Part shown: in pieces, positions 1 through 64,000 of the stretch | Layout: each line of letters starts with the position of its first letter | How positions within the stretch are numbered: position 1 is the stretch's first letter | Origin: a virus | Strand: one strand, 5' to 3' | Length of the DNA: 64,000 bases | Virus record (IMG/VR): IMGVR_UViG_3300022916_000008 | Coordinates: 26,857-90,856 of that record | Position numbers and translations under genes: made by a program | The notes under the pieces: model-generated | The model's input: the letters and a program-made list of their open reading frames with translations, nothing else | Databases searched by the model: none | What the model was told of the DNA's origin: nothing

Positions 1-745
1 TATATACTGCAGCTTCCTTGTCCCTTCCGTATGGATTGTCAGGACTACCTATAAAGTCTATATCGATAGGATTGATTACTTCATATACCAGATCATTTTG
101 ACGCATGCCTTTGTATGTGTTTATCTCTCCAGCAATTACCCAATGCTTCATACCTATCCTATTAAGCTTCTCTTGTACCCTTTCCTCTGATACAGCTATA
201 CGAAGTATCTTCTGGGCTTCTATGGCTCTCTTGTCAATATAGTCCATCTCGTACTTCAAAGCAAGGTCTTGTACGTTTTGTACTGGCTTACTCTCGACTC
301 CGGTATTTACTCCATTCTCATTTGCTAAGTTGATTAGATTCTGAGTAAGTGTCTTCTTTATCTCCTCTTCCATAGCAACAGTTCTTGCACTAACTGCATC
401 TGGGTTCTTTACCACTGCTTGATAGTTCCATGGACGCTTCTCCTTTTCATTGATAATAATGTTACCATTGGCTCGGATAATGTTCCATGGTTTGACATCA
501 TTTAGTGGAAGTGGATTAGTGGTACTCTTTGTACCAAATGGATCTTCAAATCCTGAGTAATGCCCATCAATCTTTTCTCCATTAAACACCTTGTACCATG
601 TAAGCAAGTCTTCTGTTGATGTACCATGTTTGAACTTGGACATTGTTAGATATGCTTCGAGTGTGTCTTTGTAGTGTTGGAAATCATTTGCTTTCTTTTT
701 AGCCAATGAAATCATTTGATCGGGTACTGAAGTTACTGTAATCAT
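1..745 (-). CDS. Portal protein, N-terminal part (runs off window start)
   Basis: Manually translated ORF from ATG at 745 (MITVTSVPDQMISLAKKKANDFQHYKD...NEKEKRPWNYQAVVKNPDAV...), open to position 1. Starts 1 nt after the TerL stop. Position and the 'E.KRP..Y.AV..NPDAV' pattern match crAss-like portals. Confidence 0.8.
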   Translation of the reverse strand, partial: MITVTSVPDQMISLAKKKANDFQHYKDTLEAYLTMSKFKHGTSTEDLLTWYKVFNGEKIDGHYSGFEDPFGTKSTTNPLPLNDVKPWNIIRANGNIIINEKEKRPWNYQAVVKNPDAVSARTVAMEEEIKKTLTQNLINLANENGVNTGVESKPVQNVQDLALKYEMDYIDKRAIEAQKILRIAVSEERVQEKLNRIGMKHWVIAGEINTYKGMRQNDLVYEVINPIDIDFIGSPDNPYGRDKEAAVY

Positions 746-746
746 G

Positions 747-2879
747 TTAGTACCATTTTGAATGTTGATAGAATTTCGCTACCCTGTCCCTATGAAAAAA
801 ATTATTCTCTTCTGTGCTATTATCTGTCATCGGAACAACATTAATTGTCTCACGAATGTAGTACATTAAAAGTAAAAATGCATCTACACGGTCAAAATTA
901 CCATCTCCATAAGCAATCAGTTCCTGTATAAGGGGCCTATCGTATATTGTATGTAGATTCTGGAATACACGTCCATTCTCGTCTTCTCCTCTTGATTCTA
1001 CTAACCAGTCAGCTAAATACTGCTCTCCTGTTATACGTACTGTATCATCTTTACCTGCTCCCATTTTCATACCATAACCTCTCCTTATACTTGGCCTGGC
1101 TATCTGTGTATTGTATTTGAATTCAAATTCTACTTGTAAGAATTGTAATTTCCTATGTCTTATTGCATAGTCACGTATACTCAATCCTTTGTCATTCTCA
1201 AAGGCTATCTTAGCATTGTAATACTCTGCTAACATGAATAGATTGTCAAGATATTTTTCAAGTGTTGCTGGACGACCTACATATGCTGCTGAGATAGTAT
1301 TCATTCTAAACTTAAAGTCTGCATTTACCTTTTTATATACCAGCGTTGCTCCAAGTGACGGTCCATGACTCTTATCATGATAGTAAGGGTCATTGGAAAG
1401 TAAATATAGTTTGGGACGGACTTCTCCATTTACCCTGTCTGGGCTATCATATATTACCACACAGCCCTCTTCTCCTTGTTTCTTATTATTAGGGAAACTT
1501 TCTATTGGGATGTCTTTTACGCTTTGCCTGAATGCAACTTTACCAGTTCCATCTCTATACAAATGCCCTGCTCTCCCATAGTGTAATTTATATGGATCTG
1601 TCTCTACATCGGCTAAGTGCTCAATAAGTTGCTCCATAGGAAAGATATTCTTGTTTATATTAAGCGTTGCTTCAGCAGGCGTGAAAGGATTTTCACTCTT
1701 ATAGCGTAATAATGTATGTCTTTCAGTAGAACTTTGTGCTATTCTTGCTCTCTCTTGTTCTTCATAAGCAGTAGCCTCTTCTATGTTAGAATTACCATCT
1801 GAGTCCATAAAACTCTCTGAATTGATATATGCTGGCCAAAAGAAAGCTGTATTACGATGTGATGCTCCTTTGTCCCATACATTTGGTATACCATATATAT
1901 TAAAGCCATCAGGATGACTGAATAGTTCTGTTAGTCCTGCATAATCGCTTCCTGTTTGCCCACCTGTTCCGCTTGCTAAAAGAAATCCAAAGACTTTACG
2001 CCCTCTTTGTACAGAGTTACGTAGTATCTGCCATTTCTCTAATAGGTTTGGATCTTTACCTGCCTCCTCAAGATAAATAAACTTACCCCTTATACCTCTT
2101 ACCTTGCCCGGATCATTTTTTGTAGTGATACCTTTTATCATAGATTGGAATCCACTCTCTACTTCTATCCCTCTTATAGTCTCTTTGAATGAGGCTCTTT
2201 TTTCCATAGCAGTACTGGTAAGTTGTCTGCGTTTAGCAAAGTCTGTGTGCTTATCAACAAAGTACATCATATCCCATGCTTTCTGTAGCACACCATCACC
2301 AAGTAAGAAGTCCTTATCGTCTGCTATAAGGAATGAGCGTGACTTAGGGATCAGGAAATAGTTGCGTGTTGGTTTGCTTGCATTCTTGAAACTTGACCCA
2401 ACTCCTCTCACTTTGAGAACAGTACCGAACTTGCCTCCCCTCTCTGCATCATCGATATACTTGTAATACCAGAAGTCACCATCCCAAAAGTTAGGGAAGC
2501 CCTCTACACGATCTGTTTTTATTAGGTCATAGTTCTTGTAAGATACTTCCCCTGATTCTTTGTCTACTATAATGTTTGTTTGATAGTCTTCTTCATCAGC
2601 ATCCTGGTTTTTACCCAAATGGAGAATAGGGCAGAAGTTCAAATACCAATAGTAGTAACCGGGTATGTATATCTTCTCACCATGAGGACCTATAGGGAAG
2701 TAATCGCCATAAAGTGACCTTTTCTCTTGTAAATCCCAGAAGTCCTCTCGTAGTGGATCTCCTTCGCTGTATGGACAGTATTTACCCTTATCCTCAAAGG
2801 CATGAGCTGCTTGCAATAAGCTCTTTGTATTCTTGAACTTAATCTTATACAAATCATCCCATGTTACTACTTTGGCCAT
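747..2879 (-). CDS. terL: Terminase large subunit
   Basis: Walker A-like KVRGVGSS, Walker B IYLEEAG, coupling motif SGTGG, and C-terminal RNase H-fold nuclease (DPY...GNFDRVDA); crAss-type. Confidence 0.93.
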   Translation of the reverse strand: MAKVVTWDDLYKIKFKNTKSLLQAAHAFEDKGKYCPYSEGDPLREDFWDLQEKRSLYGDYFPIGPHGEKIYIPGYYYWYLNFCPILHLGKNQDADEEDYQTNIIVDKESGEVSYKNYDLIKTDRVEGFPNFWDGDFWYYKYIDDAERGGKFGTVLKVRGVGSSFKNASKPTRNYFLIPKSRSFLIADDKDFLLGDGVLQKAWDMMYFVDKHTDFAKRRQLTSTAMEKRASFKETIRGIEVESGFQSMIKGITTKNDPGKVRGIRGKFIYLEEAGKDPNLLEKWQILRNSVQRGRKVFGFLLASGTGGQTGSDYAGLTELFSHPDGFNIYGIPNVWDKGASHRNTAFFWPAYINSESFMDSDGNSNIEEATAYEEQERARIAQSSTERHTLLRYKSENPFTPAEATLNINKNIFPMEQLIEHLADVETDPYKLHYGRAGHLYRDGTGKVAFRQSVKDIPIESFPNNKKQGEEGCVVIYDSPDRVNGEVRPKLYLLSNDPYYHDKSHGPSLGATLVYKKVNADFKFRMNTISAAYVGRPATLEKYLDNLFMLAEYYNAKIAFENDKGLSIRDYAIRHRKLQFLQVEFEFKYNTQIARPSIRRGYGMKMGAGKDDTVRITGEQYLADWLVESRGEDENGRVFQNLHTIYDRPLIQELIAYGDGNFDRVDAFLLLMYYIRETINVVPMTDNSTEENNFFHRDRVAKFYQHSKWY

Positions 2880-2886
2880 ACCTTTA

Positions 2887-3006
2887 TTATAATAGGTTGA
2901 TTAATTCCTTTAATTTAGTAGTTGCCAATTGAGCAATTTCCTTATCATTGTTATCGAGTAATAGTGACAATACTTTGATTGCTTCTATAATTTCTGTTGA
3001 GCTCAT
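2887..3006 (-). CDS. Small hypothetical protein (likely start MSSTEII)
   Basis: Short helical ORF packed between the 3017 gene and terL. Confidence 0.5.
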   Translation of the reverse strand: MSSTEIIEAIKVLSLLLDNNDKEIAQLATTKLKELINLL

Positions 3007-3016
3007 ATATTTTATA

Positions 3017-3412
3017 TTATATAGGTTTTTTATAATAAGGGTCATTAACTTCTGAATATTCATATGCTGCCCTTTTAAATATACAGTCAATACCCTCTGT
3101 CATATTTTCATACTCCTCCAATGTGCATTCTATAGAAATACTATGGGGTAAAGCATCTATTGGCACAAAATAATATTTCTTTTTACCGTATGGGATTTTT
3201 ATTATTGGCAGTTCATATGATTTTGTTTTAATCACAAGACCACTATATCTTTCTGGTACATGATCATTGCGAGGTATCTCATATAATTGTGGATTAGTCC
3301 CTGCTATTGGAGTAGCGTCATTAAATCTTTTTCTGAGTTGATGGAAAGACGTTACCACCCCATCATCTTTTCTTTTCTCGTCTAGTACACTTATTGTTCT
3401 CATGGTTTCCAT
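3017..3412 (-). CDS. Hypothetical protein
   Basis: ORF within the tightly packed minus-strand operon. Confidence 0.7.
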   Translation of the reverse strand: METMRTISVLDEKRKDDGVVTSFHQLRKRFNDATPIAGTNPQLYEIPRNDHVPERYSGLVIKTKSYELPIIKIPYGKKKYYFVPIDALPHSISIECTLEEYENMTEGIDCIFKRAAYEYSEVNDPYYKKPI

Positions 3413-3430
3413 TTTAGTTATACCTTTATA

Positions 3431-4090
3431 TTATATAGGTTCTTCTAAATCCTTCTGCTTGACTATTAATGAATCTTCTGCTCTCTCTCTTGGGCCTGCT
3501 GCGCCTCCCCCCCTGATCTTTGCTATCTGCTCCTCTCGCCTACGTGCTGATACTTGGTCTTGTAACTTCTTGACTGTATCAAGCTTGTCAGACAACTTAC
3601 CTGTCTTTGTCATCAACTCCTCTATGGAATCCGATACATTAGTTACATCTGGATAAGTATTCTTTGCTCTTTTGATTATCCCCTCCGCACCCTGACTAAT
3701 CCGTACAATCGATTTAGTAAGATTCTGAATAGACTTCTCTACAGCAAACAACATCTGCATCTCTGTGCATACATATCCCTGTAAGTCTTTATAACGGTCT
3801 CTGGCCTTGCGTATGCTGTTGTGAGGAACCCAATCCTTCTTAAGCCTATCTATCCCACAATGCCTTCTAGCATATTCAAGCTGTTTGTTCTCTGGTAGTT
3901 TTAATCCCCACATTGAGTAGTCTTCTAATAGGGCTATATACATCATTATAGCAACAGCTACCTTTTTATCCTTTCTAGTATCAGCATTGTATATACCCCT
4001 AAATTCTGTTACAGTAAGCGCCCAAATAGTGAAAATAAGCTCTCCGTCTTCATTCAATTCAAGTACTGGTAATGTGAAATCATACTTCAT
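3431..4090 (-). CDS. Conserved crAss-like pre-terminase protein (possible terminase small subunit)
   Basis: Pattern 'EFR.IY..D.RKDK..A...M.YI....DY' plus C-terminal coiled coil resembles the conserved gene upstream of terL in crAss-like phages. The TerS role is inference from position. Confidence 0.55.
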   Translation of the reverse strand: MKYDFTLPVLELNEDGELIFTIWALTVTEFRGIYNADTRKDKKVAVAIMMYIALLEDYSMWGLKLPENKQLEYARRHCGIDRLKKDWVPHNSIRKARDRYKDLQGYVCTEMQMLFAVEKSIQNLTKSIVRISQGAEGIIKRAKNTYPDVTNVSDSIEELMTKTGKLSDKLDTVKKLQDQVSARRREEQIAKIRGGGAAGPRERAEDSLIVKQKDLEEPI

Positions 4091-4370
4091 CGGTTCTATT
4101 GTTTTTCTTATCCAACCATTCCTTCTTTTTCTTGTCAAAATAAATTAACCCTATTCCGGGGATTGGAAACACCCTCCTATCCATTCTCTCCATATGCTCC
4201 TTTAACTGCCTCCAGTAGAATTCCATGATAACATCAATCTCTTTAACGCTTAGCTTCTTAAATACCTTTGGGAACTTCTCATGTTGCCTTAGTGTGTCAG
4301 CATGAACTCGTCTATGTGCCAACTTTTTGTCAAGAAGCTTATTATACTTTATAGCAGTACGTAGTCTCAT
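4080..4370 (-). CDS. HU/IHF-like DNA-binding protein
   Basis: Helix 'KEIDVIMEFYWRQLKEHM' followed by 'FPIPGIGLIYF' (HU-type x-x-G-x-G-x-F); basic protein. Confidence 0.55.
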   Translation of the reverse strand: MRLRTAIKYNKLLDKKLAHRRVHADTLRQHEKFPKVFKKLSVKEIDVIMEFYWRQLKEHMERMDRRVFPIPGIGLIYFDKKKKEWLDKKNNRTDEV

Positions 4371-4744
4371 GCCCTGGCTTTTGGCATTATCACTTTAGCA
4401 GAAAACTCTAGCTTATCGAAAGCATCTTTGCTAGTCATCTTACAAGTATCAACAAAGTAGTCCTTCAACTCTCCTTCTAATACGGATATAGCTGCTGTTT
4501 CTGGAATAAGGTAATAATGCATCTTCGTAGTCATATCTGTTATAGCCACTCCATGACTCATCATATGAGGATTAAGGACAATGGCATCCCCTGCCTTTAC
4601 AAAATTGCACTTAGCCCCTACAAGAACTACTCTCATATAATTCTCTAACTTGGCTAATGCGGCTTCATCAACAATGAGATCCGTTGCTTTGTGTAGTCTC
4701 TCAATAAGAATCCATCCTTCTGTTACTCTAATTTTCTTCTTCAT
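4367..4744 (-). CDS. groES: GroES/Cpn10-like co-chaperonin
   Basis: 'IRVTEGWILIE...VVLVG.....VKAGDAIV...YYLIPETAAISVLE' follows the GroES pattern. Confidence 0.75.
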   Translation of the reverse strand: MKKKIRVTEGWILIERLHKATDLIVDEAALAKLENYMRVVLVGAKCNFVKAGDAIVLNPHMMSHGVAITDMTTKMHYYLIPETAAISVLEGELKDYFVDTCKMTSKDAFDKLEFSAKVIMPKARA

Positions 4745-4896
4745 ATACTATTTAGTTTAAAAATATTGGTCTAAGCAATACAGGCTTCTTTACCATATCA
4801 TCCTTAAATATAATGAAATCAATGGAATCAACATAGGGTTGTAAATCCCCTCGCCCTGCCTGTGCAAGTAATACCTCATATCCTCTGTAATAACTC

Positions 4897-5046
4897 TTAA
4901 GCGTCATATGTTTCTTGATTTACTTCTATTCGTGCTTCAATATACCTCCGCAAGTCTTTACTCATATCAATCCCCTCCCGATCACACACATCTCTATATG
5001 CGTCCTTAACCTCTTGTTCTATTCTAATCGGTAACCTTACTTTCAT
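4897..5046 (-). CDS. Ribbon-helix-helix DNA-binding protein (49 aa)
   Basis: Manual translation MKVRLPIRIEQEVKDAYRDVCDREGIDMSKDLRRYIEARIEVNQETYDA: alternating beta-strand, helix, G-x-x-x-S turn, helix. Confidence 0.65.
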   Translation of the reverse strand: MKVRLPIRIEQEVKDAYRDVCDREGIDMSKDLRRYIEARIEVNQETYDA

Positions 5047-5159
5047 ACAATTCCATATTCCTTTTCAGGCTTTCAATCTTCTTATAAAGAGTGTCAAGCT
5101 CATCGTATAATCTCAATATGAGTTCGTCCTGCTCGTTCATTACTCCTGTATTCATACAA

Positions 5160-5192
5160 CAAACATACATATTCTGTGCACACATCTCCAAA
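5160..5192 (-). promoter_or_regulatory. Bacteroidota sigma70-type promoter for the leftward (packaging/structural) operon
   Basis: Minus strand reads TTTG-N21-TATGTTTG, matching the -33/-7 consensus TTTG / TAnnTTTG; first ATG at 5155. Confidence 0.7.
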
Positions 5193-5518
5193 TAAACTTA
5201 TATACCCCTATTGCATTTCTTGCACTTCCTGCACTAAAGCATAACCAATTACATTAATAAAAGATACATTCACCCCTTAGTATCCAGATAGGGTTCAATG
5301 TGTATTCACATCCTTGAATCAAACATTATCATAGTAAGGGCGTAGGCCCATATACAATACATTATTTTTTTATAACATATATTTTAATAAGAATAGGTGA
5401 GCGTGAGTAGTACCCAATAGCAACCCCCCCTTCGTCATTTGCTCCGCAAAGGGTCCCGCTGTTGTTGTTCCTTTTGCTTTGTATGTCAATAGCTTATAAA
5501 CCTTTTAAAGTATATATT

Positions 5519-5884
5519 ATGACTATTAAAATTAAAGTTAAGAAGTCTTATGATGAAGAAATTGCTAACGGTTACACTCCTATTGGTGAGGGTGGTGGAT
5601 TTTCACTACCTGATGATTGGAATGACTTGACTAAGCAATATGAAGTACGCATTATAGGCAACGAGCGCATGAAGCACAGCCCAGAGGGTGCTGAGTTTAA
5701 GTGGTGTATGTTGCTTATTGATGTTGAATATACTGATGATGATGAGGAAACTCATGTTGTTGGTGTTCGTGTGCCTAATAGCTATAAGTCATTAACTGTT
5801 GGTGATGTTATCAATGTAGGCTTACAAGCTTCGAGAGATGGTAACCGTATTTATGCATCAATAATTGATATGGTAGAAGCTTAA
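5519..5884 (+). CDS. First early gene; acidic, possibly OB-fold protein
   Basis: ATG at 5519 after an AT-rich leader; beta-rich C-terminus; has its own terminator. Confidence 0.65.
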   Translation: MTIKIKVKKSYDEEIANGYTPIGEGGGFSLPDDWNDLTKQYEVRIIGNERMKHSPEGAEFKWCMLLIDVEYTDDDEETHVVGVRVPNSYKSLTVGDVINVGLQASRDGNRIYASIIDMVEA

Positions 5885-5886
5885 AC

Positions 5887-5925
5887 AAGAGAGGGTGAGA
5901 GGGTAAAACCTCTTGCTCTTTTTTT
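5887..5925 (+). terminator. Rho-independent terminator
   Basis: AAGAGAGGGTGAGAGG-loop-CCTCTTGCTCTTTTTTT. Confidence 0.75.
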
Positions 5926-6179
5926 CCTTATGCCTAGAGGATTGGGCTGTGTGAGGGTGGGGTGTCTTCTTTCTTATTCTTTACTCTTACTATGGTTGAG
6001 TATTGGTGTTTATCTCTTATGGGATTTCTTCTTTTGTTTAAGTCTCTTATAGTACTGTTATTAGAGTTGTATTCAAAGTTGATGAAATGATTAGGGTTGA
6101 TTATTATCTATGGTGATATTACCTTTAGTGTGCCTCGGAAGCACATTAGATAGCTTAAATCAATTAAAAAAACTGAATT

Positions 6180-6557
6180 ATGAAAGTAACAAATGGAGTA
6201 TCTGAAAGAAGTGAATTAAGATTAGAGGCTATTGAATTAGTCCTAAAATGCAGACCAGTATTAACAGATAGTGACTTCTTAAGAGCTATGAGTAGGGCTA
6301 CTGATCTGTATCCAGCAACAATTCCAGTATCAACTGATAAAGATGGGATGGAGCCAGAAGAAGAGACTTTAATGCAAAGACTCTTTGGAAATGATGGTGC
6401 TAATGGTGTTGAATCAGCATTGGATAGATATGAAACAATTAAGGAAGTAATGGCATACAATCCTGTCCCTGTTTTATTGCGCTCTTTCTATTGCGATGCA
6501 TACACTACTACATCACAATCATGGGAATTGTTTAAGGCGGGATTCGAACTTAAATAA
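6180..6557 (+). CDS. Hypothetical protein
   Basis: ORF with AT-rich leader, co-oriented with the block. Confidence 0.7.
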   Translation: MKVTNGVSERSELRLEAIELVLKCRPVLTDSDFLRAMSRATDLYPATIPVSTDKDGMEPEEETLMQRLFGNDGANGVESALDRYETIKEVMAYNPVPVLLRSFYCDAYTTTSQSWELFKAGFELK

Positions 6558-6574
6558 AGAATTGTAATTGTAGA

Positions 6575-6720
6575 CCGAACGTTATTGCTAACGTTGCTAA
6601 AGTAAATAGCAAGGGATTTATAGAGAATACCATAGGTTATGCAGACCACTCTTAGTAAGGACATTCACCTAACTCTATTGGAACGAGGACAGCATTAAGT
6701 GTTGGTGAACTACTTACGAT
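6575..6720 (+). ncRNA. Putative structured RNA upstream of tRNA-like element 1
   Basis: Pairings AACGTTA/TAACGTT, TTGCTA/TAGCAA, GTAAG/CTTAC, TTCACC/GGTGAA, and alternative ATAGAG/CTCTAT, all in a non-coding gap. Confidence 0.4.
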
Positions 6721-6730
6721 GATAATGATT

Positions 6731-6927
6731 GAGGATATGGTGAAATGGTAGACACGCACTATCGGGTGTGAACGGATTGTCCAGAACTGGAATAAAGAGG
6801 TCAGGTAAACAGGTAGACCAGAACAGTCCGCAATTTAAATGTTGATGAAAATATTAACGATGGTCCTCTTCGGAGTGCTGACTAACATCAATTATAATTC
6901 GTACAGGTTCGAGTCCTGTTATCCTCA
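6731..6927 (+). ncRNA. tRNA-like RNA 1: Leu-type D arm, no anticodon loop, ~130-nt structured insert
   Basis: Acceptor GAGGATA(6731-37)/TATCCTC(6920-26)+A; D arm GTG-AAATGGTAGA-CAC; T arm ACAGG-TTCGAGT-CCTGT; stub CACT-ATCG-GGTG; insert helices CGGATTGT/ACAGTCCG, GTTGATG/CATCAAT, CTC-TTCG-GAG. Confidence 0.85.
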
Positions 6928-6948
6928 CTAACCTAAATAAAGACTGAT

Positions 6949-7365
6949 ATGTATACAGGAAGCGGATTGCCCGGAAGTTATGTTAATATCAAGCCATTAG
7001 ACAATAAGATTGTTTGTTATGGCTATAATTGTGAATGTACTATTCTTGCTGTTGTAAAAGTACAAGGTGAGACTGATTCATTTGGTGCAGAGTATTCTTA
7101 CTATTGCCATGATTGTCATGAATTGTGTAAGCAAGCTGATCAAGAGTTTCGTGAAGAACTGGATAATTGTGATTGGTGTAAGAAAGAAGCACAACTATCA
7201 CCAACTAGAGATTGGGAAGAAGGAATGAACGGACCTGTTTATTATGTTTGTAATGAATGTAATAGTAAACAGAACCGTGAAATGATGGAAGAGTATGAAA
7301 CCATGTGTAATGAATTAGATTTTCAATCAGCTATGGAAGTAGCACAAACATTAGAACAGTCATGA
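6949..7365 (+). CDS. Cys-rich zinc-finger protein
   Basis: CxC, CxxC, CxxC and CxxC motifs. Confidence 0.75.
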   Translation: MYTGSGLPGSYVNIKPLDNKIVCYGYNCECTILAVVKVQGETDSFGAEYSYYCHDCHELCKQADQEFREELDNCDWCKKEAQLSPTRDWEEGMNGPVYYVCNECNSKQNREMMEEYETMCNELDFQSAMEVAQTLEQS

Positions 7366-7574
7366 TGAAAGATAATTGGATGCTGTTTGTTATGGGTGGT
7401 ATATTAGCCGTCTCATTAACATTGTTTGTAATTGAGAATCTTGATTACAACACGCCTTGTTATATCCTTGATGAACCACAAGAGTTTGTTATGGATAGTA
7501 CTACTCATCATGTAGCATTTGCTATTAGTGAGTTAACAAAAGAAAGGAATTTATTAAAACCATTAAAAGACTGA
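7362..7574 (+). CDS. Small membrane protein
   Basis: N-terminal hydrophobic helix; ATGA overlap with the previous gene. Confidence 0.65.
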   Translation: MMKDNWMLFVMGGILAVSLTLFVIENLDYNTPCYILDEPQEFVMDSTTHHVAFAISELTKERNLLKPLKD

Positions 7575-7575
7575 T

Positions 7576-7950
7576 ATGAAAAAGTTATTGACTATTGTAT
7601 TGTTGTTAGTTGCTATGACAAGTTACAGCCAAGACGGAGTGATCCTAGACATCAAGGGTATGTGTAGCCTGGAAAGTGGGCAAACATCCTTTAGTGATTG
7701 GGAAGAGTTTAGTGGAAAGATCATGTGTAATGATGAAAAGATTACATTCTTCTTGAAAACAAAGATTATTATCTACGTTATCACTGTAGACCAAGTGTCT
7801 GAAATAAAATGGGAGATAGAAGCATTGGATCCTGACATAGGAACTGTGTATGTTGATATGTCTTATGATGAAGAAAAGGATACATGGTTTGTTACGATGA
7901 TGTATGATATGTTTAGTATCATGTATGCTTGTGACTTTGTAAATAGATAG
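7576..7950 (+). CDS. Secreted/periplasmic beta-rich protein
   Basis: Bacteroidota-type signal peptide MKKLLTIVLLLVAMTSYS|Q. Confidence 0.75.
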   Translation: MKKLLTIVLLLVAMTSYSQDGVILDIKGMCSLESGQTSFSDWEEFSGKIMCNDEKITFFLKTKIIIYVITVDQVSEIKWEIEALDPDIGTVYVDMSYDEEKDTWFVTMMYDMFSIMYACDFVNR

Positions 7951-7952
7951 CC

Positions 7953-8099
7953 ATGAATATATTTCCATTCTATAGTGACAGTAGGCATCCAGAGGAGCAT
8001 AAGAGAGGCACGAAGAAGAGTGTTCTTACTCCTAAGCAGAAGAAAGCACGTAAGAAAAACAAAGTGGCTAAGAAGTCACGTAAACAATCAAGAAAATGA
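7953..8099 (+). CDS. 48-aa highly basic peptide
   Basis: Manual translation ending ...KQKKARKKNKVAKKSRKQSRK. Confidence 0.55.
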   Translation: MNIFPFYSDSRHPEEHKRGTKKSVLTPKQKKARKKNKVAKKSRKQSRK

Positions 8100-8197
8100 G
8101 AAAAGCAATCTGTCCCAATTGTGGGCTAAATACATTTAATGGCATAGAGTGTACTAATTGTGCAATTGATTTGTCATTCGATCCTAATTGGGATTAA
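8096..8197 (+). CDS. 33-aa zinc-ribbon peptide
   Basis: MRKAICPNCGLNTFNGIECTNCAIDLSFDPNWD; ATGA overlap with the previous ORF. Confidence 0.55.
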   Translation: MRKAICPNCGLNTFNGIECTNCAIDLSFDPNWD

Positions 8198-8204
8198 TAA
8201 TATT

Positions 8205-8376
8205 GGGAATATGGTGGAATGGTAGACACGCTACATTAGTAGTTGAGCAAATAAGGTAGCTCCTTACAAACAGAGAACTTTGACATATAAAGAATGTACG
8301 GTCTTTGTGTTGATGAAAGTATCTGAAGACTATAGACAGTAGTTGCTCAGTTCAGGTTCGAATCCTGATATTCCTA
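8205..8376 (+). ncRNA. tRNA-like RNA 2: Leu-type D arm, no anticodon loop, ~105-nt variable-arm domain
   Basis: Acceptor GGGAATA(8205-11)/TATTCCT(8369-75)+A; D arm GTG-GAATGGTAGA-CAC; stub CTAC-ATTA-GTAG; TGAGCAA(8244-50)/TTGCTCA(8343-49) encloses TAAGG/CCTTA and GTCTT/AAGAC; T arm TCAGG-TTCGAAT-CCTGA. Confidence 0.85.
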
Positions 8377-8396
8377 CAAACTAAAAGATTGAACTA

Positions 8397-8567
8397 ATGA
8401 AAGCATTTGACGCATTTAAGAAAGATCTAAGAGAAGACAAAGAGTTCTTGGACAGATTGTACCAAGAATCAAAACAAAGGGCTGTGTATGGCTCTTATGA
8501 TGTTCTAGTGGTTAAGCCTAGTCATCTGTTGAGTAATATTACATTTGATAACCTAATAAGTGAATAA
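8397..8567 (+). CDS. 56-aa hypothetical protein
   Basis: Manual translation MKAFDAFKKDLREDKEFLDRLYQES... Confidence 0.55.
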   Translation: MKAFDAFKKDLREDKEFLDRLYQESKQRAVYGSYDVLVVKPSHLLSNITFDNLISE

Positions 8568-8574
8568 AGAATGG

Positions 8575-8781
8575 TCAGGATATCTTGAAAGAGATTAGTC
8601 CTGATATGTGTTCCTGTCAGTTTTTCCATTCAGTCTTTACTGGCAGGACACTTTTTATCATAAAGACTAAAGACATACTCTCATGTAGTCGATTACCCGA
8701 ATCATTAAGACCTTGAGAGTACTTACGGCTTCTAAGATATGGTTTAAAAACAAATCGCTTTTGTTCGCTATGTCTTGGAAG
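8575..8781 (+). ncRNA. Putative pseudoknotted ncRNA
   Basis: TCAGGA/TCCTGA with ATCTT-GAAA-GAGAT; TCCTGTCAGT/ACTGGCAGGA whose loop pairs with AAAGACT and GGAAG; AAGACATA/TATGTCTT; CTCTCA/TGAGAG. Confidence 0.65.
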
Positions 8782-8819
8782 CTTTTTATAATCACAATTA
8801 ATACTGTAAATTAAAGACA

Positions 8820-11081
8820 ATGGAAATAACTAAGAAAGAAATCATGACAAATAAATTATTAGAAAAAGCAAGAAATGATTATCCCACAGGTACAGAGTAT
8901 TATCCTGCTCATTTAAGCGGAGAAGAACATACTTTGTGTACTGTAGGTAATCCAAACACATTTCATGTCGATAGCTCAGGAGATGTTTTAGAAAGCCATG
9001 GTGATAAACCCAAGAATGGTCATCTCCTTTCTGAAATTATTTATCATAATGACATAAAGAAATGGGCTGAGATTAAATCAAAGCCAAATGATAAGGACTG
9101 GTGGAAGACTGTTGCAGTAGGAGACATCATTGCATGTACTGAAACAAAAGGCCGAGGTGGTTTAGGTTTCGAGCCAAATGAAGTGTTTAGAGTAAGGGGG
9201 ATTGATAAGATGCCTATCCATGCCATATTCTTTAAGGTTCAAGAAAACAATGTAAAGCCTGATGGAGTATACCAAGATGAGATACGCAAAGCAACACAAG
9301 AAGAGATCAATGCATATAAAGCAAAATTGGGCGGTGTGAAGCCATTATCTCCTTCAAAGGGTGCAAACACTCCAGGATTTGATAAACTCGTCTTAGAAGC
9401 GAGGAAAAGGTATCCTGTTGGAACAAGGTATGTATGTCTTCATGATTGTGGAGAAGGGAAGATTGAAACAGAAGATGATTTCCTTTTAAGAAAAAATGAA
9501 GACTGTATAAGGACGAATAAGGGCACTCGTTGTTGCTGGAATGGTACAGATTGGGCTGTTATAACAACTCTTCCAGACGGAGTAATGGCAAGGGCTATCA
9601 AGCAATATTCCATTGGTACTGTCATAAATGATCCAGGTCCAAATAAGATAAGAAGAGCAAAAGTAGTACGTACTCCTAAACAACTACCAGATGGAAATGT
9701 TGCAGGAGGTAGTGGATATATATATCACGAAGGAGTTTGGGCAGAGATCGTTAAAGACGACAACCTTACTATCAATGATTTAGTAAAAGGAGAGATATAC
9801 TATCATTATTGTGAAAACTACAAGTATATTATTAAGTTTGATAAATTGGATGGTAAGCAAATCATTGGGAAGTGTTCTATCTCTCTTAATAGTAATAAAT
9901 TTGATCCCGGTACTTATCGTAATACTGGTGTTAAAGAATTACGTGTTGCTACTACAGATGAAAAGAGGTGGTTGAACGCATGTATAGACAAGGGTAGTTT
10001 TGTAAGCATGGAAGACGCACTTAAAACAAAACCAATGAAATACAAGTTAGGACCCATAAGGTTTAAAGAAGGTGTTAGTAAAGGATGTACGCCTGAATAT
10101 GAAACAGAATATGGAGGCGATATCCCAAGAGATAAGATTGTTCATGGTACTACCGAGTTACATGATGAGTATACTGCAGAGATTGTGGACTATCATAATG
10201 AGTATTACATTGTCAGATTTCTTGATAGCAATAGCCATTACACTCAACTTGGATTCTTAGAAGATGCGTTAGAACCTGTTGGAGTAGAAGATGTCATTAA
10301 AGTAGGTGACTATGCTATTATGACTAAAGCAGGTGGTTGGGGTTATGACGAAAGAAACAATGGTTGTCTTGCCAAGGTCACTGAAGTAAGTACAAAATAC
10401 GTTGATGGTAAAAACAGGTGTTCAATTAATGGAGAAGTAATCAATCCAAGAATCAAACAATGTTTAAAGTTTTCAATTGTTCCGCAGAATACTGATGATA
10501 TAGGCGAGGTATGGCGTAAGGCAACACAGGCTGAAATAGATGCTGTAGTCAATGATGTTTCCACATTAAAGAAGAAAGAGGAATATTTTATTGGTAGCTA
10601 TATTGTCTGGATAAAGAAGCCAAGCGGAAATGCTGAGGTAGGAGATATAGATAAAATAATATCACAAGAAGATCGCTTTCTTCATCTTAAAAAATATGGT
10701 TCATGTTGTAAAAGTAGAATCCGAGATAAGGAAGTAAAATGGTTTGCTACACTTGAAGAAGCACAACTCTATACTTTAAGGATAGCCAAGGATAAAGAAT
10801 TCGTAGTTGGCGATTGGATCACACTGGATGGTTGGAAACGTGCTTATCGTATAAAGAAGGTGCTTGTTCATGATTATGTCCTTGATTGTGAGGAAGGGGA
10901 TGATATTGGAACTTATCTTAAAAAGAATGGGTTTAGATATGCTACCAGAAATGAAATAGAAGGTAAGTTTGTACCTCGGGATGAAATAACTTCAGCTAAA
11001 ACAAACATTAAGAGTACTGGTCCAGACTTCTCATTGAAAGAGGAGCCAGAAATAACAAAAGGAATCGATTTAATTAATTAA
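8820..11081 (+). CDS. 753-aa modular protein of tandem small beta-barrel-like domains
   Basis: Three 'A...Y..GT....WA.I' modules and five 'G[DES]...AT..E' modules. Confidence 0.85.
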   Translation: MEITKKEIMTNKLLEKARNDYPTGTEYYPAHLSGEEHTLCTVGNPNTFHVDSSGDVLESHGDKPKNGHLLSEIIYHNDIKKWAEIKSKPNDKDWWKTVAVGDIIACTETKGRGGLGFEPNEVFRVRGIDKMPIHAIFFKVQENNVKPDGVYQDEIRKATQEEINAYKAKLGGVKPLSPSKGANTPGFDKLVLEARKRYPVGTRYVCLHDCGEGKIETEDDFLLRKNEDCIRTNKGTRCCWNGTDWAVITTLPDGVMARAIKQYSIGTVINDPGPNKIRRAKVVRTPKQLPDGNVAGGSGYIYHEGVWAEIVKDDNLTINDLVKGEIYYHYCENYKYIIKFDKLDGKQIIGKCSISLNSNKFDPGTYRNTGVKELRVATTDEKRWLNACIDKGSFVSMEDALKTKPMKYKLGPIRFKEGVSKGCTPEYETEYGGDIPRDKIVHGTTELHDEYTAEIVDYHNEYYIVRFLDSNSHYTQLGFLEDALEPVGVEDVIKVGDYAIMTKAGGWGYDERNNGCLAKVTEVSTKYVDGKNRCSINGEVINPRIKQCLKFSIVPQNTDDIGEVWRKATQAEIDAVVNDVSTLKKKEEYFIGSYIVWIKKPSGNAEVGDIDKIISQEDRFLHLKKYGSCCKSRIRDKEVKWFATLEEAQLYTLRIAKDKEFVVGDWITLDGWKRAYRIKKVLVHDYVLDCEEGDDIGTYLKKNGFRYATRNEIEGKFVPRDEITSAKTNIKSTGPDFSLKEEPEITKGIDLIN

Positions 11082-11099
11082 ATAAACAATTTTATTATT

Positions 11100-11543
11100 A
11101 TGAGTACAGAAGTAAGTAAAGACAGAATGTCTTGGATCAAAGCTGTAGCAGCTTTATTCGAAATTAGTAAGCAAGGATTAGCAAAGAAGTTTCAAGCTGA
11201 TCTTAAAAAGACTTGGGAAAAGAATTTGAAAACAAGGAAGAAAGAACTTGTGCAGATGAATGACCAGAAGGCTGATGAGCTGGAGGACATGAACACTCAG
11301 CTTGAAGAACTTATGGAGCAAAGAGACAATAAGTTTATTGCTGTAGATGTAGATCGCATCGGAAGTTTGGAAGAGAGAAAGGCGTATATCATAGACTTTA
11401 ACCGGGCTATTGATAGAGCAATGGATGCCGTTGTAGCACAAGAAGAGGCTATTGAAGAGTATCTGTCAAACATGGATACTCGTATCAAAGACAAGCAACG
11501 TGAGATTGATCATTTCACAAATAAGCTTGAGATGATTAAGTAA
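11100..11543 (+). CDS. Coiled-coil protein
   Basis: Heptad, charged helical composition. Confidence 0.8.
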   Translation: MSTEVSKDRMSWIKAVAALFEISKQGLAKKFQADLKKTWEKNLKTRKKELVQMNDQKADELEDMNTQLEELMEQRDNKFIAVDVDRIGSLEERKAYIIDFNRAIDRAMDAVVAQEEAIEEYLSNMDTRIKDKQREIDHFTNKLEMIK

Positions 11544-11552
11544 TGTATTGGG

Positions 11553-11611
11553 AGATGTGTAGCTCAGTTGGTAGAGCTTTTAGGTCGTGGGTTCAAGTCC
11601 CACCACATCTA
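11553..11611 (+). ncRNA. tRNA-like RNA 3: tRNA with precisely deleted anticodon arm (59 nt)
   Basis: AGATGTG-TA-GCTC-AGTTGGTA-GAGC-TTTT-AGGTC-GTGGG-TTCAAGT-CCCAC-CACATCT-A; all stems pair perfectly. Confidence 0.88.
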
Positions 11612-11629
11612 CAAATTAAATAAAAGACG

Positions 11630-12268
11630 ATGAATAAAGTAAAAACGTATCTACAAGGAGTAAATCAAAAGACCCTTGTAAAAGTAGACCTACATCCTGG
11701 GTATCTTCCGATATACTCACCAGATCGTAGAGTAGAGCTTCCAGAAGGAGCATTTGTTGAAATGATTAGGCTATACAAGCGTGGCGCAAATGATGATAAG
11801 TTTCATATTGTCATTAGCTTTCCTTGGGACACTAAACTCCAAAGGACTTGTCAATACATCATAAGACCTACTAAGTACAAGCCAGTAACAATACCATTGG
11901 TTGTAAAAGAATTGGAAGCTGTATTTAATTTCGAACACAAAACTGTTACAGGAGACAGGGTAGAAGTATATCCTGAGTTCATTAAAAAGGTATTGACACA
12001 AGAAGAATTAAAGTATGCCTTCAAGAAGCGTGTACATGATGATGTCAATCCCAAGTTAATCAAATGGTGGACTATGTGGAAAGCATTATTTACATCCTAT
12101 GAAGTACATCAGGTATATCAAAGAACTACTTATTACATTCAGGCTTATGGAACCAATCCTGTAGCTGCTGTACCGGAGTATCCTGTATATGTCAATACAG
12201 ATGTGTCAGAACCCAAAGAGGTTACTAAAATAGAAATTAGAAAGAGAGTACGAGTATTTGGAATATAA
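11630..12268 (+). CDS. Hypothetical protein
   Basis: 212-aa ORF in operon. Confidence 0.75.
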   Translation: MNKVKTYLQGVNQKTLVKVDLHPGYLPIYSPDRRVELPEGAFVEMIRLYKRGANDDKFHIVISFPWDTKLQRTCQYIIRPTKYKPVTIPLVVKELEAVFNFEHKTVTGDRVEVYPEFIKKVLTQEELKYAFKKRVHDDVNPKLIKWWTMWKALFTSYEVHQVYQRTTYYIQAYGTNPVAAVPEYPVYVNTDVSEPKEVTKIEIRKRVRVFGI

Positions 12269-12285
12269 CCCAATAAAAAAGAAAA

Positions 12286-12654
12286 ATGAAGACTATTGAG
12301 AAGATGAATGCATTAGACCTACAATTAATACTGGACTATTGCAAAGCCTATCCGTTTGATGTAACATTTCAAACAGAAAATGACCAAGTATTATTACATG
12401 ATGGTAACAAGGTATTTAATGTTATCAAGTGTGACAATGGATTGTTAGTTGGTACAGAATTGTGTAAGGGAAGACATAAGAAGTCAATTCAGATTAATAG
12501 TGCTGTTATAATAAGCAATGCTGTTGATGCCATGATACAAGGAGAAACATGCCTTCCTGTTGTGGCAATTGCAAAGAATGGTGTTCCAATGTCATTGCTA
12601 ACATATGATGACTATGTGAACGATGAAGAATTGATTAAAAATGGTAGCTCATAG
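12286..12654 (+). CDS. Hypothetical protein
   Basis: ORF overlapping the primase start. Confidence 0.7.
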   Translation: MKTIEKMNALDLQLILDYCKAYPFDVTFQTENDQVLLHDGNKVFNVIKCDNGLLVGTELCKGRHKKSIQINSAVIISNAVDAMIQGETCLPVVAIAKNGVPMSLLTYDDYVNDEELIKNGSS

Positions 12655-13480
12655 GCTAGAAAGAAGTCCTGCCCATAAGGGCAACTGTCCTCACTGTAGT
12701 AGAAATAAAGTATGGAGATACTTTGAAGGCTTCCATGGAGATGAGAGATTTGGAAGGTGTGAGAGGATCAATAGTTGTCCTTCTGGTGGGAATGTATACT
12801 ATCCCGATAGAACGTCCAAGAGAACCTACTTAAAAGAGGTTATAGAGGTAAGGAATAAACAGGCATTCATCCCACAAATGTATTATAGGAATATTATGCT
12901 TGACATGAGTTCTAACTTTCATGTGTTTTGTCGTAAGCTAGGTATACCCAATGAACATTTAATCAAATGGGGAGTAGGTACTGACAAAGAAAGGACTGTA
13001 TTCTTTTTTATCAATCACAAGAAAGAGATTGTGAATAAGAAGGTGGGTAAGTATCATAAAGATGGGAAGAGAGATAAGGAGTTTGGGTTTTACAGCATGA
13101 AGCAACCAGCTAAAGAGTACAAGTATCAATTATGCTTGTTTGGAGAGCATTTAATCAATGGATTGGATATAGCTATAGTTGAATCAGAGAAGACGGCTGT
13201 ACTTGCCTCTTGGGTGTACCCTAACTACTCTTGGGTAGCATGTTCAAGTGCTAATGGATTAAGTGATGGAAGTAATGGTTCTGCTGATAGGATAAGCATA
13301 CTTAAAGACCGAAAGGTTATATGGGTGTGTGATGCCGATAAAGCAGGAAGAAGTAATAGTAGTATTAACAACCTTGTCAGATACAACATCAATCATGTTA
13401 TTATGGACTTCTTTATTATGCGTACAGATGGCTATGATATAGGCGATAGTATTGTTGATGGCATAAAAGATTTATTATGA
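12641..13480 (+). CDS. Zn-ribbon + TOPRIM primase-like protein (DUF6371-like)
   Basis: CPHC...CERINSC zinc ribbon; 'LCLFGEHL', 'IAIVESEKTA', DAD motif, 'GYDIGD'. Confidence 0.8.
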   Translation: MVAHRLERSPAHKGNCPHCSRNKVWRYFEGFHGDERFGRCERINSCPSGGNVYYPDRTSKRTYLKEVIEVRNKQAFIPQMYYRNIMLDMSSNFHVFCRKLGIPNEHLIKWGVGTDKERTVFFFINHKKEIVNKKVGKYHKDGKRDKEFGFYSMKQPAKEYKYQLCLFGEHLINGLDIAIVESEKTAVLASWVYPNYSWVACSSANGLSDGSNGSADRISILKDRKVIWVCDADKAGRSNSSINNLVRYNINHVIMDFFIMRTDGYDIGDSIVDGIKDLL

Positions 13481-13767
13481 CCAAAGAAGAAAATCAATTG
13501 ATAAAGAAAGCAGAAGCTATTAAGTCTGTTGAATGTATAGACTGTGAATGCTTAGACCAAGACAAGGATGGATTAAAGTGCTGGAACTTTAACAATGGCA
13601 GAGAAGGGAAATTGTTTAGGATAAGATACATGAGTTATTCTTGTATAAAAAAGATGCAAGTTGATATGATTAAGACAGTTAATACCCAAGATAAGCTTAA
13701 CTTAGCCCATAAGATAATTCGCTTTGGCAATTCAATAAAAGGACGTGAACTAATAAACAAAGACTAA
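13477..13767 (+). CDS. Hypothetical protein (Cys motifs)
   Basis: Coupled ORF; CxxC. Confidence 0.65.
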   Translation: MTKEENQLIKKAEAIKSVECIDCECLDQDKDGLKCWNFNNGREGKLFRIRYMSYSCIKKMQVDMIKTVNTQDKLNLAHKIIRFGNSIKGRELINKD

Positions 13768-14084
13768 TGAGTGGAGTAAAAAGTAATGAACAGATAATCC
13801 ATATCAATGACAATTATGTTATTGGTATGTTTGATGAATACAACTTCGCATTAAAGAAGAAGCGTGTTGTACAAAGTGGAAATAATACTGGAGACATTAA
13901 GTGGGATGTCAAAGCATGGTGTGGTTCCTTCAAGCAAGTAATGGATCATGCGGAAAGAAACAATATCATTGACACTGTTGGGGATGCTACGGAAATAATG
14001 AAAACAGTAACAGATCTACACAAAGAAGTGGAAAGAATTGGGGAAGAAATTAAACAACTAATAAAAGACAAAAATGAAAGGTAA
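13767..14084 (+). CDS. Hypothetical protein
   Basis: TAATG-coupled ORF. Confidence 0.7.
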   Translation: MSGVKSNEQIIHINDNYVIGMFDEYNFALKKKRVVQSGNNTGDIKWDVKAWCGSFKQVMDHAERNNIIDTVGDATEIMKTVTDLHKEVERIGEEIKQLIKDKNER

Positions 14085-14664
14085 ACTAAGATCAGTTGTG
14101 CCACTGATGAGAAATGACGCACACAACACATGGACATCAAGCCGTGGAGATTTAATGTATGATTTCAGCCTAGAAGTTGAAGTAGACGACAAGGTGCTTA
14201 CAGGATCGGCAAGTGCAAAAAGAGATGTGTTTAGATTCAAAGCTGGTGATCAAATAGTATTTGAATACAAAGAGAATGATAATCCCGCATATCCTGCTAA
14301 GTTCAGTAAGGTGGCTGACCCTAACTATCAAGCAAGTGGTGGAGGTACTGGTGGTGCTCGTAAGGGAGAAGACTTTTATGTTAAGATGAAGGTTGGTATG
14401 TGTAAGAGTACAGGCAGTAAGCTTGCAGTTAATGCAGCTATTAATCTTAAGAAAGAAGTGTCATTGGATAACCTCTATGCTCTTACTAAGTTATTTCAAG
14501 GCTGGTTGCTTACTAATCCTACTAATCAAGAGGATATGTCCAAGCGTATGAGTGCTTTGTCAAGAGCAGTAGAATGTATTGTATTTGATAACCTCAACAT
14601 TGCAGACAGTAAGGCAATCTTAACTTGTGCTGATTTGTGGTTGGCTAATGTAAGCTTTGAATAA
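14074..14664 (+). CDS. Putative ssDNA-binding / annealing protein
   Basis: N-terminal OB-like beta domain, Gly-rich linker; adjacent to an exonuclease. Confidence 0.5.
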   Translation: MKGKLRSVVPLMRNDAHNTWTSSRGDLMYDFSLEVEVDDKVLTGSASAKRDVFRFKAGDQIVFEYKENDNPAYPAKFSKVADPNYQASGGGTGGARKGEDFYVKMKVGMCKSTGSKLAVNAAINLKKEVSLDNLYALTKLFQGWLLTNPTNQEDMSKRMSALSRAVECIVFDNLNIADSKAILTCADLWLANVSFE

Positions 14665-15494
14665 TGAAGAGCTTAGTCGACAAAGAAGGTAATGTCCATT
14701 TAGGATCAAGCCTTATTAAACAAATATATTACAAGGGAGAAGAAAGAATCCATTGTCCGAGAAAGATCTATATCAGCTATGTAGCCAAGTCTCATAAGTC
14801 ACCATCAAGTATATATATGCTTAGAGGGCTATACTTTGAATACAAGTGCTTAGGGGCTATGAGTTCTCATCAAGAAGATGTCCCTGATTGGTCATCATTG
14901 TTCTATGCAAGAGATCAGGAGAAGCCATTAGCAGAAACAGATCGTGTATTAAGGCAAGTCGATAATTTCAGAGAAAGAATCATTCCTCCTTATGGGTTAG
15001 AAGTTGATGAAGTAAGGGTTCAGGTAAAAGGAGAAAAGCTTTTAGAAGATCACAAGATAATATTAGAGGGAGAAGCTGATCTTATTAGTCCGGTATCTTT
15101 TACTGCACAGAACAAGGAGTATGTCTTTGATGATTGCATTATTGATCTTAAGCTTACCGGAGACCTTGGTAATGATTTTGGGGAATTCAGTTGGGCAAAG
15201 GCTCAGGATATGGATCACATACAAGCATATATCTATGGAGCTATATGGGAACTACCATTCATGTACTTTGTGTTTGACTATAAGAAGAACCCAGAGTTCC
15301 TTCCCATACTTAAGACCATGAAGGGTGTAGAGGCTATGGAGTACATGCAGACTGTTCTCAATGCAAAGGAAAAGATTCTTGAGTACGAAGAAAAGAAGTG
15401 GCCAGCAGTGTCTTCATACAAGCTATGTAAGAACTGTATGCTGCAAGATGTATGTGATAAGTTTATCAATAAGCCTGATGCTGTAATCATATGA
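14664..15494 (+). CDS. Cas4-like PD-(D/E)XK exonuclease
   Basis: HCPRK (N-terminal Cys), GEAD...IIDLK, QAYIY, and C-terminal CxxC-x5-C. Confidence 0.82.
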   Translation: MKSLVDKEGNVHLGSSLIKQIYYKGEERIHCPRKIYISYVAKSHKSPSSIYMLRGLYFEYKCLGAMSSHQEDVPDWSSLFYARDQEKPLAETDRVLRQVDNFRERIIPPYGLEVDEVRVQVKGEKLLEDHKIILEGEADLISPVSFTAQNKEYVFDDCIIDLKLTGDLGNDFGEFSWAKAQDMDHIQAYIYGAIWELPFMYFVFDYKKNPEFLPILKTMKGVEAMEYMQTVLNAKEKILEYEEKKWPAVSSYKLCKNCMLQDVCDKFINKPDAVII

Positions 15495-15932
15495 AACACA
15501 AAGTAATTGACTAGCGATACTTTGAGCAAACTTCGGATAACATATAACGGTGACTACACTCCAATTAATGAAATTTTAGTTGGAGAGGTAGTTACTGCTA
15601 TGTCCCGGAGATTCTTTAAGGTGTTAAAAATACATAAGAAGGAAAGATATCACACGCTTGAGAATTTAATTACAAAGCGAATTGTGAAAGTGGGTTGGGG
15701 CACATCAGAGTTCATTGTCCTATCAAAGTTATCCGAAGAAAAAAGGGATAAGTATCGACAGATATATAAGCAAGAACTAAAACTAAAGTAATGGAAAACT
15801 TATGGAAGATCCTTATGATCTCCATTGTTGTAGGAGTAATACTCTATCAGCTATGGAAGCGTATGTGTAAAGAAAAGCAATACACAAGAGATTTTGATAA
15901 CAATCTTAAAAAACAAATCAAAGACAGACAGA

Positions 15933-16379
15933 ATGAAAGAATACAAAAGTAATATCACTACATACAGACTTGTTAAAGAGCCTTGTGAGATTAAAAAGGT
16001 TAAGATAACTAAGTCCGCAGAAATTGCTGAATACTGCCGAGCTTTTTGGCATGACGACATAGGTATATACGAGAGTTTCTTTCTATTGCTAATGAACCGG
16101 GCAAACAATACCACTGGTTATGTTAAGATAAGCCAAGGTGGTGTCTCTGGAACAGTTGCAGACCTAAAGATAATCATGAAGTATGCAATTGAAGGACTAG
16201 CAGCAGCAGTAGCAGTCGTTCATAATCACCCATCTGGAAACATGAAGCCAAGTCAAGCAGATATTGAGTTGACAAAAAAGATCAATGATTCATGTAAACT
16301 AATGGATATAGCATTGCTAGATCATTTGGTTATTACCGAAGAAAGTTATTTCAGTTTCGCTGATGAAGGTCTTTTATAA
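15933..16379 (+). CDS. radC: RadC / JAB-domain protein
   Basis: E..F..L.NRAN, HNHPSG..PS.AD, LLDH. Confidence 0.92.
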   Translation: MKEYKSNITTYRLVKEPCEIKKVKITKSAEIAEYCRAFWHDDIGIYESFFLLLMNRANNTTGYVKISQGGVSGTVADLKIIMKYAIEGLAAAVAVVHNHPSGNMKPSQADIELTKKINDSCKLMDIALLDHLVITEESYFSFADEGLL

Positions 16380-16394
16380 GGTTTTCTTTAATTG

Positions 16395-16450
16395 GCTATA
16401 ACGGTTTGTGTATGGCATCGTTTTAATGTGCTATACACGTTGTTAGGTGC
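16395..16450 (+). repeat. attC-like site 1
   Basis: GCTATAAC ... GTGTATGGCA/TGCTATACAC ... GTTAGGTGC. Confidence 0.65.
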
Positions 16451-16480
16451 TTTTTAAAATAAATATTTAAAGATAAAACT

Positions 16481-16618
16481 ATGTTAAAAAACGAATGGTG
16501 GACAAAGCCAAACCCAGAAGGAATAAGCAATAAAGATGTACTACAAGTGTTTTGTGCTTGGTTAATGATACAAAGCGTGTGTATAGGTAGTTACCTATTT
16601 ATTTTATATTGCACCTAA
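16481..16618 (+). CDS. 45-aa cassette ORF with C-terminal hydrophobic helix
   Basis: MLKNEWW...LFILYCT; its stop codon lies inside the inverse core of site 2. Confidence 0.55.
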   Translation: MLKNEWWTKPNPEGISNKDVLQVFCAWLMIQSVCIGSYLFILYCT

Positions 16619-16703
16619 TGTGATCTTGTATAAATTGAGTGTGGCATTTTCGCCACACGGTAGATTTTGGATGCCACATTCAGTTTATACATTGTTAAGA
16701 TTA
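16611..16703 (+). repeat. attC-like site 2
   Basis: GCACCTAAT ... 21-bp inverted repeat (16627-47 / 16671-91) ... GTTAAGATTA. Confidence 0.65.
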
Positions 16704-16815
16704 GTTACACAAGGGAATGATAAATATTTTAATAAATAGCGAGACTGATCGATGTGGTATTCATACAAGATCACATTAAGGTTAATTAAGTTTAAAAGGA
16801 ATTAAAAAAGAAAAC

Positions 16816-17022
16816 ATGAAGATAATAAACGGAGTAATATTAGTGCAACTTGATGATCGTGATGGAGTTTTTCAAATAGATATGAAAGAAGAAAGGTTTA
16901 AATTAGCATTAAGGTTAATTCAAGAAAAAATATATAAGTTTGAACCTATGCCAATATTTGATAAACCCATTGAAGAAGTACAGTTTGTTTTTAATGATTT
17001 AAACGACCCGAAGGGTAATTAA
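16816..17022 (+). CDS. 68-aa cassette ORF
   Basis: Stop codon overlaps the start of site 3. Confidence 0.6.
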   Translation: MKIINGVILVQLDDRDGVFQIDMKEERFKLALRLIQEKIYKFEPMPIFDKPIEEVQFVFNDLNDPKGN

Positions 17023-17076
17023 CCTTAACTCTAAGCTATGATTCGTTTTTAATGAATTATAGCGACAGTTATGGGC
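17020..17076 (+). repeat. attC-like site 3
   Basis: TAACCTTAAC ... GCTATGATTC/GAATTATAGC ... GTTATGGGC; loop TCGTTTT(T)AATG is shared with site 1. Confidence 0.65.
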
Positions 17077-17410
17077 AGTTTTAATTATCAAACTAATGAA
17101 AAAGAAACAAGAATTAATAAAGAAGACACGTCCTTGGCATAAAGAAAGGTGTGTATGTGGACATATGATTTATTGGAGTAGAACAAAAGGTGAGTATAGA
17201 TGCCATTGTTCTAATCCTAAACCCTTTAATAAACAACATGATGGAAGGACAATATACAAATGAGGAAATGTTGGCTATGTCTAATATTATTACTTCCGTT
17301 GCTATGATGAACAGAGGACTTATAATTCGTAAAGTTGGAAGAACTGTAAACTATTACAGCAAATGTTCTGATGACAGTTGGTTGAACTATGATTGTAAAA
17401 CAACAAGCTA

Positions 17411-17758
17411 ATGAAAATTGAATTAATATCAAATCAACAACATCTGTTTATTAAGGAAATGTATGAGAAGCATCCAGTATTGACTTCCCAAAATGAAGGT
17501 TATGAATATATTGATAAATCGAAGTTTGCCAAAGAAGAGAAAGAAGCTTTTGATAATATTGAAGCTATACTTAAGAAGCATATAACAGGATTTCATGAAT
17601 TCAATAACTTTAGAATATCAAGAAAGACTAATGAGTTAGAATTGCGCTTTCAATATTCTTGGACTGCTGATGATCCTGATTCTAGAGTTTCTTTTTCAGG
17701 AGTAGGATACATTTTACTTGATGAACTTTTAAACGGATTTGATAAACTTCGTAGGTAA
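17411..17758 (+). CDS. Hypothetical protein
   Basis: TAATG-coupled ORF. Confidence 0.7.
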   Translation: MKIELISNQQHLFIKEMYEKHPVLTSQNEGYEYIDKSKFAKEEKEAFDNIEAILKKHITGFHEFNNFRISRKTNELELRFQYSWTADDPDSRVSFSGVGYILLDELLNGFDKLRR

Positions 17759-18060
17759 TGACTACCCAAGAAATATATGACAGAGCCGTAAATTATGGTT
17801 GTAGTCTTGAATGTACATGTGTAGACATAACGCAAAACAAATGGGATAGTCTTATGGAGGGACACACCAGAGCAAATCGGATATTAGTTGTAAAAGCTGC
17901 AATGATAGCTGGAATACTAAATGATGAAGAAGGTAGAAAAGAGACCAGACAACCTTGGCATAATCCTTATAATCATTACAAAACTAAAACGCATTTGATC
18001 TATGTCCATCCCTGTACTGAACACTTTATAAAAGTAAATGATGACGAGAGACGTATTTAA
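17758..18060 (+). CDS. Hypothetical protein
   Basis: TAATG-coupled ORF. Confidence 0.7.
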   Translation: MTTQEIYDRAVNYGCSLECTCVDITQNKWDSLMEGHTRANRILVVKAAMIAGILNDEEGRKETRQPWHNPYNHYKTKTHLIYVHPCTEHFIKVNDDERRI

Positions 18061-18222
18061 GGAATTAGGGAACATTCTTGACCCTAATAGATGTGAGAGC
18101 TGTATACTCATGGAATCGGGTAGAAATACTACTATATGCAGGGCAAATGGGAAGCCTATTCCTGATATCACTGGACAGCCTATATGGTGTCCTAAAAAGA
18201 AAACCCTTTAATAAACAAGACA

Positions 18223-19260
18223 ATGAATAAACCAAAAAAGACAGAAGAAGTAAAAGAAGTAATCGTGCAAAAGATTATTATCGAAGACAACAGTAAGGCA
18301 GTAGAGCTGACACTTGATCAGTTGAGAGAAACAAGAACGTTTGCAGATGCATTTGGTAACATGCCTGAGAAGTTCCTTAAAGAACACCATATCTTTATCA
18401 AGGATATTATGGATATGGCAGAAGGTGTTGGTGCAAAGCCTAGCATAGGACAGATATTGGCTCCATCAAAAGGTATTGAGAAAATATCATTAGCAGAAGC
18501 AGAAGAAAAAGGACTTGATCAGGACCTTGCCGAGAACACTTGTGTAAAGGTCGTTATTGGACGTATTGATCTTGGTGATAAGTTTGCCAAGAAGTTATGG
18601 AATCTTGCAATAGGGTTCATGTATAATGAAAAGGGAATGGAGATATGCGTTGGCACTAACATCGCTATATGTAGTAATCTCACAATCTTTGGTGAAGGAG
18701 TTCATTACAAGAGTCATGGACGTGGCGCAATTAGTATATCCGAGATGTATGTTAATGTAAAAACATGGCTTGAGAACCTTGAAGGTTTTGATACTGTTAA
18801 TTCAGAGCTACTGGAACGTATGATAGCAATTCCTATTGATTGGGATAAAGGTACTGAATCATTCGTTGGTCACTGTCTTAAAGCTGCTGTAAGGCGTAAT
18901 TATCATAAAGGCAATGCTTTTCCTTTAAACATGACAGAAGTAGGACGTATGACCTCTTATTTGATCGGACAAGAAGGAACAGAAGATGCTGAGAACCCTT
19001 CATTGTATCACTTGTATAATGCCGGAACATGGTTGCTAACACATTCAGATGATTTACCAAATAAGTATGGTACTATCAAAGAGTTTACTGAATGGTTTGA
19101 GAAAGAATGGTTAATCCCTGCAGAAGAAGTTGCTGCATTAGCTGTTATCGAAGAGCCTTTTAAGGATGAAGTTGAAAACGATGAAGGACTTGCTAATGTA
19201 CCAGACAATATTGTAGATGATACAGGGTTTCCTCTTGAAGATGATGGTAATGGAGAATAA
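18223..19260 (+). CDS. DUF932/DUF3871-like protein with acidic tail
   Basis: 'GTNIAICSNLTIFG' and 'SLYHLYNAGT' motifs typical of the DUF932 superfamily. Confidence 0.65.
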   Translation: MNKPKKTEEVKEVIVQKIIIEDNSKAVELTLDQLRETRTFADAFGNMPEKFLKEHHIFIKDIMDMAEGVGAKPSIGQILAPSKGIEKISLAEAEEKGLDQDLAENTCVKVVIGRIDLGDKFAKKLWNLAIGFMYNEKGMEICVGTNIAICSNLTIFGEGVHYKSHGRGAISISEMYVNVKTWLENLEGFDTVNSELLERMIAIPIDWDKGTESFVGHCLKAAVRRNYHKGNAFPLNMTEVGRMTSYLIGQEGTEDAENPSLYHLYNAGTWLLTHSDDLPNKYGTIKEFTEWFEKEWLIPAEEVAALAVIEEPFKDEVENDEGLANVPDNIVDDTGFPLEDDGNGE

Positions 19261-19408
19261 CATGGAGAAGCCAAAAGTAAGTAAAGACATTACGGATTGG
19301 TCAATGGAAATGCAGTTTGGTTGGAGAGACGGAAAGAAGCTCCCAAATCCAGATAGTGGAGTTAAAGTAATAAAGACTCCAAGGCAAGTAAAGACCAAGT
19401 AGTAACAT

Positions 19409-19451
19409 AGTCCTCTCGCTGTCACAGATGATCGTGAGGGGACTTTCTTTT
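19409..19451 (+). terminator. Putative terminator
   Basis: AGTCCTCTC/GAGGGGACT stem followed by TTCTTTT. Confidence 0.55.
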
Positions 19452-19470
19452 AATATCTAATGAAACACCC

Positions 19471-19800
19471 ATGAGAAGAATGAAACGTGTCACAGACGGC
19501 AATAATCCAAATGGTACTCCAGACAATGTATTCTTTATGAAAAGCTATGGAGCAGAACCGCATAATCTAAAGATTCCATATTCTATTGCCGAAGTAGTAA
19601 GAAACTATTACGACAAGGGAATGAAGCAGTCAAAGATATGTGCTATCGTTGGCCTTGACAAATCGTCTGTTAATAAAATTATATCATTTAAATCACACGT
19701 AACAAACTCCCGAACAGTATCTCCAGAAGAGGCAATACAGCTTGGAGTAACAAGCGGAGAATCTGTTATGAAAATGTTTAAGTATGAGAAAAATATATGA
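19471..19800 (+). CDS. HTH DNA-binding protein
   Basis: 'GMKQSKICAIVGLDKSSVNKII' helix-turn-helix. Confidence 0.7.
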   Translation: MRRMKRVTDGNNPNGTPDNVFFMKSYGAEPHNLKIPYSIAEVVRNYYDKGMKQSKICAIVGLDKSSVNKIISFKSHVTNSRTVSPEEAIQLGVTSGESVMKMFKYEKNI

Positions 19801-19987
19801 AGTAAAAATTCAATGGCTTGATGATGAAAAAGAAATTGTATCAGGACTATTGTTTGAAGAAGGTGATTTTGAAGATAATGATAATATTTTCTTTTATATA
19901 TCGTCTGAAAATGATCTCAAAGAACTTATGAAAGAAGGATCAGCAAATGATTTTATTGTATTAGACTATCACAAACTAAATTCTTAA
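19784..19987 (+). CDS. Small acidic hypothetical protein
   Basis: Coupled ORF. Confidence 0.6.
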   Translation: MRKIYEVKIQWLDDEKEIVSGLLFEEGDFEDNDNIFFYISSENDLKELMKEGSANDFIVLDYHKLNS

Positions 19988-19989
19988 TT

Positions 19990-20520
19990 ATGGCTGATAA
20001 AAAACCTGAAAAGAAAACAACTGATAACTTTAAGGCTATAATCTTAAAGACACTTGAGAAGAGAGCAAAAGACGATGAATTGTTTGCAAAGACATTCAAA
20101 AAAGAAAACAAGAACATTGATGATTGTATAAAGTATATTCTCAATACAGTCCAGAAAAGTAAGATACAAGGGTTTACTGATGATGAAGTATATGCAATGG
20201 CAGTTCATTATTATGATGAAGATGAAATTGAAGTAGGAAAGGACAATAAATGTCAAGTAGTAGTTAATCATACAGTAGTGCTTACAGAAGAAGAAAAGAA
20301 AGAAGCCAGACAAAAGGCTATTGATGATCTTGCCAGAGAGCAAAAGAATAAGATGAAAGGTGTGGGGAAGAAGAAAGAAGCTCCTACCAGTCCAGCTATT
20401 GACTTTACCAAAAAGAATGAAGATTATCCAGACACAGGCCTAGAGAAAGCAATCAAACAAGAAAAGGCCAAACCTAAAGCAGAACCAAAACCTGTTGCAG
20501 TACAGGGATCATTATTTTAA
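19990..20520 (+). CDS. pcfK: PcfK-like protein
   Basis: 'D.LFA....K..KNIDDC..YI...V.KS...GF.DDE.Y.MAVHYYDED', C-terminal QGSLF. Confidence 0.88.
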   Translation: MADKKPEKKTTDNFKAIILKTLEKRAKDDELFAKTFKKENKNIDDCIKYILNTVQKSKIQGFTDDEVYAMAVHYYDEDEIEVGKDNKCQVVVNHTVVLTEEEKKEARQKAIDDLAREQKNKMKGVGKKKEAPTSPAIDFTKKNEDYPDTGLEKAIKQEKAKPKAEPKPVAVQGSLF

Positions 20521-20523
20521 GAC

Positions 20524-21804
20524 ATGGAACCAAAAACTAAACTACAGAAAAGAGTATATAGAAATAGCAGAAGACTTCCGTCATTAACTAAAAAGCATGA
20601 ACAATGGGCTGCTGATAACTTATTTGATGCTTGGCTGTATAAGACGAATAAAACTAATATATGCTTTAATTGTGCTCATGAATGGAGTGATGGTATTCGC
20701 AGAGATGCATTGTTAGCGCAATTTACTACTTGCCCTAATTGTAAGAAGGACTTGAAGTTAACAGAGAAAAAGTCATGGAGGCATAGAGACATTAATCAGT
20801 TCTGTATTCTTACTGTTATTGATGGATTCCAAGTAGTACGATATGTCGAAGCAATACAGTATTGTGTAAAAGGAGAGCCTGTAGAATATGACCTATACGA
20901 TATATTCTCTCATTGGATTAGCCCTGATGGTAAAACAACTGGTATATCAAAACTTAGAGCAATGTATGGTTATTACAACTTTTCTGAGTGGAGCAGATGT
21001 TCTACATTAGAGATAAGGCAAAATTTGGCATACAATACTTATGCTGTTGAAAGTTATAAGAATGGTCGTGTTATTCCAGAACTTAAGCGTAATGGATATG
21101 ATGGCAATGTTTATGGCTATGACACATCAATGTTCTTTAGGTACTTATTAAGTGAGCCAATATTTGAAACATTGTTAAAGAAAGGACAACTTGGGTTATT
21201 GAAAAGTTATAAATCACAGTACGATTCAATAAACAAGTTATGGGCACAGATCAAAATATGCTTTAAGAACAATTATGTTATTGAAGACTTTGTGATGTGG
21301 AAAGATTATCTTGTATTGCTACATAAGTTCGGCAGGGATGTGTATAGTCCAAGATGGATATGTCCTGTTGATTTAAACAAAAGACATGATAAGCTTGTGG
21401 AGAAGGCTAGGAAGTTGAGACAGAAGGAGAAGCTGGAAGAGCTTAAAGATAAAATCCGAGTAGATAATATCAAATACAGAAAGAAGATAAAGAAGTTCCT
21501 TGATGTTAGATTTTCTAATGATAACATTGAAGTTGTTGTAATCAAGAATGTAAAGGAGCTGCTAAAGGAAGGAGATGAATTGAATCATTGTGTATTTAGC
21601 AGTAATTACCAGAACAGATCTAATTCATTGCTTTTGTCTGCAAGAAAGGGTAAGCAGAGAATTGAAACGATTGAGGTTAATCTTAATTCCATGACAATAG
21701 AGCAAGCAAGAGGATCGGGTAATAAGCCTACAGAGTATCATGAGGAAATTGTTAATTTAGTAAACCAGAATATTAAAACATTGAAAAGGATAAAAGTGTC
21801 ATGA
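20524..21804 (+). CDS. pcfJ: PcfJ-like protein
   Basis: Zn ribbon (C..C / CPNC), 'EG..L.HCV', 'RIETIEV', 'Q.RG..N'; directly follows pcfK. Confidence 0.9.
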   Translation: MEPKTKLQKRVYRNSRRLPSLTKKHEQWAADNLFDAWLYKTNKTNICFNCAHEWSDGIRRDALLAQFTTCPNCKKDLKLTEKKSWRHRDINQFCILTVIDGFQVVRYVEAIQYCVKGEPVEYDLYDIFSHWISPDGKTTGISKLRAMYGYYNFSEWSRCSTLEIRQNLAYNTYAVESYKNGRVIPELKRNGYDGNVYGYDTSMFFRYLLSEPIFETLLKKGQLGLLKSYKSQYDSINKLWAQIKICFKNNYVIEDFVMWKDYLVLLHKFGRDVYSPRWICPVDLNKRHDKLVEKARKLRQKEKLEELKDKIRVDNIKYRKKIKKFLDVRFSNDNIEVVVIKNVKELLKEGDELNHCVFSSNYQNRSNSLLLSARKGKQRIETIEVNLNSMTIEQARGSGNKPTEYHEEIVNLVNQNIKTLKRIKVS

Positions 21805-22061
21805 GTAATAAAAATAAATTAGGACAAGAGCCAGCATTTCCATCTGGAGAGATAGATATGGAAACATTTGAGCCAACAAAAGATCATCTGGGTATGTCAA
21901 AACGATTCTATGCAGCTTGTAAGGCTATGCAAGGACTTTGTAGTAGTGAACTAATAGGTATAACTGCAGAACAAGCAACTAAGAGGGTGCCTAGAGTAGT
22001 AAAATTGGCATATGTGTATGCAGACGAACTATTAAAACAAGAAGAAGATGAAAGTATTTAA
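21801..22061 (+). CDS. Conserved phage protein (PAFP...GMS.R.YAA..AMQG family)
   Basis: Motif common in phage early genes; function unknown. Confidence 0.7.
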   Translation: MSNKNKLGQEPAFPSGEIDMETFEPTKDHLGMSKRFYAACKAMQGLCSSELIGITAEQATKRVPRVVKLAYVYADELLKQEEDESI

Positions 22062-22317
22062 CGCACAACAAGTATTGAAAGAATTCCCCAATGAGCTTAG
22101 AAAGTATATTTGGGATAGTAGAGATAACCTTATGATGGTTGTTACAAATGAGTTTTGCATAGACTTGCCTAAGCTCGATGATACATTGGCTAGGCATGAT
22201 AAAGAGTATGATCACAAGAATTGTACTTACAAGGGAGAAGAGAATGTGTCTATGTCGGGTTATATCAAAGCCAAATATGGAGAAGATATCTCTAATACAA
22301 TTGAAAAACTAATGTAA
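22048..22317 (+). CDS. Hypothetical protein
   Basis: Coupled ORF. Confidence 0.65.
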   Translation: MKVFNAQQVLKEFPNELRKYIWDSRDNLMMVVTNEFCIDLPKLDDTLARHDKEYDHKNCTYKGEENVSMSGYIKAKYGEDISNTIEKLM

Positions 22318-22535
22318 TGAAAGTAACTAAAGATGGATTTGTTTGGAAGCTAATAACTCCATACAAAGCAAAGGAGATGTTCTATTACGGAATGTTCGAT
22401 ATATATCTATTATATGATGATGACAGTGAATCAAAGGCTGAAACAATGGTTGATATAAATACTCATGAAGGATTGTTTGGTATTGAAGTAGGTCATCTCA
22501 ACAGAAAAACATGGCAAAGAAACAACCTAGTGTAA
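22317..22535 (+). CDS. Hypothetical protein
   Basis: Coupled ORF. Confidence 0.65.
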   Translation: MKVTKDGFVWKLITPYKAKEMFYYGMFDIYLLYDDDSESKAETMVDINTHEGLFGIEVGHLNRKTWQRNNLV

Positions 22536-22975
22536 CAATCCCTGATCTAGCAATAGAATCATTTAGGATTGGTGATAAGCTAAGTGGTCCAGGTGGACAG
22601 AGAATCGAGATAACAGGATTCAAGGTGTCATGGGCTTTTTATGGTCAAGATCACATATTCTTTGATAAGTGCAACAATTGTTTAATGCTTGAATTTATTG
22701 AAGGTGGGGAGAAAAGAGAACGCAGGGCATGGATTCTAGCCAATGATTGGGTTATTGATGAAAAGGGAAAAGGAAGGGATGTTCCGGTCATACCAATTGG
22801 ATATGATTTTCCAGAGCTTATAAGAGGCGTAGAGCGACACAAGCCCAAGGAGTGGCCGAATGTATCAGAAGTACCAAAAGAGTTGAGTGGTAGCCCACTG
22901 ACAGCTTCTAAGGTATATAAAGAAAAGATTGTTGAACCGCCCAAAGAAGAAGAAGGGCAATTAAGTTTATTCTAA
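22511..22975 (+). CDS. Hypothetical protein with C-terminal clamp-binding motif
   Basis: Ends in QLSLF. Confidence 0.7.
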   Translation: MAKKQPSVTIPDLAIESFRIGDKLSGPGGQRIEITGFKVSWAFYGQDHIFFDKCNNCLMLEFIEGGEKRERRAWILANDWVIDEKGKGRDVPVIPIGYDFPELIRGVERHKPKEWPNVSEVPKELSGSPLTASKVYKEKIVEPPKEEEGQLSLF

Positions 22976-23196
22976 TGATAGGAATAGCACAAATAAAGGT
23001 AGGCGACTATGCTTTAAGAAGCCTTGGTATTGATCATGGGTTACAGAAAGATGATTGGGTGTTCATACTTAAAGCAGATCCCTGTCCTATTATGGGCAAA
23101 GGATATAGAGTTACTACTGACTCACAAGTATTGGGAGATGATTATTATTGGGTTAAGTCATCACATTTGAAAAACGTTTTAAAGTATAAGAAATGA
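22975..23196 (+). CDS. Hypothetical protein
   Basis: TAATG-coupled ORF. Confidence 0.6.
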   Translation: MIGIAQIKVGDYALRSLGIDHGLQKDDWVFILKADPCPIMGKGYRVTTDSQVLGDDYYWVKSSHLKNVLKYKK

Positions 23197-23324
23197 GTAA
23201 ATGCAGAAGAAGCTTGGATGATATTGATGTAGAACTTAAAACTGCAAGACAAATGTTAATACTCGTCTTGGTACTTTATGTTATTGCAGTAATACTAATG
23301 TTTTTAACAACTTAAATTATTTGA

Positions 23325-23534
23325 ATGAAAACAAGATTATTAAAAATCCTCAGAGCTAAGTTTTATGTAGAATATTATCCAAGTACAAAACAATATAGAT
23401 GTGTAACAGGAGATAGATCAGATGATACTTGGCATTCTAGCAAGGAAAGTGCAATAACTCAGAGAGAGTGTAATATTATCAATTACGGAAGAAAGTATTA
23501 CCGGAAATATTCAAAGCACATAAAGATTACCTAA
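23325..23534 (+). CDS. Small basic hypothetical protein
   Basis: ORF in operon. Confidence 0.6.
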   Translation: MKTRLLKILRAKFYVEYYPSTKQYRCVTGDRSDDTWHSSKESAITQRECNIINYGRKYYRKYSKHIKIT

Positions 23535-23552
23535 CCTTTTAAAGTATAAACA

Positions 23553-23813
23553 ATGGAAGTACATTTTAAGAAAAGCGTTTGGGAAAGAGTATCTATTCCA
23601 GACAGAATAACAAAAGAAGAATTAATTGCACTTATCGACAAACATAGTCCAGTTGAATTAAATCATCTGCTTGTAGATAAAGAAGAATGTTTGTGGGAGA
23701 ATATATTAGAAACAGAAGAGCTTCTTACTCCTGATGATAATGATAGTCAAACAACAATTGAACTATTGGATGATGAAGGAGTAACTATTTATAATAATCA
23801 AAAATATATGTAA
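23553..23813 (+). CDS. Acidic hypothetical protein
   Basis: ORF in operon. Confidence 0.65.
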   Translation: MEVHFKKSVWERVSIPDRITKEELIALIDKHSPVELNHLLVDKEECLWENILETEELLTPDDNDSQTTIELLDDEGVTIYNNQKYM

Positions 23814-24184
23814 TGGGTTGGACAAGTTATAGAACAAATGATTCCTTTATGGAAGTGTTTAAAAGCGAATATAGGCAATGGCATCAGCCAGATAGTGAGC
23901 ATCTAGTACGTCAATCAGTAGAAATGAAAGTAAGTCCACATGATTGGGATGAAGGTACTGACAGTGAAAGTGAAATATGGTCAGCAATAGAATGGAAAGG
24001 TAAAGGTATTTATGCTCATGTTCTATTAATGTCAAAACGTGATGGAGAAGTATATTTTAAGGGCATGGATGAAACAGTAGGGCCATATTCCAAAACAAGG
24101 TGTCCTGATGAAATATTCAATCTACTTACACCATTACCCGAAGATATTGAAGGGTATTCTAAAGACTGGAGGGCAAGACGATGA
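23813..24184 (+). CDS. DUF6927-like protein
   Basis: 'MGW...K.MDETVGP....CP..I...LT......WR' pattern. Confidence 0.55.
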   Translation: MGWTSYRTNDSFMEVFKSEYRQWHQPDSEHLVRQSVEMKVSPHDWDEGTDSESEIWSAIEWKGKGIYAHVLLMSKRDGEVYFKGMDETVGPYSKTRCPDEIFNLLTPLPEDIEGYSKDWRARR

Positions 24185-24426
24185 TCTATTTTGTATATGA
24201 AACAGATAAACATCAAACATACTGCTCTACCTGTATTAAAATGGTTGAGACCAATCACAGAAGAGCATTGGCTTTTTATAAAAAGATTGCTCCAGAGTGG
24301 GAAAAAGAAGAATGGAATTTATATTTCTCATACTTCAATATTGATGAACATCGAGAAGATCTAGGTAGTAGATCAAATATATTACGTTTATTAACTGTAA
24401 TTAAAAGCACTGAAGAAAATGAGTAA
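24181..24426 (+). CDS. Hypothetical protein
   Basis: Coupled ORF. Confidence 0.6.
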   Translation: MIYFVYETDKHQTYCSTCIKMVETNHRRALAFYKKIAPEWEKEEWNLYFSYFNIDEHREDLGSRSNILRLLTVIKSTEENE

Positions 24427-24775
24427 AATAATGAAATGTGAATGTTGTAAAATTAATGAAGCTGAGGTTAAAGACTTTAGAACAACAGATGAAATAACAT
24501 CCAGTTATCGTGTTTGTAGAAAATGTCAAGTACTATCAGATGAAGATTTCAGAGAAAAGAAATATGAAACTAATAAAATTGTTTCGTCAGGTGATTGGTA
24601 TTGTGAAAGATGTTTGTCTACAGAGGTTGAAATGAAGCTATGGGTTAATCTTAAAACAAAAGTATGTACTGATGATTTGGGTGACATAAAAGAAGTTAAT
24701 GGCATTGATGGTAATGGTGAAATTGACACTCATTGTGCTAATTGTGGCAAAGATGTAAACTTAAAACGATTATGA
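24419..24775 (+). CDS. Zinc-finger protein
   Basis: Four CxxC motifs. Confidence 0.7.
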   Translation: MSKIMKCECCKINEAEVKDFRTTDEITSSYRVCRKCQVLSDEDFREKKYETNKIVSSGDWYCERCLSTEVEMKLWVNLKTKVCTDDLGDIKEVNGIDGNGEIDTHCANCGKDVNLKRL

Positions 24776-24878
24776 AATACGATGAATACAAACTCGCTAA
24801 TCCTTGGGATGATCAAGAAGTTCATGAAGTGGATGAAGATGATCACCATGAAGAACAAGAAGAACTAAAAGAATAAAT

Positions 24879-25041
24879 GCTTCTTACTTCGAAATAATGT
24901 ACTCTGATTTCTTAGAGTGAGCAGTTGATGGGTATTGTGTCTGTCCTCGCAGATTAAGTCTACTGAGGTAAGAAGTTCCGAAAGGAGATTAGTTTCATAG
25001 TAGTTAACAATATCAAAGAATGACGAGCTGGAAAGACAGCT
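24879..25041 (+). ncRNA. Putative pseudoknotted ncRNA / leader of lysozyme gene
   Basis: GCTTCTTACTT/AGGTAAGAAGT, ACTCTGA/TTAGAGT, CAGTTGAT/GTCTACTG, GTCTGT/GCAGAT, TCC-GAAA-GGA, pseudoknot GGTATTGT/ACAATATC, and AGCTG-GAAAGA-CAGCT. Confidence 0.65.
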
Positions 25042-25060
25042 ATTTTTAAATAACAAAGCC

Positions 25061-25657
25061 ATGAGTAAACATAATTTATTTTTAACAAGTGTTTCTATAC
25101 TAACTATCCTTGCAATTGTATTGCTTGTAAAGGAGGTTCATCAGGAAAGAACTATTAGAGAGCCTTATACGGACATGGAGCAGTTTGATGAAGCATTCGT
25201 CCAAGAACAAGAAGATAAGGCCGTGTATAGCGCTGAAAAAGCTTTATATGACTATACCATTGACTTCATTAAGAATCATGAAGGTTATGTTGCCGAACCA
25301 TATCAATGTGCAGCTAATAAATGGACAATTGGTTACGGTCATAGAACGTATGGTCATGAATCATATAAGCATCTTACCGAAGTAGAGGCAGAGGCATTGC
25401 TAAGAACAGACTTTGATGTTCGCTTAGACATTGTAATGGAGAAATATCCTGAACTTAGCTTTCATCAACAAATAGCATTAGCACACTTCGCATTTTGTTG
25501 TGGAGTAGGCGCTATGGAGAAGATGTATGCCGATACAAGTATTGACGACATCGATAATTGGATTCATATATTGGGAAAGCCTAATAGCTTCTTGATAATG
25601 ATCCGTAAGTTTGAAACAGACATTTATAATAACAACCCTTTTGGACATGATAATTGA
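25061..25657 (+). CDS. GH24 (T4-type) lysozyme with N-terminal membrane anchor
   Basis: E-x8-C-x5-T triad in 'HEGYVAEPYQCAANKWTIGYGH'; N-terminal TM helix. Confidence 0.85.
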   Translation: MSKHNLFLTSVSILTILAIVLLVKEVHQERTIREPYTDMEQFDEAFVQEQEDKAVYSAEKALYDYTIDFIKNHEGYVAEPYQCAANKWTIGYGHRTYGHESYKHLTEVEAEALLRTDFDVRLDIVMEKYPELSFHQQIALAHFAFCCGVGAMEKMYADTSIDDIDNWIHILGKPNSFLIMIRKFETDIYNNNPFGHDN

Positions 25658-25818
25658 CATACAACACAACTTGCTTACTGTTAAGGAATACAAGAACTTT
25701 CTATTTCAATGGAATGGTATAGACAAGATAAAAAGTTATGAAACTCGCAAACGAAAGAGAAATGAATTGTGGGATAGGTGGCTGGAAAAGCTGAATAATG
25801 AAAAAAGATTAGAATAAA

Positions 25819-25851
25819 TTTGGAAACTACTACCAGAATGTAGTACGTTTG
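25819..25851 (+). promoter_or_regulatory. Bacteroidota sigma70-type promoter
   Basis: TTTG-N21-TACGTTTG. Confidence 0.7.
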
Positions 25852-25918
25852 AAGTCATGCTAAACATTCAATTAAATATCAATAATAAGAAAGACAGTGT
25901 CCCCGGACACACCCAGAG

Positions 25919-25966
25919 ACTCCTTGGTTGGATGTTTAGCAAAGTTGATAGCCAAGGAGTTTTTTT
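25919..25966 (+). terminator. Terminator within attenuator-like leader
   Basis: ACTCCTTGGTT/AGCCAAGGAGT followed by a T run. Confidence 0.65.
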
Positions 25967-26236
25967 ATTATACCCCCTCAAGATATAGCTACAATAACTA
26001 CAGTAGCGACACAGACACAGGCTACTTGAAAAGGTTAAACTTTATGACAAGTATTGGATCGGATAACTAAAATTGTAGACATCTCTACCTTTTTGTAGGC
26101 TTTTTGGTGTCAAAGAGAAAATACCTTATATGTCAAGAAAAAGAACTATAGCGCAAGCAACGTTATCCAAATAGTAAGTAATTAAATAGTAAATATATGT
26201 TAGATAATAGAGTAGGTTATAACTTAATAGTAAGAT

Positions 26237-26722
26237 ATGATTACCTTATGCTTCTTTGATGGCTCATGTGGAGATAGTGGTGATGGAAAGTTTCATAACC
26301 CTGGCGGTGAAATGGGAATAGGAGCTGTTGTATTCTGGAATATCGATATTGCTGTTTTTAAATCAATTATTAATAGGGAATTGTTGTCTGAGACAATATT
26401 ACATAGAGACTGTGATGAGATTAGTTACAGTGTTCCTCCACACAATTCTAATAGTAATAATGTTTCCGAATACATGGCAGTCATAGAAGTAATGAAACTA
26501 CTTAATAATAACAATGATAAAATTAGTCCAAAAGTATATATCCTTGGAGACAGTAGGCTTGTAATAGAGCAGCTTAATGGGTATTGGAAAATAAAGCAGG
26601 GAAGGTATAAAAAATATGCCTTGGAAGCTAAAGAAATGATAAAGCCAAGCTATAGATTTTTATGGATACCAAGAGAGTATAATGGCTATGCAGATATTTT
26701 ATCAAAACAAAAAGATATATGA
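26237..26722 (+). CDS. rnhA: Ribonuclease HI-like protein
   Basis: FDG...NPG..G.G, SNNVSEY.A, GDSRLVI.Q..G.W, WIPRE.N..AD.L. Confidence 0.9.
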   Translation: MITLCFFDGSCGDSGDGKFHNPGGEMGIGAVVFWNIDIAVFKSIINRELLSETILHRDCDEISYSVPPHNSNSNNVSEYMAVIEVMKLLNNNNDKISPKVYILGDSRLVIEQLNGYWKIKQGRYKKYALEAKEMIKPSYRFLWIPREYNGYADILSKQKDI

Positions 26723-27039
26723 AAAAACTAGAACAGACAAGATTACAAAGACTATGGATGCAATTTAAGTCATGGATAAAACCTACAAAGCTTGACCTTG
26801 TAAACGAATTACGAGGTATTGATATGTTCGAACTACCAGAGTGCGATTACAAAGAACTTCCCGGTAAAAAGTTTGAACCATTTAAAATGACGATGAATCG
26901 TAATGAGTTTGATAAAGATATCATTTACCAAGACTCTTCTTTTACAAGAATTAAGATTATTGAACCACCCAAATATAAGCGTTTCTTGTTTTTTTGGAAG
27001 AGACGTTGGGAATATACAGTAGAACCTTATAAAGAATAA
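26719..27039 (+). CDS. Hypothetical protein
   Basis: Coupled ORF. Confidence 0.65.
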   Translation: MKKLEQTRLQRLWMQFKSWIKPTKLDLVNELRGIDMFELPECDYKELPGKKFEPFKMTMNRNEFDKDIIYQDSSFTRIKIIEPPKYKRFLFFWKRRWEYTVEPYKE

Positions 27040-27043
27040 TACT

Positions 27044-27349
27044 ATGGCTTATTTTAGTAATGGAACCGATGGAATGGTATTAGACGATGAGTGTAGTACA
27101 TGCTTAATAGGAAAAGACCCTGAACAGCTCTGCCCTATCTTATTCGTACAGATTGAAAATAACTATAATGCAGTTAATAATGAAGTTGCAACAAACATAC
27201 TTAATCATTTAATTGATAACAATGGGAAGTGTGCAATGAAAGAAATAATAACAGAAAAGAGCCTAATAACAAAAGGACTTAGTACATGCTGTGGATTTGT
27301 TAAAGAAGAGGCAGTGATATGCTCAAGGTGTAAAACAATAATTTTATGA
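27044..27349 (+). CDS. Cys-rich hypothetical protein
   Basis: 'MAYFSNGT.G.....C..C' motif and C-terminal CC..CxxC. Confidence 0.7.
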   Translation: MAYFSNGTDGMVLDDECSTCLIGKDPEQLCPILFVQIENNYNAVNNEVATNILNHLIDNNGKCAMKEIITEKSLITKGLSTCCGFVKEEAVICSRCKTIIL

Positions 27350-27433
27350 TACTATCAACATGCTGTAGTGCTCCTTATATAGGAGATGAAGTAGATCCGT
27401 TATGTACGGAATGTAAAGAACACACTGAATTAT

Positions 27434-27643
27434 ATGACGATGAGTAAGAAAAGACTAAGACATTTTTTATTGATATGCATGAGAGATGTGTATGTCAACA
27501 AAGTAAATCCGGATGAGTGGATAGATGATATTATGAAAGAAATCTCTAATTCAAAAATGTTTAACGCTACAAGTTTTCTCAATGGACTATATGTTGGAAT
27601 GATTGTGCTATATGTAATACAATTAATAGTAGGAAATAGGTAA
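27434..27643 (+). CDS. Small protein with C-terminal TM helix
   Basis: Hydrophobic C-terminus. Confidence 0.55.
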   Translation: MTMSKKRLRHFLLICMRDVYVNKVNPDEWIDDIMKEISNSKMFNATSFLNGLYVGMIVLYVIQLIVGNR

Positions 27644-28032
27644 TGACGAAGAAGTATAAATCATACAAAGGTCCGATGATGCACCGTGGAATAGATGACC
27701 TCAAGTCCTTACATCCATGGGTATCAACAATGCAAGGAGATCATATGTGGTCAGACAAGGTAGATGAAGATCATACCTACTTAATGGAATCATATTCATG
27801 GAGTGGTATAGACCTTACAAGTCAGAAAGCAATTGATGAAGAAATAGCCAGGCGTAAGGCATGGAATGAAGAGTATGTCCGTGGGTTGTTAATTAACGGC
27901 AGCTATGGAGAAGATATTGGACAGAATGAGATTAAGATGATAGTTGATTCCTTTTGGGATAAATCAATAGGGAGCCAGCCAAAGTCATCATATAAGATGA
28001 TATTTTTAGATCATGGTAAAACAAAAACATAA
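27643..28032 (+). CDS. Hypothetical protein
   Basis: TAATG-coupled ORF. Confidence 0.7.
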   Translation: MTKKYKSYKGPMMHRGIDDLKSLHPWVSTMQGDHMWSDKVDEDHTYLMESYSWSGIDLTSQKAIDEEIARRKAWNEEYVRGLLINGSYGEDIGQNEIKMIVDSFWDKSIGSQPKSSYKMIFLDHGKTKT

Positions 28033-28472
28033 TGGCAGTACTACTAATAGCAAAGAACTTTTTACAAGGACATCCTAAAGCAGGAACTCCAACTAACTTT
28101 GGTGGACGCATAGAGTCTGGATGGAAGAAGCATACAGTACGTCAGTCTTATACTGATTGGAAGAACATGGAAAAGAAGGTTAATGAGAAAAGACTTGTCC
28201 TTGATATACGTCAATGGAGTGCGAATCCATATAGCTCCAAACAAGAACAGTTGATGACGTTACGAAACATCTGCGTAGAGACCTTTCAGATCAATTCTAA
28301 GGGACTTTATTATGTCGGTGGCACATTGATACCAAATATCCATAATTTCGTCTATAATGACGGATTTACACGTGATGAAGAAGGCGTGTTGGATTTCGAA
28401 GAATGGATAGGTTGGGAAAGAGGTAAGACCTTCAATGGATGTTTGATTTACTTAACAGATTTTAGATATTAA
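28032..28472 (+). CDS. ASCH/PUA-like protein
   Basis: 'I.SG.KKHTVR' ASCH signature and 'NDGF'. Confidence 0.6.
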   Translation: MAVLLIAKNFLQGHPKAGTPTNFGGRIESGWKKHTVRQSYTDWKNMEKKVNEKRLVLDIRQWSANPYSSKQEQLMTLRNICVETFQINSKGLYYVGGTLIPNIHNFVYNDGFTRDEEGVLDFEEWIGWERGKTFNGCLIYLTDFRY

Positions 28473-28489
28473 CACTATAAGGAAAAGAA

Positions 28490-28684
28490 ATGAAAGTTAA
28501 AGACCTGATAAGAAAATTAAAGAAAATGCCAAAAGACTCAGATGTTGCATTTCAAGATCACGATCAAGATGCTGCTGAATTAAATAATTTTGTAAATAAT
28601 GTAGAATTGGTTGATTTTAACGAATTTGATGATACGGAAAACTATGCAGGATATGAAGGAGAAATTGTAGTATTAAAGGGTTAA
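28490..28684 (+). CDS. Small conserved phage protein
   Basis: 'MKV.DLI.KL..MP.D..V' N-terminus. Confidence 0.65.
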   Translation: MKVKDLIRKLKKMPKDSDVAFQDHDQDAAELNNFVNNVELVDFNEFDDTENYAGYEGEIVVLKG

Positions 28685-28702
28685 ACACTATAAAGAAATA
28701 GC

Positions 28703-29266
28703 ATGAAAGCAAAAACAGCAGAAATATTAAAGAAATTAGATAGCCTTAAATTTAGTAGTGATTTGGGCAAAGGATATACAGATGTAGTTTTATTACATGA
28801 TGTTGAAAAGGTTTTAAGAGAATACGCTAACCAAAGCAAGTCACTACCAACGGATGTAGAAATTGAGAATATTGCATCCAGACAGTATAATTCATCTATA
28901 TTATTAGAACATTTTCCAGAAGGGAATAATATGAGGCGTATTATAGTTTCGGTTATTACAAAAGCACTGAAGCATATGCGAGACACATACAAGCCTACAG
29001 AGTGGGTAAGTGTTGAGGATATGCTGCCAGAAGAAAATCAAGATGTGATTGTATACGAACCATCTACAGGTACTTCTTGTGCTGAATTAGATCAAGGTAT
29101 GTGGTATGATATATCAGCAGCATGTTACTTCCCTCCACATCAAAAGGTTACTCATTGGATGTATTTACCTGAGTTTAAAGAAGATGATTTTCAAGAAAAG
29201 CTTAAAAAGTATTTACCAGAAATAAATTCAAATGAGTTTCCTGACGATTCAGATGTAGCTCTTTAA
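28703..29266 (+). CDS. DUF551-domain protein
   Basis: 'WVSVED.LPE...VTHWM.LPE'. Confidence 0.8.
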   Translation: MKAKTAEILKKLDSLKFSSDLGKGYTDVVLLHDVEKVLREYANQSKSLPTDVEIENIASRQYNSSILLEHFPEGNNMRRIIVSVITKALKHMRDTYKPTEWVSVEDMLPEENQDVIVYEPSTGTSCAELDQGMWYDISAACYFPPHQKVTHWMYLPEFKEDDFQEKLKKYLPEINSNEFPDDSDVAL

Positions 29267-29441
29267 ACAAAAGATATGACACGAATAATATTTACTGATA
29301 GGATAACTCCAAAAGAATTAGGATTTAAAACTCCCAGGCTTCCCAGAAAAAGGAAGAAAAGATTGAAAAAAATATATGCCCGAAGTGGAATGGATTGGAG
29401 AGAATGGGTTAGACTAAAAAGAGTTAAAAGAACTAAAAGAA

Positions 29442-29687
29442 ATGACTGATAAATTATACTTAGGTTCTCTGCTTTTAGAGATTGAGAAATGGTCTGAAAA
29501 ATACGATATGAATTTCCAATTTTGGAATGATGATAACAGTGTGTTTCTATACGCAAAAGGAACAAGTACTGAATTATTTAGTAATGGGGGACTATCATCT
29601 CCACAAGAAGTTATTAAAGAAGTACTTAAATTTATTTATAGAGTAAACAGAACCCCTAAAGATAAAAGGGTAAAAAGTCATGACTAA
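29442..29687 (+). CDS. Hypothetical protein
   Basis: Coupled ORF. Confidence 0.6.
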   Translation: MTDKLYLGSLLLEIEKWSEKYDMNFQFWNDDNSVFLYAKGTSTELFSNGGLSSPQEVIKEVLKFIYRVNRTPKDKRVKSHD

Positions 29688-30183
29688 GATAACTACATTA
29701 GAGATAGAGGTTAGGATGATGCAACACCTAGACTTTCGCACAAACCTTATTGTACCCAATGTTAGTTGGGGAATACCTATTGACTGGAATGCGTCTGGTA
29801 ACAGAAAGTATGGAAACTTACATGAATGTGACTTACTATCATTAAGTGTGGCAGGATATGCAACAGAGGTTGAGATAAAAGTATCTAAAGCAGACTTGAT
29901 AAAAGATGATGCTAAGAAGCACAGCCATGATCACAACTTGATTAAGTACTTATACTTTGCCGTTCCTAAGAAATTAGAAGCAATAGCCTTGGAAGTTATA
30001 CCAGAACGTGCCGGACTATTTGTAATTGAAAGAATGACCCACAACTCCTATCTGAAAGTAAAATGTGTTAAACGTGCCAAGCAAAGAAAGGATGTGTTGA
30101 AGTGGAGTGATCATCAAAGATATGTCCTTGCCAGACTAGGTGCAATGAGAATAGTTGGGTTAAAACAAAAGTTAATTAAATGA
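29680..30183 (+). CDS. PD-(D/E)XK (MmcB-like) nuclease
   Basis: 'ECDLL...EVEIKVSKADL..D'. Confidence 0.75.
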   Translation: MTKITTLEIEVRMMQHLDFRTNLIVPNVSWGIPIDWNASGNRKYGNLHECDLLSLSVAGYATEVEIKVSKADLIKDDAKKHSHDHNLIKYLYFAVPKKLEAIALEVIPERAGLFVIERMTHNSYLKVKCVKRAKQRKDVLKWSDHQRYVLARLGAMRIVGLKQKLIK

Positions 30184-30785
30184 CAATGGGATTTAGTGAA
30201 GAAGAATTTAAACAGTTACAGAACAATGTAAACAAGGGAAAGGGTATGATAGATGAAAAGAAAAAGATTGTTGCTAAAAGAAAGAAGCGTAATCCAAAGC
30301 AGGAGCAAACAGCCTTATTCACAGAAGATGTTTATGATGTTCGTAAAGGACAAACCGTTGAGTCAGAAACTTATTATAAGCTGATTTCTCCAACAAAGGT
30401 TGTATTGCCTAGAAAGACAAAAAAGGACAATACTGTATACCTTAACCTTAATATCTACAGGAACCTTCATTATATAATTAACAACAATGCTAAGAAGGAG
30501 TACAAGCGATTAATGTTTGATCAGGTAGTCCAACTACCTAAAATGAAAAAGATCGCCTTGGTGTTCGTATTAAACAAGTCTACGATGGGTGTTAAGGACA
30601 GACATAATGTGTGCTGTATAGTCCAGAAGTTCTTTTGTGATGTACTCACAGATAATGAGCTTAAAATTATCCCTGATGATGATGACAAGTATATCGAATA
30701 CGAGAGGTATGTGTCAGCAGATCAGCTATCAAAAAGTGACTTCATTGAAATCTATGTAATAGATAAATCATATACAGTTGAATAA
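30180..30785 (+). CDS. RusA-like Holliday junction resolvase
   Basis: 'D..N.....K...D.L.....I.DDD' acidic pattern. Confidence 0.7.
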   Translation: MTMGFSEEEFKQLQNNVNKGKGMIDEKKKIVAKRKKRNPKQEQTALFTEDVYDVRKGQTVESETYYKLISPTKVVLPRKTKKDNTVYLNLNIYRNLHYIINNNAKKEYKRLMFDQVVQLPKMKKIALVFVLNKSTMGVKDRHNVCCIVQKFFCDVLTDNELKIIPDDDDKYIEYERYVSADQLSKSDFIEIYVIDKSYTVE

Positions 30786-30797
30786 TCAATATAGCCT

Positions 30798-32327
30798 ATG
30801 GAAAATAAACATACATTTGAATGTACTGTATTAAATAAAATCCGTCATATTAACGATTGGAGGATTTATACATTTGTTACAGATGAAAGCGTACCTCATA
30901 CAATACCTTTGAAAATAAAAGGGACTCATCATGGAAAAAACTTTGGCAGGCTCACATGCTTTAATGATATGACCAGAAACACTAAGTATGTTATTTCTAT
31001 AAGCATACGTAATAGCAAGAATAAAGATCAGAATGGCATATGCTATAAAAACTTATATCTTGAAACATATTATCCTATACTTGGTGAAGAAGCAGATCAG
31101 GATTTTTTAAAAGCCATTGTATCAGAAGCAAGATATGATTTGATTATGTCTGTTTACCCAGACTTCATTGACTTGGTTCGTAATGGAAAAGAAATAGATC
31201 TAAACTTATTACCCGGTATTAAAGAAAAGACTTTTGCTATTATCAGAGACAAGGTTACAATCAATTACTGGAAGGCTGAGCTTATGTCATGGCTATTACC
31301 ACTTGGTATTACCGAGAAGATGATCCAGAAGCTTATAGGTAGGTATAAGACACCTGATGCACTCAAGGTAGCATTAAAAGGTAATCCATACATACTTACT
31401 GAGATTCATGGATTAGGTTTCTTTAGAGTAGATGATATGGTCATGAAAATGTTTCCTGAAAAAAGAGTTAGTAGGGAGCGCATGATGGCATTTGTTACTT
31501 ATCAGCTACAACATGTAGGGAATACGTCTGGACATACTGTAATCAGTAAAGCAGATATACTTGTATACATAAAGAAAAGTATACCGGAATGTGAGGCATT
31601 GTATAAGATAATGGCAAGTAGTCCAACGCAAGAATTATTGATAATGTATAATGAGTTCGTAGGGCTTAAGCGTTACTATGATGCTGAGAAGTATATCTAT
31701 GAAAAGCTCAAGAAGATAGCAGATGCGCCTATAGAGGTTATGCATAATGAGAATGACTATATCTTTATGACAGAGGAGAAGATAGGCTTTAAGTTATCAG
31801 AAGAACAGAAGGAAGCTATAGAGTCATTACAAACCAATAACCTTGTGATAATCGTAGGAAGTGCTGGTGTTGGTAAAACAAGTTCTATTCAGGGAATTAT
31901 ACATGAATATGATGAGTGGGATATACTCTTGTGTTCATTAAGCGCTAAGGCTGCTGATAGGATGAGAGAGATAACAGGTAAGGAAGCATTTACTATTCAT
32001 AGAGCATTAGGATATGACGGAAAAGGTTTTGCTTACAATGAAAGAAGTCCATTACACAACAAGGTTATTATTATTGATGAAGCCAGTATGGCTAATCTAT
32101 ACATCTTTAAATCATTGATAGAGGCTATAAGTATAGGGTCTAAATTAGTAATAGTTGGAGATGATGGACAGTTACCGCCAATAGGGGCAGGTAATGTCTT
32201 TCAGGATTTATTGCAGAGTGAATTTAAGATATGTAGGCTTACAAAGATATACAGGCAGGCACAGAGGAGTGGTATCATAGTAGATGCTAATTATATTAGA
32301 AAAGGAATTAACCCATTTAAACAATAG
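30798..32327 (+). CDS. recD2: RecD2-like helicase, N-terminal part
   Basis: HhH motifs (LPGIKEKT; NPY.L..I.GLGF..VD), Walker A GSAGVGKT, DEASM, GD..QLPPIG, RQA..SGI; ends prematurely at TAG. Confidence 0.9.
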   Translation: MENKHTFECTVLNKIRHINDWRIYTFVTDESVPHTIPLKIKGTHHGKNFGRLTCFNDMTRNTKYVISISIRNSKNKDQNGICYKNLYLETYYPILGEEADQDFLKAIVSEARYDLIMSVYPDFIDLVRNGKEIDLNLLPGIKEKTFAIIRDKVTINYWKAELMSWLLPLGITEKMIQKLIGRYKTPDALKVALKGNPYILTEIHGLGFFRVDDMVMKMFPEKRVSRERMMAFVTYQLQHVGNTSGHTVISKADILVYIKKSIPECEALYKIMASSPTQELLIMYNEFVGLKRYYDAEKYIYEKLKKIADAPIEVMHNENDYIFMTEEKIGFKLSEEQKEAIESLQTNNLVIIVGSAGVGKTSSIQGIIHEYDEWDILLCSLSAKAADRMREITGKEAFTIHRALGYDGKGFAYNERSPLHNKVIIIDEASMANLYIFKSLIEAISIGSKLVIVGDDGQLPPIGAGNVFQDLLQSEFKICRLTKIYRQAQRSGIIVDANYIRKGINPFKQ

Positions 32328-32331
32328 TATT

Positions 32332-32592
32332 ATGGATTGGGAGAAAGAGTATAAAAAGTGTATAGGGAATCCTTATTATTTCTATACAACATATGTCCTT
32401 GTTAATGGAAAGCAAGCAACAACAATGTTGTCAAAAGAAGAGTTTAATAAATATTTTGAAGCAAAGAGATATTCTGAATGGTGGAGAAAGACAACTCCTA
32501 AACACATACAGGAAAAGATGCAAAAAGAATTTGACAAGATAGAGGAGGAACTTTGGACTAAAGAGTATAAGAAAGATGGCAATAATAACTAG
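32332..32592 (+). CDS. 86-aa gene inserted in recD2
   Basis: ATG 4 nt after the N-half stop; overlaps the C-half start by 17 nt. Confidence 0.65.
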   Translation: MDWEKEYKKCIGNPYYFYTTYVLVNGKQATTMLSKEEFNKYFEAKRYSEWWRKTTPKHIQEKMQKEFDKIEEELWTKEYKKDGNNN

Positions 32593-33238
32593 AGGAGAGC
32601 TAAAGGATATTCACTATTCCTTTATAGAGGAGAGGGATAAGATATTCGATCAGGCAGTACGTGCTTATATGAAAGCTGCAGGAAAGTATGGAACAGATGA
32701 GGTTATTCTTATCACTCCTAAGCGTATACATGAGGGTCTAACTACTAATAGCTTTAACAGGGCTATTCAGGACTTGCTTATTGAGAAAGATGTTAAGTCA
32801 ATGAAAAGAGGAGCTCATGAGTTTAGGTTAGGCGCTAAAGTAATACAGAAGGAGAATGATTACAAAGGCAAGGGAGTTATCAATGGGCAGATAGGATATA
32901 TATGGTCTATAAGTGATGAAGGGTTTAGCGTGGACTTCAAGGGAGAGGTTGTAGAATACCAAAAGGATGAGATCAGGCAGATAGAACTTGCCTATGCATT
33001 AACAGGACATTCCTATCAGGGTAGCCAGGCGAAGATCGTTATCATTGCCTTTGATATGAGTGTATACATATTATTGTCCAGACAGTGGCTGTATACGGCT
33101 ATCACAAGGGCACAAGAACAATGCTATATCATATGTCCAAAGAAAGCTCATGATGTAACAATTGGAAAGAACTTCACACACCGAAGAACATTTATGCAGA
33201 GAATATTAGCAACAGCAAAACTATTAATGACATTATAA
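32576..33238 (+). CDS. recD2: RecD2-like helicase, C-terminal part
   Basis: 'FRLG.KVIQ..NDY...V.NG.IG', 'LAYALT.H..QGSQ', 'LYTAITRA'. Confidence 0.9.
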   Translation: MAIITRGELKDIHYSFIEERDKIFDQAVRAYMKAAGKYGTDEVILITPKRIHEGLTTNSFNRAIQDLLIEKDVKSMKRGAHEFRLGAKVIQKENDYKGKGVINGQIGYIWSISDEGFSVDFKGEVVEYQKDEIRQIELAYALTGHSYQGSQAKIVIIAFDMSVYILLSRQWLYTAITRAQEQCYIICPKKAHDVTIGKNFTHRRTFMQRILATAKLLMTL

Positions 33239-34188
33239 TGGGAGATAAACTAAAATCAGCAATAGAGGGTCTGGAAAAGACTTATGGGAAAAATGTAATA
33301 CTTAAGCTAGACGACAAGCCTTTAAAGGTTCCTACGCTATCAACAGGAGTAGCTAACATTAACAGAGCATTGGGCATAGGTGGTTATCCCTTTGGACGTA
33401 TAGTAGAGATATTTGGTCCAGAATCTGCGGGTAAGTCAACCCTAGCCTTACATGCGGTTAAAGAAGCACAGGTAAAAAAGATTACAGTGGCTTATGTAGA
33501 TACAGAGCATTCACTTAATATCCAATACGCACAAGATCTAGGTATAGACATTGATAAGCTATTGATCTCTCAACCTAATAGTGCAGAAGAAGCATTAAAT
33601 GTAGTAGAGGTATTAGTCAAGACAGAAGAGGTTGGTCTGGTCATAGTCGATAGTGTATCAGCATTAGTTCCTAAATCAGAAGAAGAAGGTGAGATGGGAG
33701 ATCAAAGCATTGGTAGACAGGGTAAGCTAATGTCACAAGCCATGAGAAAGCTAGCTGGACCAGTAAGTAAAAGCAAGTGCATTGTTATCTTTATAAATCA
33801 ACTACGTGACAAGATAGGTGGTTATGGAGGACAAACTACTTCTGGAGGTCATGCATTGAAGTACTATGCATCTATACGCATTGATATTAGAAAGATGGGT
33901 GTGAAGATAGAGGATAAGACTAAGCATATAGGAGATACTACTAAAGTCAAGATAGTCAAGAATAAACTTGCTCCCCCATTCATAACCACAGAAGTTGACT
34001 TGATTTATGGAAAAGGATTCTGTCCTATACGTAATACTATTAATGCAGCAGTGGAAATGGGTATTGTCCAAAAGGCAGGAGCATGGTATAGTTATAATGG
34101 TACTAAGCTAGCTCAAGGATTAAGCAAGGCAGTTGCTTTAATAGAAGACAATGATGAATTATTCAAAGAAATAGAGTCCAAGTTATGA
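33238..34188 (+). CDS. recA: RecA recombinase
   Basis: GRIVEIFGPESAGKST, VDSVSAL, FINQLR, GG.ALKYYAS, KNK.APPF. Confidence 0.97.
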   Translation: MGDKLKSAIEGLEKTYGKNVILKLDDKPLKVPTLSTGVANINRALGIGGYPFGRIVEIFGPESAGKSTLALHAVKEAQVKKITVAYVDTEHSLNIQYAQDLGIDIDKLLISQPNSAEEALNVVEVLVKTEEVGLVIVDSVSALVPKSEEEGEMGDQSIGRQGKLMSQAMRKLAGPVSKSKCIVIFINQLRDKIGGYGGQTTSGGHALKYYASIRIDIRKMGVKIEDKTKHIGDTTKVKIVKNKLAPPFITTEVDLIYGKGFCPIRNTINAAVEMGIVQKAGAWYSYNGTKLAQGLSKAVALIEDNDELFKEIESKL

Positions 34189-34299
34189 GTAAGAAAAAGA
34201 AAGATGGTTATAAACCTCATATGTGTGAGATGTGTGAGAAGGAGCCAAGTGCTATAATCACATTAGAAAGGAAACGGATATGTTTAAAATGTTGGAAGG

Positions 34300-34845
34300 A
34301 TGAAAACAAAGACCTGTAGTATTTGCGATAGACCTGTTTGGAAGAATGGGAAGTGTAGGTATCATGACGATACACAGAAGCCTCTGGTGAGCTCTTCTAA
34401 CTTCAAGAGTACAAATGTACCACTTAGGAGGAGATCGTCCATCAGCGTTCCTTATACAGCCTTAAAACGCAAGTCTCCTAATAAGGTTGAGAACACTGAA
34501 TGGGGATATGACAATCAGTTTGGAATGTTCTTATCTTTATGGGAGAATGCTAAGAAAGCAGGAAAGGTATATTCACAGATATCAGGAATAGATATTACAT
34601 GGACATATGGAACAGACTTATGGGTAAATTGCTTTGCCCACATACTTGCAAAAGGGATCTATCCTCGGTGGAAGTTGAATCCTGCTAACATAATGATAGT
34701 AGAACCACATGAACATTCACTTTTAGATCAAGGGACGGTTAAACAAAGACAAGACTATGAAAAGAAATATAATTGCAGCTTTGATATCTTTTATGAAAAG
34801 AAAGACAGGCTTAAGATCGAGTACATGGCCACAACGAGCCGTTGA
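34300..34845 (+). CDS. HNH/NinG-like nuclease
   Basis: N-terminal CxxC...C..H; 'AHIL.KG.YP.....P.NI......H...D'. Confidence 0.65.
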   Translation: MKTKTCSICDRPVWKNGKCRYHDDTQKPLVSSSNFKSTNVPLRRRSSISVPYTALKRKSPNKVENTEWGYDNQFGMFLSLWENAKKAGKVYSQISGIDITWTYGTDLWVNCFAHILAKGIYPRWKLNPANIMIVEPHEHSLLDQGTVKQRQDYEKKYNCSFDIFYEKKDRLKIEYMATTSR

Positions 34846-35668
34846 GTATTATAATAATAATATAAAGGATGATCCATGGAAAGCATCTACTAGCTGGTCC
34901 GATACAGGCAAGAGATATACTTGTGGTGCTGATCCTTATAGGAATGTCGATGATGTTACTTATCATTGGCCTCTAGGTAAGGGTATATTAGAACAGGTAA
35001 GGGATAGCAACTATGTAGAGTATTCCAAAATGCCACCAGTGACAGGGGAGTCCATTAAGGAAGCGTGTAGGAGAGCATTGGAGCAATATATAAATCCTGT
35101 TATTGAAACGGATAGAGCAGGTGCTAAAATGTTTCATGAAGCAATGAAACGAGCTGCTGCTGCTGATTATCCTACACCTATTGAACATGACAAGAACAAA
35201 GCCTATGACTACTACTATGATCAATATAAAGAAGCACTAGAAAAGCGAGTAGCTAAGGATAGAGCAGAAGTCAATGAAAAAGGTACTGTATTTTCTAAGG
35301 AACAGATAGAGAAGTTAGAGAAAGAACATCCGGGATTCATTCAATCTGCAATACAGTCTGGAGATATTAAACCTTCAGATATGCATCCTTCATTAAAAGA
35401 ACACAACCAACTATACTTTACCAAAGATGTTAGTGAAGATACTGATAGGCACAAACCTTTTCATATATATACAAACAAGCCAATTGCTAAATACAACAGC
35501 AAAGGTATTGAACACAAGATAGTAACTTCATGTGGTGATGAGTTTAGGATGATAAATGACAATAGTTATTCTGATGGATATACATGGGTAATGTATTGTG
35601 CTAATACCAATATAGGTTATGCAGCAGCAGTCTCAAAGGGTGATGAATTTGTATTAAAAGAAGTTTAG
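34757..35668 (+). CDS. Hypothetical protein (start uncertain)
   Basis: Long ORF filling the gap. Confidence 0.65.
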   Translation: MKRNIIAALISFMKRKTGLRSSTWPQRAVEYYNNNIKDDPWKASTSWSDTGKRYTCGADPYRNVDDVTYHWPLGKGILEQVRDSNYVEYSKMPPVTGESIKEACRRALEQYINPVIETDRAGAKMFHEAMKRAAAADYPTPIEHDKNKAYDYYYDQYKEALEKRVAKDRAEVNEKGTVFSKEQIEKLEKEHPGFIQSAIQSGDIKPSDMHPSLKEHNQLYFTKDVSEDTDRHKPFHIYTNKPIAKYNSKGIEHKIVTSCGDEFRMINDNSYSDGYTWVMYCANTNIGYAAAVSKGDEFVLKEV

Positions 35669-35670
35669 TT

Positions 35671-35934
35671 ATGAAAGATCAGAAATATAACAAAGGAGAT
35701 AGAATCAGGATAATCAATTACGGACATCAGATATGGGAACAGTCAGGTGTTCCGGGCAAGGTAAAAGTAATAGACTTAAGTCCAGAATTAGTAGGACAGC
35801 TTGGAACTATTCAGTATTCTTATAATGACCTATATGATTCAAAACTAAGGAGGTCAGCCGAACAGTATAGTATTAAATTTGATAATGGCAGGGAAGTGTC
35901 TTGGTTTACTCTTAATCAATTAGAAAGAATTTAA
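35671..35934 (+). CDS. KOW/SH3-like small protein
   Basis: 'K.GD.I.I...G....YSIKFD....WF...QLE'. Confidence 0.65.
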   Translation: MKDQKYNKGDRIRIINYGHQIWEQSGVPGKVKVIDLSPELVGQLGTIQYSYNDLYDSKLRRSAEQYSIKFDNGREVSWFTLNQLERI

Positions 35935-35941
35935 GGTTGTT

Positions 35942-36016
35942 AAGGGGAGGGGACTACTGTGCGAAATAAGGCTATTTTCGTCTTGTGAAGCAGTAACAGT
36001 AGCACCCCTTTTTTTT
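35942..36016. terminator. Terminator at convergence of early and late blocks
   Basis: GGGG-A-CTACTGT...ACAGTAG-CA-CCCC-T8 with internal hairpin CGAAATA/TATTTTCG. Confidence 0.75.
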
Positions 36017-36018
36017 GA

Positions 36019-39000
36019 CTATCTACGTGTAGTCCCTATCTCTTTATATCCTAAGAACCTACCTAGTTCTGAATTTTTTATGTCATCCTTGAAGTATCTT
36101 TCAAACTCAGCAAATGTAGATAATACAGGAACAGACTTTCTTATTTGGTATGCACCAGGCATTCTTCCGTCCTTAAGACGTTCTCCTTTAATTACTCCAT
36201 TAAACATGTATTGGAACAATGCTGTATTAACATCATAAAGTCTCCCTATTACTACTACTGGTTGATTAACGTTCCTTAGTATATCTGCAGGCCTTAGTCC
36301 TTGAGTAATGTCTTCCATCATAAGTCTACGCAACCTTACTTCTAATGCTGATTCAGCTTCATCGTCATCTGCTGCTCCTCCTGCAAGTAACCAACTAGCC
36401 ATAACTGCACCCGTCAATAAAACTTCAACTACATGCTGTTTTTGCCTTGATGACAATTGTTCCCAAGTATATGCTTCATTATATCTTATATCAAGTGGGC
36501 TAATTTTATTAATGGCTACCATTGAGTATGTTTTAAGTACATTCCACATAACCCAAACCCTACCTTGATTAAGTACGTCTAAGAATTCATATACTGTTGC
36601 TCCTTCATGCATAATGATGTTACCAAACTCATCTTGTCTTGGCTTCCAAGCTCCTAATGACTTATCTTTAAATTTACCAGCGTAAGCATTATTAAGTTGT
36701 GCCTTCATATACCTTTTGAATTGCTGTAACCATTCACCGTATACAGTAACGTCCATAGCAGTCTTTTCTTCATCTCTGTAGCCACCATGAATAAGTTGTG
36801 ATACCCTCTTTAGTCTTATCTTTTCTTCAGTAGTTAATTCATTTAACTCCTCAAAACTACCATCGCCTTTCTGTGTCCAACCTCTTTGACCACCCTTATA
36901 TATAGCCCTGCCATCTTCAATTTCATAAGCATCCCACATACTCATACTCTTTGGATCATTCATGTCCACTTTCATATGACGTAGCTGTGCTGCAAGAAGT
37001 GTGTACAACGCAAAGTCTTCACCTATCCTATAAGTAAGGAAGATGTTTGATCTATCAAGAAGCTTAGCCTTACTCGCTATCTTTTCTTTACTCCTGATCT
37101 TAAAGTCATAGTTGTCATTCATATACTCTAACTCTTTAGCTAGTATACGTAGCTTGTTGTTACGCTGGTCATTAGTTGCATAGCTACCTGACATCTTCAA
37201 CCATTCCTTTGCACCAAATGCTAGATCACTTAACGTAAAGTCTATATCTTCTCTTGGGACTCCTAGTCTTTTGGCAATAGAACCTATACTTGCTTTCATG
37301 CTATTAAGCATGACTATTAACATTGTATTGAATGTAGGAGCCACTACTTTGAAACCGATTGTAGCAAATGACACCCAATGTCTGATACGTCCTGCAACCT
37401 TATCTGTATTAAGATTAATATATACATTCTCTCCCTTACTATTTACTCTTGTTCCTATTTTGATTGGCCTTTTGGTCAATTTAACAGCCTTTTTCTGATT
37501 GAATACATTCACTACTAGCATGTCATCTACCAATGCCATAGAATTCTTCATAATAGGAATACCATTCTGATCTTTCTCTGCTGCTAACTGCATCTTAGTA
37601 GCTTGTGCAAATGCAAGTGCAGGGTCTAAGTATCTTTTCTCTACAATATCACCTACAAAACTCAAGAAGGCTTTCTCTACATCAAATGAATAGTCGTTAC
37701 TTGCTATAAGTTCTGGATCGCCAAAGTAACGTACAGGAAGTTGTGAATTGGTTTGATTGTTATAGTAAGCAAAGCTATCAAAGAATGTAGTAGCCATTCC
37801 TTTTTTCTGATACTCTAGCGTTTCCTTGCTAAACAAACCATGTCTTTCACTTACCTCTCCTGCTGAAAGCTGTATGCGTGGCATAAAGTCAGTAGCTAGT
37901 TCTTCAGATACAGAAGATTTCATTGTCTTGGCTTTGCTATGTGGATTACCATTCTTATCATAGTAGGCTGGTTCACTCATAGTTTTATTCCATTCTTCTG
38001 CCATTACCTTCCTGACGTATTGATTAAACTCCCATTGAGTATCTGTCATCTGGTGTGTTGTTCCGTCCATCTTAGTGTATGTACGTGATGTGGAAGCGTA
38101 GTACCCTTGTTTATCTATGTCGTTCTTATAAGTCCACATAAACCCAAACAGGTCTTTATACTTAACTCCTTTGACCATCTCACCCATTCTTGTATTGCCT
38201 ATTCCATTATCATACTCTGACTTTAATTTCTTAAGATGCTTAGTGAATACTTGCTCTATTCCCATCTTATACCTCCTTGACTCATCCTTTCTGTTAAGTA
38301 TATACTTTGATAAGATGTTTATAAGAGGATTGGCAATCTCATATTGTGGTACAGCCAACCATTTCTTTAATTTGCTAATGTCATGTAGTTCATAAGTAAT
38401 GTCTTCTCCAAAGTTTGTATAGACTGACCGTAATGCCTCATATACTTTCCTTTTCTCATGTACTAATCTAACCTTTTCATCAGAGGATAGAAGACTATCT
38501 AGTTTTTTTAGCTTATAGTCTAATTGGAACAGTCTATTACCAAGATACTCTACTTTTTCCTCATAAGTCTTATCATCAAGTTCTTGTTTCATCTCAAGTA
38601 CGGACTCGCTTTGAGAACCATAATTGTTTGGATTAAACATACCTTGTTTCTTGAACTTCTCGTATACATCTGTCTTGCTGTTACTGGAGTCTGCTAAGAA
38701 GGACTCTATCATTCCAAGATATATAGTTAATGATGCATGATCCATATTAACCAATTCGTCCTTACTAAGATGTGCTATAGAGATATTCCTAAACCTTACA
38801 TTAGGATTCTTTGACTTTATAATCATAGCTCTTAAAACAAGCTCTAACTTAGCCCTATTAACTTTAGTATCGTATACATCAGAAGTTTGAGTGTTTCCAT
38901 ACTTCATTAGGATTAATCTTGATATATTTCCATAGAACTTAGAGCCAGCTTTCCAGTCTACCAGTGATAGGTCATTATTATCATGCTGTATCACTAAGTC

Positions 39001-42000
39001 TGCTGTTGTTGCTATGCCTAGGTCTTCACTGTATAATACTATTTCAGATACTATTTTGTCAAGCACATCAATATTTATATCTCCTGCTTCAAAACCGTCA
39101 GCTACTCTTACCCCTGCTACACTTAATATTTCATCAAGATTGTCAGTAATAAATTTTAGTTTGGATACTGGTATCTCAGACTGAACTCCCGGCTTCTCTT
39201 CTGCATATCTTTCTATCCTCCGTTGCAATTCTGCTTTTTTGATTGGGTCTTTACTCAATAGCTGTTCAATCATTGCATGTGCTATTTTCCCTTCTATTCT
39301 AGCTGTTTCTGCATTGATCATATAATAACTGACTAAATCATCATAAGTAAATTCAGACTCTATTCCATCATAAGTGAGAAGAATTTTATCATTCAGTGAT
39401 GTACTCTTACTAGCAAAGATCATTTTGGCCTTCTTCTCTATTCTTGACTTGTTGTCAAAACCATAACTAAAATTACCACCAGTCCATTCAGTAAGTCTAT
39501 TATATATCTTACCAAGCTTATCCTTGTAATAGTTGTTTTCCTCGTCCTCAAACAGTTCAAACCCCATAGAATCTGAATCCTTTGCTATATCATCAAGAAT
39601 GTTTTCATTGCCACGATAACCTGGGGAGACACGTTGTTCTTTAGTTTCTTGTTGCATACGCATCATTTCACTAAGCTGTTCATCTTTGCTTAAGTTATTC
39701 CACCACAGTTCCCATTCAGTAGGCTTAGGCTCTGGCATGGTATACAAGGTTGGTTTTACCACTTTGATTGTGTAAAAGTTATGAGACATTCTCTTGGGTG
39801 CATAAACCATATGTGCTCCAAATGAATTTACAAGATTATCAAAGATGTTCTTTACTGATCTTTCATTAGCTTGCCATATACCATTGTTTTGATTCCATAA
39901 ATGTTTCTGGTATTCAAGGTTAAGCAATTGCTTATACTTTGACTTAGAAAAATCAATACCATAAAACTTCATACCTATACGTTGATCTGTTGCTAGCATA
40001 TCAGCAAACTCACCCATTGTAGAGAAAGAAGTCATTGAGGATAAATCAGACTTTGAGAACAACTTCTGTATCCATGACTTAATGATATTCCATATACTCT
40101 GTACAGCATTGTTCCCTGTCTTAAATTTGATTGACAATTCTGTGCCAAGGAATTCAACAATAGCTTCCTCGATAATTTGATCTTCATTTAGTTCTGGCGA
40201 TCTCTTACGAACATCCTCTATTACGTCTTGATGCTTATTTATTTCAGCAACCAATCTATTGTATGTAGCCTTGTCTGTTGCACGAATAGCTTCTATAACA
40301 GGGTGTAAGTATTCATGGAATGGAGTGTCTCTTTTTACATGAGCTGTATTGATCCATATAGTTCCATTTCTCCACTCTCCACGTATAGGATTATTGACAT
40401 CATTAAACCTTCTGAACTTGATACCAAACTTATTCCTAAGCCTTATCAGTACTTCTATCAGGGCCATTGCTGGTATGTCACTTTTATTGTCTTTTGATAC
40501 AGATTGCTTCTTTGAAATACTATCTGGAGATTGTACTGTAACCCTACGTGTCTTGATGAAACTTTCCGGATTATATATCTTTTCACGTAATGCTTCAAAC
40601 TCTGTACTGCTTAATGGATCTTTATCTGCATATTCTATTGGACCAATCTTTCTTATGTCATAGCTAATACCAGTATACTTGTAACCAGTAGCACTTGTTA
40701 TTGGAACTGCTTTATTTACATTAGTGACTTTGTATACATAACCAGTAACGCCAGTAGCATCATCTGTATTCTTTATTAGCATTGTATCTCCTACCTCTAA
40801 CTCATAACTTGCCTTATCAGGTCTATCGTATTTGGTTAGGTTTGACAAATCTCCTGACCTATTTACAGTCTTGACATATGGACTATATACCATATTCGGA
40901 TTATAACCATTAGCGGCTATGGTAAGGTCAAACTTGTAATTCTTATGCTCTAGCTTCTGTCCTATGTTTACATAATAGACATGCTCTGAACCAGGCACTT
41001 CTGCCATCTTATAAAGTATGTTCTCAAACTCTCTTGCAATCAGTGGGAATGAATTATAGTCATTTTTCACCTCTCCTGTCTTATCATTCTTTGTAATCTT
41101 AAGTGAGTACCTACGATTAAAGAATACCCTTTTCTCATTTACTACTTCATGGCCAGTGATCTGACGATCTTTAGTATCCTTTGAATCTCTAAACGGAACG
41201 AGTCTATCTGTAAAGTCAATAAGTGTTCCCATGTACTCCATATTGTTTGCAGAGTATTGCATAGCGAAGAAGCTTTTAAGATTGTCTAGCAACCCTTTTG
41301 ATTCTTCAATATTCTTTCTAGCAAATAGTCCATAGATGTTATTATCAATATAACTGGTAACTTCTCCAAATAGTTTAGGATCTATTACGTATGTATAACT
41401 ATTGATACCAAATTCAAGGCCATCATGTATGATAGAATACTTTAAGAAGTCTTTCTGTACATCATCTTCTAAAGACATGAAGCCATCCTCATAGTCATGG
41501 ATATCTTCAATCTTTGATTGGAAGCCTGCACCAAATCTAATATACTTAATACCTTTCCATCCGGGTACTATTTCTATACCTGAAAGGAATAGGTTCTCAA
41601 GATTATCACTTTTAAGATCACTAACTCTGTCAATGAATCTTTGTGACCAAGCTTCTGCACCTGCTATATCATATCTTATATTTCCCTTCTTAACCTCATA
41701 AGGTTCTTCATTGGAAGTATCCATACTAGGTCCTCCTTCAAAACTAAATGATGAAAGCATAAACCTTATGAATCCTCTACGTATATCTTCATGTGCCTCG
41801 GAAGCAGAGCCTTCCCCTACTTTAATATTATTTTTTGTCCACTTATATACTCCTTCTGAGAACTTAACAAGATTCTTATGATGTAGGAACCAAATGTTAC
41901 CAATCTTAGTCTTTAAGAACTTGATAGCATTAAAAGCAGAATTGATATGAGGGAGGTTGAGTATATCTGTATTGGTAAATGAAAAGCTATCTTTTAACTC

Positions 42001-45000
42001 ATGACCTATAACCTTCCCTGTCTTATCCTTTATTTTAACATACTCGCCTTTCTCTATTTTGTAAATAGCATCAAACTCATTGAGCACCTTAGCCAATGCT
42101 GTATACTTGCCCTCTATGCCTTGTACAATTGATGTTACATGAGATGCAGTAGTCATATCCTTACCAATGGCATCCATGTTTTTGAATATCTTAAGTATCT
42201 GTAACTGTAATGCTAGTTGATCAGGAGTAAGTTCTTCTAAAGACTTGAACATGGTACTTTCTAACTCTTGACTGGTAATACCTTCTGTAACTGTATCAGT
42301 TTGTTTAGTCTTGACAAACTCTTTGAATTCCTCTACATCTTGTTTGGAACCTAGTATATGTATTTGTTCTGGCTTAGCTACCATAAATGTAGTTCCGAGT
42401 TTCTTCTTGTCTCCTTCAAGACCCTCTATAACATTTTTGTATACAACACTATCATATTTATCTGTTGTCTCTCTAAGTAGTTTTAGGTCTACATTTTTAC
42501 CACCCCCATCTATTTCTTTAATATTTTCTTTAATGTCTAGCAACACTCTTAATACTCTATTTGTATCCAGCCAAGTAGCTACCTTTATATTATCTGTAAA
42601 GTAAAAACCTCTCTTTAAGCCTGAGTTAGACTGGCTCCCTATTCTAGATTCTTCAAAGTTCTCAATGATATCATTGTCAGGGAATTTTTTCATCTCTTCA
42701 TCAAACTGTTCTTGTGTTATATCGTTATCTTGTAATTGTTGGAATAAATCTAATCTTTTCTCTGCAGTGAACTTTGATATAGTTGGTTGGCCATGATAAA
42801 CAATATCCTTTACTTTACTATTAGGAAATACAGTATCAAGATATGCAGAGTATTGTTTTTGTGTACCTACCTTGGCTAATTCAGGATTCTGTTTAAATGC
42901 AAGAGAAATACCTTCTGTAAGCGATTCTTTTTCCTCAGAGGTAGATTCGGTCACTGGAGTAGAGATCGTGTCTTCTTGCTCTGATGGTATAGCCGGAGAC
43001 AGCTCTTTTCTGACTTCCATAAGTAGCCTTGGGAACTCTTTTCCCCACTTACCCTTATCTTGTGTATGTGTAAGAGTGCTAATACCTGTTGCAATTAACT
43101 TTTCCAATGCTTCAGGGTTCTGTTCAAAGGACTCCTTAATAATGTTTTTCATTATAGTTGAAGAGTTCTTATCCCAATTCTCAGCATTTAGTCCCTTTAC
43201 CTGACCCCCTAGCTTCTTGGCTTGTGCTCCTGTAGCAGATTGTAATTCCATCCCAATCCTATCATTGGTAGCGATGTCTTCTTTTGTAACTGGATCAGAG
43301 TAATTAAGTTTTGCTGCCTGGAACGCTGCCTCAACATTTTTATACTCTATACCTAATCCATCAATGTATGGTCTTTCAGCAAAGTTGCTTAACTCAACAT
43401 TCTCATTAGTACCTGCGTATATGTTAATAGTTGCTGGTTGCTTCTCTTTATCTTTGACTACATCAGCTTTCTCTACTTGTGGTTTATCCTTAAGTAACTT
43501 ATTAATAACTTGTTCTACTTTATTAGTAGATGCGAATTGCTGTTTACCTGCCATAACTAATGCTGGTTGCATCATTATCTTAACAGCAGACTGTAACGGT
43601 ACTCCTATCCCTATAAGTGCAGCATAAGCATTACTCAATGAGTCTTTCAAGTTAATCATTGGTAAGTACTGTAACTTTAAGTTGTCAATAGCTGCATTGA
43701 TAAGTATGTCGAAGTTCTCTATGGTAGTTGGTTCATGGTATATTAGTTCACCATCAACTATATTAATAACTACCTTGTTGTTTCCATCCTTTGATTTCTC
43801 ATGGATAGACAAACTATCATGCTTGACTCCATCAATAACTACATAAGACTTCTCATGCAACATTGGCAACTTTTCTACTGGAGTAGACTGTATAAGATAA
43901 GCCAACGCTTTGACTTTATTGACAAGAACACCTTTTTGCTTTCTTGCTCTGTGATTATCATTGTGAAACTTAATCTGTGCAAGTACATTGCCCAACCAAC
44001 GCTTCTCCTTAAAGACAGCAGACTTGCCATTCTCACCAGCTATTCTTTCAAGCATAGTTTTGACAGGCTCTACAATACCTTCTTCATGATTATTGTCTTC
44101 CATCCTATCCATATTGATAGGCATAAGCATCTCTTCCTCATTGGCCTCATCCATAATAACTTTCATGTAGTTATTAAAGAGTTCGTTCTTTAGTACTTCT
44201 GTATACAGATAGTCTAAATCACGCACAAGCTCTTTGTCATGTTCTGATTTATTTGATACAGCAGCTAATTGACGGTATAACATCTTTAGTCTAGGTATAA
44301 GCCCCTCTCCTTCCATGAACTGGCCACCCTTTATTATTAACTCTCCATTGTCATCAAAGTAGTCCTTCTGTGCAACACTCTTTCTAATAATGAATAAAGT
44401 ATCAACATCATAGTCAGCACCACTAAACCATACAATCTCTTTAGGAGCAATAATTATATTTGTATTATCCTTAGAGGGATAGAAGCCAATAATCTTTAAT
44501 GGTATAGCTGAGTGAAGGTCTGTAGACGGTATCCTAAACCCAAGTACTTTATCCCACATAATAAGATCCCCTTTCTGCATCTCTCCTTCATAGATGTCAG
44601 GCATATATACTTCGGCATAACCTTCCTTGTCTTTATATTTAGGCTCTCTTCTTATCTTCTTCCCATCTTTGCCAAGGATATTCTTTGCACCATATACTGT
44701 TTGTAATACGAGGTCAGACCCTTTAAGCCTTACCTCAATAGCATTCTTTGAGAAGTTACTGATAAACATACTGATTAGTTTCTCAGAGATAGAAGGCATA
44801 TTCATACTTACATGGTAATTGTCTTCTTCATCTTTGGATGATAGTAACTCACCTGTACGTTCTTGTCCTGATATGTCATCAAGATACCTTATCATTCTTC
44901 TCCTAATAGTGTTTCTTGTTTTCTTATCAACTACTTCATCCTTTGCAAACAGGCCCATCTCCTTTTTAACCTTGATCATTCCATGGTCAATAATCTCAGA

Positions 45001-48000
45001 CAGATAACTAAATATCTTACCAGCTTCTTCTTGATTCTTTTTCCTTGCATTAGCAAAATAAGCTATAGCAGTAGGGTTCTTTGATGTAGAGTTAGACTCT
45101 TTAACAGGATTAAGCTGTATCCTCCAATATTCATTTCTTAATTCTACAATGTCTGTCTTTGGATTAATCTTCTTAAAGTCTCCTTTTGGACGATCTCTTT
45201 TGATCTTTGATGAAGACGGAGCTCCTACTTTCATAGCAGAATTAAATACGTATTCACCAACACTGTTCTTACGCATGTCGTTACGCAATGTTTTTAAGTC
45301 TGGGAACATATCTACGATGTCATCAGTAAGTACAACTGTAGCATACTTCATTGCCCTTAGAATGCCATACTTATCAATACCCCAATAGATAGGTTTCATT
45401 ACAACACCAAGTCCCATAGAATCAGGGAAACCTTGCTTGATATTTTCAAACCTCTCTGGCAACATGAATCCAGCACCATCAGTATAGTTGAATGACTTAC
45501 CTAATATCTTCTTGAATCTTTTAAATTGGCTCCCACCAATCACATCTGTTACGTCTTGCCCGACAGCTACATTGAATGTATCATCCATCCATCCCGGACC
45601 AACGACTCCTTTCCATCCGTCAGCAAACGCTAAGTGCGCTCTCTTGATGACATCATACTCATCTTGGTAATATGCCTGATCAGATAAAGCCAATTGATTA
45701 AGAAAGTGTGAGTTGATAAAATAATTCTTAAACCATAAGTCAGATAAAGGCTTAACCATCTTCCTGTGTTGTTCAAGATATGCAGCTCTTGACTTATTTT
45801 TAGGTCCTTTATAGATGTTCTCATCTGATACTCCTTCAGGAATACTAAGATAGCCACCCATTTTCTCATAAATCTTCTTAAGCTCTTTATGTGGTCTAGC
45901 ATTATCATGAGTAACCATTTCATTATAGAACTCATCAGCTTGCTCATTGATAGCAGCTAACACACTATTAACCGCTTGGTCAACACGATTGTTGAAAGCA
46001 GCATCTGTCTCTCCTGTCTTTCTTTTGACAACAGCGCCATCTTTCATGCCTGGTAAGTATGATTTATTATAATTAACATCATAACCTACTACATCATATT
46101 CATTGTCTTCGGTTGGATCTGGTCTGTGGCCTTCTTGTATAATAGCCATCCTTATAGATTCCACTATATCCTTTTCAGGAAGTAAATCTATTTCTGCTGC
46201 CACTGTCCTTCCCCTTTCTCCTATCACCCAAAATGGTTGCTTGTATCTTACCTTAGCGCCCTTGGAAGTTTTATGCTGTGCCACATAGCCTATAAACTGC
46301 ATCCAGAATGATCTCTTTATAAAGTCACCATCTAATTCATCTTCGTATCTTACTGGCTTCTTGGTCTTGTCTGACCTGTTGTAAGCAGAGTCATAATTGT
46401 CATAGTCATATACTTTATTTAATCTCTTTGACCCTAATCTTTTGTTGGAAGGAATAGGATTCATTGTATTGAACTCAAAGAATCTAGTGCCAAGAAACCT
46501 TGGAAGTTCTCTACCAAATAAGTGTTTTGATGTAGGACTCTTGCGATTGATAATAGAACGCAGTACATCCATTGCCATATTACTTTGGATATACAAGTAC
46601 GCCCTCTTACGATCACCTCTGAAATAGTTAAAAGATTCTCCCTTTGAGAAGTCCCTTGCCATAACATCAGCCATTTTATTAATCCTGCTTTTTACTCCGA
46701 CTATCTTCTCTTCATTAGTTAGTTTTTCATCACTCTCATTATACACCTTCATTATGTCTACAAACATCTGTAGCACAGCTTTTGGATCAGAAATTTCTCC
46801 ATCTTCTTTTATTACTGATATTTTATTAAGCAATGCAGTAACAAGACTATGTTGTTGACTCTCTGTTCCAGAACTAATAACCTCATTAGCTTTTTGAGTA
46901 ATTGAATCAAAGTATGATGACCCTTCTTTATCTAATACCTTTACCATAAAGTGAGAGATGTTACTCGCTATAGTACTACTACCACCAGTATCTGTTTCTT
47001 CATGATAGCCATATAGTCTTCCAAACTTGTTTTCTTCCCTACCTTTCCATATATTTTGTCTATATAGTGATCCAAAGTGTACTGTAAGCTCAAGCAATAC
47101 CTCACTGGAATATGCTTTGTCATACATACTTTTGATAAACGTAAGTCCTTTAGTATCATACTCTGTTTCCGCAGCCTTAGCTATACGTTTAAAGTAGTGA
47201 AGTGTGTTCTCATTGGCAGACCTCTTTACTACAACAATGTCATTACTATCATATGTAGACAGTGTTTTTGATTGTATATCCTTTCCACTCTTTGAAAAGA
47301 CAAATGTATTTGTATTAGAAAACTTAGCCCATATAGGTAAGCCTTCATTGCTGTCTATAACAGTACTGCGTTTTGCTCCATCTATTAGTCCTGATAACTT
47401 CTGTATAAGTGCAGTAGCTTTTGAAGAGTTGCCAGGAATAGCCTCCTTTAAATCTTTAAGATAGTCTTCTTTGCTTTTATTAATATCAACCAAGGAGAAT
47501 GCTTCAAGAAGACTCCTGTATACATACCTAAAGTCAATATAGTCAGCATACCCTTCTTTATCAATAAATTCTATTGTACTTGCAAACTGTCTTACCTTTT
47601 GAGAAGTTTTCCCCATAGAGTCATAAAGTTCACTGTCCTTTGCTTTTATGATACCATCTATAGTCTCAAGCTCTCTTTCTTCTGGAGCATCTTCAATGTC
47701 ATCACTAATAAATTCTCTGAAATATTTAAAGGCTGAATAATGTATGGTGGGGTATATATCATTGATAAGCCTCTTGTAAACACCATATTCTTTATTTACA
47801 TCTTGCCTTGTTATAATAGTCGCCATGCCAAGCGTGAAATCTTCATCTGGATTAAGACTGGACTTGTCCTTTAACTCTTCTTTTAAGTTTATAAACCCTT
47901 GCAGTACATTGTCCATTGCCTCTTGGAATGTTTGTGGTATATTTATTACAACACCATCTACAACCCTTACAGGCACGTCAGACGCATCCTCGTTCTTAGG

Positions 48001-51000
48001 ATTCTTTATACCACTAACCTTATTATTGATATGGTATATAATTTCCTTTTTTAGATGACGATAAAAGTCTTGCGGAGCATAGTCTTTGTATATGTAATCT
48101 TCACGTATCTTGGATAGTCTTTGTAATGAATTTAAAGCAACCCCACTTTGATTAGAATAACGTCCATTATCAATAGCGTTGAAGTAACTATTTATCTTAC
48201 TCCTGTTGCCTGTAATGAATCTAACAATATCCATTATAGCAGTAAACACTTTATCAATAAAGGAATGAACCTTAACAGTTCCGCCTCTCCATTCATGGAA
48301 TAGATTGGCTATCTCTTCTTCTACTCTTGCAAGGTATTCAATAGCACCTTCGTTATCTCTTATAGCATATTCTGGATATTCTTTTGAGAAGTGTATAGCA
48401 AAAGCAGTCTTCTGTGCAAAACTAAAGTTCTCGTTAAATATCTTATGAAAAGCTTCATGTCTTGCTACCTTCTCGTATACAGTACCATCTTTGTTTTCTA
48501 GTAGGTATATGATACCATCAAGGTAAAGCCCATAAGCTTGCTTGTCATCATTGAGACGCATTATCTCCTCAGCTTGTACAAACTTTATTTCACTATCTGT
48601 TATACCCGGAATAACTCTTCTTAAGTATTCTCTTGTTGTTTCTCTTGATATCTTTTCTCCAAGTTCTTGTTTAGACAATATGATTTTGCTAAACGGTTTT
48701 GGTCTAGGCTTTGGTCTTGTACGTCTTCCAAGGCTTGATATATCTGTATCTGCTTTCTTTTGATTCTTATCAACGATAACTTCTGTCTTTGACTTAGGCT
48801 CTTTATTACCCTTATCAGCATATTCACCTTCAATATCTATATCGACAAAAGAAGGATGCATAGCAACAAATGTATTTCTTACTCCCCTGCCATTCTTACT
48901 TTCCTTTGGCTTCTTAACTGATGCATTAAACTTAGAAATAGCAATTGGTGCATTTAGCTCTGAACCAAGTATAGTCTCTAAGTCATTAAGTGTTATATTA
49001 TTCAAGGAGTTCTTTCTATTATCGTACTCCTCTCTTGCTTGTTTGATCCTTGCCTGGTCCCCACTCTCTTCTGCTCTTGCAAGTTTCCTCTTTAGTTGTT
49101 CGCTTACCTTTCTGTATGCTGGATTAGTACTGCTATGTTCAGCAGATCCTGAAAGAAGCGCCTTTCCTGATACCCATATCTTTTTCTTAGACTTATCATA
49201 AATACCTGTCTGTAGCATTATTCCATTAGTATAGTTGTTTGCCCTTGCGATACTATTGAATAACTTTTGAATTGGTCCATCATTGTTGTTCTTTCCATTC
49301 TCACTCTTCGTGTAGAGCATAGAAGTAACCTCTGTAGCAGCAAACCTTAGTTCATCACTAATATTAAACTTCTTACCCTTGATTGCACTCATATATGATT
49401 CTACTGCGCTTAAGAAAGTAATAGTTTCCCCTATTAATGATTTATCAAGCTTAAACTTCTTTATGTCTGCCTCGTTTACTTTGAATTCAGTAAGTTCTTT
49501 ATTGTTTGCTATTCTTGATACAAAGTCATTGAATACAGCATTACCCATTCTGAATCCCTTAGTAGCTATAAGGCCTTCTATTTGTTTAATCTTTTTAACA
49601 AAGTCTCTTAATGGAGACAAGAAGCTGTCTTTATTATTCATCTTCTGCCAATCAAGTCTAAGATACAATGTCCTTGATGGCTTTCCCCTTTCCAAGCTAT
49701 ATGCGTCAGGAACTACAAGATGTGGAAGCCCAGGTATAACTCCATATCCTTCTTGTAATAGTGCTTTCCTGTCACTTGTTGTGAATATTGTAAAGTATGA
49801 TTTCTCAGCAAGGTCTGTGATCTTATTATTAATCATAGAAGCATACTCGCTTCCCCATATAGGACCAAATACTGACTTCGGATACATACTTTTTACTACA
49901 GCTGATATAAGCTGTCTCCTGAAGCCTTTCTTCCTTGGAGTACCTTTGGTATCATATTGGAAAGATCGCCTCTCTCCGTTGCTCACATGACCTGTACCAA
50001 GTATGTTTTGTTTAGATAGGTTAGTAATCCTATAGAATCCGCCACTAACATAGACCAACTTAGCTTCAAATTGATCAGCCATATCAATATCAGTATCAAC
50101 TATACTCTTTATGTTGTCAAATAATGCTTCATATCCCTTAGGTGTAGCATCATGCTTACTAATAACAGATACTTCTCTGAATAAGACCTCTCCATTAACC
50201 TCAACTCTTTGCATTACACTTACCTTTCTACGCTCCTTCTTCTTAGGGTCTTTTCTGTCTTGATACTTACCTACTACATAATAGACTTCATCCCCTTCTT
50301 GTATAGGAGGGATTGTAGATTCCTTGATTTTTACAGGTTTAAATATACTATTGTTTGTATGGAAGGATCTATGATTAGACTTTTCTTGTTTATTGCTCTT
50401 TGGTTTTTCATCATGGTATTCTACTTCTTCATCTTCTTCACTAAGTATTTCTTCCTCTACCTCTACATCATTAGGCTCATCAGTAATTACAGTCTTGTAA
50501 GAATCATCAGAAGTATCCTCTTTCTCATCATCTTTTTCTGGTTCTTTATTTTCCTCCTCCTCATCTTCTTCATCCTTTTCGCCTTCCAGATATTCATACA
50601 TCAGGTCCTCGTCCTTTCTTCTATCCTCTACAAACTCATTAAGCCTTTTGACATTATTTCCTATCTCATCAGCTATAAGTGGTTTAATAGAATTGTCATA
50701 GATATTCTGGACATTAAACTCGCTAAGCAAAGAATAATACTTAGCTCTTGACATTGCTGTATAGATAGCCCTGTTCTCAACAAATGGAGATTTACCATAG
50801 TCGCCTTTGGGAATAAATACATATACCTCGTCAAAATTATCACCTGCTGATTCTGCTACAGTAAGGAATGCGACACCTTTACTGATTTCATTTTCTAATG
50901 GATTATTAGTCTTCCATGCTTCTTTAGTTTGCTCGCTTACAATGATGGCTCTTCTCCTATCATCTTTACCAATTCTATCTGCAACAAGTTCCTTTACTTT

Positions 51001-54000
51001 ATTGACAAAGTTATGCGTACCTTCTGCGCCATACAATTCAACACCACTTGCGTCTGCATTAGATTTGAATCGCAATGTTTCCTTCCTCATATCAGTAGAC
51101 TGATTAGAGAACATGTTTAAGGCATCGTTAAGCGAAGGTACAGTAGACCTATAAAGTATGGATAATCTTGGAAGATCGGTCATACCCTCACTATTTCTTA
51201 ATTCAATGAAGTCACTTATAGCAGGGAAGTTGCTTTCTGAAAACTGATTAGGATCTGATAGTGCTAATATTCTTAGCTTGTTTTCAACATCTTGCTTACT
51301 ATTATATTTCTCAAGAGCGTTGTTGATTGCTACTAACTCAAGGGCTGATAACCTAGCTGCTTCATCTATAACGATAAGCTTCCTGCCTTTAAGGCTACCA
51401 TGATCTCCTGTCAATGAATCGATTAATGATCCAATAGTATTTACCTCTGTAAGGCTTGGTGTTAAACTTCTCTTTATTATTTCAGCCTGCTTTGGTTCTC
51501 TGGCTACAGTATATATTTCTTTATCAGTTAAGTTCAACAATCCTTTGATCCACTTAGCAAATACAAAGGTCTTTCCACTTCCTGCTGGACCTACCATACT
51601 TGCCCATGCATTCCAACCAGACACATTTTTCTTATTAAAGAACACACCAAACATTCTTATAGCAAGTAACTGCTGTACTGTAGGGGAAGGAGTGAAGTCT
51701 GCTTTCTTATTATTCAATGATTGCTGCTTCTTACCATACTCTTTCTCGGCAGTAATTTCTTCTGGTAAATTATAGTCAGAAGCAAGCGTCTGCATTAAGT
51801 CATGCATAGAAACCAACTCCCTATGTTTTTCAAAGAATTCAATCAAAGCATCTTTCCCTGATAACTTAGATTCTTTTAGATCACTTAGCAATCCATTCAT
51901 AAGCCTATTTTTGTCATACCTATATCCAGGATTAGTTTCATCTGAATATGACAACCCTAGGTTTGATAAAATAAGCATTATTTGCCCCATTGCCCTTGAT
52001 GGATTCTTGTAATATGGAGCAATAGTGCGGTTTTTTCCAGAGAAAGCAGGATTTTTGGCAATCATCTTACCAGCAATTGTTGACATTGTAGCCTCAAAAA
52101 CCTCATCATAAATCTCATCTAAGCTTTCCATTAGGCCAACTTTATCAACCTCATCTACTCTGCTGTCTTTTATCATCTGGATAATGATAGCATACTCAAT
52201 ATAGCTACCTTCCTTAATGATATTACTAATAGACGGTACAAGCCTATTTATAAGGTCGTATAGCTTCTTATTTGTAACAGATGAATCCAACCTACCTGTA
52301 TTAGCAAACTTGTCTATGTCAATCCCTAGAGATGCGAAAGCAGTAGTCGTAATATCTTTTGATAATCTCTTTTCCTGCTCTTCATTATCACTCTTTCTTT
52401 TGATTGCTATAATCTTATCAGCAGCTAGTCTTTTAAGAATATCGTTAATCCTTTTTAATGTAGCAGAAGTGAGTTTTGTTTCCCTTTCACTAAATATCTC
52501 CTTAACCCTTTCAATAGCAGATACAACTTTGTCAATCTCGTCAACATTATCAAAGAGTTTGTTCTTATCAACGAGTCCATTTATATACTCACCGTCTTCG
52601 ATATACTCATTAACAAGGTCTGCATGAATCTCTCCAATAGTCCTATTCTTTATCTCACCAGTATATCTTTTCTTGTTAGCTATAATCTCATCATAAAGTT
52701 CCAGTGTCTTTCTTACATCAGAGTTGTCTATAACTTCTTTCTTAAGATCATTTACTTCTTGTGTCTCAGCAGTAGTAAGTGCAGGAGAGTCCGGCAACAT
52801 CTGTGAATTAACAAGCTCATCATGTCTTTCCTTCTTTGAAAGCAGATCATTAACATGAGCCTTGATCTTTGACATGCTACCTCTGTTTAACTTAAGACCA
52901 TCATTCCTAACCTTCTCAAGTATACTTAGTAGTGGTATGTTCTCCCGAAACATCTTTCGTAATAGTGTAGATGAATAGTCTAATGAAGCATTGTCTATCT
53001 TATCAAATAGAAACTCCCTCTTTGTCCTTGCTTGTTCATATGCCTCATAAGTACCTTCTGTGGTGTTTTTATTAATCTCAATCTTATTCCTTACACTTCT
53101 TTCGTTATACGGCTTTCCCTTGATACTTTTTACAAAGTAATTATATCCAGTTGCAGGGTCACTGATCTTATCAAATCTGTCAGCCAACTTGTTAAGTGAA
53201 TTAACAATATCAGCACGTTGGATAAGTTTAATCTCTGCATCTAATGAATCAGCAGTACGCTTGCCACGAATGACATTAGTATCTTCTTTAAGTCCAGCCG
53301 TTCCTTTAAGTACTTTTATTCGACTTTCAAGTTTCTCAGCTTCTTCTATAAGTTCTGTTGCATCAATATTATCAGCCTTAGCCTTAGTAATGGCAGCTAT
53401 TGCATATTCATAATCATAGACAAGCTTATTGATTTCCGAAGCAACTAAATCTTTCTCATTGATTAGATTAAAGTCATTCTCTATATTAGCCAGTTCTCTC
53501 TTAAGAAATGCCATTCTAGCACCTATCCTGTATCCCTCTTCTTTCCTTGCTTGATTATTTATAAGTGTAGACTTCTTAATATTAGGAGCATTGAATGTAG
53601 CATCTGTTACGTTGTATATTTTCTCATACTCCTTAACCAGCTCCTTCCTTGCTTGTATTGCCTTTTTGGGATCAGGTTCACTGCGATAGTCAAATCCTAG
53701 TGTACCTAATTCTTCAGGTGTCATATTGCCTATTTTATCTAACTTATTATAGGCCTCCTCCCCTCTACCTAAATCAAACTCAGCCTTAGCCCACTCAATC
53801 ATCTTCTCATTAATAAAGAAATCTAACTTGCGTTTATTAGGATTGACTTTATTCCTTTCTGCTTCTATAACATCTTCAAGCTCCTCAATGAATCTTTTTG
53901 ATGACATGAATTCCTCAATCTTCTGTTCACTTTGTACAAGATTACCATCCTCTGTTGCTATTGGCTTTGACTTTACCTCGATAGTACCACCTTTGGTAGG

Positions 54001-55497
54001 GTCAATGCCATTATCCCTTGTTTCTTTCTCATACTCAAACTCTGATAGATTAATCCTTGATTTCTCCCCCTCTTTGAGACTCTCTTTAAAGTATTTTGTC
54101 TCCCCATCTTTTTCTTCAGTCCCATAGGTTATTTTTTCCTCAGGACTCATGGCAAACACATCCATTCCAAATGCTGCCTTATATTTACTTTGTACGTTCT
54201 TTATGCCCTTGTCTATGGCAATGTCTTCATCCCTCTTATCAATGTAACCTCTTCTTGCTCCACCACCCATTCCGAGTAGTCCACCAAGGATCACATTCTT
54301 AAGACGTTCATCATCCTTTAAGTCACCAAGACTATCCATTGCTTTAGGAAAATCTGAAAAGGCATAGTACCATTTCTTTCCATATTCAACAGCATCACCA
54401 TGGATTTCATTCATACGTTGTATAGAGTACTGGATGTTTTCCTCCCACAACCCTTCTGATAATATTCCTGTCCCCACGCCTTGGGCTATCTTCCCTCCAT
54501 AACTATCAAGATAACCTGTTATTCCCTTAGCAGTCTTCTTGCTATATGAACCAGCCTTTTCTGCTATTTTACCTCCGATCTTACCACCTACTTTTCCGAA
54601 TATAAATCCTGTTTCGATAAAGTTTGATGGGGCAAGAGCTATTAGGTTTTGTATATATGTATTCCTCGCTTTCTCAGCAGCCACTTGCTTAATGGTCTCG
54701 TCAGTCCATGGCTGTCCTGTTGTAGGGTTAAGAACTCCCTTTTCCTTTAATTCATATAATTGGTCAATTACAGCATCCTTAACATCTTTGGCTTCAAACA
54801 TAGCCTCAGAAGAAGTCATCAATCCCCACGTAGCAATCCTATCAATCCCCTTACCTGCTTTCTCTAAGTTCTGTAATTTTGTTCCAAGATTAGTCATCTT
54901 AGCATACTTGGATAATCCACCTGCTATTTTGGATCCCATGCCCATTTTGCTTAATGCACCGCCAGGTATCCATGTAGACAACATAAAAGCAAGACCGTCT
55001 ACAAAGTCATCTGTCCAGAAGCTAAGACTCCATAACTGTCCAAATGGAGAGGCATCCTTATACTTCTGTGTTTTATAAATTGGAAGAGCTTCTTTAAGGT
55101 CATCCTCTATGTCTGAGAAGAAGGCAGAGAAACCATTGTCGGCTGCTCTGGATATAAAGTTTTCACTATATTGATCTACATTTCCTGTAGTAGCTTCTTT
55201 TATTCCCTCAAACCCTAAGTCTACTAGGTAGCCCATTCCTTCAAGAAATTTAGTGCCTGTAGTTAGCCCGAGACGTAGTGTTCCATTGGCTACTCTTGAT
55301 GCACGACTTTGGTTCTGTGCAAGGTACTCGTCTATGTCACCAGCAGCTCCTATAATCCCGGGAAGTCTCTTGTTATTATAACCTTCAAGACCATAATAAG
55401 TTTTTGGCTCATATGATTTTGGTTCATGTGCTAATATCTCTGGTATAGATGTCTTCCCATCACCAAGGATGTCTTTTAAGTAAGTGTAATCAGGCAT
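36019..55497 (-). CDS. Giant polyvalent virion RNA polymerase (crAss-type, 6492 aa)
   Basis: RNAP motifs 'TDGAG', 'FRIPS', 'GADYDVD' (44401-44421); SF1 helicase GPAGSGKT/IDEAA/YTAMSRA; HEAFH and HEYLH zincin motifs; NADAR and ART-like inserts; PD-(D/E)XK 'TAD...VDWK'. Confidence 0.92.
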   Translation of the reverse strand: MPDYTYLKDILGDGKTSIPEILAHEPKSYEPKTYYGLEGYNNKRLPGIIGAAGDIDEYLAQNQSRASRVANGTLRLGLTTGTKFLEGMGYLVDLGFEGIKEATTGNVDQYSENFISRAADNGFSAFFSDIEDDLKEALPIYKTQKYKDASPFGQLWSLSFWTDDFVDGLAFMLSTWIPGGALSKMGMGSKIAGGLSKYAKMTNLGTKLQNLEKAGKGIDRIATWGLMTSSEAMFEAKDVKDAVIDQLYELKEKGVLNPTTGQPWTDETIKQVAAEKARNTYIQNLIALAPSNFIETGFIFGKVGGKIGGKIAEKAGSYSKKTAKGITGYLDSYGGKIAQGVGTGILSEGLWEENIQYSIQRMNEIHGDAVEYGKKWYYAFSDFPKAMDSLGDLKDDERLKNVILGGLLGMGGGARRGYIDKRDEDIAIDKGIKNVQSKYKAAFGMDVFAMSPEEKITYGTEEKDGETKYFKESLKEGEKSRINLSEFEYEKETRDNGIDPTKGGTIEVKSKPIATEDGNLVQSEQKIEEFMSSKRFIEELEDVIEAERNKVNPNKRKLDFFINEKMIEWAKAEFDLGRGEEAYNKLDKIGNMTPEELGTLGFDYRSEPDPKKAIQARKELVKEYEKIYNVTDATFNAPNIKKSTLINNQARKEEGYRIGARMAFLKRELANIENDFNLINEKDLVASEINKLVYDYEYAIAAITKAKADNIDATELIEEAEKLESRIKVLKGTAGLKEDTNVIRGKRTADSLDAEIKLIQRADIVNSLNKLADRFDKISDPATGYNYFVKSIKGKPYNERSVRNKIEINKNTTEGTYEAYEQARTKREFLFDKIDNASLDYSSTLLRKMFRENIPLLSILEKVRNDGLKLNRGSMSKIKAHVNDLLSKKERHDELVNSQMLPDSPALTTAETQEVNDLKKEVIDNSDVRKTLELYDEIIANKKRYTGEIKNRTIGEIHADLVNEYIEDGEYINGLVDKNKLFDNVDEIDKVVSAIERVKEIFSERETKLTSATLKRINDILKRLAADKIIAIKRKSDNEEQEKRLSKDITTTAFASLGIDIDKFANTGRLDSSVTNKKLYDLINRLVPSISNIIKEGSYIEYAIIIQMIKDSRVDEVDKVGLMESLDEIYDEVFEATMSTIAGKMIAKNPAFSGKNRTIAPYYKNPSRAMGQIMLILSNLGLSYSDETNPGYRYDKNRLMNGLLSDLKESKLSGKDALIEFFEKHRELVSMHDLMQTLASDYNLPEEITAEKEYGKKQQSLNNKKADFTPSPTVQQLLAIRMFGVFFNKKNVSGWNAWASMVGPAGSGKTFVFAKWIKGLLNLTDKEIYTVAREPKQAEIIKRSLTPSLTEVNTIGSLIDSLTGDHGSLKGRKLIVIDEAARLSALELVAINNALEKYNSKQDVENKLRILALSDPNQFSESNFPAISDFIELRNSEGMTDLPRLSILYRSTVPSLNDALNMFSNQSTDMRKETLRFKSNADASGVELYGAEGTHNFVNKVKELVADRIGKDDRRRAIIVSEQTKEAWKTNNPLENEISKGVAFLTVAESAGDNFDEVYVFIPKGDYGKSPFVENRAIYTAMSRAKYYSLLSEFNVQNIYDNSIKPLIADEIGNNVKRLNEFVEDRRKDEDLMYEYLEGEKDEEDEEEENKEPEKDDEKEDTSDDSYKTVITDEPNDVEVEEEILSEEDEEVEYHDEKPKSNKQEKSNHRSFHTNNSIFKPVKIKESTIPPIQEGDEVYYVVGKYQDRKDPKKKERRKVSVMQRVEVNGEVLFREVSVISKHDATPKGYEALFDNIKSIVDTDIDMADQFEAKLVYVSGGFYRITNLSKQNILGTGHVSNGERRSFQYDTKGTPRKKGFRRQLISAVVKSMYPKSVFGPIWGSEYASMINNKITDLAEKSYFTIFTTSDRKALLQEGYGVIPGLPHLVVPDAYSLERGKPSRTLYLRLDWQKMNNKDSFLSPLRDFVKKIKQIEGLIATKGFRMGNAVFNDFVSRIANNKELTEFKVNEADIKKFKLDKSLIGETITFLSAVESYMSAIKGKKFNISDELRFAATEVTSMLYTKSENGKNNNDGPIQKLFNSIARANNYTNGIMLQTGIYDKSKKKIWVSGKALLSGSAEHSSTNPAYRKVSEQLKRKLARAEESGDQARIKQAREEYDNRKNSLNNITLNDLETILGSELNAPIAISKFNASVKKPKESKNGRGVRNTFVAMHPSFVDIDIEGEYADKGNKEPKSKTEVIVDKNQKKADTDISSLGRRTRPKPRPKPFSKIILSKQELGEKISRETTREYLRRVIPGITDSEIKFVQAEEIMRLNDDKQAYGLYLDGIIYLLENKDGTVYEKVARHEAFHKIFNENFSFAQKTAFAIHFSKEYPEYAIRDNEGAIEYLARVEEEIANLFHEWRGGTVKVHSFIDKVFTAIMDIVRFITGNRSKINSYFNAIDNGRYSNQSGVALNSLQRLSKIREDYIYKDYAPQDFYRHLKKEIIYHINNKVSGIKNPKNEDASDVPVRVVDGVVINIPQTFQEAMDNVLQGFINLKEELKDKSSLNPDEDFTLGMATIITRQDVNKEYGVYKRLINDIYPTIHYSAFKYFREFISDDIEDAPEERELETIDGIIKAKDSELYDSMGKTSQKVRQFASTIEFIDKEGYADYIDFRYVYRSLLEAFSLVDINKSKEDYLKDLKEAIPGNSSKATALIQKLSGLIDGAKRSTVIDSNEGLPIWAKFSNTNTFVFSKSGKDIQSKTLSTYDSNDIVVVKRSANENTLHYFKRIAKAAETEYDTKGLTFIKSMYDKAYSSEVLLELTVHFGSLYRQNIWKGREENKFGRLYGYHEETDTGGSSTIASNISHFMVKVLDKEGSSYFDSITQKANEVISSGTESQQHSLVTALLNKISVIKEDGEISDPKAVLQMFVDIMKVYNESDEKLTNEEKIVGVKSRINKMADVMARDFSKGESFNYFRGDRKRAYLYIQSNMAMDVLRSIINRKSPTSKHLFGRELPRFLGTRFFEFNTMNPIPSNKRLGSKRLNKVYDYDNYDSAYNRSDKTKKPVRYEDELDGDFIKRSFWMQFIGYVAQHKTSKGAKVRYKQPFWVIGERGRTVAAEIDLLPEKDIVESIRMAIIQEGHRPDPTEDNEYDVVGYDVNYNKSYLPGMKDGAVVKRKTGETDAAFNNRVDQAVNSVLAAINEQADEFYNEMVTHDNARPHKELKKIYEKMGGYLSIPEGVSDENIYKGPKNKSRAAYLEQHRKMVKPLSDLWFKNYFINSHFLNQLALSDQAYYQDEYDVIKRAHLAFADGWKGVVGPGWMDDTFNVAVGQDVTDVIGGSQFKRFKKILGKSFNYTDGAGFMLPERFENIKQGFPDSMGLGVVMKPIYWGIDKYGILRAMKYATVVLTDDIVDMFPDLKTLRNDMRKNSVGEYVFNSAMKVGAPSSSKIKRDRPKGDFKKINPKTDIVELRNEYWRIQLNPVKESNSTSKNPTAIAYFANARKKNQEEAGKIFSYLSEIIDHGMIKVKKEMGLFAKDEVVDKKTRNTIRRRMIRYLDDISGQERTGELLSSKDEEDNYHVSMNMPSISEKLISMFISNFSKNAIEVRLKGSDLVLQTVYGAKNILGKDGKKIRREPKYKDKEGYAEVYMPDIYEGEMQKGDLIMWDKVLGFRIPSTDLHSAIPLKIIGFYPSKDNTNIIIAPKEIVWFSGADYDVDTLFIIRKSVAQKDYFDDNGELIIKGGQFMEGEGLIPRLKMLYRQLAAVSNKSEHDKELVRDLDYLYTEVLKNELFNNYMKVIMDEANEEEMLMPINMDRMEDNNHEEGIVEPVKTMLERIAGENGKSAVFKEKRWLGNVLAQIKFHNDNHRARKQKGVLVNKVKALAYLIQSTPVEKLPMLHEKSYVVIDGVKHDSLSIHEKSKDGNNKVVINIVDGELIYHEPTTIENFDILINAAIDNLKLQYLPMINLKDSLSNAYAALIGIGVPLQSAVKIMMQPALVMAGKQQFASTNKVEQVINKLLKDKPQVEKADVVKDKEKQPATINIYAGTNENVELSNFAERPYIDGLGIEYKNVEAAFQAAKLNYSDPVTKEDIATNDRIGMELQSATGAQAKKLGGQVKGLNAENWDKNSSTIMKNIIKESFEQNPEALEKLIATGISTLTHTQDKGKWGKEFPRLLMEVRKELSPAIPSEQEDTISTPVTESTSEEKESLTEGISLAFKQNPELAKVGTQKQYSAYLDTVFPNSKVKDIVYHGQPTISKFTAEKRLDLFQQLQDNDITQEQFDEEMKKFPDNDIIENFEESRIGSQSNSGLKRGFYFTDNIKVATWLDTNRVLRVLLDIKENIKEIDGGGKNVDLKLLRETTDKYDSVVYKNVIEGLEGDKKKLGTTFMVAKPEQIHILGSKQDVEEFKEFVKTKQTDTVTEGITSQELESTMFKSLEELTPDQLALQLQILKIFKNMDAIGKDMTTASHVTSIVQGIEGKYTALAKVLNEFDAIYKIEKGEYVKIKDKTGKVIGHELKDSFSFTNTDILNLPHINSAFNAIKFLKTKIGNIWFLHHKNLVKFSEGVYKWTKNNIKVGEGSASEAHEDIRRGFIRFMLSSFSFEGGPSMDTSNEEPYEVKKGNIRYDIAGAEAWSQRFIDRVSDLKSDNLENLFLSGIEIVPGWKGIKYIRFGAGFQSKIEDIHDYEDGFMSLEDDVQKDFLKYSIIHDGLEFGINSYTYVIDPKLFGEVTSYIDNNIYGLFARKNIEESKGLLDNLKSFFAMQYSANNMEYMGTLIDFTDRLVPFRDSKDTKDRQITGHEVVNEKRVFFNRRYSLKITKNDKTGEVKNDYNSFPLIAREFENILYKMAEVPGSEHVYYVNIGQKLEHKNYKFDLTIAANGYNPNMVYSPYVKTVNRSGDLSNLTKYDRPDKASYELEVGDTMLIKNTDDATGVTGYVYKVTNVNKAVPITSATGYKYTGISYDIRKIGPIEYADKDPLSSTEFEALREKIYNPESFIKTRRVTVQSPDSISKKQSVSKDNKSDIPAMALIEVLIRLRNKFGIKFRRFNDVNNPIRGEWRNGTIWINTAHVKRDTPFHEYLHPVIEAIRATDKATYNRLVAEINKHQDVIEDVRKRSPELNEDQIIEEAIVEFLGTELSIKFKTGNNAVQSIWNIIKSWIQKLFSKSDLSSMTSFSTMGEFADMLATDQRIGMKFYGIDFSKSKYKQLLNLEYQKHLWNQNNGIWQANERSVKNIFDNLVNSFGAHMVYAPKRMSHNFYTIKVVKPTLYTMPEPKPTEWELWWNNLSKDEQLSEMMRMQQETKEQRVSPGYRGNENILDDIAKDSDSMGFELFEDEENNYYKDKLGKIYNRLTEWTGGNFSYGFDNKSRIEKKAKMIFASKSTSLNDKILLTYDGIESEFTYDDLVSYYMINAETARIEGKIAHAMIEQLLSKDPIKKAELQRRIERYAEEKPGVQSEIPVSKLKFITDNLDEILSVAGVRVADGFEAGDINIDVLDKIVSEIVLYSEDLGIATTADLVIQHDNNDLSLVDWKAGSKFYGNISRLILMKYGNTQTSDVYDTKVNRAKLELVLRAMIIKSKNPNVRFRNISIAHLSKDELVNMDHASLTIYLGMIESFLADSSNSKTDVYEKFKKQGMFNPNNYGSQSESVLEMKQELDDKTYEEKVEYLGNRLFQLDYKLKKLDSLLSSDEKVRLVHEKRKVYEALRSVYTNFGEDITYELHDISKLKKWLAVPQYEIANPLINILSKYILNRKDESRRYKMGIEQVFTKHLKKLKSEYDNGIGNTRMGEMVKGVKYKDLFGFMWTYKNDIDKQGYYASTSRTYTKMDGTTHQMTDTQWEFNQYVRKVMAEEWNKTMSEPAYYDKNGNPHSKAKTMKSSVSEELATDFMPRIQLSAGEVSERHGLFSKETLEYQKKGMATTFFDSFAYYNNQTNSQLPVRYFGDPELIASNDYSFDVEKAFLSFVGDIVEKRYLDPALAFAQATKMQLAAEKDQNGIPIMKNSMALVDDMLVVNVFNQKKAVKLTKRPIKIGTRVNSKGENVYINLNTDKVAGRIRHWVSFATIGFKVVAPTFNTMLIVMLNSMKASIGSIAKRLGVPREDIDFTLSDLAFGAKEWLKMSGSYATNDQRNNKLRILAKELEYMNDNYDFKIRSKEKIASKAKLLDRSNIFLTYRIGEDFALYTLLAAQLRHMKVDMNDPKSMSMWDAYEIEDGRAIYKGGQRGWTQKGDGSFEELNELTTEEKIRLKRVSQLIHGGYRDEEKTAMDVTVYGEWLQQFKRYMKAQLNNAYAGKFKDKSLGAWKPRQDEFGNIIMHEGATVYEFLDVLNQGRVWVMWNVLKTYSMVAINKISPLDIRYNEAYTWEQLSSRQKQHVVEVLLTGAVMASWLLAGGAADDDEAESALEVRLRRLMMEDITQGLRPADILRNVNQPVVVIGRLYDVNTALFQYMFNGVIKGERLKDGRMPGAYQIRKSVPVLSTFAEFERYFKDDIKNSELGRFLGYKEIGTTRR

Positions 55498-55501
55498 ATA
55501 T

Positions 55502-57697
55502 TTATTTCTTTAGATTTGCTCTGTAGATTTCTTGTGCAAGAATCACAAGCTCCTTCCCCCCGGTTAATGTTTTATCCATAATTCTTTGCAACTCTATATC
55601 TGTACCGTCCCAGTTATTATCATTAAGGTACTGATTATATTTGTGTGTTGCATATTTCTTTCTTGAACTATATCCCTTGTCATCAGGAGAAGGTATCAAG
55701 CTTTGCATATAATCACCTATTGTAATTGGTGTTTCATCTCCCCTCTCAAGATAAAAGCTAGTCAATGAATTCTCTACAGGAGCAATATTAATACCCGGAG
55801 CAATCTCCATTGGCCTAGTTATCTTTTCATTATAGTATTGATAGTTAATCTTCTGTACCTGTCCTTCTTCTCCCATCTGATCAAAGATATAGTTAACAAG
55901 TCCATCATTGTTAGTACGTGGTATGAGTCTAATAGTTTGTTTATCGGGATCTGTTTCTTTAGTATCGAACACTTCTATCTGTGGAGGACTGTTTGGTCCG
56001 GCATAAGCTATACCTACATACTCAAGGTCTCTTGGGTTGATAGGGTCATCCTTTAATTGCTTATTAGTCTTAGCTGATATAATATCATAGTCACCAAGTT
56101 GTGCCAAATCCATCTGTTTAACATGATAAGTAATTTCTTTTGCTACCTTAGGATCACTAAACACTTGTACTACATCTTCAACAGGTGCGCCATTATCAAT
56201 AAAATCATCAAACCCTTCATCCATTTTAATCCCACCACTATTCTGCCAATCATAATATTCCATAGCATAGTCTCTGATCTTTTCAGCTTCTGTGCTACTA
56301 ACATCTCTCCCTAACCAGCCAGATAGATTTTTTGCATACAATTCACTATCAACGGAGCTCCTTATAATTTCTTTACTATGCTGTGCAAATGGTATCCTAA
56401 ACCTCGGCTTTCTTTCTTCTCCGCTTACGTCAACACCAACAGCTTTTTTTATTGGCTCCCATGATTTATTGAACATGTTAACACCAACGTCAACAATATC
56501 TCCTAATAAATTTCCCATTGTATTTCTAGAATCAAAGATATCAGAAACAAGAAGGTCTACATCTTCATTACCAGATGTTGGTTTGTTTTTATAGATATCT
56601 GCATATTTAGGATTCTGTTTTATAAATGCATTCATTATAACACCTTTCTGTCTTTCAAGAAATTCTGCTCCAGAAATATCGCCCTTTTCTTTCATTTGTG
56701 AAATTTTTCTATCAAGGTCCGCTTGTGACTTAGCTATATTTTTTACATCTATTACGCCTACTCTCTCAAATATACCACTATATGAAGGATCGCCACCTTC
56801 CCCATTTCCTCTAGTACCTGTTGCAACTTGTCTACTGCTTATCCCTGTAGAAGTACTTATTAATTTCTCATTTGCTTTCCTTACATAGTCATATACATTC
56901 TTGTCAACTATAGCTTGGCCATTTAAACCTTGACTGTTATAATAATCAACCAATGCCTGTTCAGCTTCGTCTCCACTCATACCAGCTACGTTGATGCCAG
57001 CTTTATGCGCCTCTACTTTCAAGTACTGAGGATCAGCATCCTTAAAAGCATCTACGGTTTCTTTAGCAACTCTATTCAATCTGCTTCTACTGATACCTGA
57101 CCTAGTAATACTTTCCTCCCATCCTTCACCCATATCTTTAAATGCTTCTTGTATGGACTCTTGTGGCATGCCTCCAAGTAACTGTTGTGCTATGATAGAA
57201 TGCTTTGCTTCTTTTTCAACATCAAGTGTGTACGGAATATACTGCTTCTCTCCTGTTGCAGGATCAGTAACTACAGATGTATGATTGGCAGGGTCATTAA
57301 AGTCTACTCCTTCTGCGCCATACTCTTGTTTGAGTTGTACACCTTCTTGCATCTTCTTAAATTGTTGCATAGAGAATATAAGGTCACGATTCTTGCCAAT
57401 GGCTTTCTTGTACACCTCTGGTAGCTTATAGTCTATGTCAAGCCACTTCTTTTGATCAATCAATGCACCTAGCTCATCATCAATAATCTTCCTAGCCTCA
57501 TCAGCATGGTATTGATCATTTACTCCAAGTTGATCTTTAAAGTTAGCACTAAGCACATCTAACTCGTTCCAAGCAGCGATATTAGTATCTACTCTTCCCT
57601 GTATAGCTTGTGCTGCCTGACCATACTGCTGTACAGGATACGGAGCATACTGCTGGACATATAGTGTTGGTTGATATTCATAAAATGGATTTGCCAT
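55502..57697 (-). CDS. Virion ejection/cargo protein (putative)
   Basis: Q/Y-rich N-terminus; lies immediately upstream of the RNAP as in crAss-like phages. Confidence 0.7.
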   Translation of the reverse strand: MANPFYEYQPTLYVQQYAPYPVQQYGQAAQAIQGRVDTNIAAWNELDVLSANFKDQLGVNDQYHADEARKIIDDELGALIDQKKWLDIDYKLPEVYKKAIGKNRDLIFSMQQFKKMQEGVQLKQEYGAEGVDFNDPANHTSVVTDPATGEKQYIPYTLDVEKEAKHSIIAQQLLGGMPQESIQEAFKDMGEGWEESITRSGISRSRLNRVAKETVDAFKDADPQYLKVEAHKAGINVAGMSGDEAEQALVDYYNSQGLNGQAIVDKNVYDYVRKANEKLISTSTGISSRQVATGTRGNGEGGDPSYSGIFERVGVIDVKNIAKSQADLDRKISQMKEKGDISGAEFLERQKGVIMNAFIKQNPKYADIYKNKPTSGNEDVDLLVSDIFDSRNTMGNLLGDIVDVGVNMFNKSWEPIKKAVGVDVSGEERKPRFRIPFAQHSKEIIRSSVDSELYAKNLSGWLGRDVSSTEAEKIRDYAMEYYDWQNSGGIKMDEGFDDFIDNGAPVEDVVQVFSDPKVAKEITYHVKQMDLAQLGDYDIISAKTNKQLKDDPINPRDLEYVGIAYAGPNSPPQIEVFDTKETDPDKQTIRLIPRTNNDGLVNYIFDQMGEEGQVQKINYQYYNEKITRPMEIAPGINIAPVENSLTSFYLERGDETPITIGDYMQSLIPSPDDKGYSSRKKYATHKYNQYLNDNNWDGTDIELQRIMDKTLTGGKELVILAQEIYRANLKK

Positions 57698-57699
57698 AA

Positions 57700-60600
57700 C
57701 TATTTATCTTTATATTTTGCGTCATACTCTCTTAATACATCATCATCAAGCATTCCTACTAATGATGGACGAATCTTCTCCCATGTAGCACCATTCTTTA
57801 TGAGACTATCAGTATACAACCGTATAGAAGTAACATCTCTTTCCATAACAGCTTTTTCGAACTGTTGTTTCATGTAGATGTCACCTACATCTCTTGTTGC
57901 CATATCAATATTCTGCAGTCTTTGTTGGTCGGCTGCAAACTGTGTCATGTTCTTTGTATTCCTTGCCTGAGTATTAAACATGTCTGTACGTTGATTGCTT
58001 TGATTTACTTGATTCCTTCCTACGAAGTTTAACTTATTAACTCCAGCTTGACCTTCGTTTAATGACTTCTGCTTCTGCCCTTCTAAGCCAAGTTGAATTC
58101 CCCTTGTGACAGGTGCGTAGTTAGAGTTTGCTGACACAGCATCTTTAGCAGTCTGTGCTGCTGCTTGTATAGGATATGGATCAAATACCTGATCTTTATA
58201 TGCTATCTGTTTGGCTTGTTCTGCTTCAGGAACCTTCATCTTTCTTAAAGCATTAACCATACCCGGTATTCTTGATGCATAAGGAATGAGACTCTTCCAG
58301 TCAAATTGATTATCACCCATCTCTGTACTTGGTGTACCTGTAAATGGAATTTTCTCTCCTAATGGTATTGCAGGATTTCCTGTCTGCCTTAAATTTGCTG
58401 ACAAGCCAGCCGTTAATTCGCTTAGTGGTTTATCAGAAACAGGAACTCCGTGCTCCATAGGTTGTTCTGTTGTAGCATCTGCTGTAGTCGGAACATATTT
58501 GTTTTTCGCTAGTTGTGTAGACTTTTTCTTAGTCCCCGCAACTTCTGTTTCTCCTGCTCCTGTTGGATAGTAATATAAATCTTCTCCTTGAATGTTAGTC
58601 TTTGCACCAACGTCTCCCCATGTATCAATAGCTAGTTGTCGTAAATCTTCTCCCTCAGTACCAGTATTAGCATATAACCTCATCTGTCCATTCTCAGTAA
58701 TAATCCGTGGATCTATACCACCTGACGCTTGTTGTTGCCCACCAAAGTATGGAGCAATGTTAGCCAAGTAAGGAGGCACCTTTGGAGGATCACCAGGAAC
58801 TTGATATCCGTCTCCAATTTGATCTTCTGCTATAAAAGCATTGTTTCCTCCACCTACACCTTGAGGTCTGTATCCTCTTGGAGTGCTTAAGTCAATACCT
58901 TGTTGCTGTGTGGCTGCTGGAGGCCATGTAGGATCTTTAAGTATGGTATAATTACCTGATAAGCCCGTATAATAAGGATTAGTTGATCTGCTAATAGCAT
59001 TCCTTGCTATCTTGTTTAACCTTTCATCTTCTGAAGTGTAAATATCGCCTTGCTGATACTTTGGCAACTTACCTCCACGTTTAAAATATGGACTAGAGGT
59101 AGGAGATGTTATATGTTTTTTAACAGCATCATTATATTCCTTTAATCTATAGTCTCCAGTTTCCTTTGCAGCAACAGACCATTCTTCAGGAGTATAAACA
59201 TCTCTATTACTAGGATTGATTTTTGAAGCGTTACTTGTTCTTGTTTCACTCATATAAGGCTGTGTTGGAAATAAATAAGTTTCTTCTGTTCCTGTTAGCT
59301 CGCCTCTGGCTGTACCATTAGTTAAATATTCTTCTCTCAATTTAGCTTCTTGAGTAGAAGTCATTTTCTTTCCTGTTTCAGTTTCATATGTACTTTTAAA
59401 ACTTTGTATTGCGTGATTCTCTCGATCTTTAGGTTCTTTTAAATAAGTTCCTTTGAGCTTTTGAATTTCCCAAGGACTAAGTGGGCCGATACCTCCTTCC
59501 TGATATATAGCTTCAGGAGGCACGTTCTCTGTCTCAGGGTAGTAATTCCCCTCCTGACCCATTATCTCCCCTTCTAGCCCTTCCTGTGAGCTTCCTTGGG
59601 ATTGTTTGACTTGCTCTTGGTATTGCCATAACTCATCAATCTTCTTCTCTATACTACTTATCATAGCCTTAGCTGTTTGCTTAGCTAATGTAGCACCACT
59701 CTCTGCATTCTTCTTATAGAAATCAAGCTTCTTGCTTAACTGCTTGAATACTTGTGCAGGAGTCCTTCCATCGGGCAATGCCATTGACTCATCATCACTG
59801 AATATCCTTGACCCTTGCTCCAATGCCATCTCTATTCCACCTTGCTCATGTGGAGCACCATTTACATTAAAGGTTTCTCCATCTGGAGTTTGTACTCCTT
59901 CTTGTTGTTCAAGTTCTGCATTTGGATTTGCCATAGCCTGTCCTCCTTGTTTATACATCCTAGTTCCCCTAGGTTGATATGCTAATGATTGTTTTTCCAT
60001 CATGTCTTGTTTCCTTTGAATTACTTCATCTTCTGCTTTAGCTGCTTTAAGGCCTTGTATACCACCAATAGTTCCTCCTATAAGTGCTCCTGCTCCACCT
60101 CCTATTATTGCTCCTACAGGTCCAAAGGTTGCGCCAATACCTGCTCCTGCCCCTGCCATTGATAATGCGCTTTTCCCTGCACCTTTAAAGAAGTCATCTC
60201 CGTAGCCATTAGCACTATTAAGAACATCTGTTTGGCCATAACTCCCACCATGATCTGTTCCATTCCATATACCTGTGTCATAGTCATATTGGGACATATC
60301 ACCTATATAGTCATTACCTATAAATGGACCACCTGTATAATATTTAGGCAGTTTTCCACCTTTCTTATATTTCTTTGTCTTCATGTCATTGTCATTAAAT
60401 TGTCCGCCTTGTTGAAGCTTAGACGTATCGCGTGTTGCTGTCACTTCATATTCAGGTAGCATATAGCCTTTACCTGTCTTAAGATAGTTCTTTAATTGTC
60501 CAAAGGATTTCTTTACATTCTCATCTTGAAAATATAGGTCTTCTAGTCCATCCCAATACTTCGCCTTTTCAAAGTCTTCAGGAGTACCTTCAAACATAAG

Positions 60601-63600
60601 ATTCCTGATAACACCATCCAACCATGTTTGCTTCCATTGATCCTTGCCATCCATGTACTTGTCTGCAAACTCATCTTCACTTAGACTGTTTAATTCTTTC
60701 TTACTTTTACCTTGTTTTAAAAGAGTCTTCTTTGTTCTGTCCATATCCATTTGGAAGTTGTAATGCAAATCTTCTCCCCATTTACTATTCATAAGAGTAT
60801 TTCCAAAGTCCTTCCTGTGTTTTGCATATACAGGATCTTTAGTCATTCCATGAAGCATATCAAGCATAACATCTTGCTCATTATTATCATTAGGATCATA
60901 ACGTACACCATGAGTGTCTGTGTTTGGATGCTCACCAACAAACCCATTGTTATAACGAATACTACCTCTCCTTGTTTCGGGATACTTGTTTGCTGACTGC
61001 TCTATCATATCAAAAGTCTCATTGACCTTCTTATATGGATTAGGAGAAAAATACTCTATACTACCAACTCCTGTATTCTTGCTTGTAAATGATGGATCGG
61101 CTACCACTGTTGTCTTGCCCATTCTTTTTAATGCAGGGTACTTCTTGTAAATATTGTCAAGCATAGAGTTTGTCTCGCCTCCTTGTTGAAACTTATGGGT
61201 ATATCCTACATTTACTTTAGAATTTGTATTCCAAAATGGATTTGACACATCAGCACTCAGGATTCCGTTTTTACCAATTCGTCTTTTATAACCAAACCTC
61301 ATGTCTGCGCTCACACCATTATAAGGCTGCCATCCTGCACCTAAAGAAGCAGTATAAGCATTTTTATTCTTATTATCCCAATATTCTTCTTCCGCTTTAA
61401 GTCCAAAACCAAATCTAGGTTTCCTGTCAACATTATTCCATTCAATATCTACATTAGGTATTTGTTTATGTACCCAATTACCAGTCTCTTCTTTAAATTG
61501 TATTTCGTTTTCCAACTTAGCACCTTTAAATGGTATAAATTCTCCAGCATTAGTCCTATCAACTCCCTCAAGAGGGAATGCAGTATTTATATCTTTCTGT
61601 TGAGAATAGTAGGGATTCCATTTGTACATCTGCCCTTGCTCATATGATAATGTAGGGTTGTACGAAACTTGCCTGTCTCCATAAGCACCACTTCTTCTTG
61701 TCTTCAGAGGAATATTTGCAGTAAGACCAATAGAAGATGTAGTAGGCTTGTGATAAAAGTCATACATATCTGTATAAGATTGATTAATAGTCTTATCTAT
61801 TGTTGGCTCTCCCCAATTACTTCTAGGTTCTTCTAAAATACCAAGACGTGTTGGAGTATATGGAAACTCTTGCTTTCTTCGTTCAGGGTCACCTAATAGA
61901 AAAGGGTTAATGTTTGCATTATAACTTCCAACAGCACCTAGCGAAAAATCTTCTATTGCTGGTGTTGTACGATAGCTTATATTCCTTGGCTTGCTAGTCG
62001 CTCTCCCTGGCTTACTATATCCCTCGGGTGGTTTACCGAATATCATTCCATAGTGCCTACCCTCTATTTCATCTTGGTAGGTCTCTTTAGGTGTTTCTCC
62101 TGCTAGTTGATATTTGGGTAGCTGTCCTCCACCTTGCATCTTAGGCAAAATAGGGTACTCTATGACGCTTTTACCTTTAAAGTGATAGTTTCCCCCCGGA
62201 TACATCATCTGCCTGTCACCACTGTCTGAAACGCCTAATACAGGATAGTTTACTCCTTCCATCGTAATGTCACCACTTGGAACCTTTGTTACTTGCCCAG
62301 GATACTTCCATTGTCCATACTTAGAGGTTACTACTCCACCTTGTTGAAAACTCTTTCTTTCAACAGCATTACCAGTCTTGTCCGTATCTATATATATTCT
62401 ATCATAAACTTCAAAAGGCTTTGTTGCATTAAAATCAAATCCATCTTTCCCGATAGCACCTGTTTCTCTATCAAATACATCATAGTAAGAAATATATTTA
62501 CCATTTTCATCTTCTCCTCTGGATATAAATACATTACCTAGAGCAGAACTGTTTTTTCCCCAATTTGTTAAATTTACCGTATAGGTATTCTCATTTATTT
62601 TGCTTTCTTTTTCCTTTAGCTTATTGGCATTAAAAATCCTATTTGCATTTGATAATATCTCGCTCCTAAAAGCTGAATCTTGTATTGCTATATATTTAGC
62701 ATTTGGATCTTTACTATTTGAAGGCTTGTATTTACTGTTATATAGTACATCATGTTTTAAGTCTAATCCTCCAAAATATCTATATAAGTCTCCAAGCTTA
62801 CCATATGAATCTCTTCTTACGCCACCACTTGCTGTTTTACTCAAAAAATTACCTTTAAAATCTTGCCTCGTTTTTATTGGCAATTCTTTTTCTTTGTATG
62901 GTGCATCTTCAATAGTACTGTATGTTTTTTTCTTCCATGGAGGATCACCTGTAATCCCGCCTTGTTGATATTCTTTATTCCCTGCTTGTGCTGCTCCTAT
63001 TCCCACTGCTCCTGTTCCTGCTACTGCTGGCAATAGATTAAATAAATCCTTAAATGCTGATTTATCTTTAATTAATTTAAAAAACCTGTTATCTACTAAT
63101 CCTTTGTTGGATTTAATAATCTTATCTATCTGTTTGTCACTTACGATGTCACTAGGTTTAATATTATGTGTAAATCTTATTTGAGCTATTCTTGCATAAA
63201 CCTCTGCAGGATCTAATAAATAATTATCATAATCACTTGCTGCTTTTGATTTATCCATTGCTCTTTTAACCAATACATCAATTACATAATTAGATTCATT
63301 TCTTGTTTTGTTATGAGTAAGCTCATGTATTGTTGTAGATCTAATTTGGTTTCTAGGCATATTTGGATTGACATATACTTCACCGTTACTAAAACTCCGC
63401 CCTCTATTTAACACCTCTTCTCCAAAAAAATTTGATGATCCAATAAAATCTGGATTAGTAGCAAATTCTACTTTACTTAATTCATTGTCAAAAATAGGGG
63501 ATTGTATTTCAGGCATTTCAATATTCTTAATTCTATTTTTAGTATATGGGTCGTCATACCAATCCTTTACCCATTGCTCACCTTCAAGTTTGGCATCAAC

Positions 63601-64000
63601 TAATTGTTTCGCTTTTACATATCTTGATTTTGGCTTTAAAGACCTCCAAGATATCATTGGTTTTCGAGCCATACCTGGATTAATCAATGCGTCAAGTGTC
63701 TTAACCCCTGCCTTACCCAACTTATTACCAAAACCCATTCCTGGATTAATCAATGCATCAAGGGCAAACAATCCTGCCTTACCCAATTTAGATGTGGCTT
63801 TTAATCCTAAATTAGCCGGAGCTGCTGCTGCAAATGTAAGACCTGTTAATATCTTATTCCCTGCCTGGCTCTTACTCCAATCAACATTATGAGTATTACT
63901 TGTCATCTTGCCAGTCTTGGTGTCCATAGCCATCTCAGAGCTATCTGAAGCCTTCCTTCCTGATATAGATGTAATCGGTAGGTTATGAACCCTAGTCAGC
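57700..64000 (-). CDS. Large modular virion cargo protein (5' end beyond window)
   Basis: Frame is open upstream of 63933 to the window end; recurrent [YF]xxGG motifs; zincin HELTH; 'ELE..E.V.TP.G.......G.PHE.GG' domain; glycine-zipper segment. Confidence 0.8.
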   Translation of the reverse strand, partial: LTRVHNLPITSISGRKASDSSEMAMDTKTGKMTSNTHNVDWSKSQAGNKILTGLTFAAAAPANLGLKATSKLGKAGLFALDALINPGMGFGNKLGKAGVKTLDALINPGMARKPMISWRSLKPKSRYVKAKQLVDAKLEGEQWVKDWYDDPYTKNRIKNIEMPEIQSPIFDNELSKVEFATNPDFIGSSNFFGEEVLNRGRSFSNGEVYVNPNMPRNQIRSTTIHELTHNKTRNESNYVIDVLVKRAMDKSKAASDYDNYLLDPAEVYARIAQIRFTHNIKPSDIVSDKQIDKIIKSNKGLVDNRFFKLIKDKSAFKDLFNLLPAVAGTGAVGIGAAQAGNKEYQQGGITGDPPWKKKTYSTIEDAPYKEKELPIKTRQDFKGNFLSKTASGGVRRDSYGKLGDLYRYFGGLDLKHDVLYNSKYKPSNSKDPNAKYIAIQDSAFRSEILSNANRIFNANKLKEKESKINENTYTVNLTNWGKNSSALGNVFISRGEDENGKYISYYDVFDRETGAIGKDGFDFNATKPFEVYDRIYIDTDKTGNAVERKSFQQGGVVTSKYGQWKYPGQVTKVPSGDITMEGVNYPVLGVSDSGDRQMMYPGGNYHFKGKSVIEYPILPKMQGGGQLPKYQLAGETPKETYQDEIEGRHYGMIFGKPPEGYSKPGRATSKPRNISYRTTPAIEDFSLGAVGSYNANINPFLLGDPERRKQEFPYTPTRLGILEEPRSNWGEPTIDKTINQSYTDMYDFYHKPTTSSIGLTANIPLKTRRSGAYGDRQVSYNPTLSYEQGQMYKWNPYYSQQKDINTAFPLEGVDRTNAGEFIPFKGAKLENEIQFKEETGNWVHKQIPNVDIEWNNVDRKPRFGFGLKAEEEYWDNKNKNAYTASLGAGWQPYNGVSADMRFGYKRRIGKNGILSADVSNPFWNTNSKVNVGYTHKFQQGGETNSMLDNIYKKYPALKRMGKTTVVADPSFTSKNTGVGSIEYFSPNPYKKVNETFDMIEQSANKYPETRRGSIRYNNGFVGEHPNTDTHGVRYDPNDNNEQDVMLDMLHGMTKDPVYAKHRKDFGNTLMNSKWGEDLHYNFQMDMDRTKKTLLKQGKSKKELNSLSEDEFADKYMDGKDQWKQTWLDGVIRNLMFEGTPEDFEKAKYWDGLEDLYFQDENVKKSFGQLKNYLKTGKGYMLPEYEVTATRDTSKLQQGGQFNDNDMKTKKYKKGGKLPKYYTGGPFIGNDYIGDMSQYDYDTGIWNGTDHGGSYGQTDVLNSANGYGDDFFKGAGKSALSMAGAGAGIGATFGPVGAIIGGGAGALIGGTIGGIQGLKAAKAEDEVIQRKQDMMEKQSLAYQPRGTRMYKQGGQAMANPNAELEQQEGVQTPDGETFNVNGAPHEQGGIEMALEQGSRIFSDDESMALPDGRTPAQVFKQLSKKLDFYKKNAESGATLAKQTAKAMISSIEKKIDELWQYQEQVKQSQGSSQEGLEGEIMGQEGNYYPETENVPPEAIYQEGGIGPLSPWEIQKLKGTYLKEPKDRENHAIQSFKSTYETETGKKMTSTQEAKLREEYLTNGTARGELTGTEETYLFPTQPYMSETRTSNASKINPSNRDVYTPEEWSVAAKETGDYRLKEYNDAVKKHITSPTSSPYFKRGGKLPKYQQGDIYTSEDERLNKIARNAISRSTNPYYTGLSGNYTILKDPTWPPAATQQQGIDLSTPRGYRPQGVGGGNNAFIAEDQIGDGYQVPGDPPKVPPYLANIAPYFGGQQQASGGIDPRIITENGQMRLYANTGTEGEDLRQLAIDTWGDVGAKTNIQGEDLYYYPTGAGETEVAGTKKKSTQLAKNKYVPTTADATTEQPMEHGVPVSDKPLSELTAGLSANLRQTGNPAIPLGEKIPFTGTPSTEMGDNQFDWKSLIPYASRIPGMVNALRKMKVPEAEQAKQIAYKDQVFDPYPIQAAAQTAKDAVSANSNYAPVTRGIQLGLEGQKQKSLNEGQAGVNKLNFVGRNQVNQSNQRTDMFNTQARNTKNMTQFAADQQRLQNIDMATRDVGDIYMKQQFEKAVMERDVTSIRLYTDSLIKNGATWEKIRPSLVGMLDDDVLREYDAKYKDK
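63669..63786. repeat. Imperfect in-frame tandem duplication, period 66 nt
   Basis: Two copies encoding KLGKAG...LDALINPGM. Confidence 0.75.

Follow-up and report, generated by a model that had tools for sequence, protein, structure and literature searches.

A probable two-cassette array in a phage genome and a conserved family of putative integron-like recombination sites in Flavobacteriaceae and their phages

The closest described counterpart of the locus analyzed here is the gene-cassette array of integrons, whose attC sites, like those of CALINs, are imperfect hairpins in which the outer boxes are AAC/GTT, a spacer is left unpaired and the tip varies in length. Each unit holds one promoterless gene with its stop codon in the inverse core, and pairing is between the core of a site and the inverse core of the following one. 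In Acinetobacter plasmids, gene modules lie between short pdif (Xer) sites and move without a linked integrase, presumably via the host Xer, the pdif sites being 28-bp double-stranded XerC/XerD sites of alternating orientation. CALINs, which are integrase-free arrays, have been reported in virulent phages, including Polaribacter phage P12002L, where the site P12002L_attC1 was predicted by HattCI alone and is the single one of six sites without verified IntI1 attC x attI1 junctions (Qi et al. 2023, PMC9892861). The PeSLs (promoter-early stem-loop cassettes) of T4-type phages are described as composite promoter-terminator motifs that recombine by homology (Arbiol et al. 2010, PMC2839356; Comeau et al. 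2014, PMC4122927); these conserved intergenic stem-loops bracket small accessory ORFs in plastic regions and mark the breakpoints of insertions, deletions and replacements in phages that have no dedicated recombinase. REP/RAYT elements and the ends of IS200/IS605 (PMC2817692, PMC3733652, PMC6006769) are extragenic hairpins, specific to one strand, that occur scattered over chromosomes and are processed as single-stranded DNA. The attC/CALIN properties listed above all recur at the sites described here, as do those of the PeSLs as bracketing stem-loops and breakpoint markers and those of the REP/RAYT hairpins. What they have in common with pdif modules is the bracketing of discrete genes by short sites in the absence of a linked integrase. 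We propose that the locus is, on balance, a two-cassette array belonging to a conserved integron-like family of recombination sites that is specific to Flavobacteriaceae and their phages, a reading supported by structural and comparative evidence from which we infer the mechanism put forward below.

The window, that is, the whole stretch of DNA that was analyzed, is the final 64 kb of a 90,856-base IMG/VR record (IMGVR_UViG_3300022916_000008; completeness estimate 93%) with a whole-genome G+C content of 36.7%. A RadC/JAB gene (15894-16379, phrog_10276) is followed on the + strand by three imperfect palindromes and two small ORFs. The preliminary description of this DNA had placed three palindromes of the form TAA[C/T], inner repeat, GTTA here, and all three (P1, P2 and P3) were located where claimed. 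P1 (16394-16449, + strand) is a canonical short hairpin site made up of AAC, 5 nt, a 13-bp stem with the loop TCGTTTTAATG, 3 nt and GTT (TAAC 16399-16402, stem 16408-16438, GTTA 16442-16445), and its sequence is nearly identical to the family consensus. It is preceded by the flank U1 (TAATTGGCTATAAC, 16389-16402, + strand), whose best partner is D3 (GTTATGGGCAGTTT, 17068-17081, + strand), the flank that follows P3 and has the family pattern GTT-R-N6-AGT. P3 (17021-17075, + strand) is a second short hairpin site (the AAC used by the model at 17027-17029, stem 17037-17065, GTTA 17068-17071). P3 and P1 are homologs that differ by compensatory changes in the stem and by one T more in the loop of P3; the core common to both is [G/C]TATG[GCA/AT]TCGTTTT(T)AATG[TGC/AAT]TATA[C/G], where the bracketed stem positions vary in a compensatory manner. 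A strict pattern was built from P1 and P3, and then a covariance model, R1, which scores P1 at 72.1 bits (E 8e-19) and P3 at 36.7 bits (E 7e-8), these being its sole matches in the 90.9-kb phage genome. P2 (16617-16696, + strand) is longer and divergent: it consists of AAT, 7 nt, a 21-bp imperfect stem enclosing a 7-bp inner hairpin, TT and GTT (TAAT 16616-16619, 21-nt arms at 16627-16647 and 16671-16691 with a 90% match, GTTA 16694-16697). R1 does not score it even at E <= 10, and we assign it to the family by architecture only, its layout being like that of family variants of ~81 nt. The 711-nt stretch folds with z = -7.5 relative to shuffles, and its minimum-energy fold pairs 16390-16403 with 17066-17081, i.e., the upstream flank of P1 with the downstream flank of P3. 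The phage stems are not followed by a T-run. None of the neighboring small ORFs, ORF A (below) included, has a PHROG match; BLAST against cultured phages returned the RadC/JAB match alone for the locus and nothing for the 63-nt site, and the relatives to which the RadC/JAB protein led have identities of no more than 54% and lack the sites, none being close enough to align across the locus. In two RNA runs, fewer than 1/10 of the sampled phage words were present.

The palindromes delimit two putative cassettes whose ends are related to each other. For each site, D was taken as the 14 nt beginning at the GTT after the site and U as the 14 nt ending at the AAC before it, and D/U complementarity was scored over 11 variable positions. 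Cassette A (16442-16619, + strand) comprises D1 (16442-16455), ORF A (16481-16618; 45 aa with a hydrophobic C-terminus) and U2 (16606-16619), and cassette C (16694-17029, + strand) comprises D2 (16694-16707), a long leader, ORF C (16816-17022; 68 aa) and U3 (17016-17029). The two ORFs had been said to stop in or at the inverse core, and they do: the stop of ORF A (16616-16618) is the TAA of TAAT, within U2, and that of ORF C (17020-17022) lies 7 nt ahead of the AAC end. The ORF C protein has identical copies on 14 contigs and no homologues apart from them. An inverted repeat encloses each ORF (16443-16470 with 16591-16618, 28 nt and 82%, for ORF A; 13 nt, perfect, for ORF C), and both rank among the longest in the 64-kb window. 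The claim that a core pairs with the inverse core of the following site and not with its own also holds, with D1-U2 matching at 8/11 and D2-U3 at 9/11 positions compared with same-site values of 4, 4 and 6. Relative to random pairs of family flanks, P is ~0.019 for D1-U2, ~0.0045 for D2-U3 and ~0.057 for D3-U1. The array closure D3-U1 (7/11 strict, 9/11 with G:T counted) is weak in the window since D3-U2 scores 7 as well, and no better U-like partner for D3 occurs in the 4 kb downstream. Within cassette C, the reverse complement of 16759-16790 (- strand) reads TTAATTAACCTTAA-T-GTGATCTTGTATGAAT, accounting for the repeats I4 (20 nt, 95%) and I8 (13 nt, 100%). We interpret this element as a likely fossil junction in which an inverted U3-like flank is joined to the left arm of P2, which is the junction that would be expected from a circle or tandem copy of P2-D2-ORF C-U3 if exchange took place between AA and the next base. 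That base is T at the fossil and at the real U2|P2 junction and C before P1 and P3; it differs with the hairpin and so would appear to travel with it.

The sites belong to a family that is large, conserved and specific to Flavobacteriaceae and their phages. The strict pattern matches 95 viral contigs, with the free stem bases complementary in 81/96 copies, and it also matches more than 120 genome contigs, nearly all from Flavobacteriaceae (Algibacter, Polaribacter, Tenacibaculum, Olleya, Lacinutrix and others). R1 identified 167 sites in the motif-bearing viral loci, often as one-strand arrays with a spacing of 160-1200 nt, gave 0 matches in 245 kb of unrelated phage loci, and was positive in 12/150 other genomes sampled across the phylum. 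The family form is AAC, a hairpin with the loop TCGTTTTAATG, and GTT, with the conserved flanks ..AATT-N6-YAAC-G.. ahead of the stem and ..GTT-GTT-R.. behind it. In the proposed structure 96.8% of cells are paired, 153 of them with a change on both sides, which 0/500 shuffles reach, and each of the six stem pairs not fixed by the pattern shows two-sided changes. Pairing extends over 94% of cells in the AAC/GTT boxes and 97.5% in the inner stem, with asymmetric spacers of 5 and 3 nt. The AAC-to-GTT distance ranges from 32 to 120 nt, and the hairpin tip can be extended to more than 100 nt; the sites as a whole measure 56 to 140 nt. The preliminary description had suggested a Bacteroidota repeat class such as Flavo-1, and this was not borne out: Rfam gave no relevant match in the window at the gathering score, in 16200-17300 at E <= 10 or in 15 host loci. 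A literature match to the loop motif was a primer within cas2.

The tandem-cassette signature first seen in this array generalizes to the family. Over 52 adjacent pairs, D(i)-U(i+1) complementarity averages 7.0/11 compared with 3.9 for same-site and random pairs, with strong end pairing (a score of at least 8) in only about half (27/52). All 12 pairs with a score of 10 mismatch at position 11, where G in D meets T in U, a fixed G:T on one strand, and D2-U3 of the window has the same G-versus-A asymmetry at this position. The cassette ends have the forms GTT-R-N6-AGT and AWT-N6-Y-AAC and are complementary within a cassette yet variable between cassettes, as would be the case if a circular one-site unit had recombined into an existing site. 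In 52 of the 56 inter-site intervals of the phage loci, the longest ORF lies on the hairpin strand. Phage cassette ORFs start 20-50 nt past GTT and stop 1-18 nt ahead of AAC; there are only ~25 nt between GTT and the start codon, and in the phage copies no match to the Bacteroidota promoter consensus was seen in those ~25 nt. The cassettes carry DNA methyltransferases, XRE-type regulators and many orphans. In P12002L, R1 finds five sites, flanking methyltransferase and Mom-like genes, and the P12002L_attC1 primer (Table S3, PMC9892861) equals the R1 match at 30004-30061 of the corresponding locus, L247. This member of the family, the only one assayed in the literature, yielded no verified IntI1 recombinants, which counts against the integron-like reading. 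Pairing is seen in one of the three adjacent pairs compared in P12002L (8 contiguous bases) and not in the other two.

Variation between phages and within seawater populations falls at these junctions. Among non-duplicate viral loci, 14% of BLAST segment ends are located within 30 nt of a hairpin compared with 2% for random points. In loci L038 and L117, the stretch from the AAC of one site through the gene to the AAC of the next is 98% identical, with divergence immediately after, and the 94.5%-identical block of L056 and L124 is exactly GTT..AAC. The 3' ends of the high-identity blocks lie 0-5 nt from the C of AAC in 3/3 cases, and none is at G|TT; where shared phage blocks end at AAC, the downstream hairpins differ. 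Only two pairs of homologous cassettes were usable for comparing the identity of the 5' and 3' hairpins. The population check compared assembled contigs (short ones, not raw reads) of four seawater metagenomes with the window. Contigs from runs X7 and X11 are identical to the window over 16304-17029 and 16671-17029 and then continue, after 17029, with 26 differing letters, GGATGGCTGTATGTGGCGTGGCTTTT, the full insert not being recovered; the X7 contig covering 17026-18500 opens with 3 foreign letters. With these 26 letters another hairpin of the family begins; they are also found in two viral contigs unrelated to the window phage. The contigs depart exactly after 17029, and therefore a near-identical phage population has other DNA joined right after the AAC at this position. 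The cassette-level variation that had been called for at the junctions is thus seen both between phages and in runs X7 and X11, but the predicted crossover at G/TT is not: the informative phage breakpoints lie immediately 3' of AAC, across the hairpin from that point, and the phage ORFs are therefore arranged as the mirror image of those in classical integron cassettes.

Host chromosomes carry the same sites in a different arrangement. At least 6-14 were detected per host genome (lower bounds), mostly as single, scattered copies whose strand is opposite to that of the flanking genes and whose end lies a few bases away from a start codon; the genes that adjoin them are mutually unrelated. In 5 of the 20 testable host sites a partner D lies 500-1300 nt upstream, with 12-13/14 matches and the same G/A asymmetry, and in all five of these occupied sites a long-variant hairpin precedes the upstream partner D. 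Furthermore, in 5/5 cases U0, which precedes the long hairpin, and D0, which follows the short one, form 8-10 contiguous base pairs (in one case with a 1-nt indel), so that the layout is U0-long hairpin-D..gene..U-short hairpin-D0. This is what a circle with a long hairpin would give on recombining between AA and C of a dock, and each of the five looks as if a palindromic docking site had taken up a circular cassette. Same-site palindromes with a short hairpin make up ~14% of the host sites and are consistent with empty docks. A blind 12-mer screen of the hosts for closure at a distance did not exceed the control; only the targeted test of long-hairpin flanks did so. Read along the host gene, the order is dock, G|TT, gene and the gene's own hairpin, the classical integron arrangement, where the AAC-side point reads G|TT and the long hairpin lies downstream of the gene. 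In phage cassettes the orientation of the gene relative to the site is the opposite of that in host copies. A conserved tail after D0 on the gene strand of the host sites, TTGAC..TAACTTCG, faces the hairpin and the gene, and by comparison with the Bacteroidota consensus we read it as a putative promoter of that type. In Olleya, site orientation clusters by region; replichores were considered as the source of this strand bias, but it could not be tied to them, as dnaA lies at 2.27 Mb within the '+' block.

No recombinase is encoded by the phage itself as far as the searches extend. The absence of a tyrosine recombinase from the window had been noted and holds beyond it, with no PF00589 match across the entire 90,856-base record. 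Relatives of the host recombinases are absent from the phage, from P12002L and from 878 kb of array-bearing viral loci. The earlier suggestion of cassette acquisition by a trans-acting integrase is borne out in part. Canonical IntI found no support, with no protein over the TIGR02249 cut-off (265 bits) in five site-bearing host genomes. A trans-acting host enzyme is plausible, on the other hand, because XerA/IntI-like recombinase genes adjoin sites in host genomes. The recombinases near sites score 202-211 bits on TIGR02249, skipping model positions 179-239, and pass NF040815 (XerA / 'integron integrase') with 228 and 236 bits (cut-off 220). Recombinases that pass NF040815 were located at 0.4-5.5 kb from an R1 site in five instances, spread over four genomes (G113, G069, G112 twice and G096), compared with a chance expectation of ~0.2, a rough estimate for ~75 site-recombinase pairs in genomes of 3-5 Mb; by this rough estimate, such proximity exceeds what chance would give. 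The sites of G113 at 3680, 7534, 9852 and 11806 form a row that, together with a special site (12838-12975), ends at the recombinase gene (13015-13902, 295 aa), with the cassette genes on the opposite strand. It should be noted that many host sites are far from any XerA/IntI-like recombinase gene, that a recombinase match at E <= 1e-60 is absent from 8 of the 12 R1-positive genomes of the 150-genome phylum sample, and that a XerA-like subfamily of ~390 aa does not co-occur cleanly with the sites across this sample. With distant sites and this unclean co-occurrence, the enzyme assignment is therefore a lead rather than a result. Y1_Tnp genes occur in four of the five host genomes and are absent from site-bearing G005, and their copy numbers do not follow the site numbers.

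These properties set the family apart from each of the described systems. Unlike integron attC sites, it is conserved in sequence as well as structure, with an invariant loop and a paired flank of 13-14 nt instead of 7; its breakpoints lie on the AAC side and its phage ORFs are mirrored, whereas the host copies fit the G|TT feature. Furthermore, the five hosts have no IntI of TIGR02249 grade, and the host copies are scattered one-cassette docks, each with what appears to be a promoter-like tail. The pdif sites differ in being short duplex sites, whereas the sites here are hairpins of 56 to 140 nt in a single orientation within an array. In contrast to PeSLs as they are described (PMC2839356, PMC4122927), no promoter or terminator consensus was seen in the phage copies, and the promoter-like tail of the host copies lies on the opposite strand; the two ends of a cassette complement each other and are variable, and host chromosomes carry the same sites with an insertion footprint. 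Compared with REP/RAYT elements, the sites lack the GTAG or CGTC tag and were detected at a minimum of ~6-14 copies per genome where REPs run to hundreds, the hosts lack a consistent Y1 transposase, and the sites enclose genes as cassettes. A limited literature search found no paper on the conserved family as such, on docks in host chromosomes or on the mirrored phage arrangement.

Any explanation of the locus must account for this set of features, and we considered three others. That the palindromes are chance structures or ordinary terminators in an AT-rich intergenic region, devoid of any cassette biology, is an idea to which the low G+C of the genome, the failure of R1 to score P2 and the weak closure of the array lend something, yet we give it almost no credence: P1 fits the family consensus at 72 bits, the covariation is beyond all 500 shuffles, the 245 kb of control phage DNA is free of R1 matches, the flank pairing has P values of ~0.02 and 0.005, and no T-run follows the stems. 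For P1 and P3, chance palindromes are refuted by the covariation, the R1 score and the clean control. It is also improbable, though far less remote, that the enzyme is an HUH (Y1) transposase that acts on single strands as in IS200/IS605, PATE or REP/RAYT elements, recognizing a subterminal hairpin, excising a single-stranded circle and inserting it after a short target (..AA). The strand-specificity of the hairpin would suit such an enzyme, as would a unit that apparently starts with the hairpin and has base-pairing ends, the dispersed intergenic copies with their regional clustering of orientation in Olleya, and the Y1 transposase genes of four of the five hosts. Nevertheless, G005 bears sites without Y1_Tnp, copy numbers do not track the sites, and the sites associate instead with tyrosine recombinase genes; moreover, there is neither a second matching end hairpin nor a GTAG/CGTC tag.

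The most serious of the three, which we nonetheless regard as unlikely, is that the hairpins and the stems that enclose the ORFs act in the mRNA, as RNase III-type processing sites or stabilizers for instance, and double as portable homology for recombination between co-infecting phages in the manner of PeSLs. Phage sites are sense to the ORFs in 52/56 intervals, G:U-compatible wobbles are conserved on the sense strand, the fold of the 711-nt stretch is strong (z as given above), and homologous recombination would likewise place breakpoints inside conserved repeats, for which the PeSLs (PMC2839356, PMC4122927) are a precedent. The host copies argue otherwise. There the enclosed gene is antisense to the G:T strand, so that a sense RNA would have A:C mismatches, yet the asymmetry and the end pairing persist, and the U0-D0 closure in 5/5 occupied sites is an insertion footprint and no feature of a transcript. 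Hairpins that lack a T-run, start codons before which no match to the Bacteroidota promoter consensus was seen (~25 nt) and the lack of an Rfam family match also count against an RNA function.

We therefore return to the integron-like array, for which we put forward the following hypothetical mechanism. Each site would be a hairpin that folds on one DNA strand, and each cassette would carry one gene. Single strands would be exchanged in folded form, the crossover lying between AA and C at the 5' side of the hairpin, such that the mobile unit would consist of the hairpin, D, the gene and U. The catalyst would be a XerA/IntI-like tyrosine recombinase supplied by the host in trans during infection. 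In the window phage, the docking site would be U1-P3-D3, downstream of the RadC/JAB gene. The occurrence of the site family in many Flavobacteriaceae phages and in host chromosomes means that phage and host seem to share an integron-like system of gene exchange. We tentatively go further, to a possibility that we place slightly below an even chance, namely that Flavobacteriaceae and their lytic phages share a distinct and undescribed gene-capture system. In this system, sequence-conserved hairpins would be recombined in single-stranded form, and the host recombinase, XerA/IntI-like, would be simpler than IntI in lacking its extra domain; the chromosomal docks would be scattered, each with a promoter-like element, and the mirrored phage arrays would borrow the host enzyme in infection, swapping anti-defense and orphan genes.

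If this is the case, lytic marine phages, crAss-like ones included, would trade single genes as cassettes by means of the recombination machinery of their hosts, which would account for the hyperplastic small-gene regions of such phages. That many of the exchanged genes are DNA methyltransferases fits a role in counter-defense. The compact, sequence-defined site and the candidate recombinase make the proposal directly testable. Integron-type biology would then extend to the Bacteroidota in a form that standard searches, which require IntI, would be unlikely to recognize.

Within cassette C of the window (16694-17029, + strand) a single core occurs three times in 250 nt, in that the 14-mer CATTAAGGTTAATT is present in the leader (16774-16787) and again within ORF C (16907-16920), where it codes for ALRLI, while its complement (17016-17028) makes up U3, the flank that precedes the third site. 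With up to one mismatch permitted, the sole further match to the 12-nt core of CATTAAGGTTAATT in the genome lies at 48264.

Among the AAC-hairpin-GTT sites, inner sub-hairpins, for example AAAATCCGCGAGGATTTTC, recur in the long-variant hairpins of loci L155, L198, L201, and L170, where they are inserted within the loop between TCGTT and AATG, and they are kept across genera, as if the hairpin tip of the long variants had a separate function of its own. The sea water that contains the phage also yields a long-variant site whose flank is of the GTTAGGTG type seen at P1, the short hairpin site at 16394-16449. It lies on a 162-nt contig of another organism from metagenome run X3, which is placed at window positions 16399-16449 and matches both P1 arms and the D flank, with 46 additional letters in the loop relative to P1. 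The short sites of the host loci (L127-L206) are followed, 30-40 nt past GTT, by a conserved tail, GTTAAACGAAGTTAG-N5-TTTTTT-ACAAAGTCAAG, the opposite strand of which resembles what we take to be a Bacteroidota promoter (TTG..N20..TAACTTCG). This promoter-like element is oriented through the hairpin, towards the adjoining gene. In the Olleya genome (G001), which has 14 sites, all of those within 1.82-2.48 Mb are on the + strand and the remaining sites, at 0.03-0.19 and 2.67-3.17 Mb, are all on the - strand; since dnaA is positioned at 2.27 Mb, this strand switch could not be mapped to the replichores.

A distinct site type adjoins the gene for a 295-aa XerA/IntI-like recombinase in genome G113, with two copies in locus L253 (11806-11940 and 12838-12975). 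It consists of a GC-rich long hairpin, GTGCCGGGCTATGTTCAG...CTGAACTTAGCCCGGCAC, and then a 35-nt palindrome, GTTGAAGATGAA..TTCATCTTCAAC, which looks like a geneless cassette with paired ends. We propose that this site type may be an attI-like platform end. In the window itself, the ORF at 14664-15494, upstream of the cassette locus, ends in a C-terminal Cys-rich motif, CKNCMLQDVCDKF, reminiscent of nucleases of the PD-(D/E)XK or Cas4 type; a PHROG search with this ORF gave no match.

Polaribacter phage P12002L contains five sites of the family, located at 29248-32455 and 37305-39099. The genes that these sites separate encode three DNA methyltransferases and one Mom-like protein, together with small ORFs, a content that points to counter-defence functions as the usual cargo.
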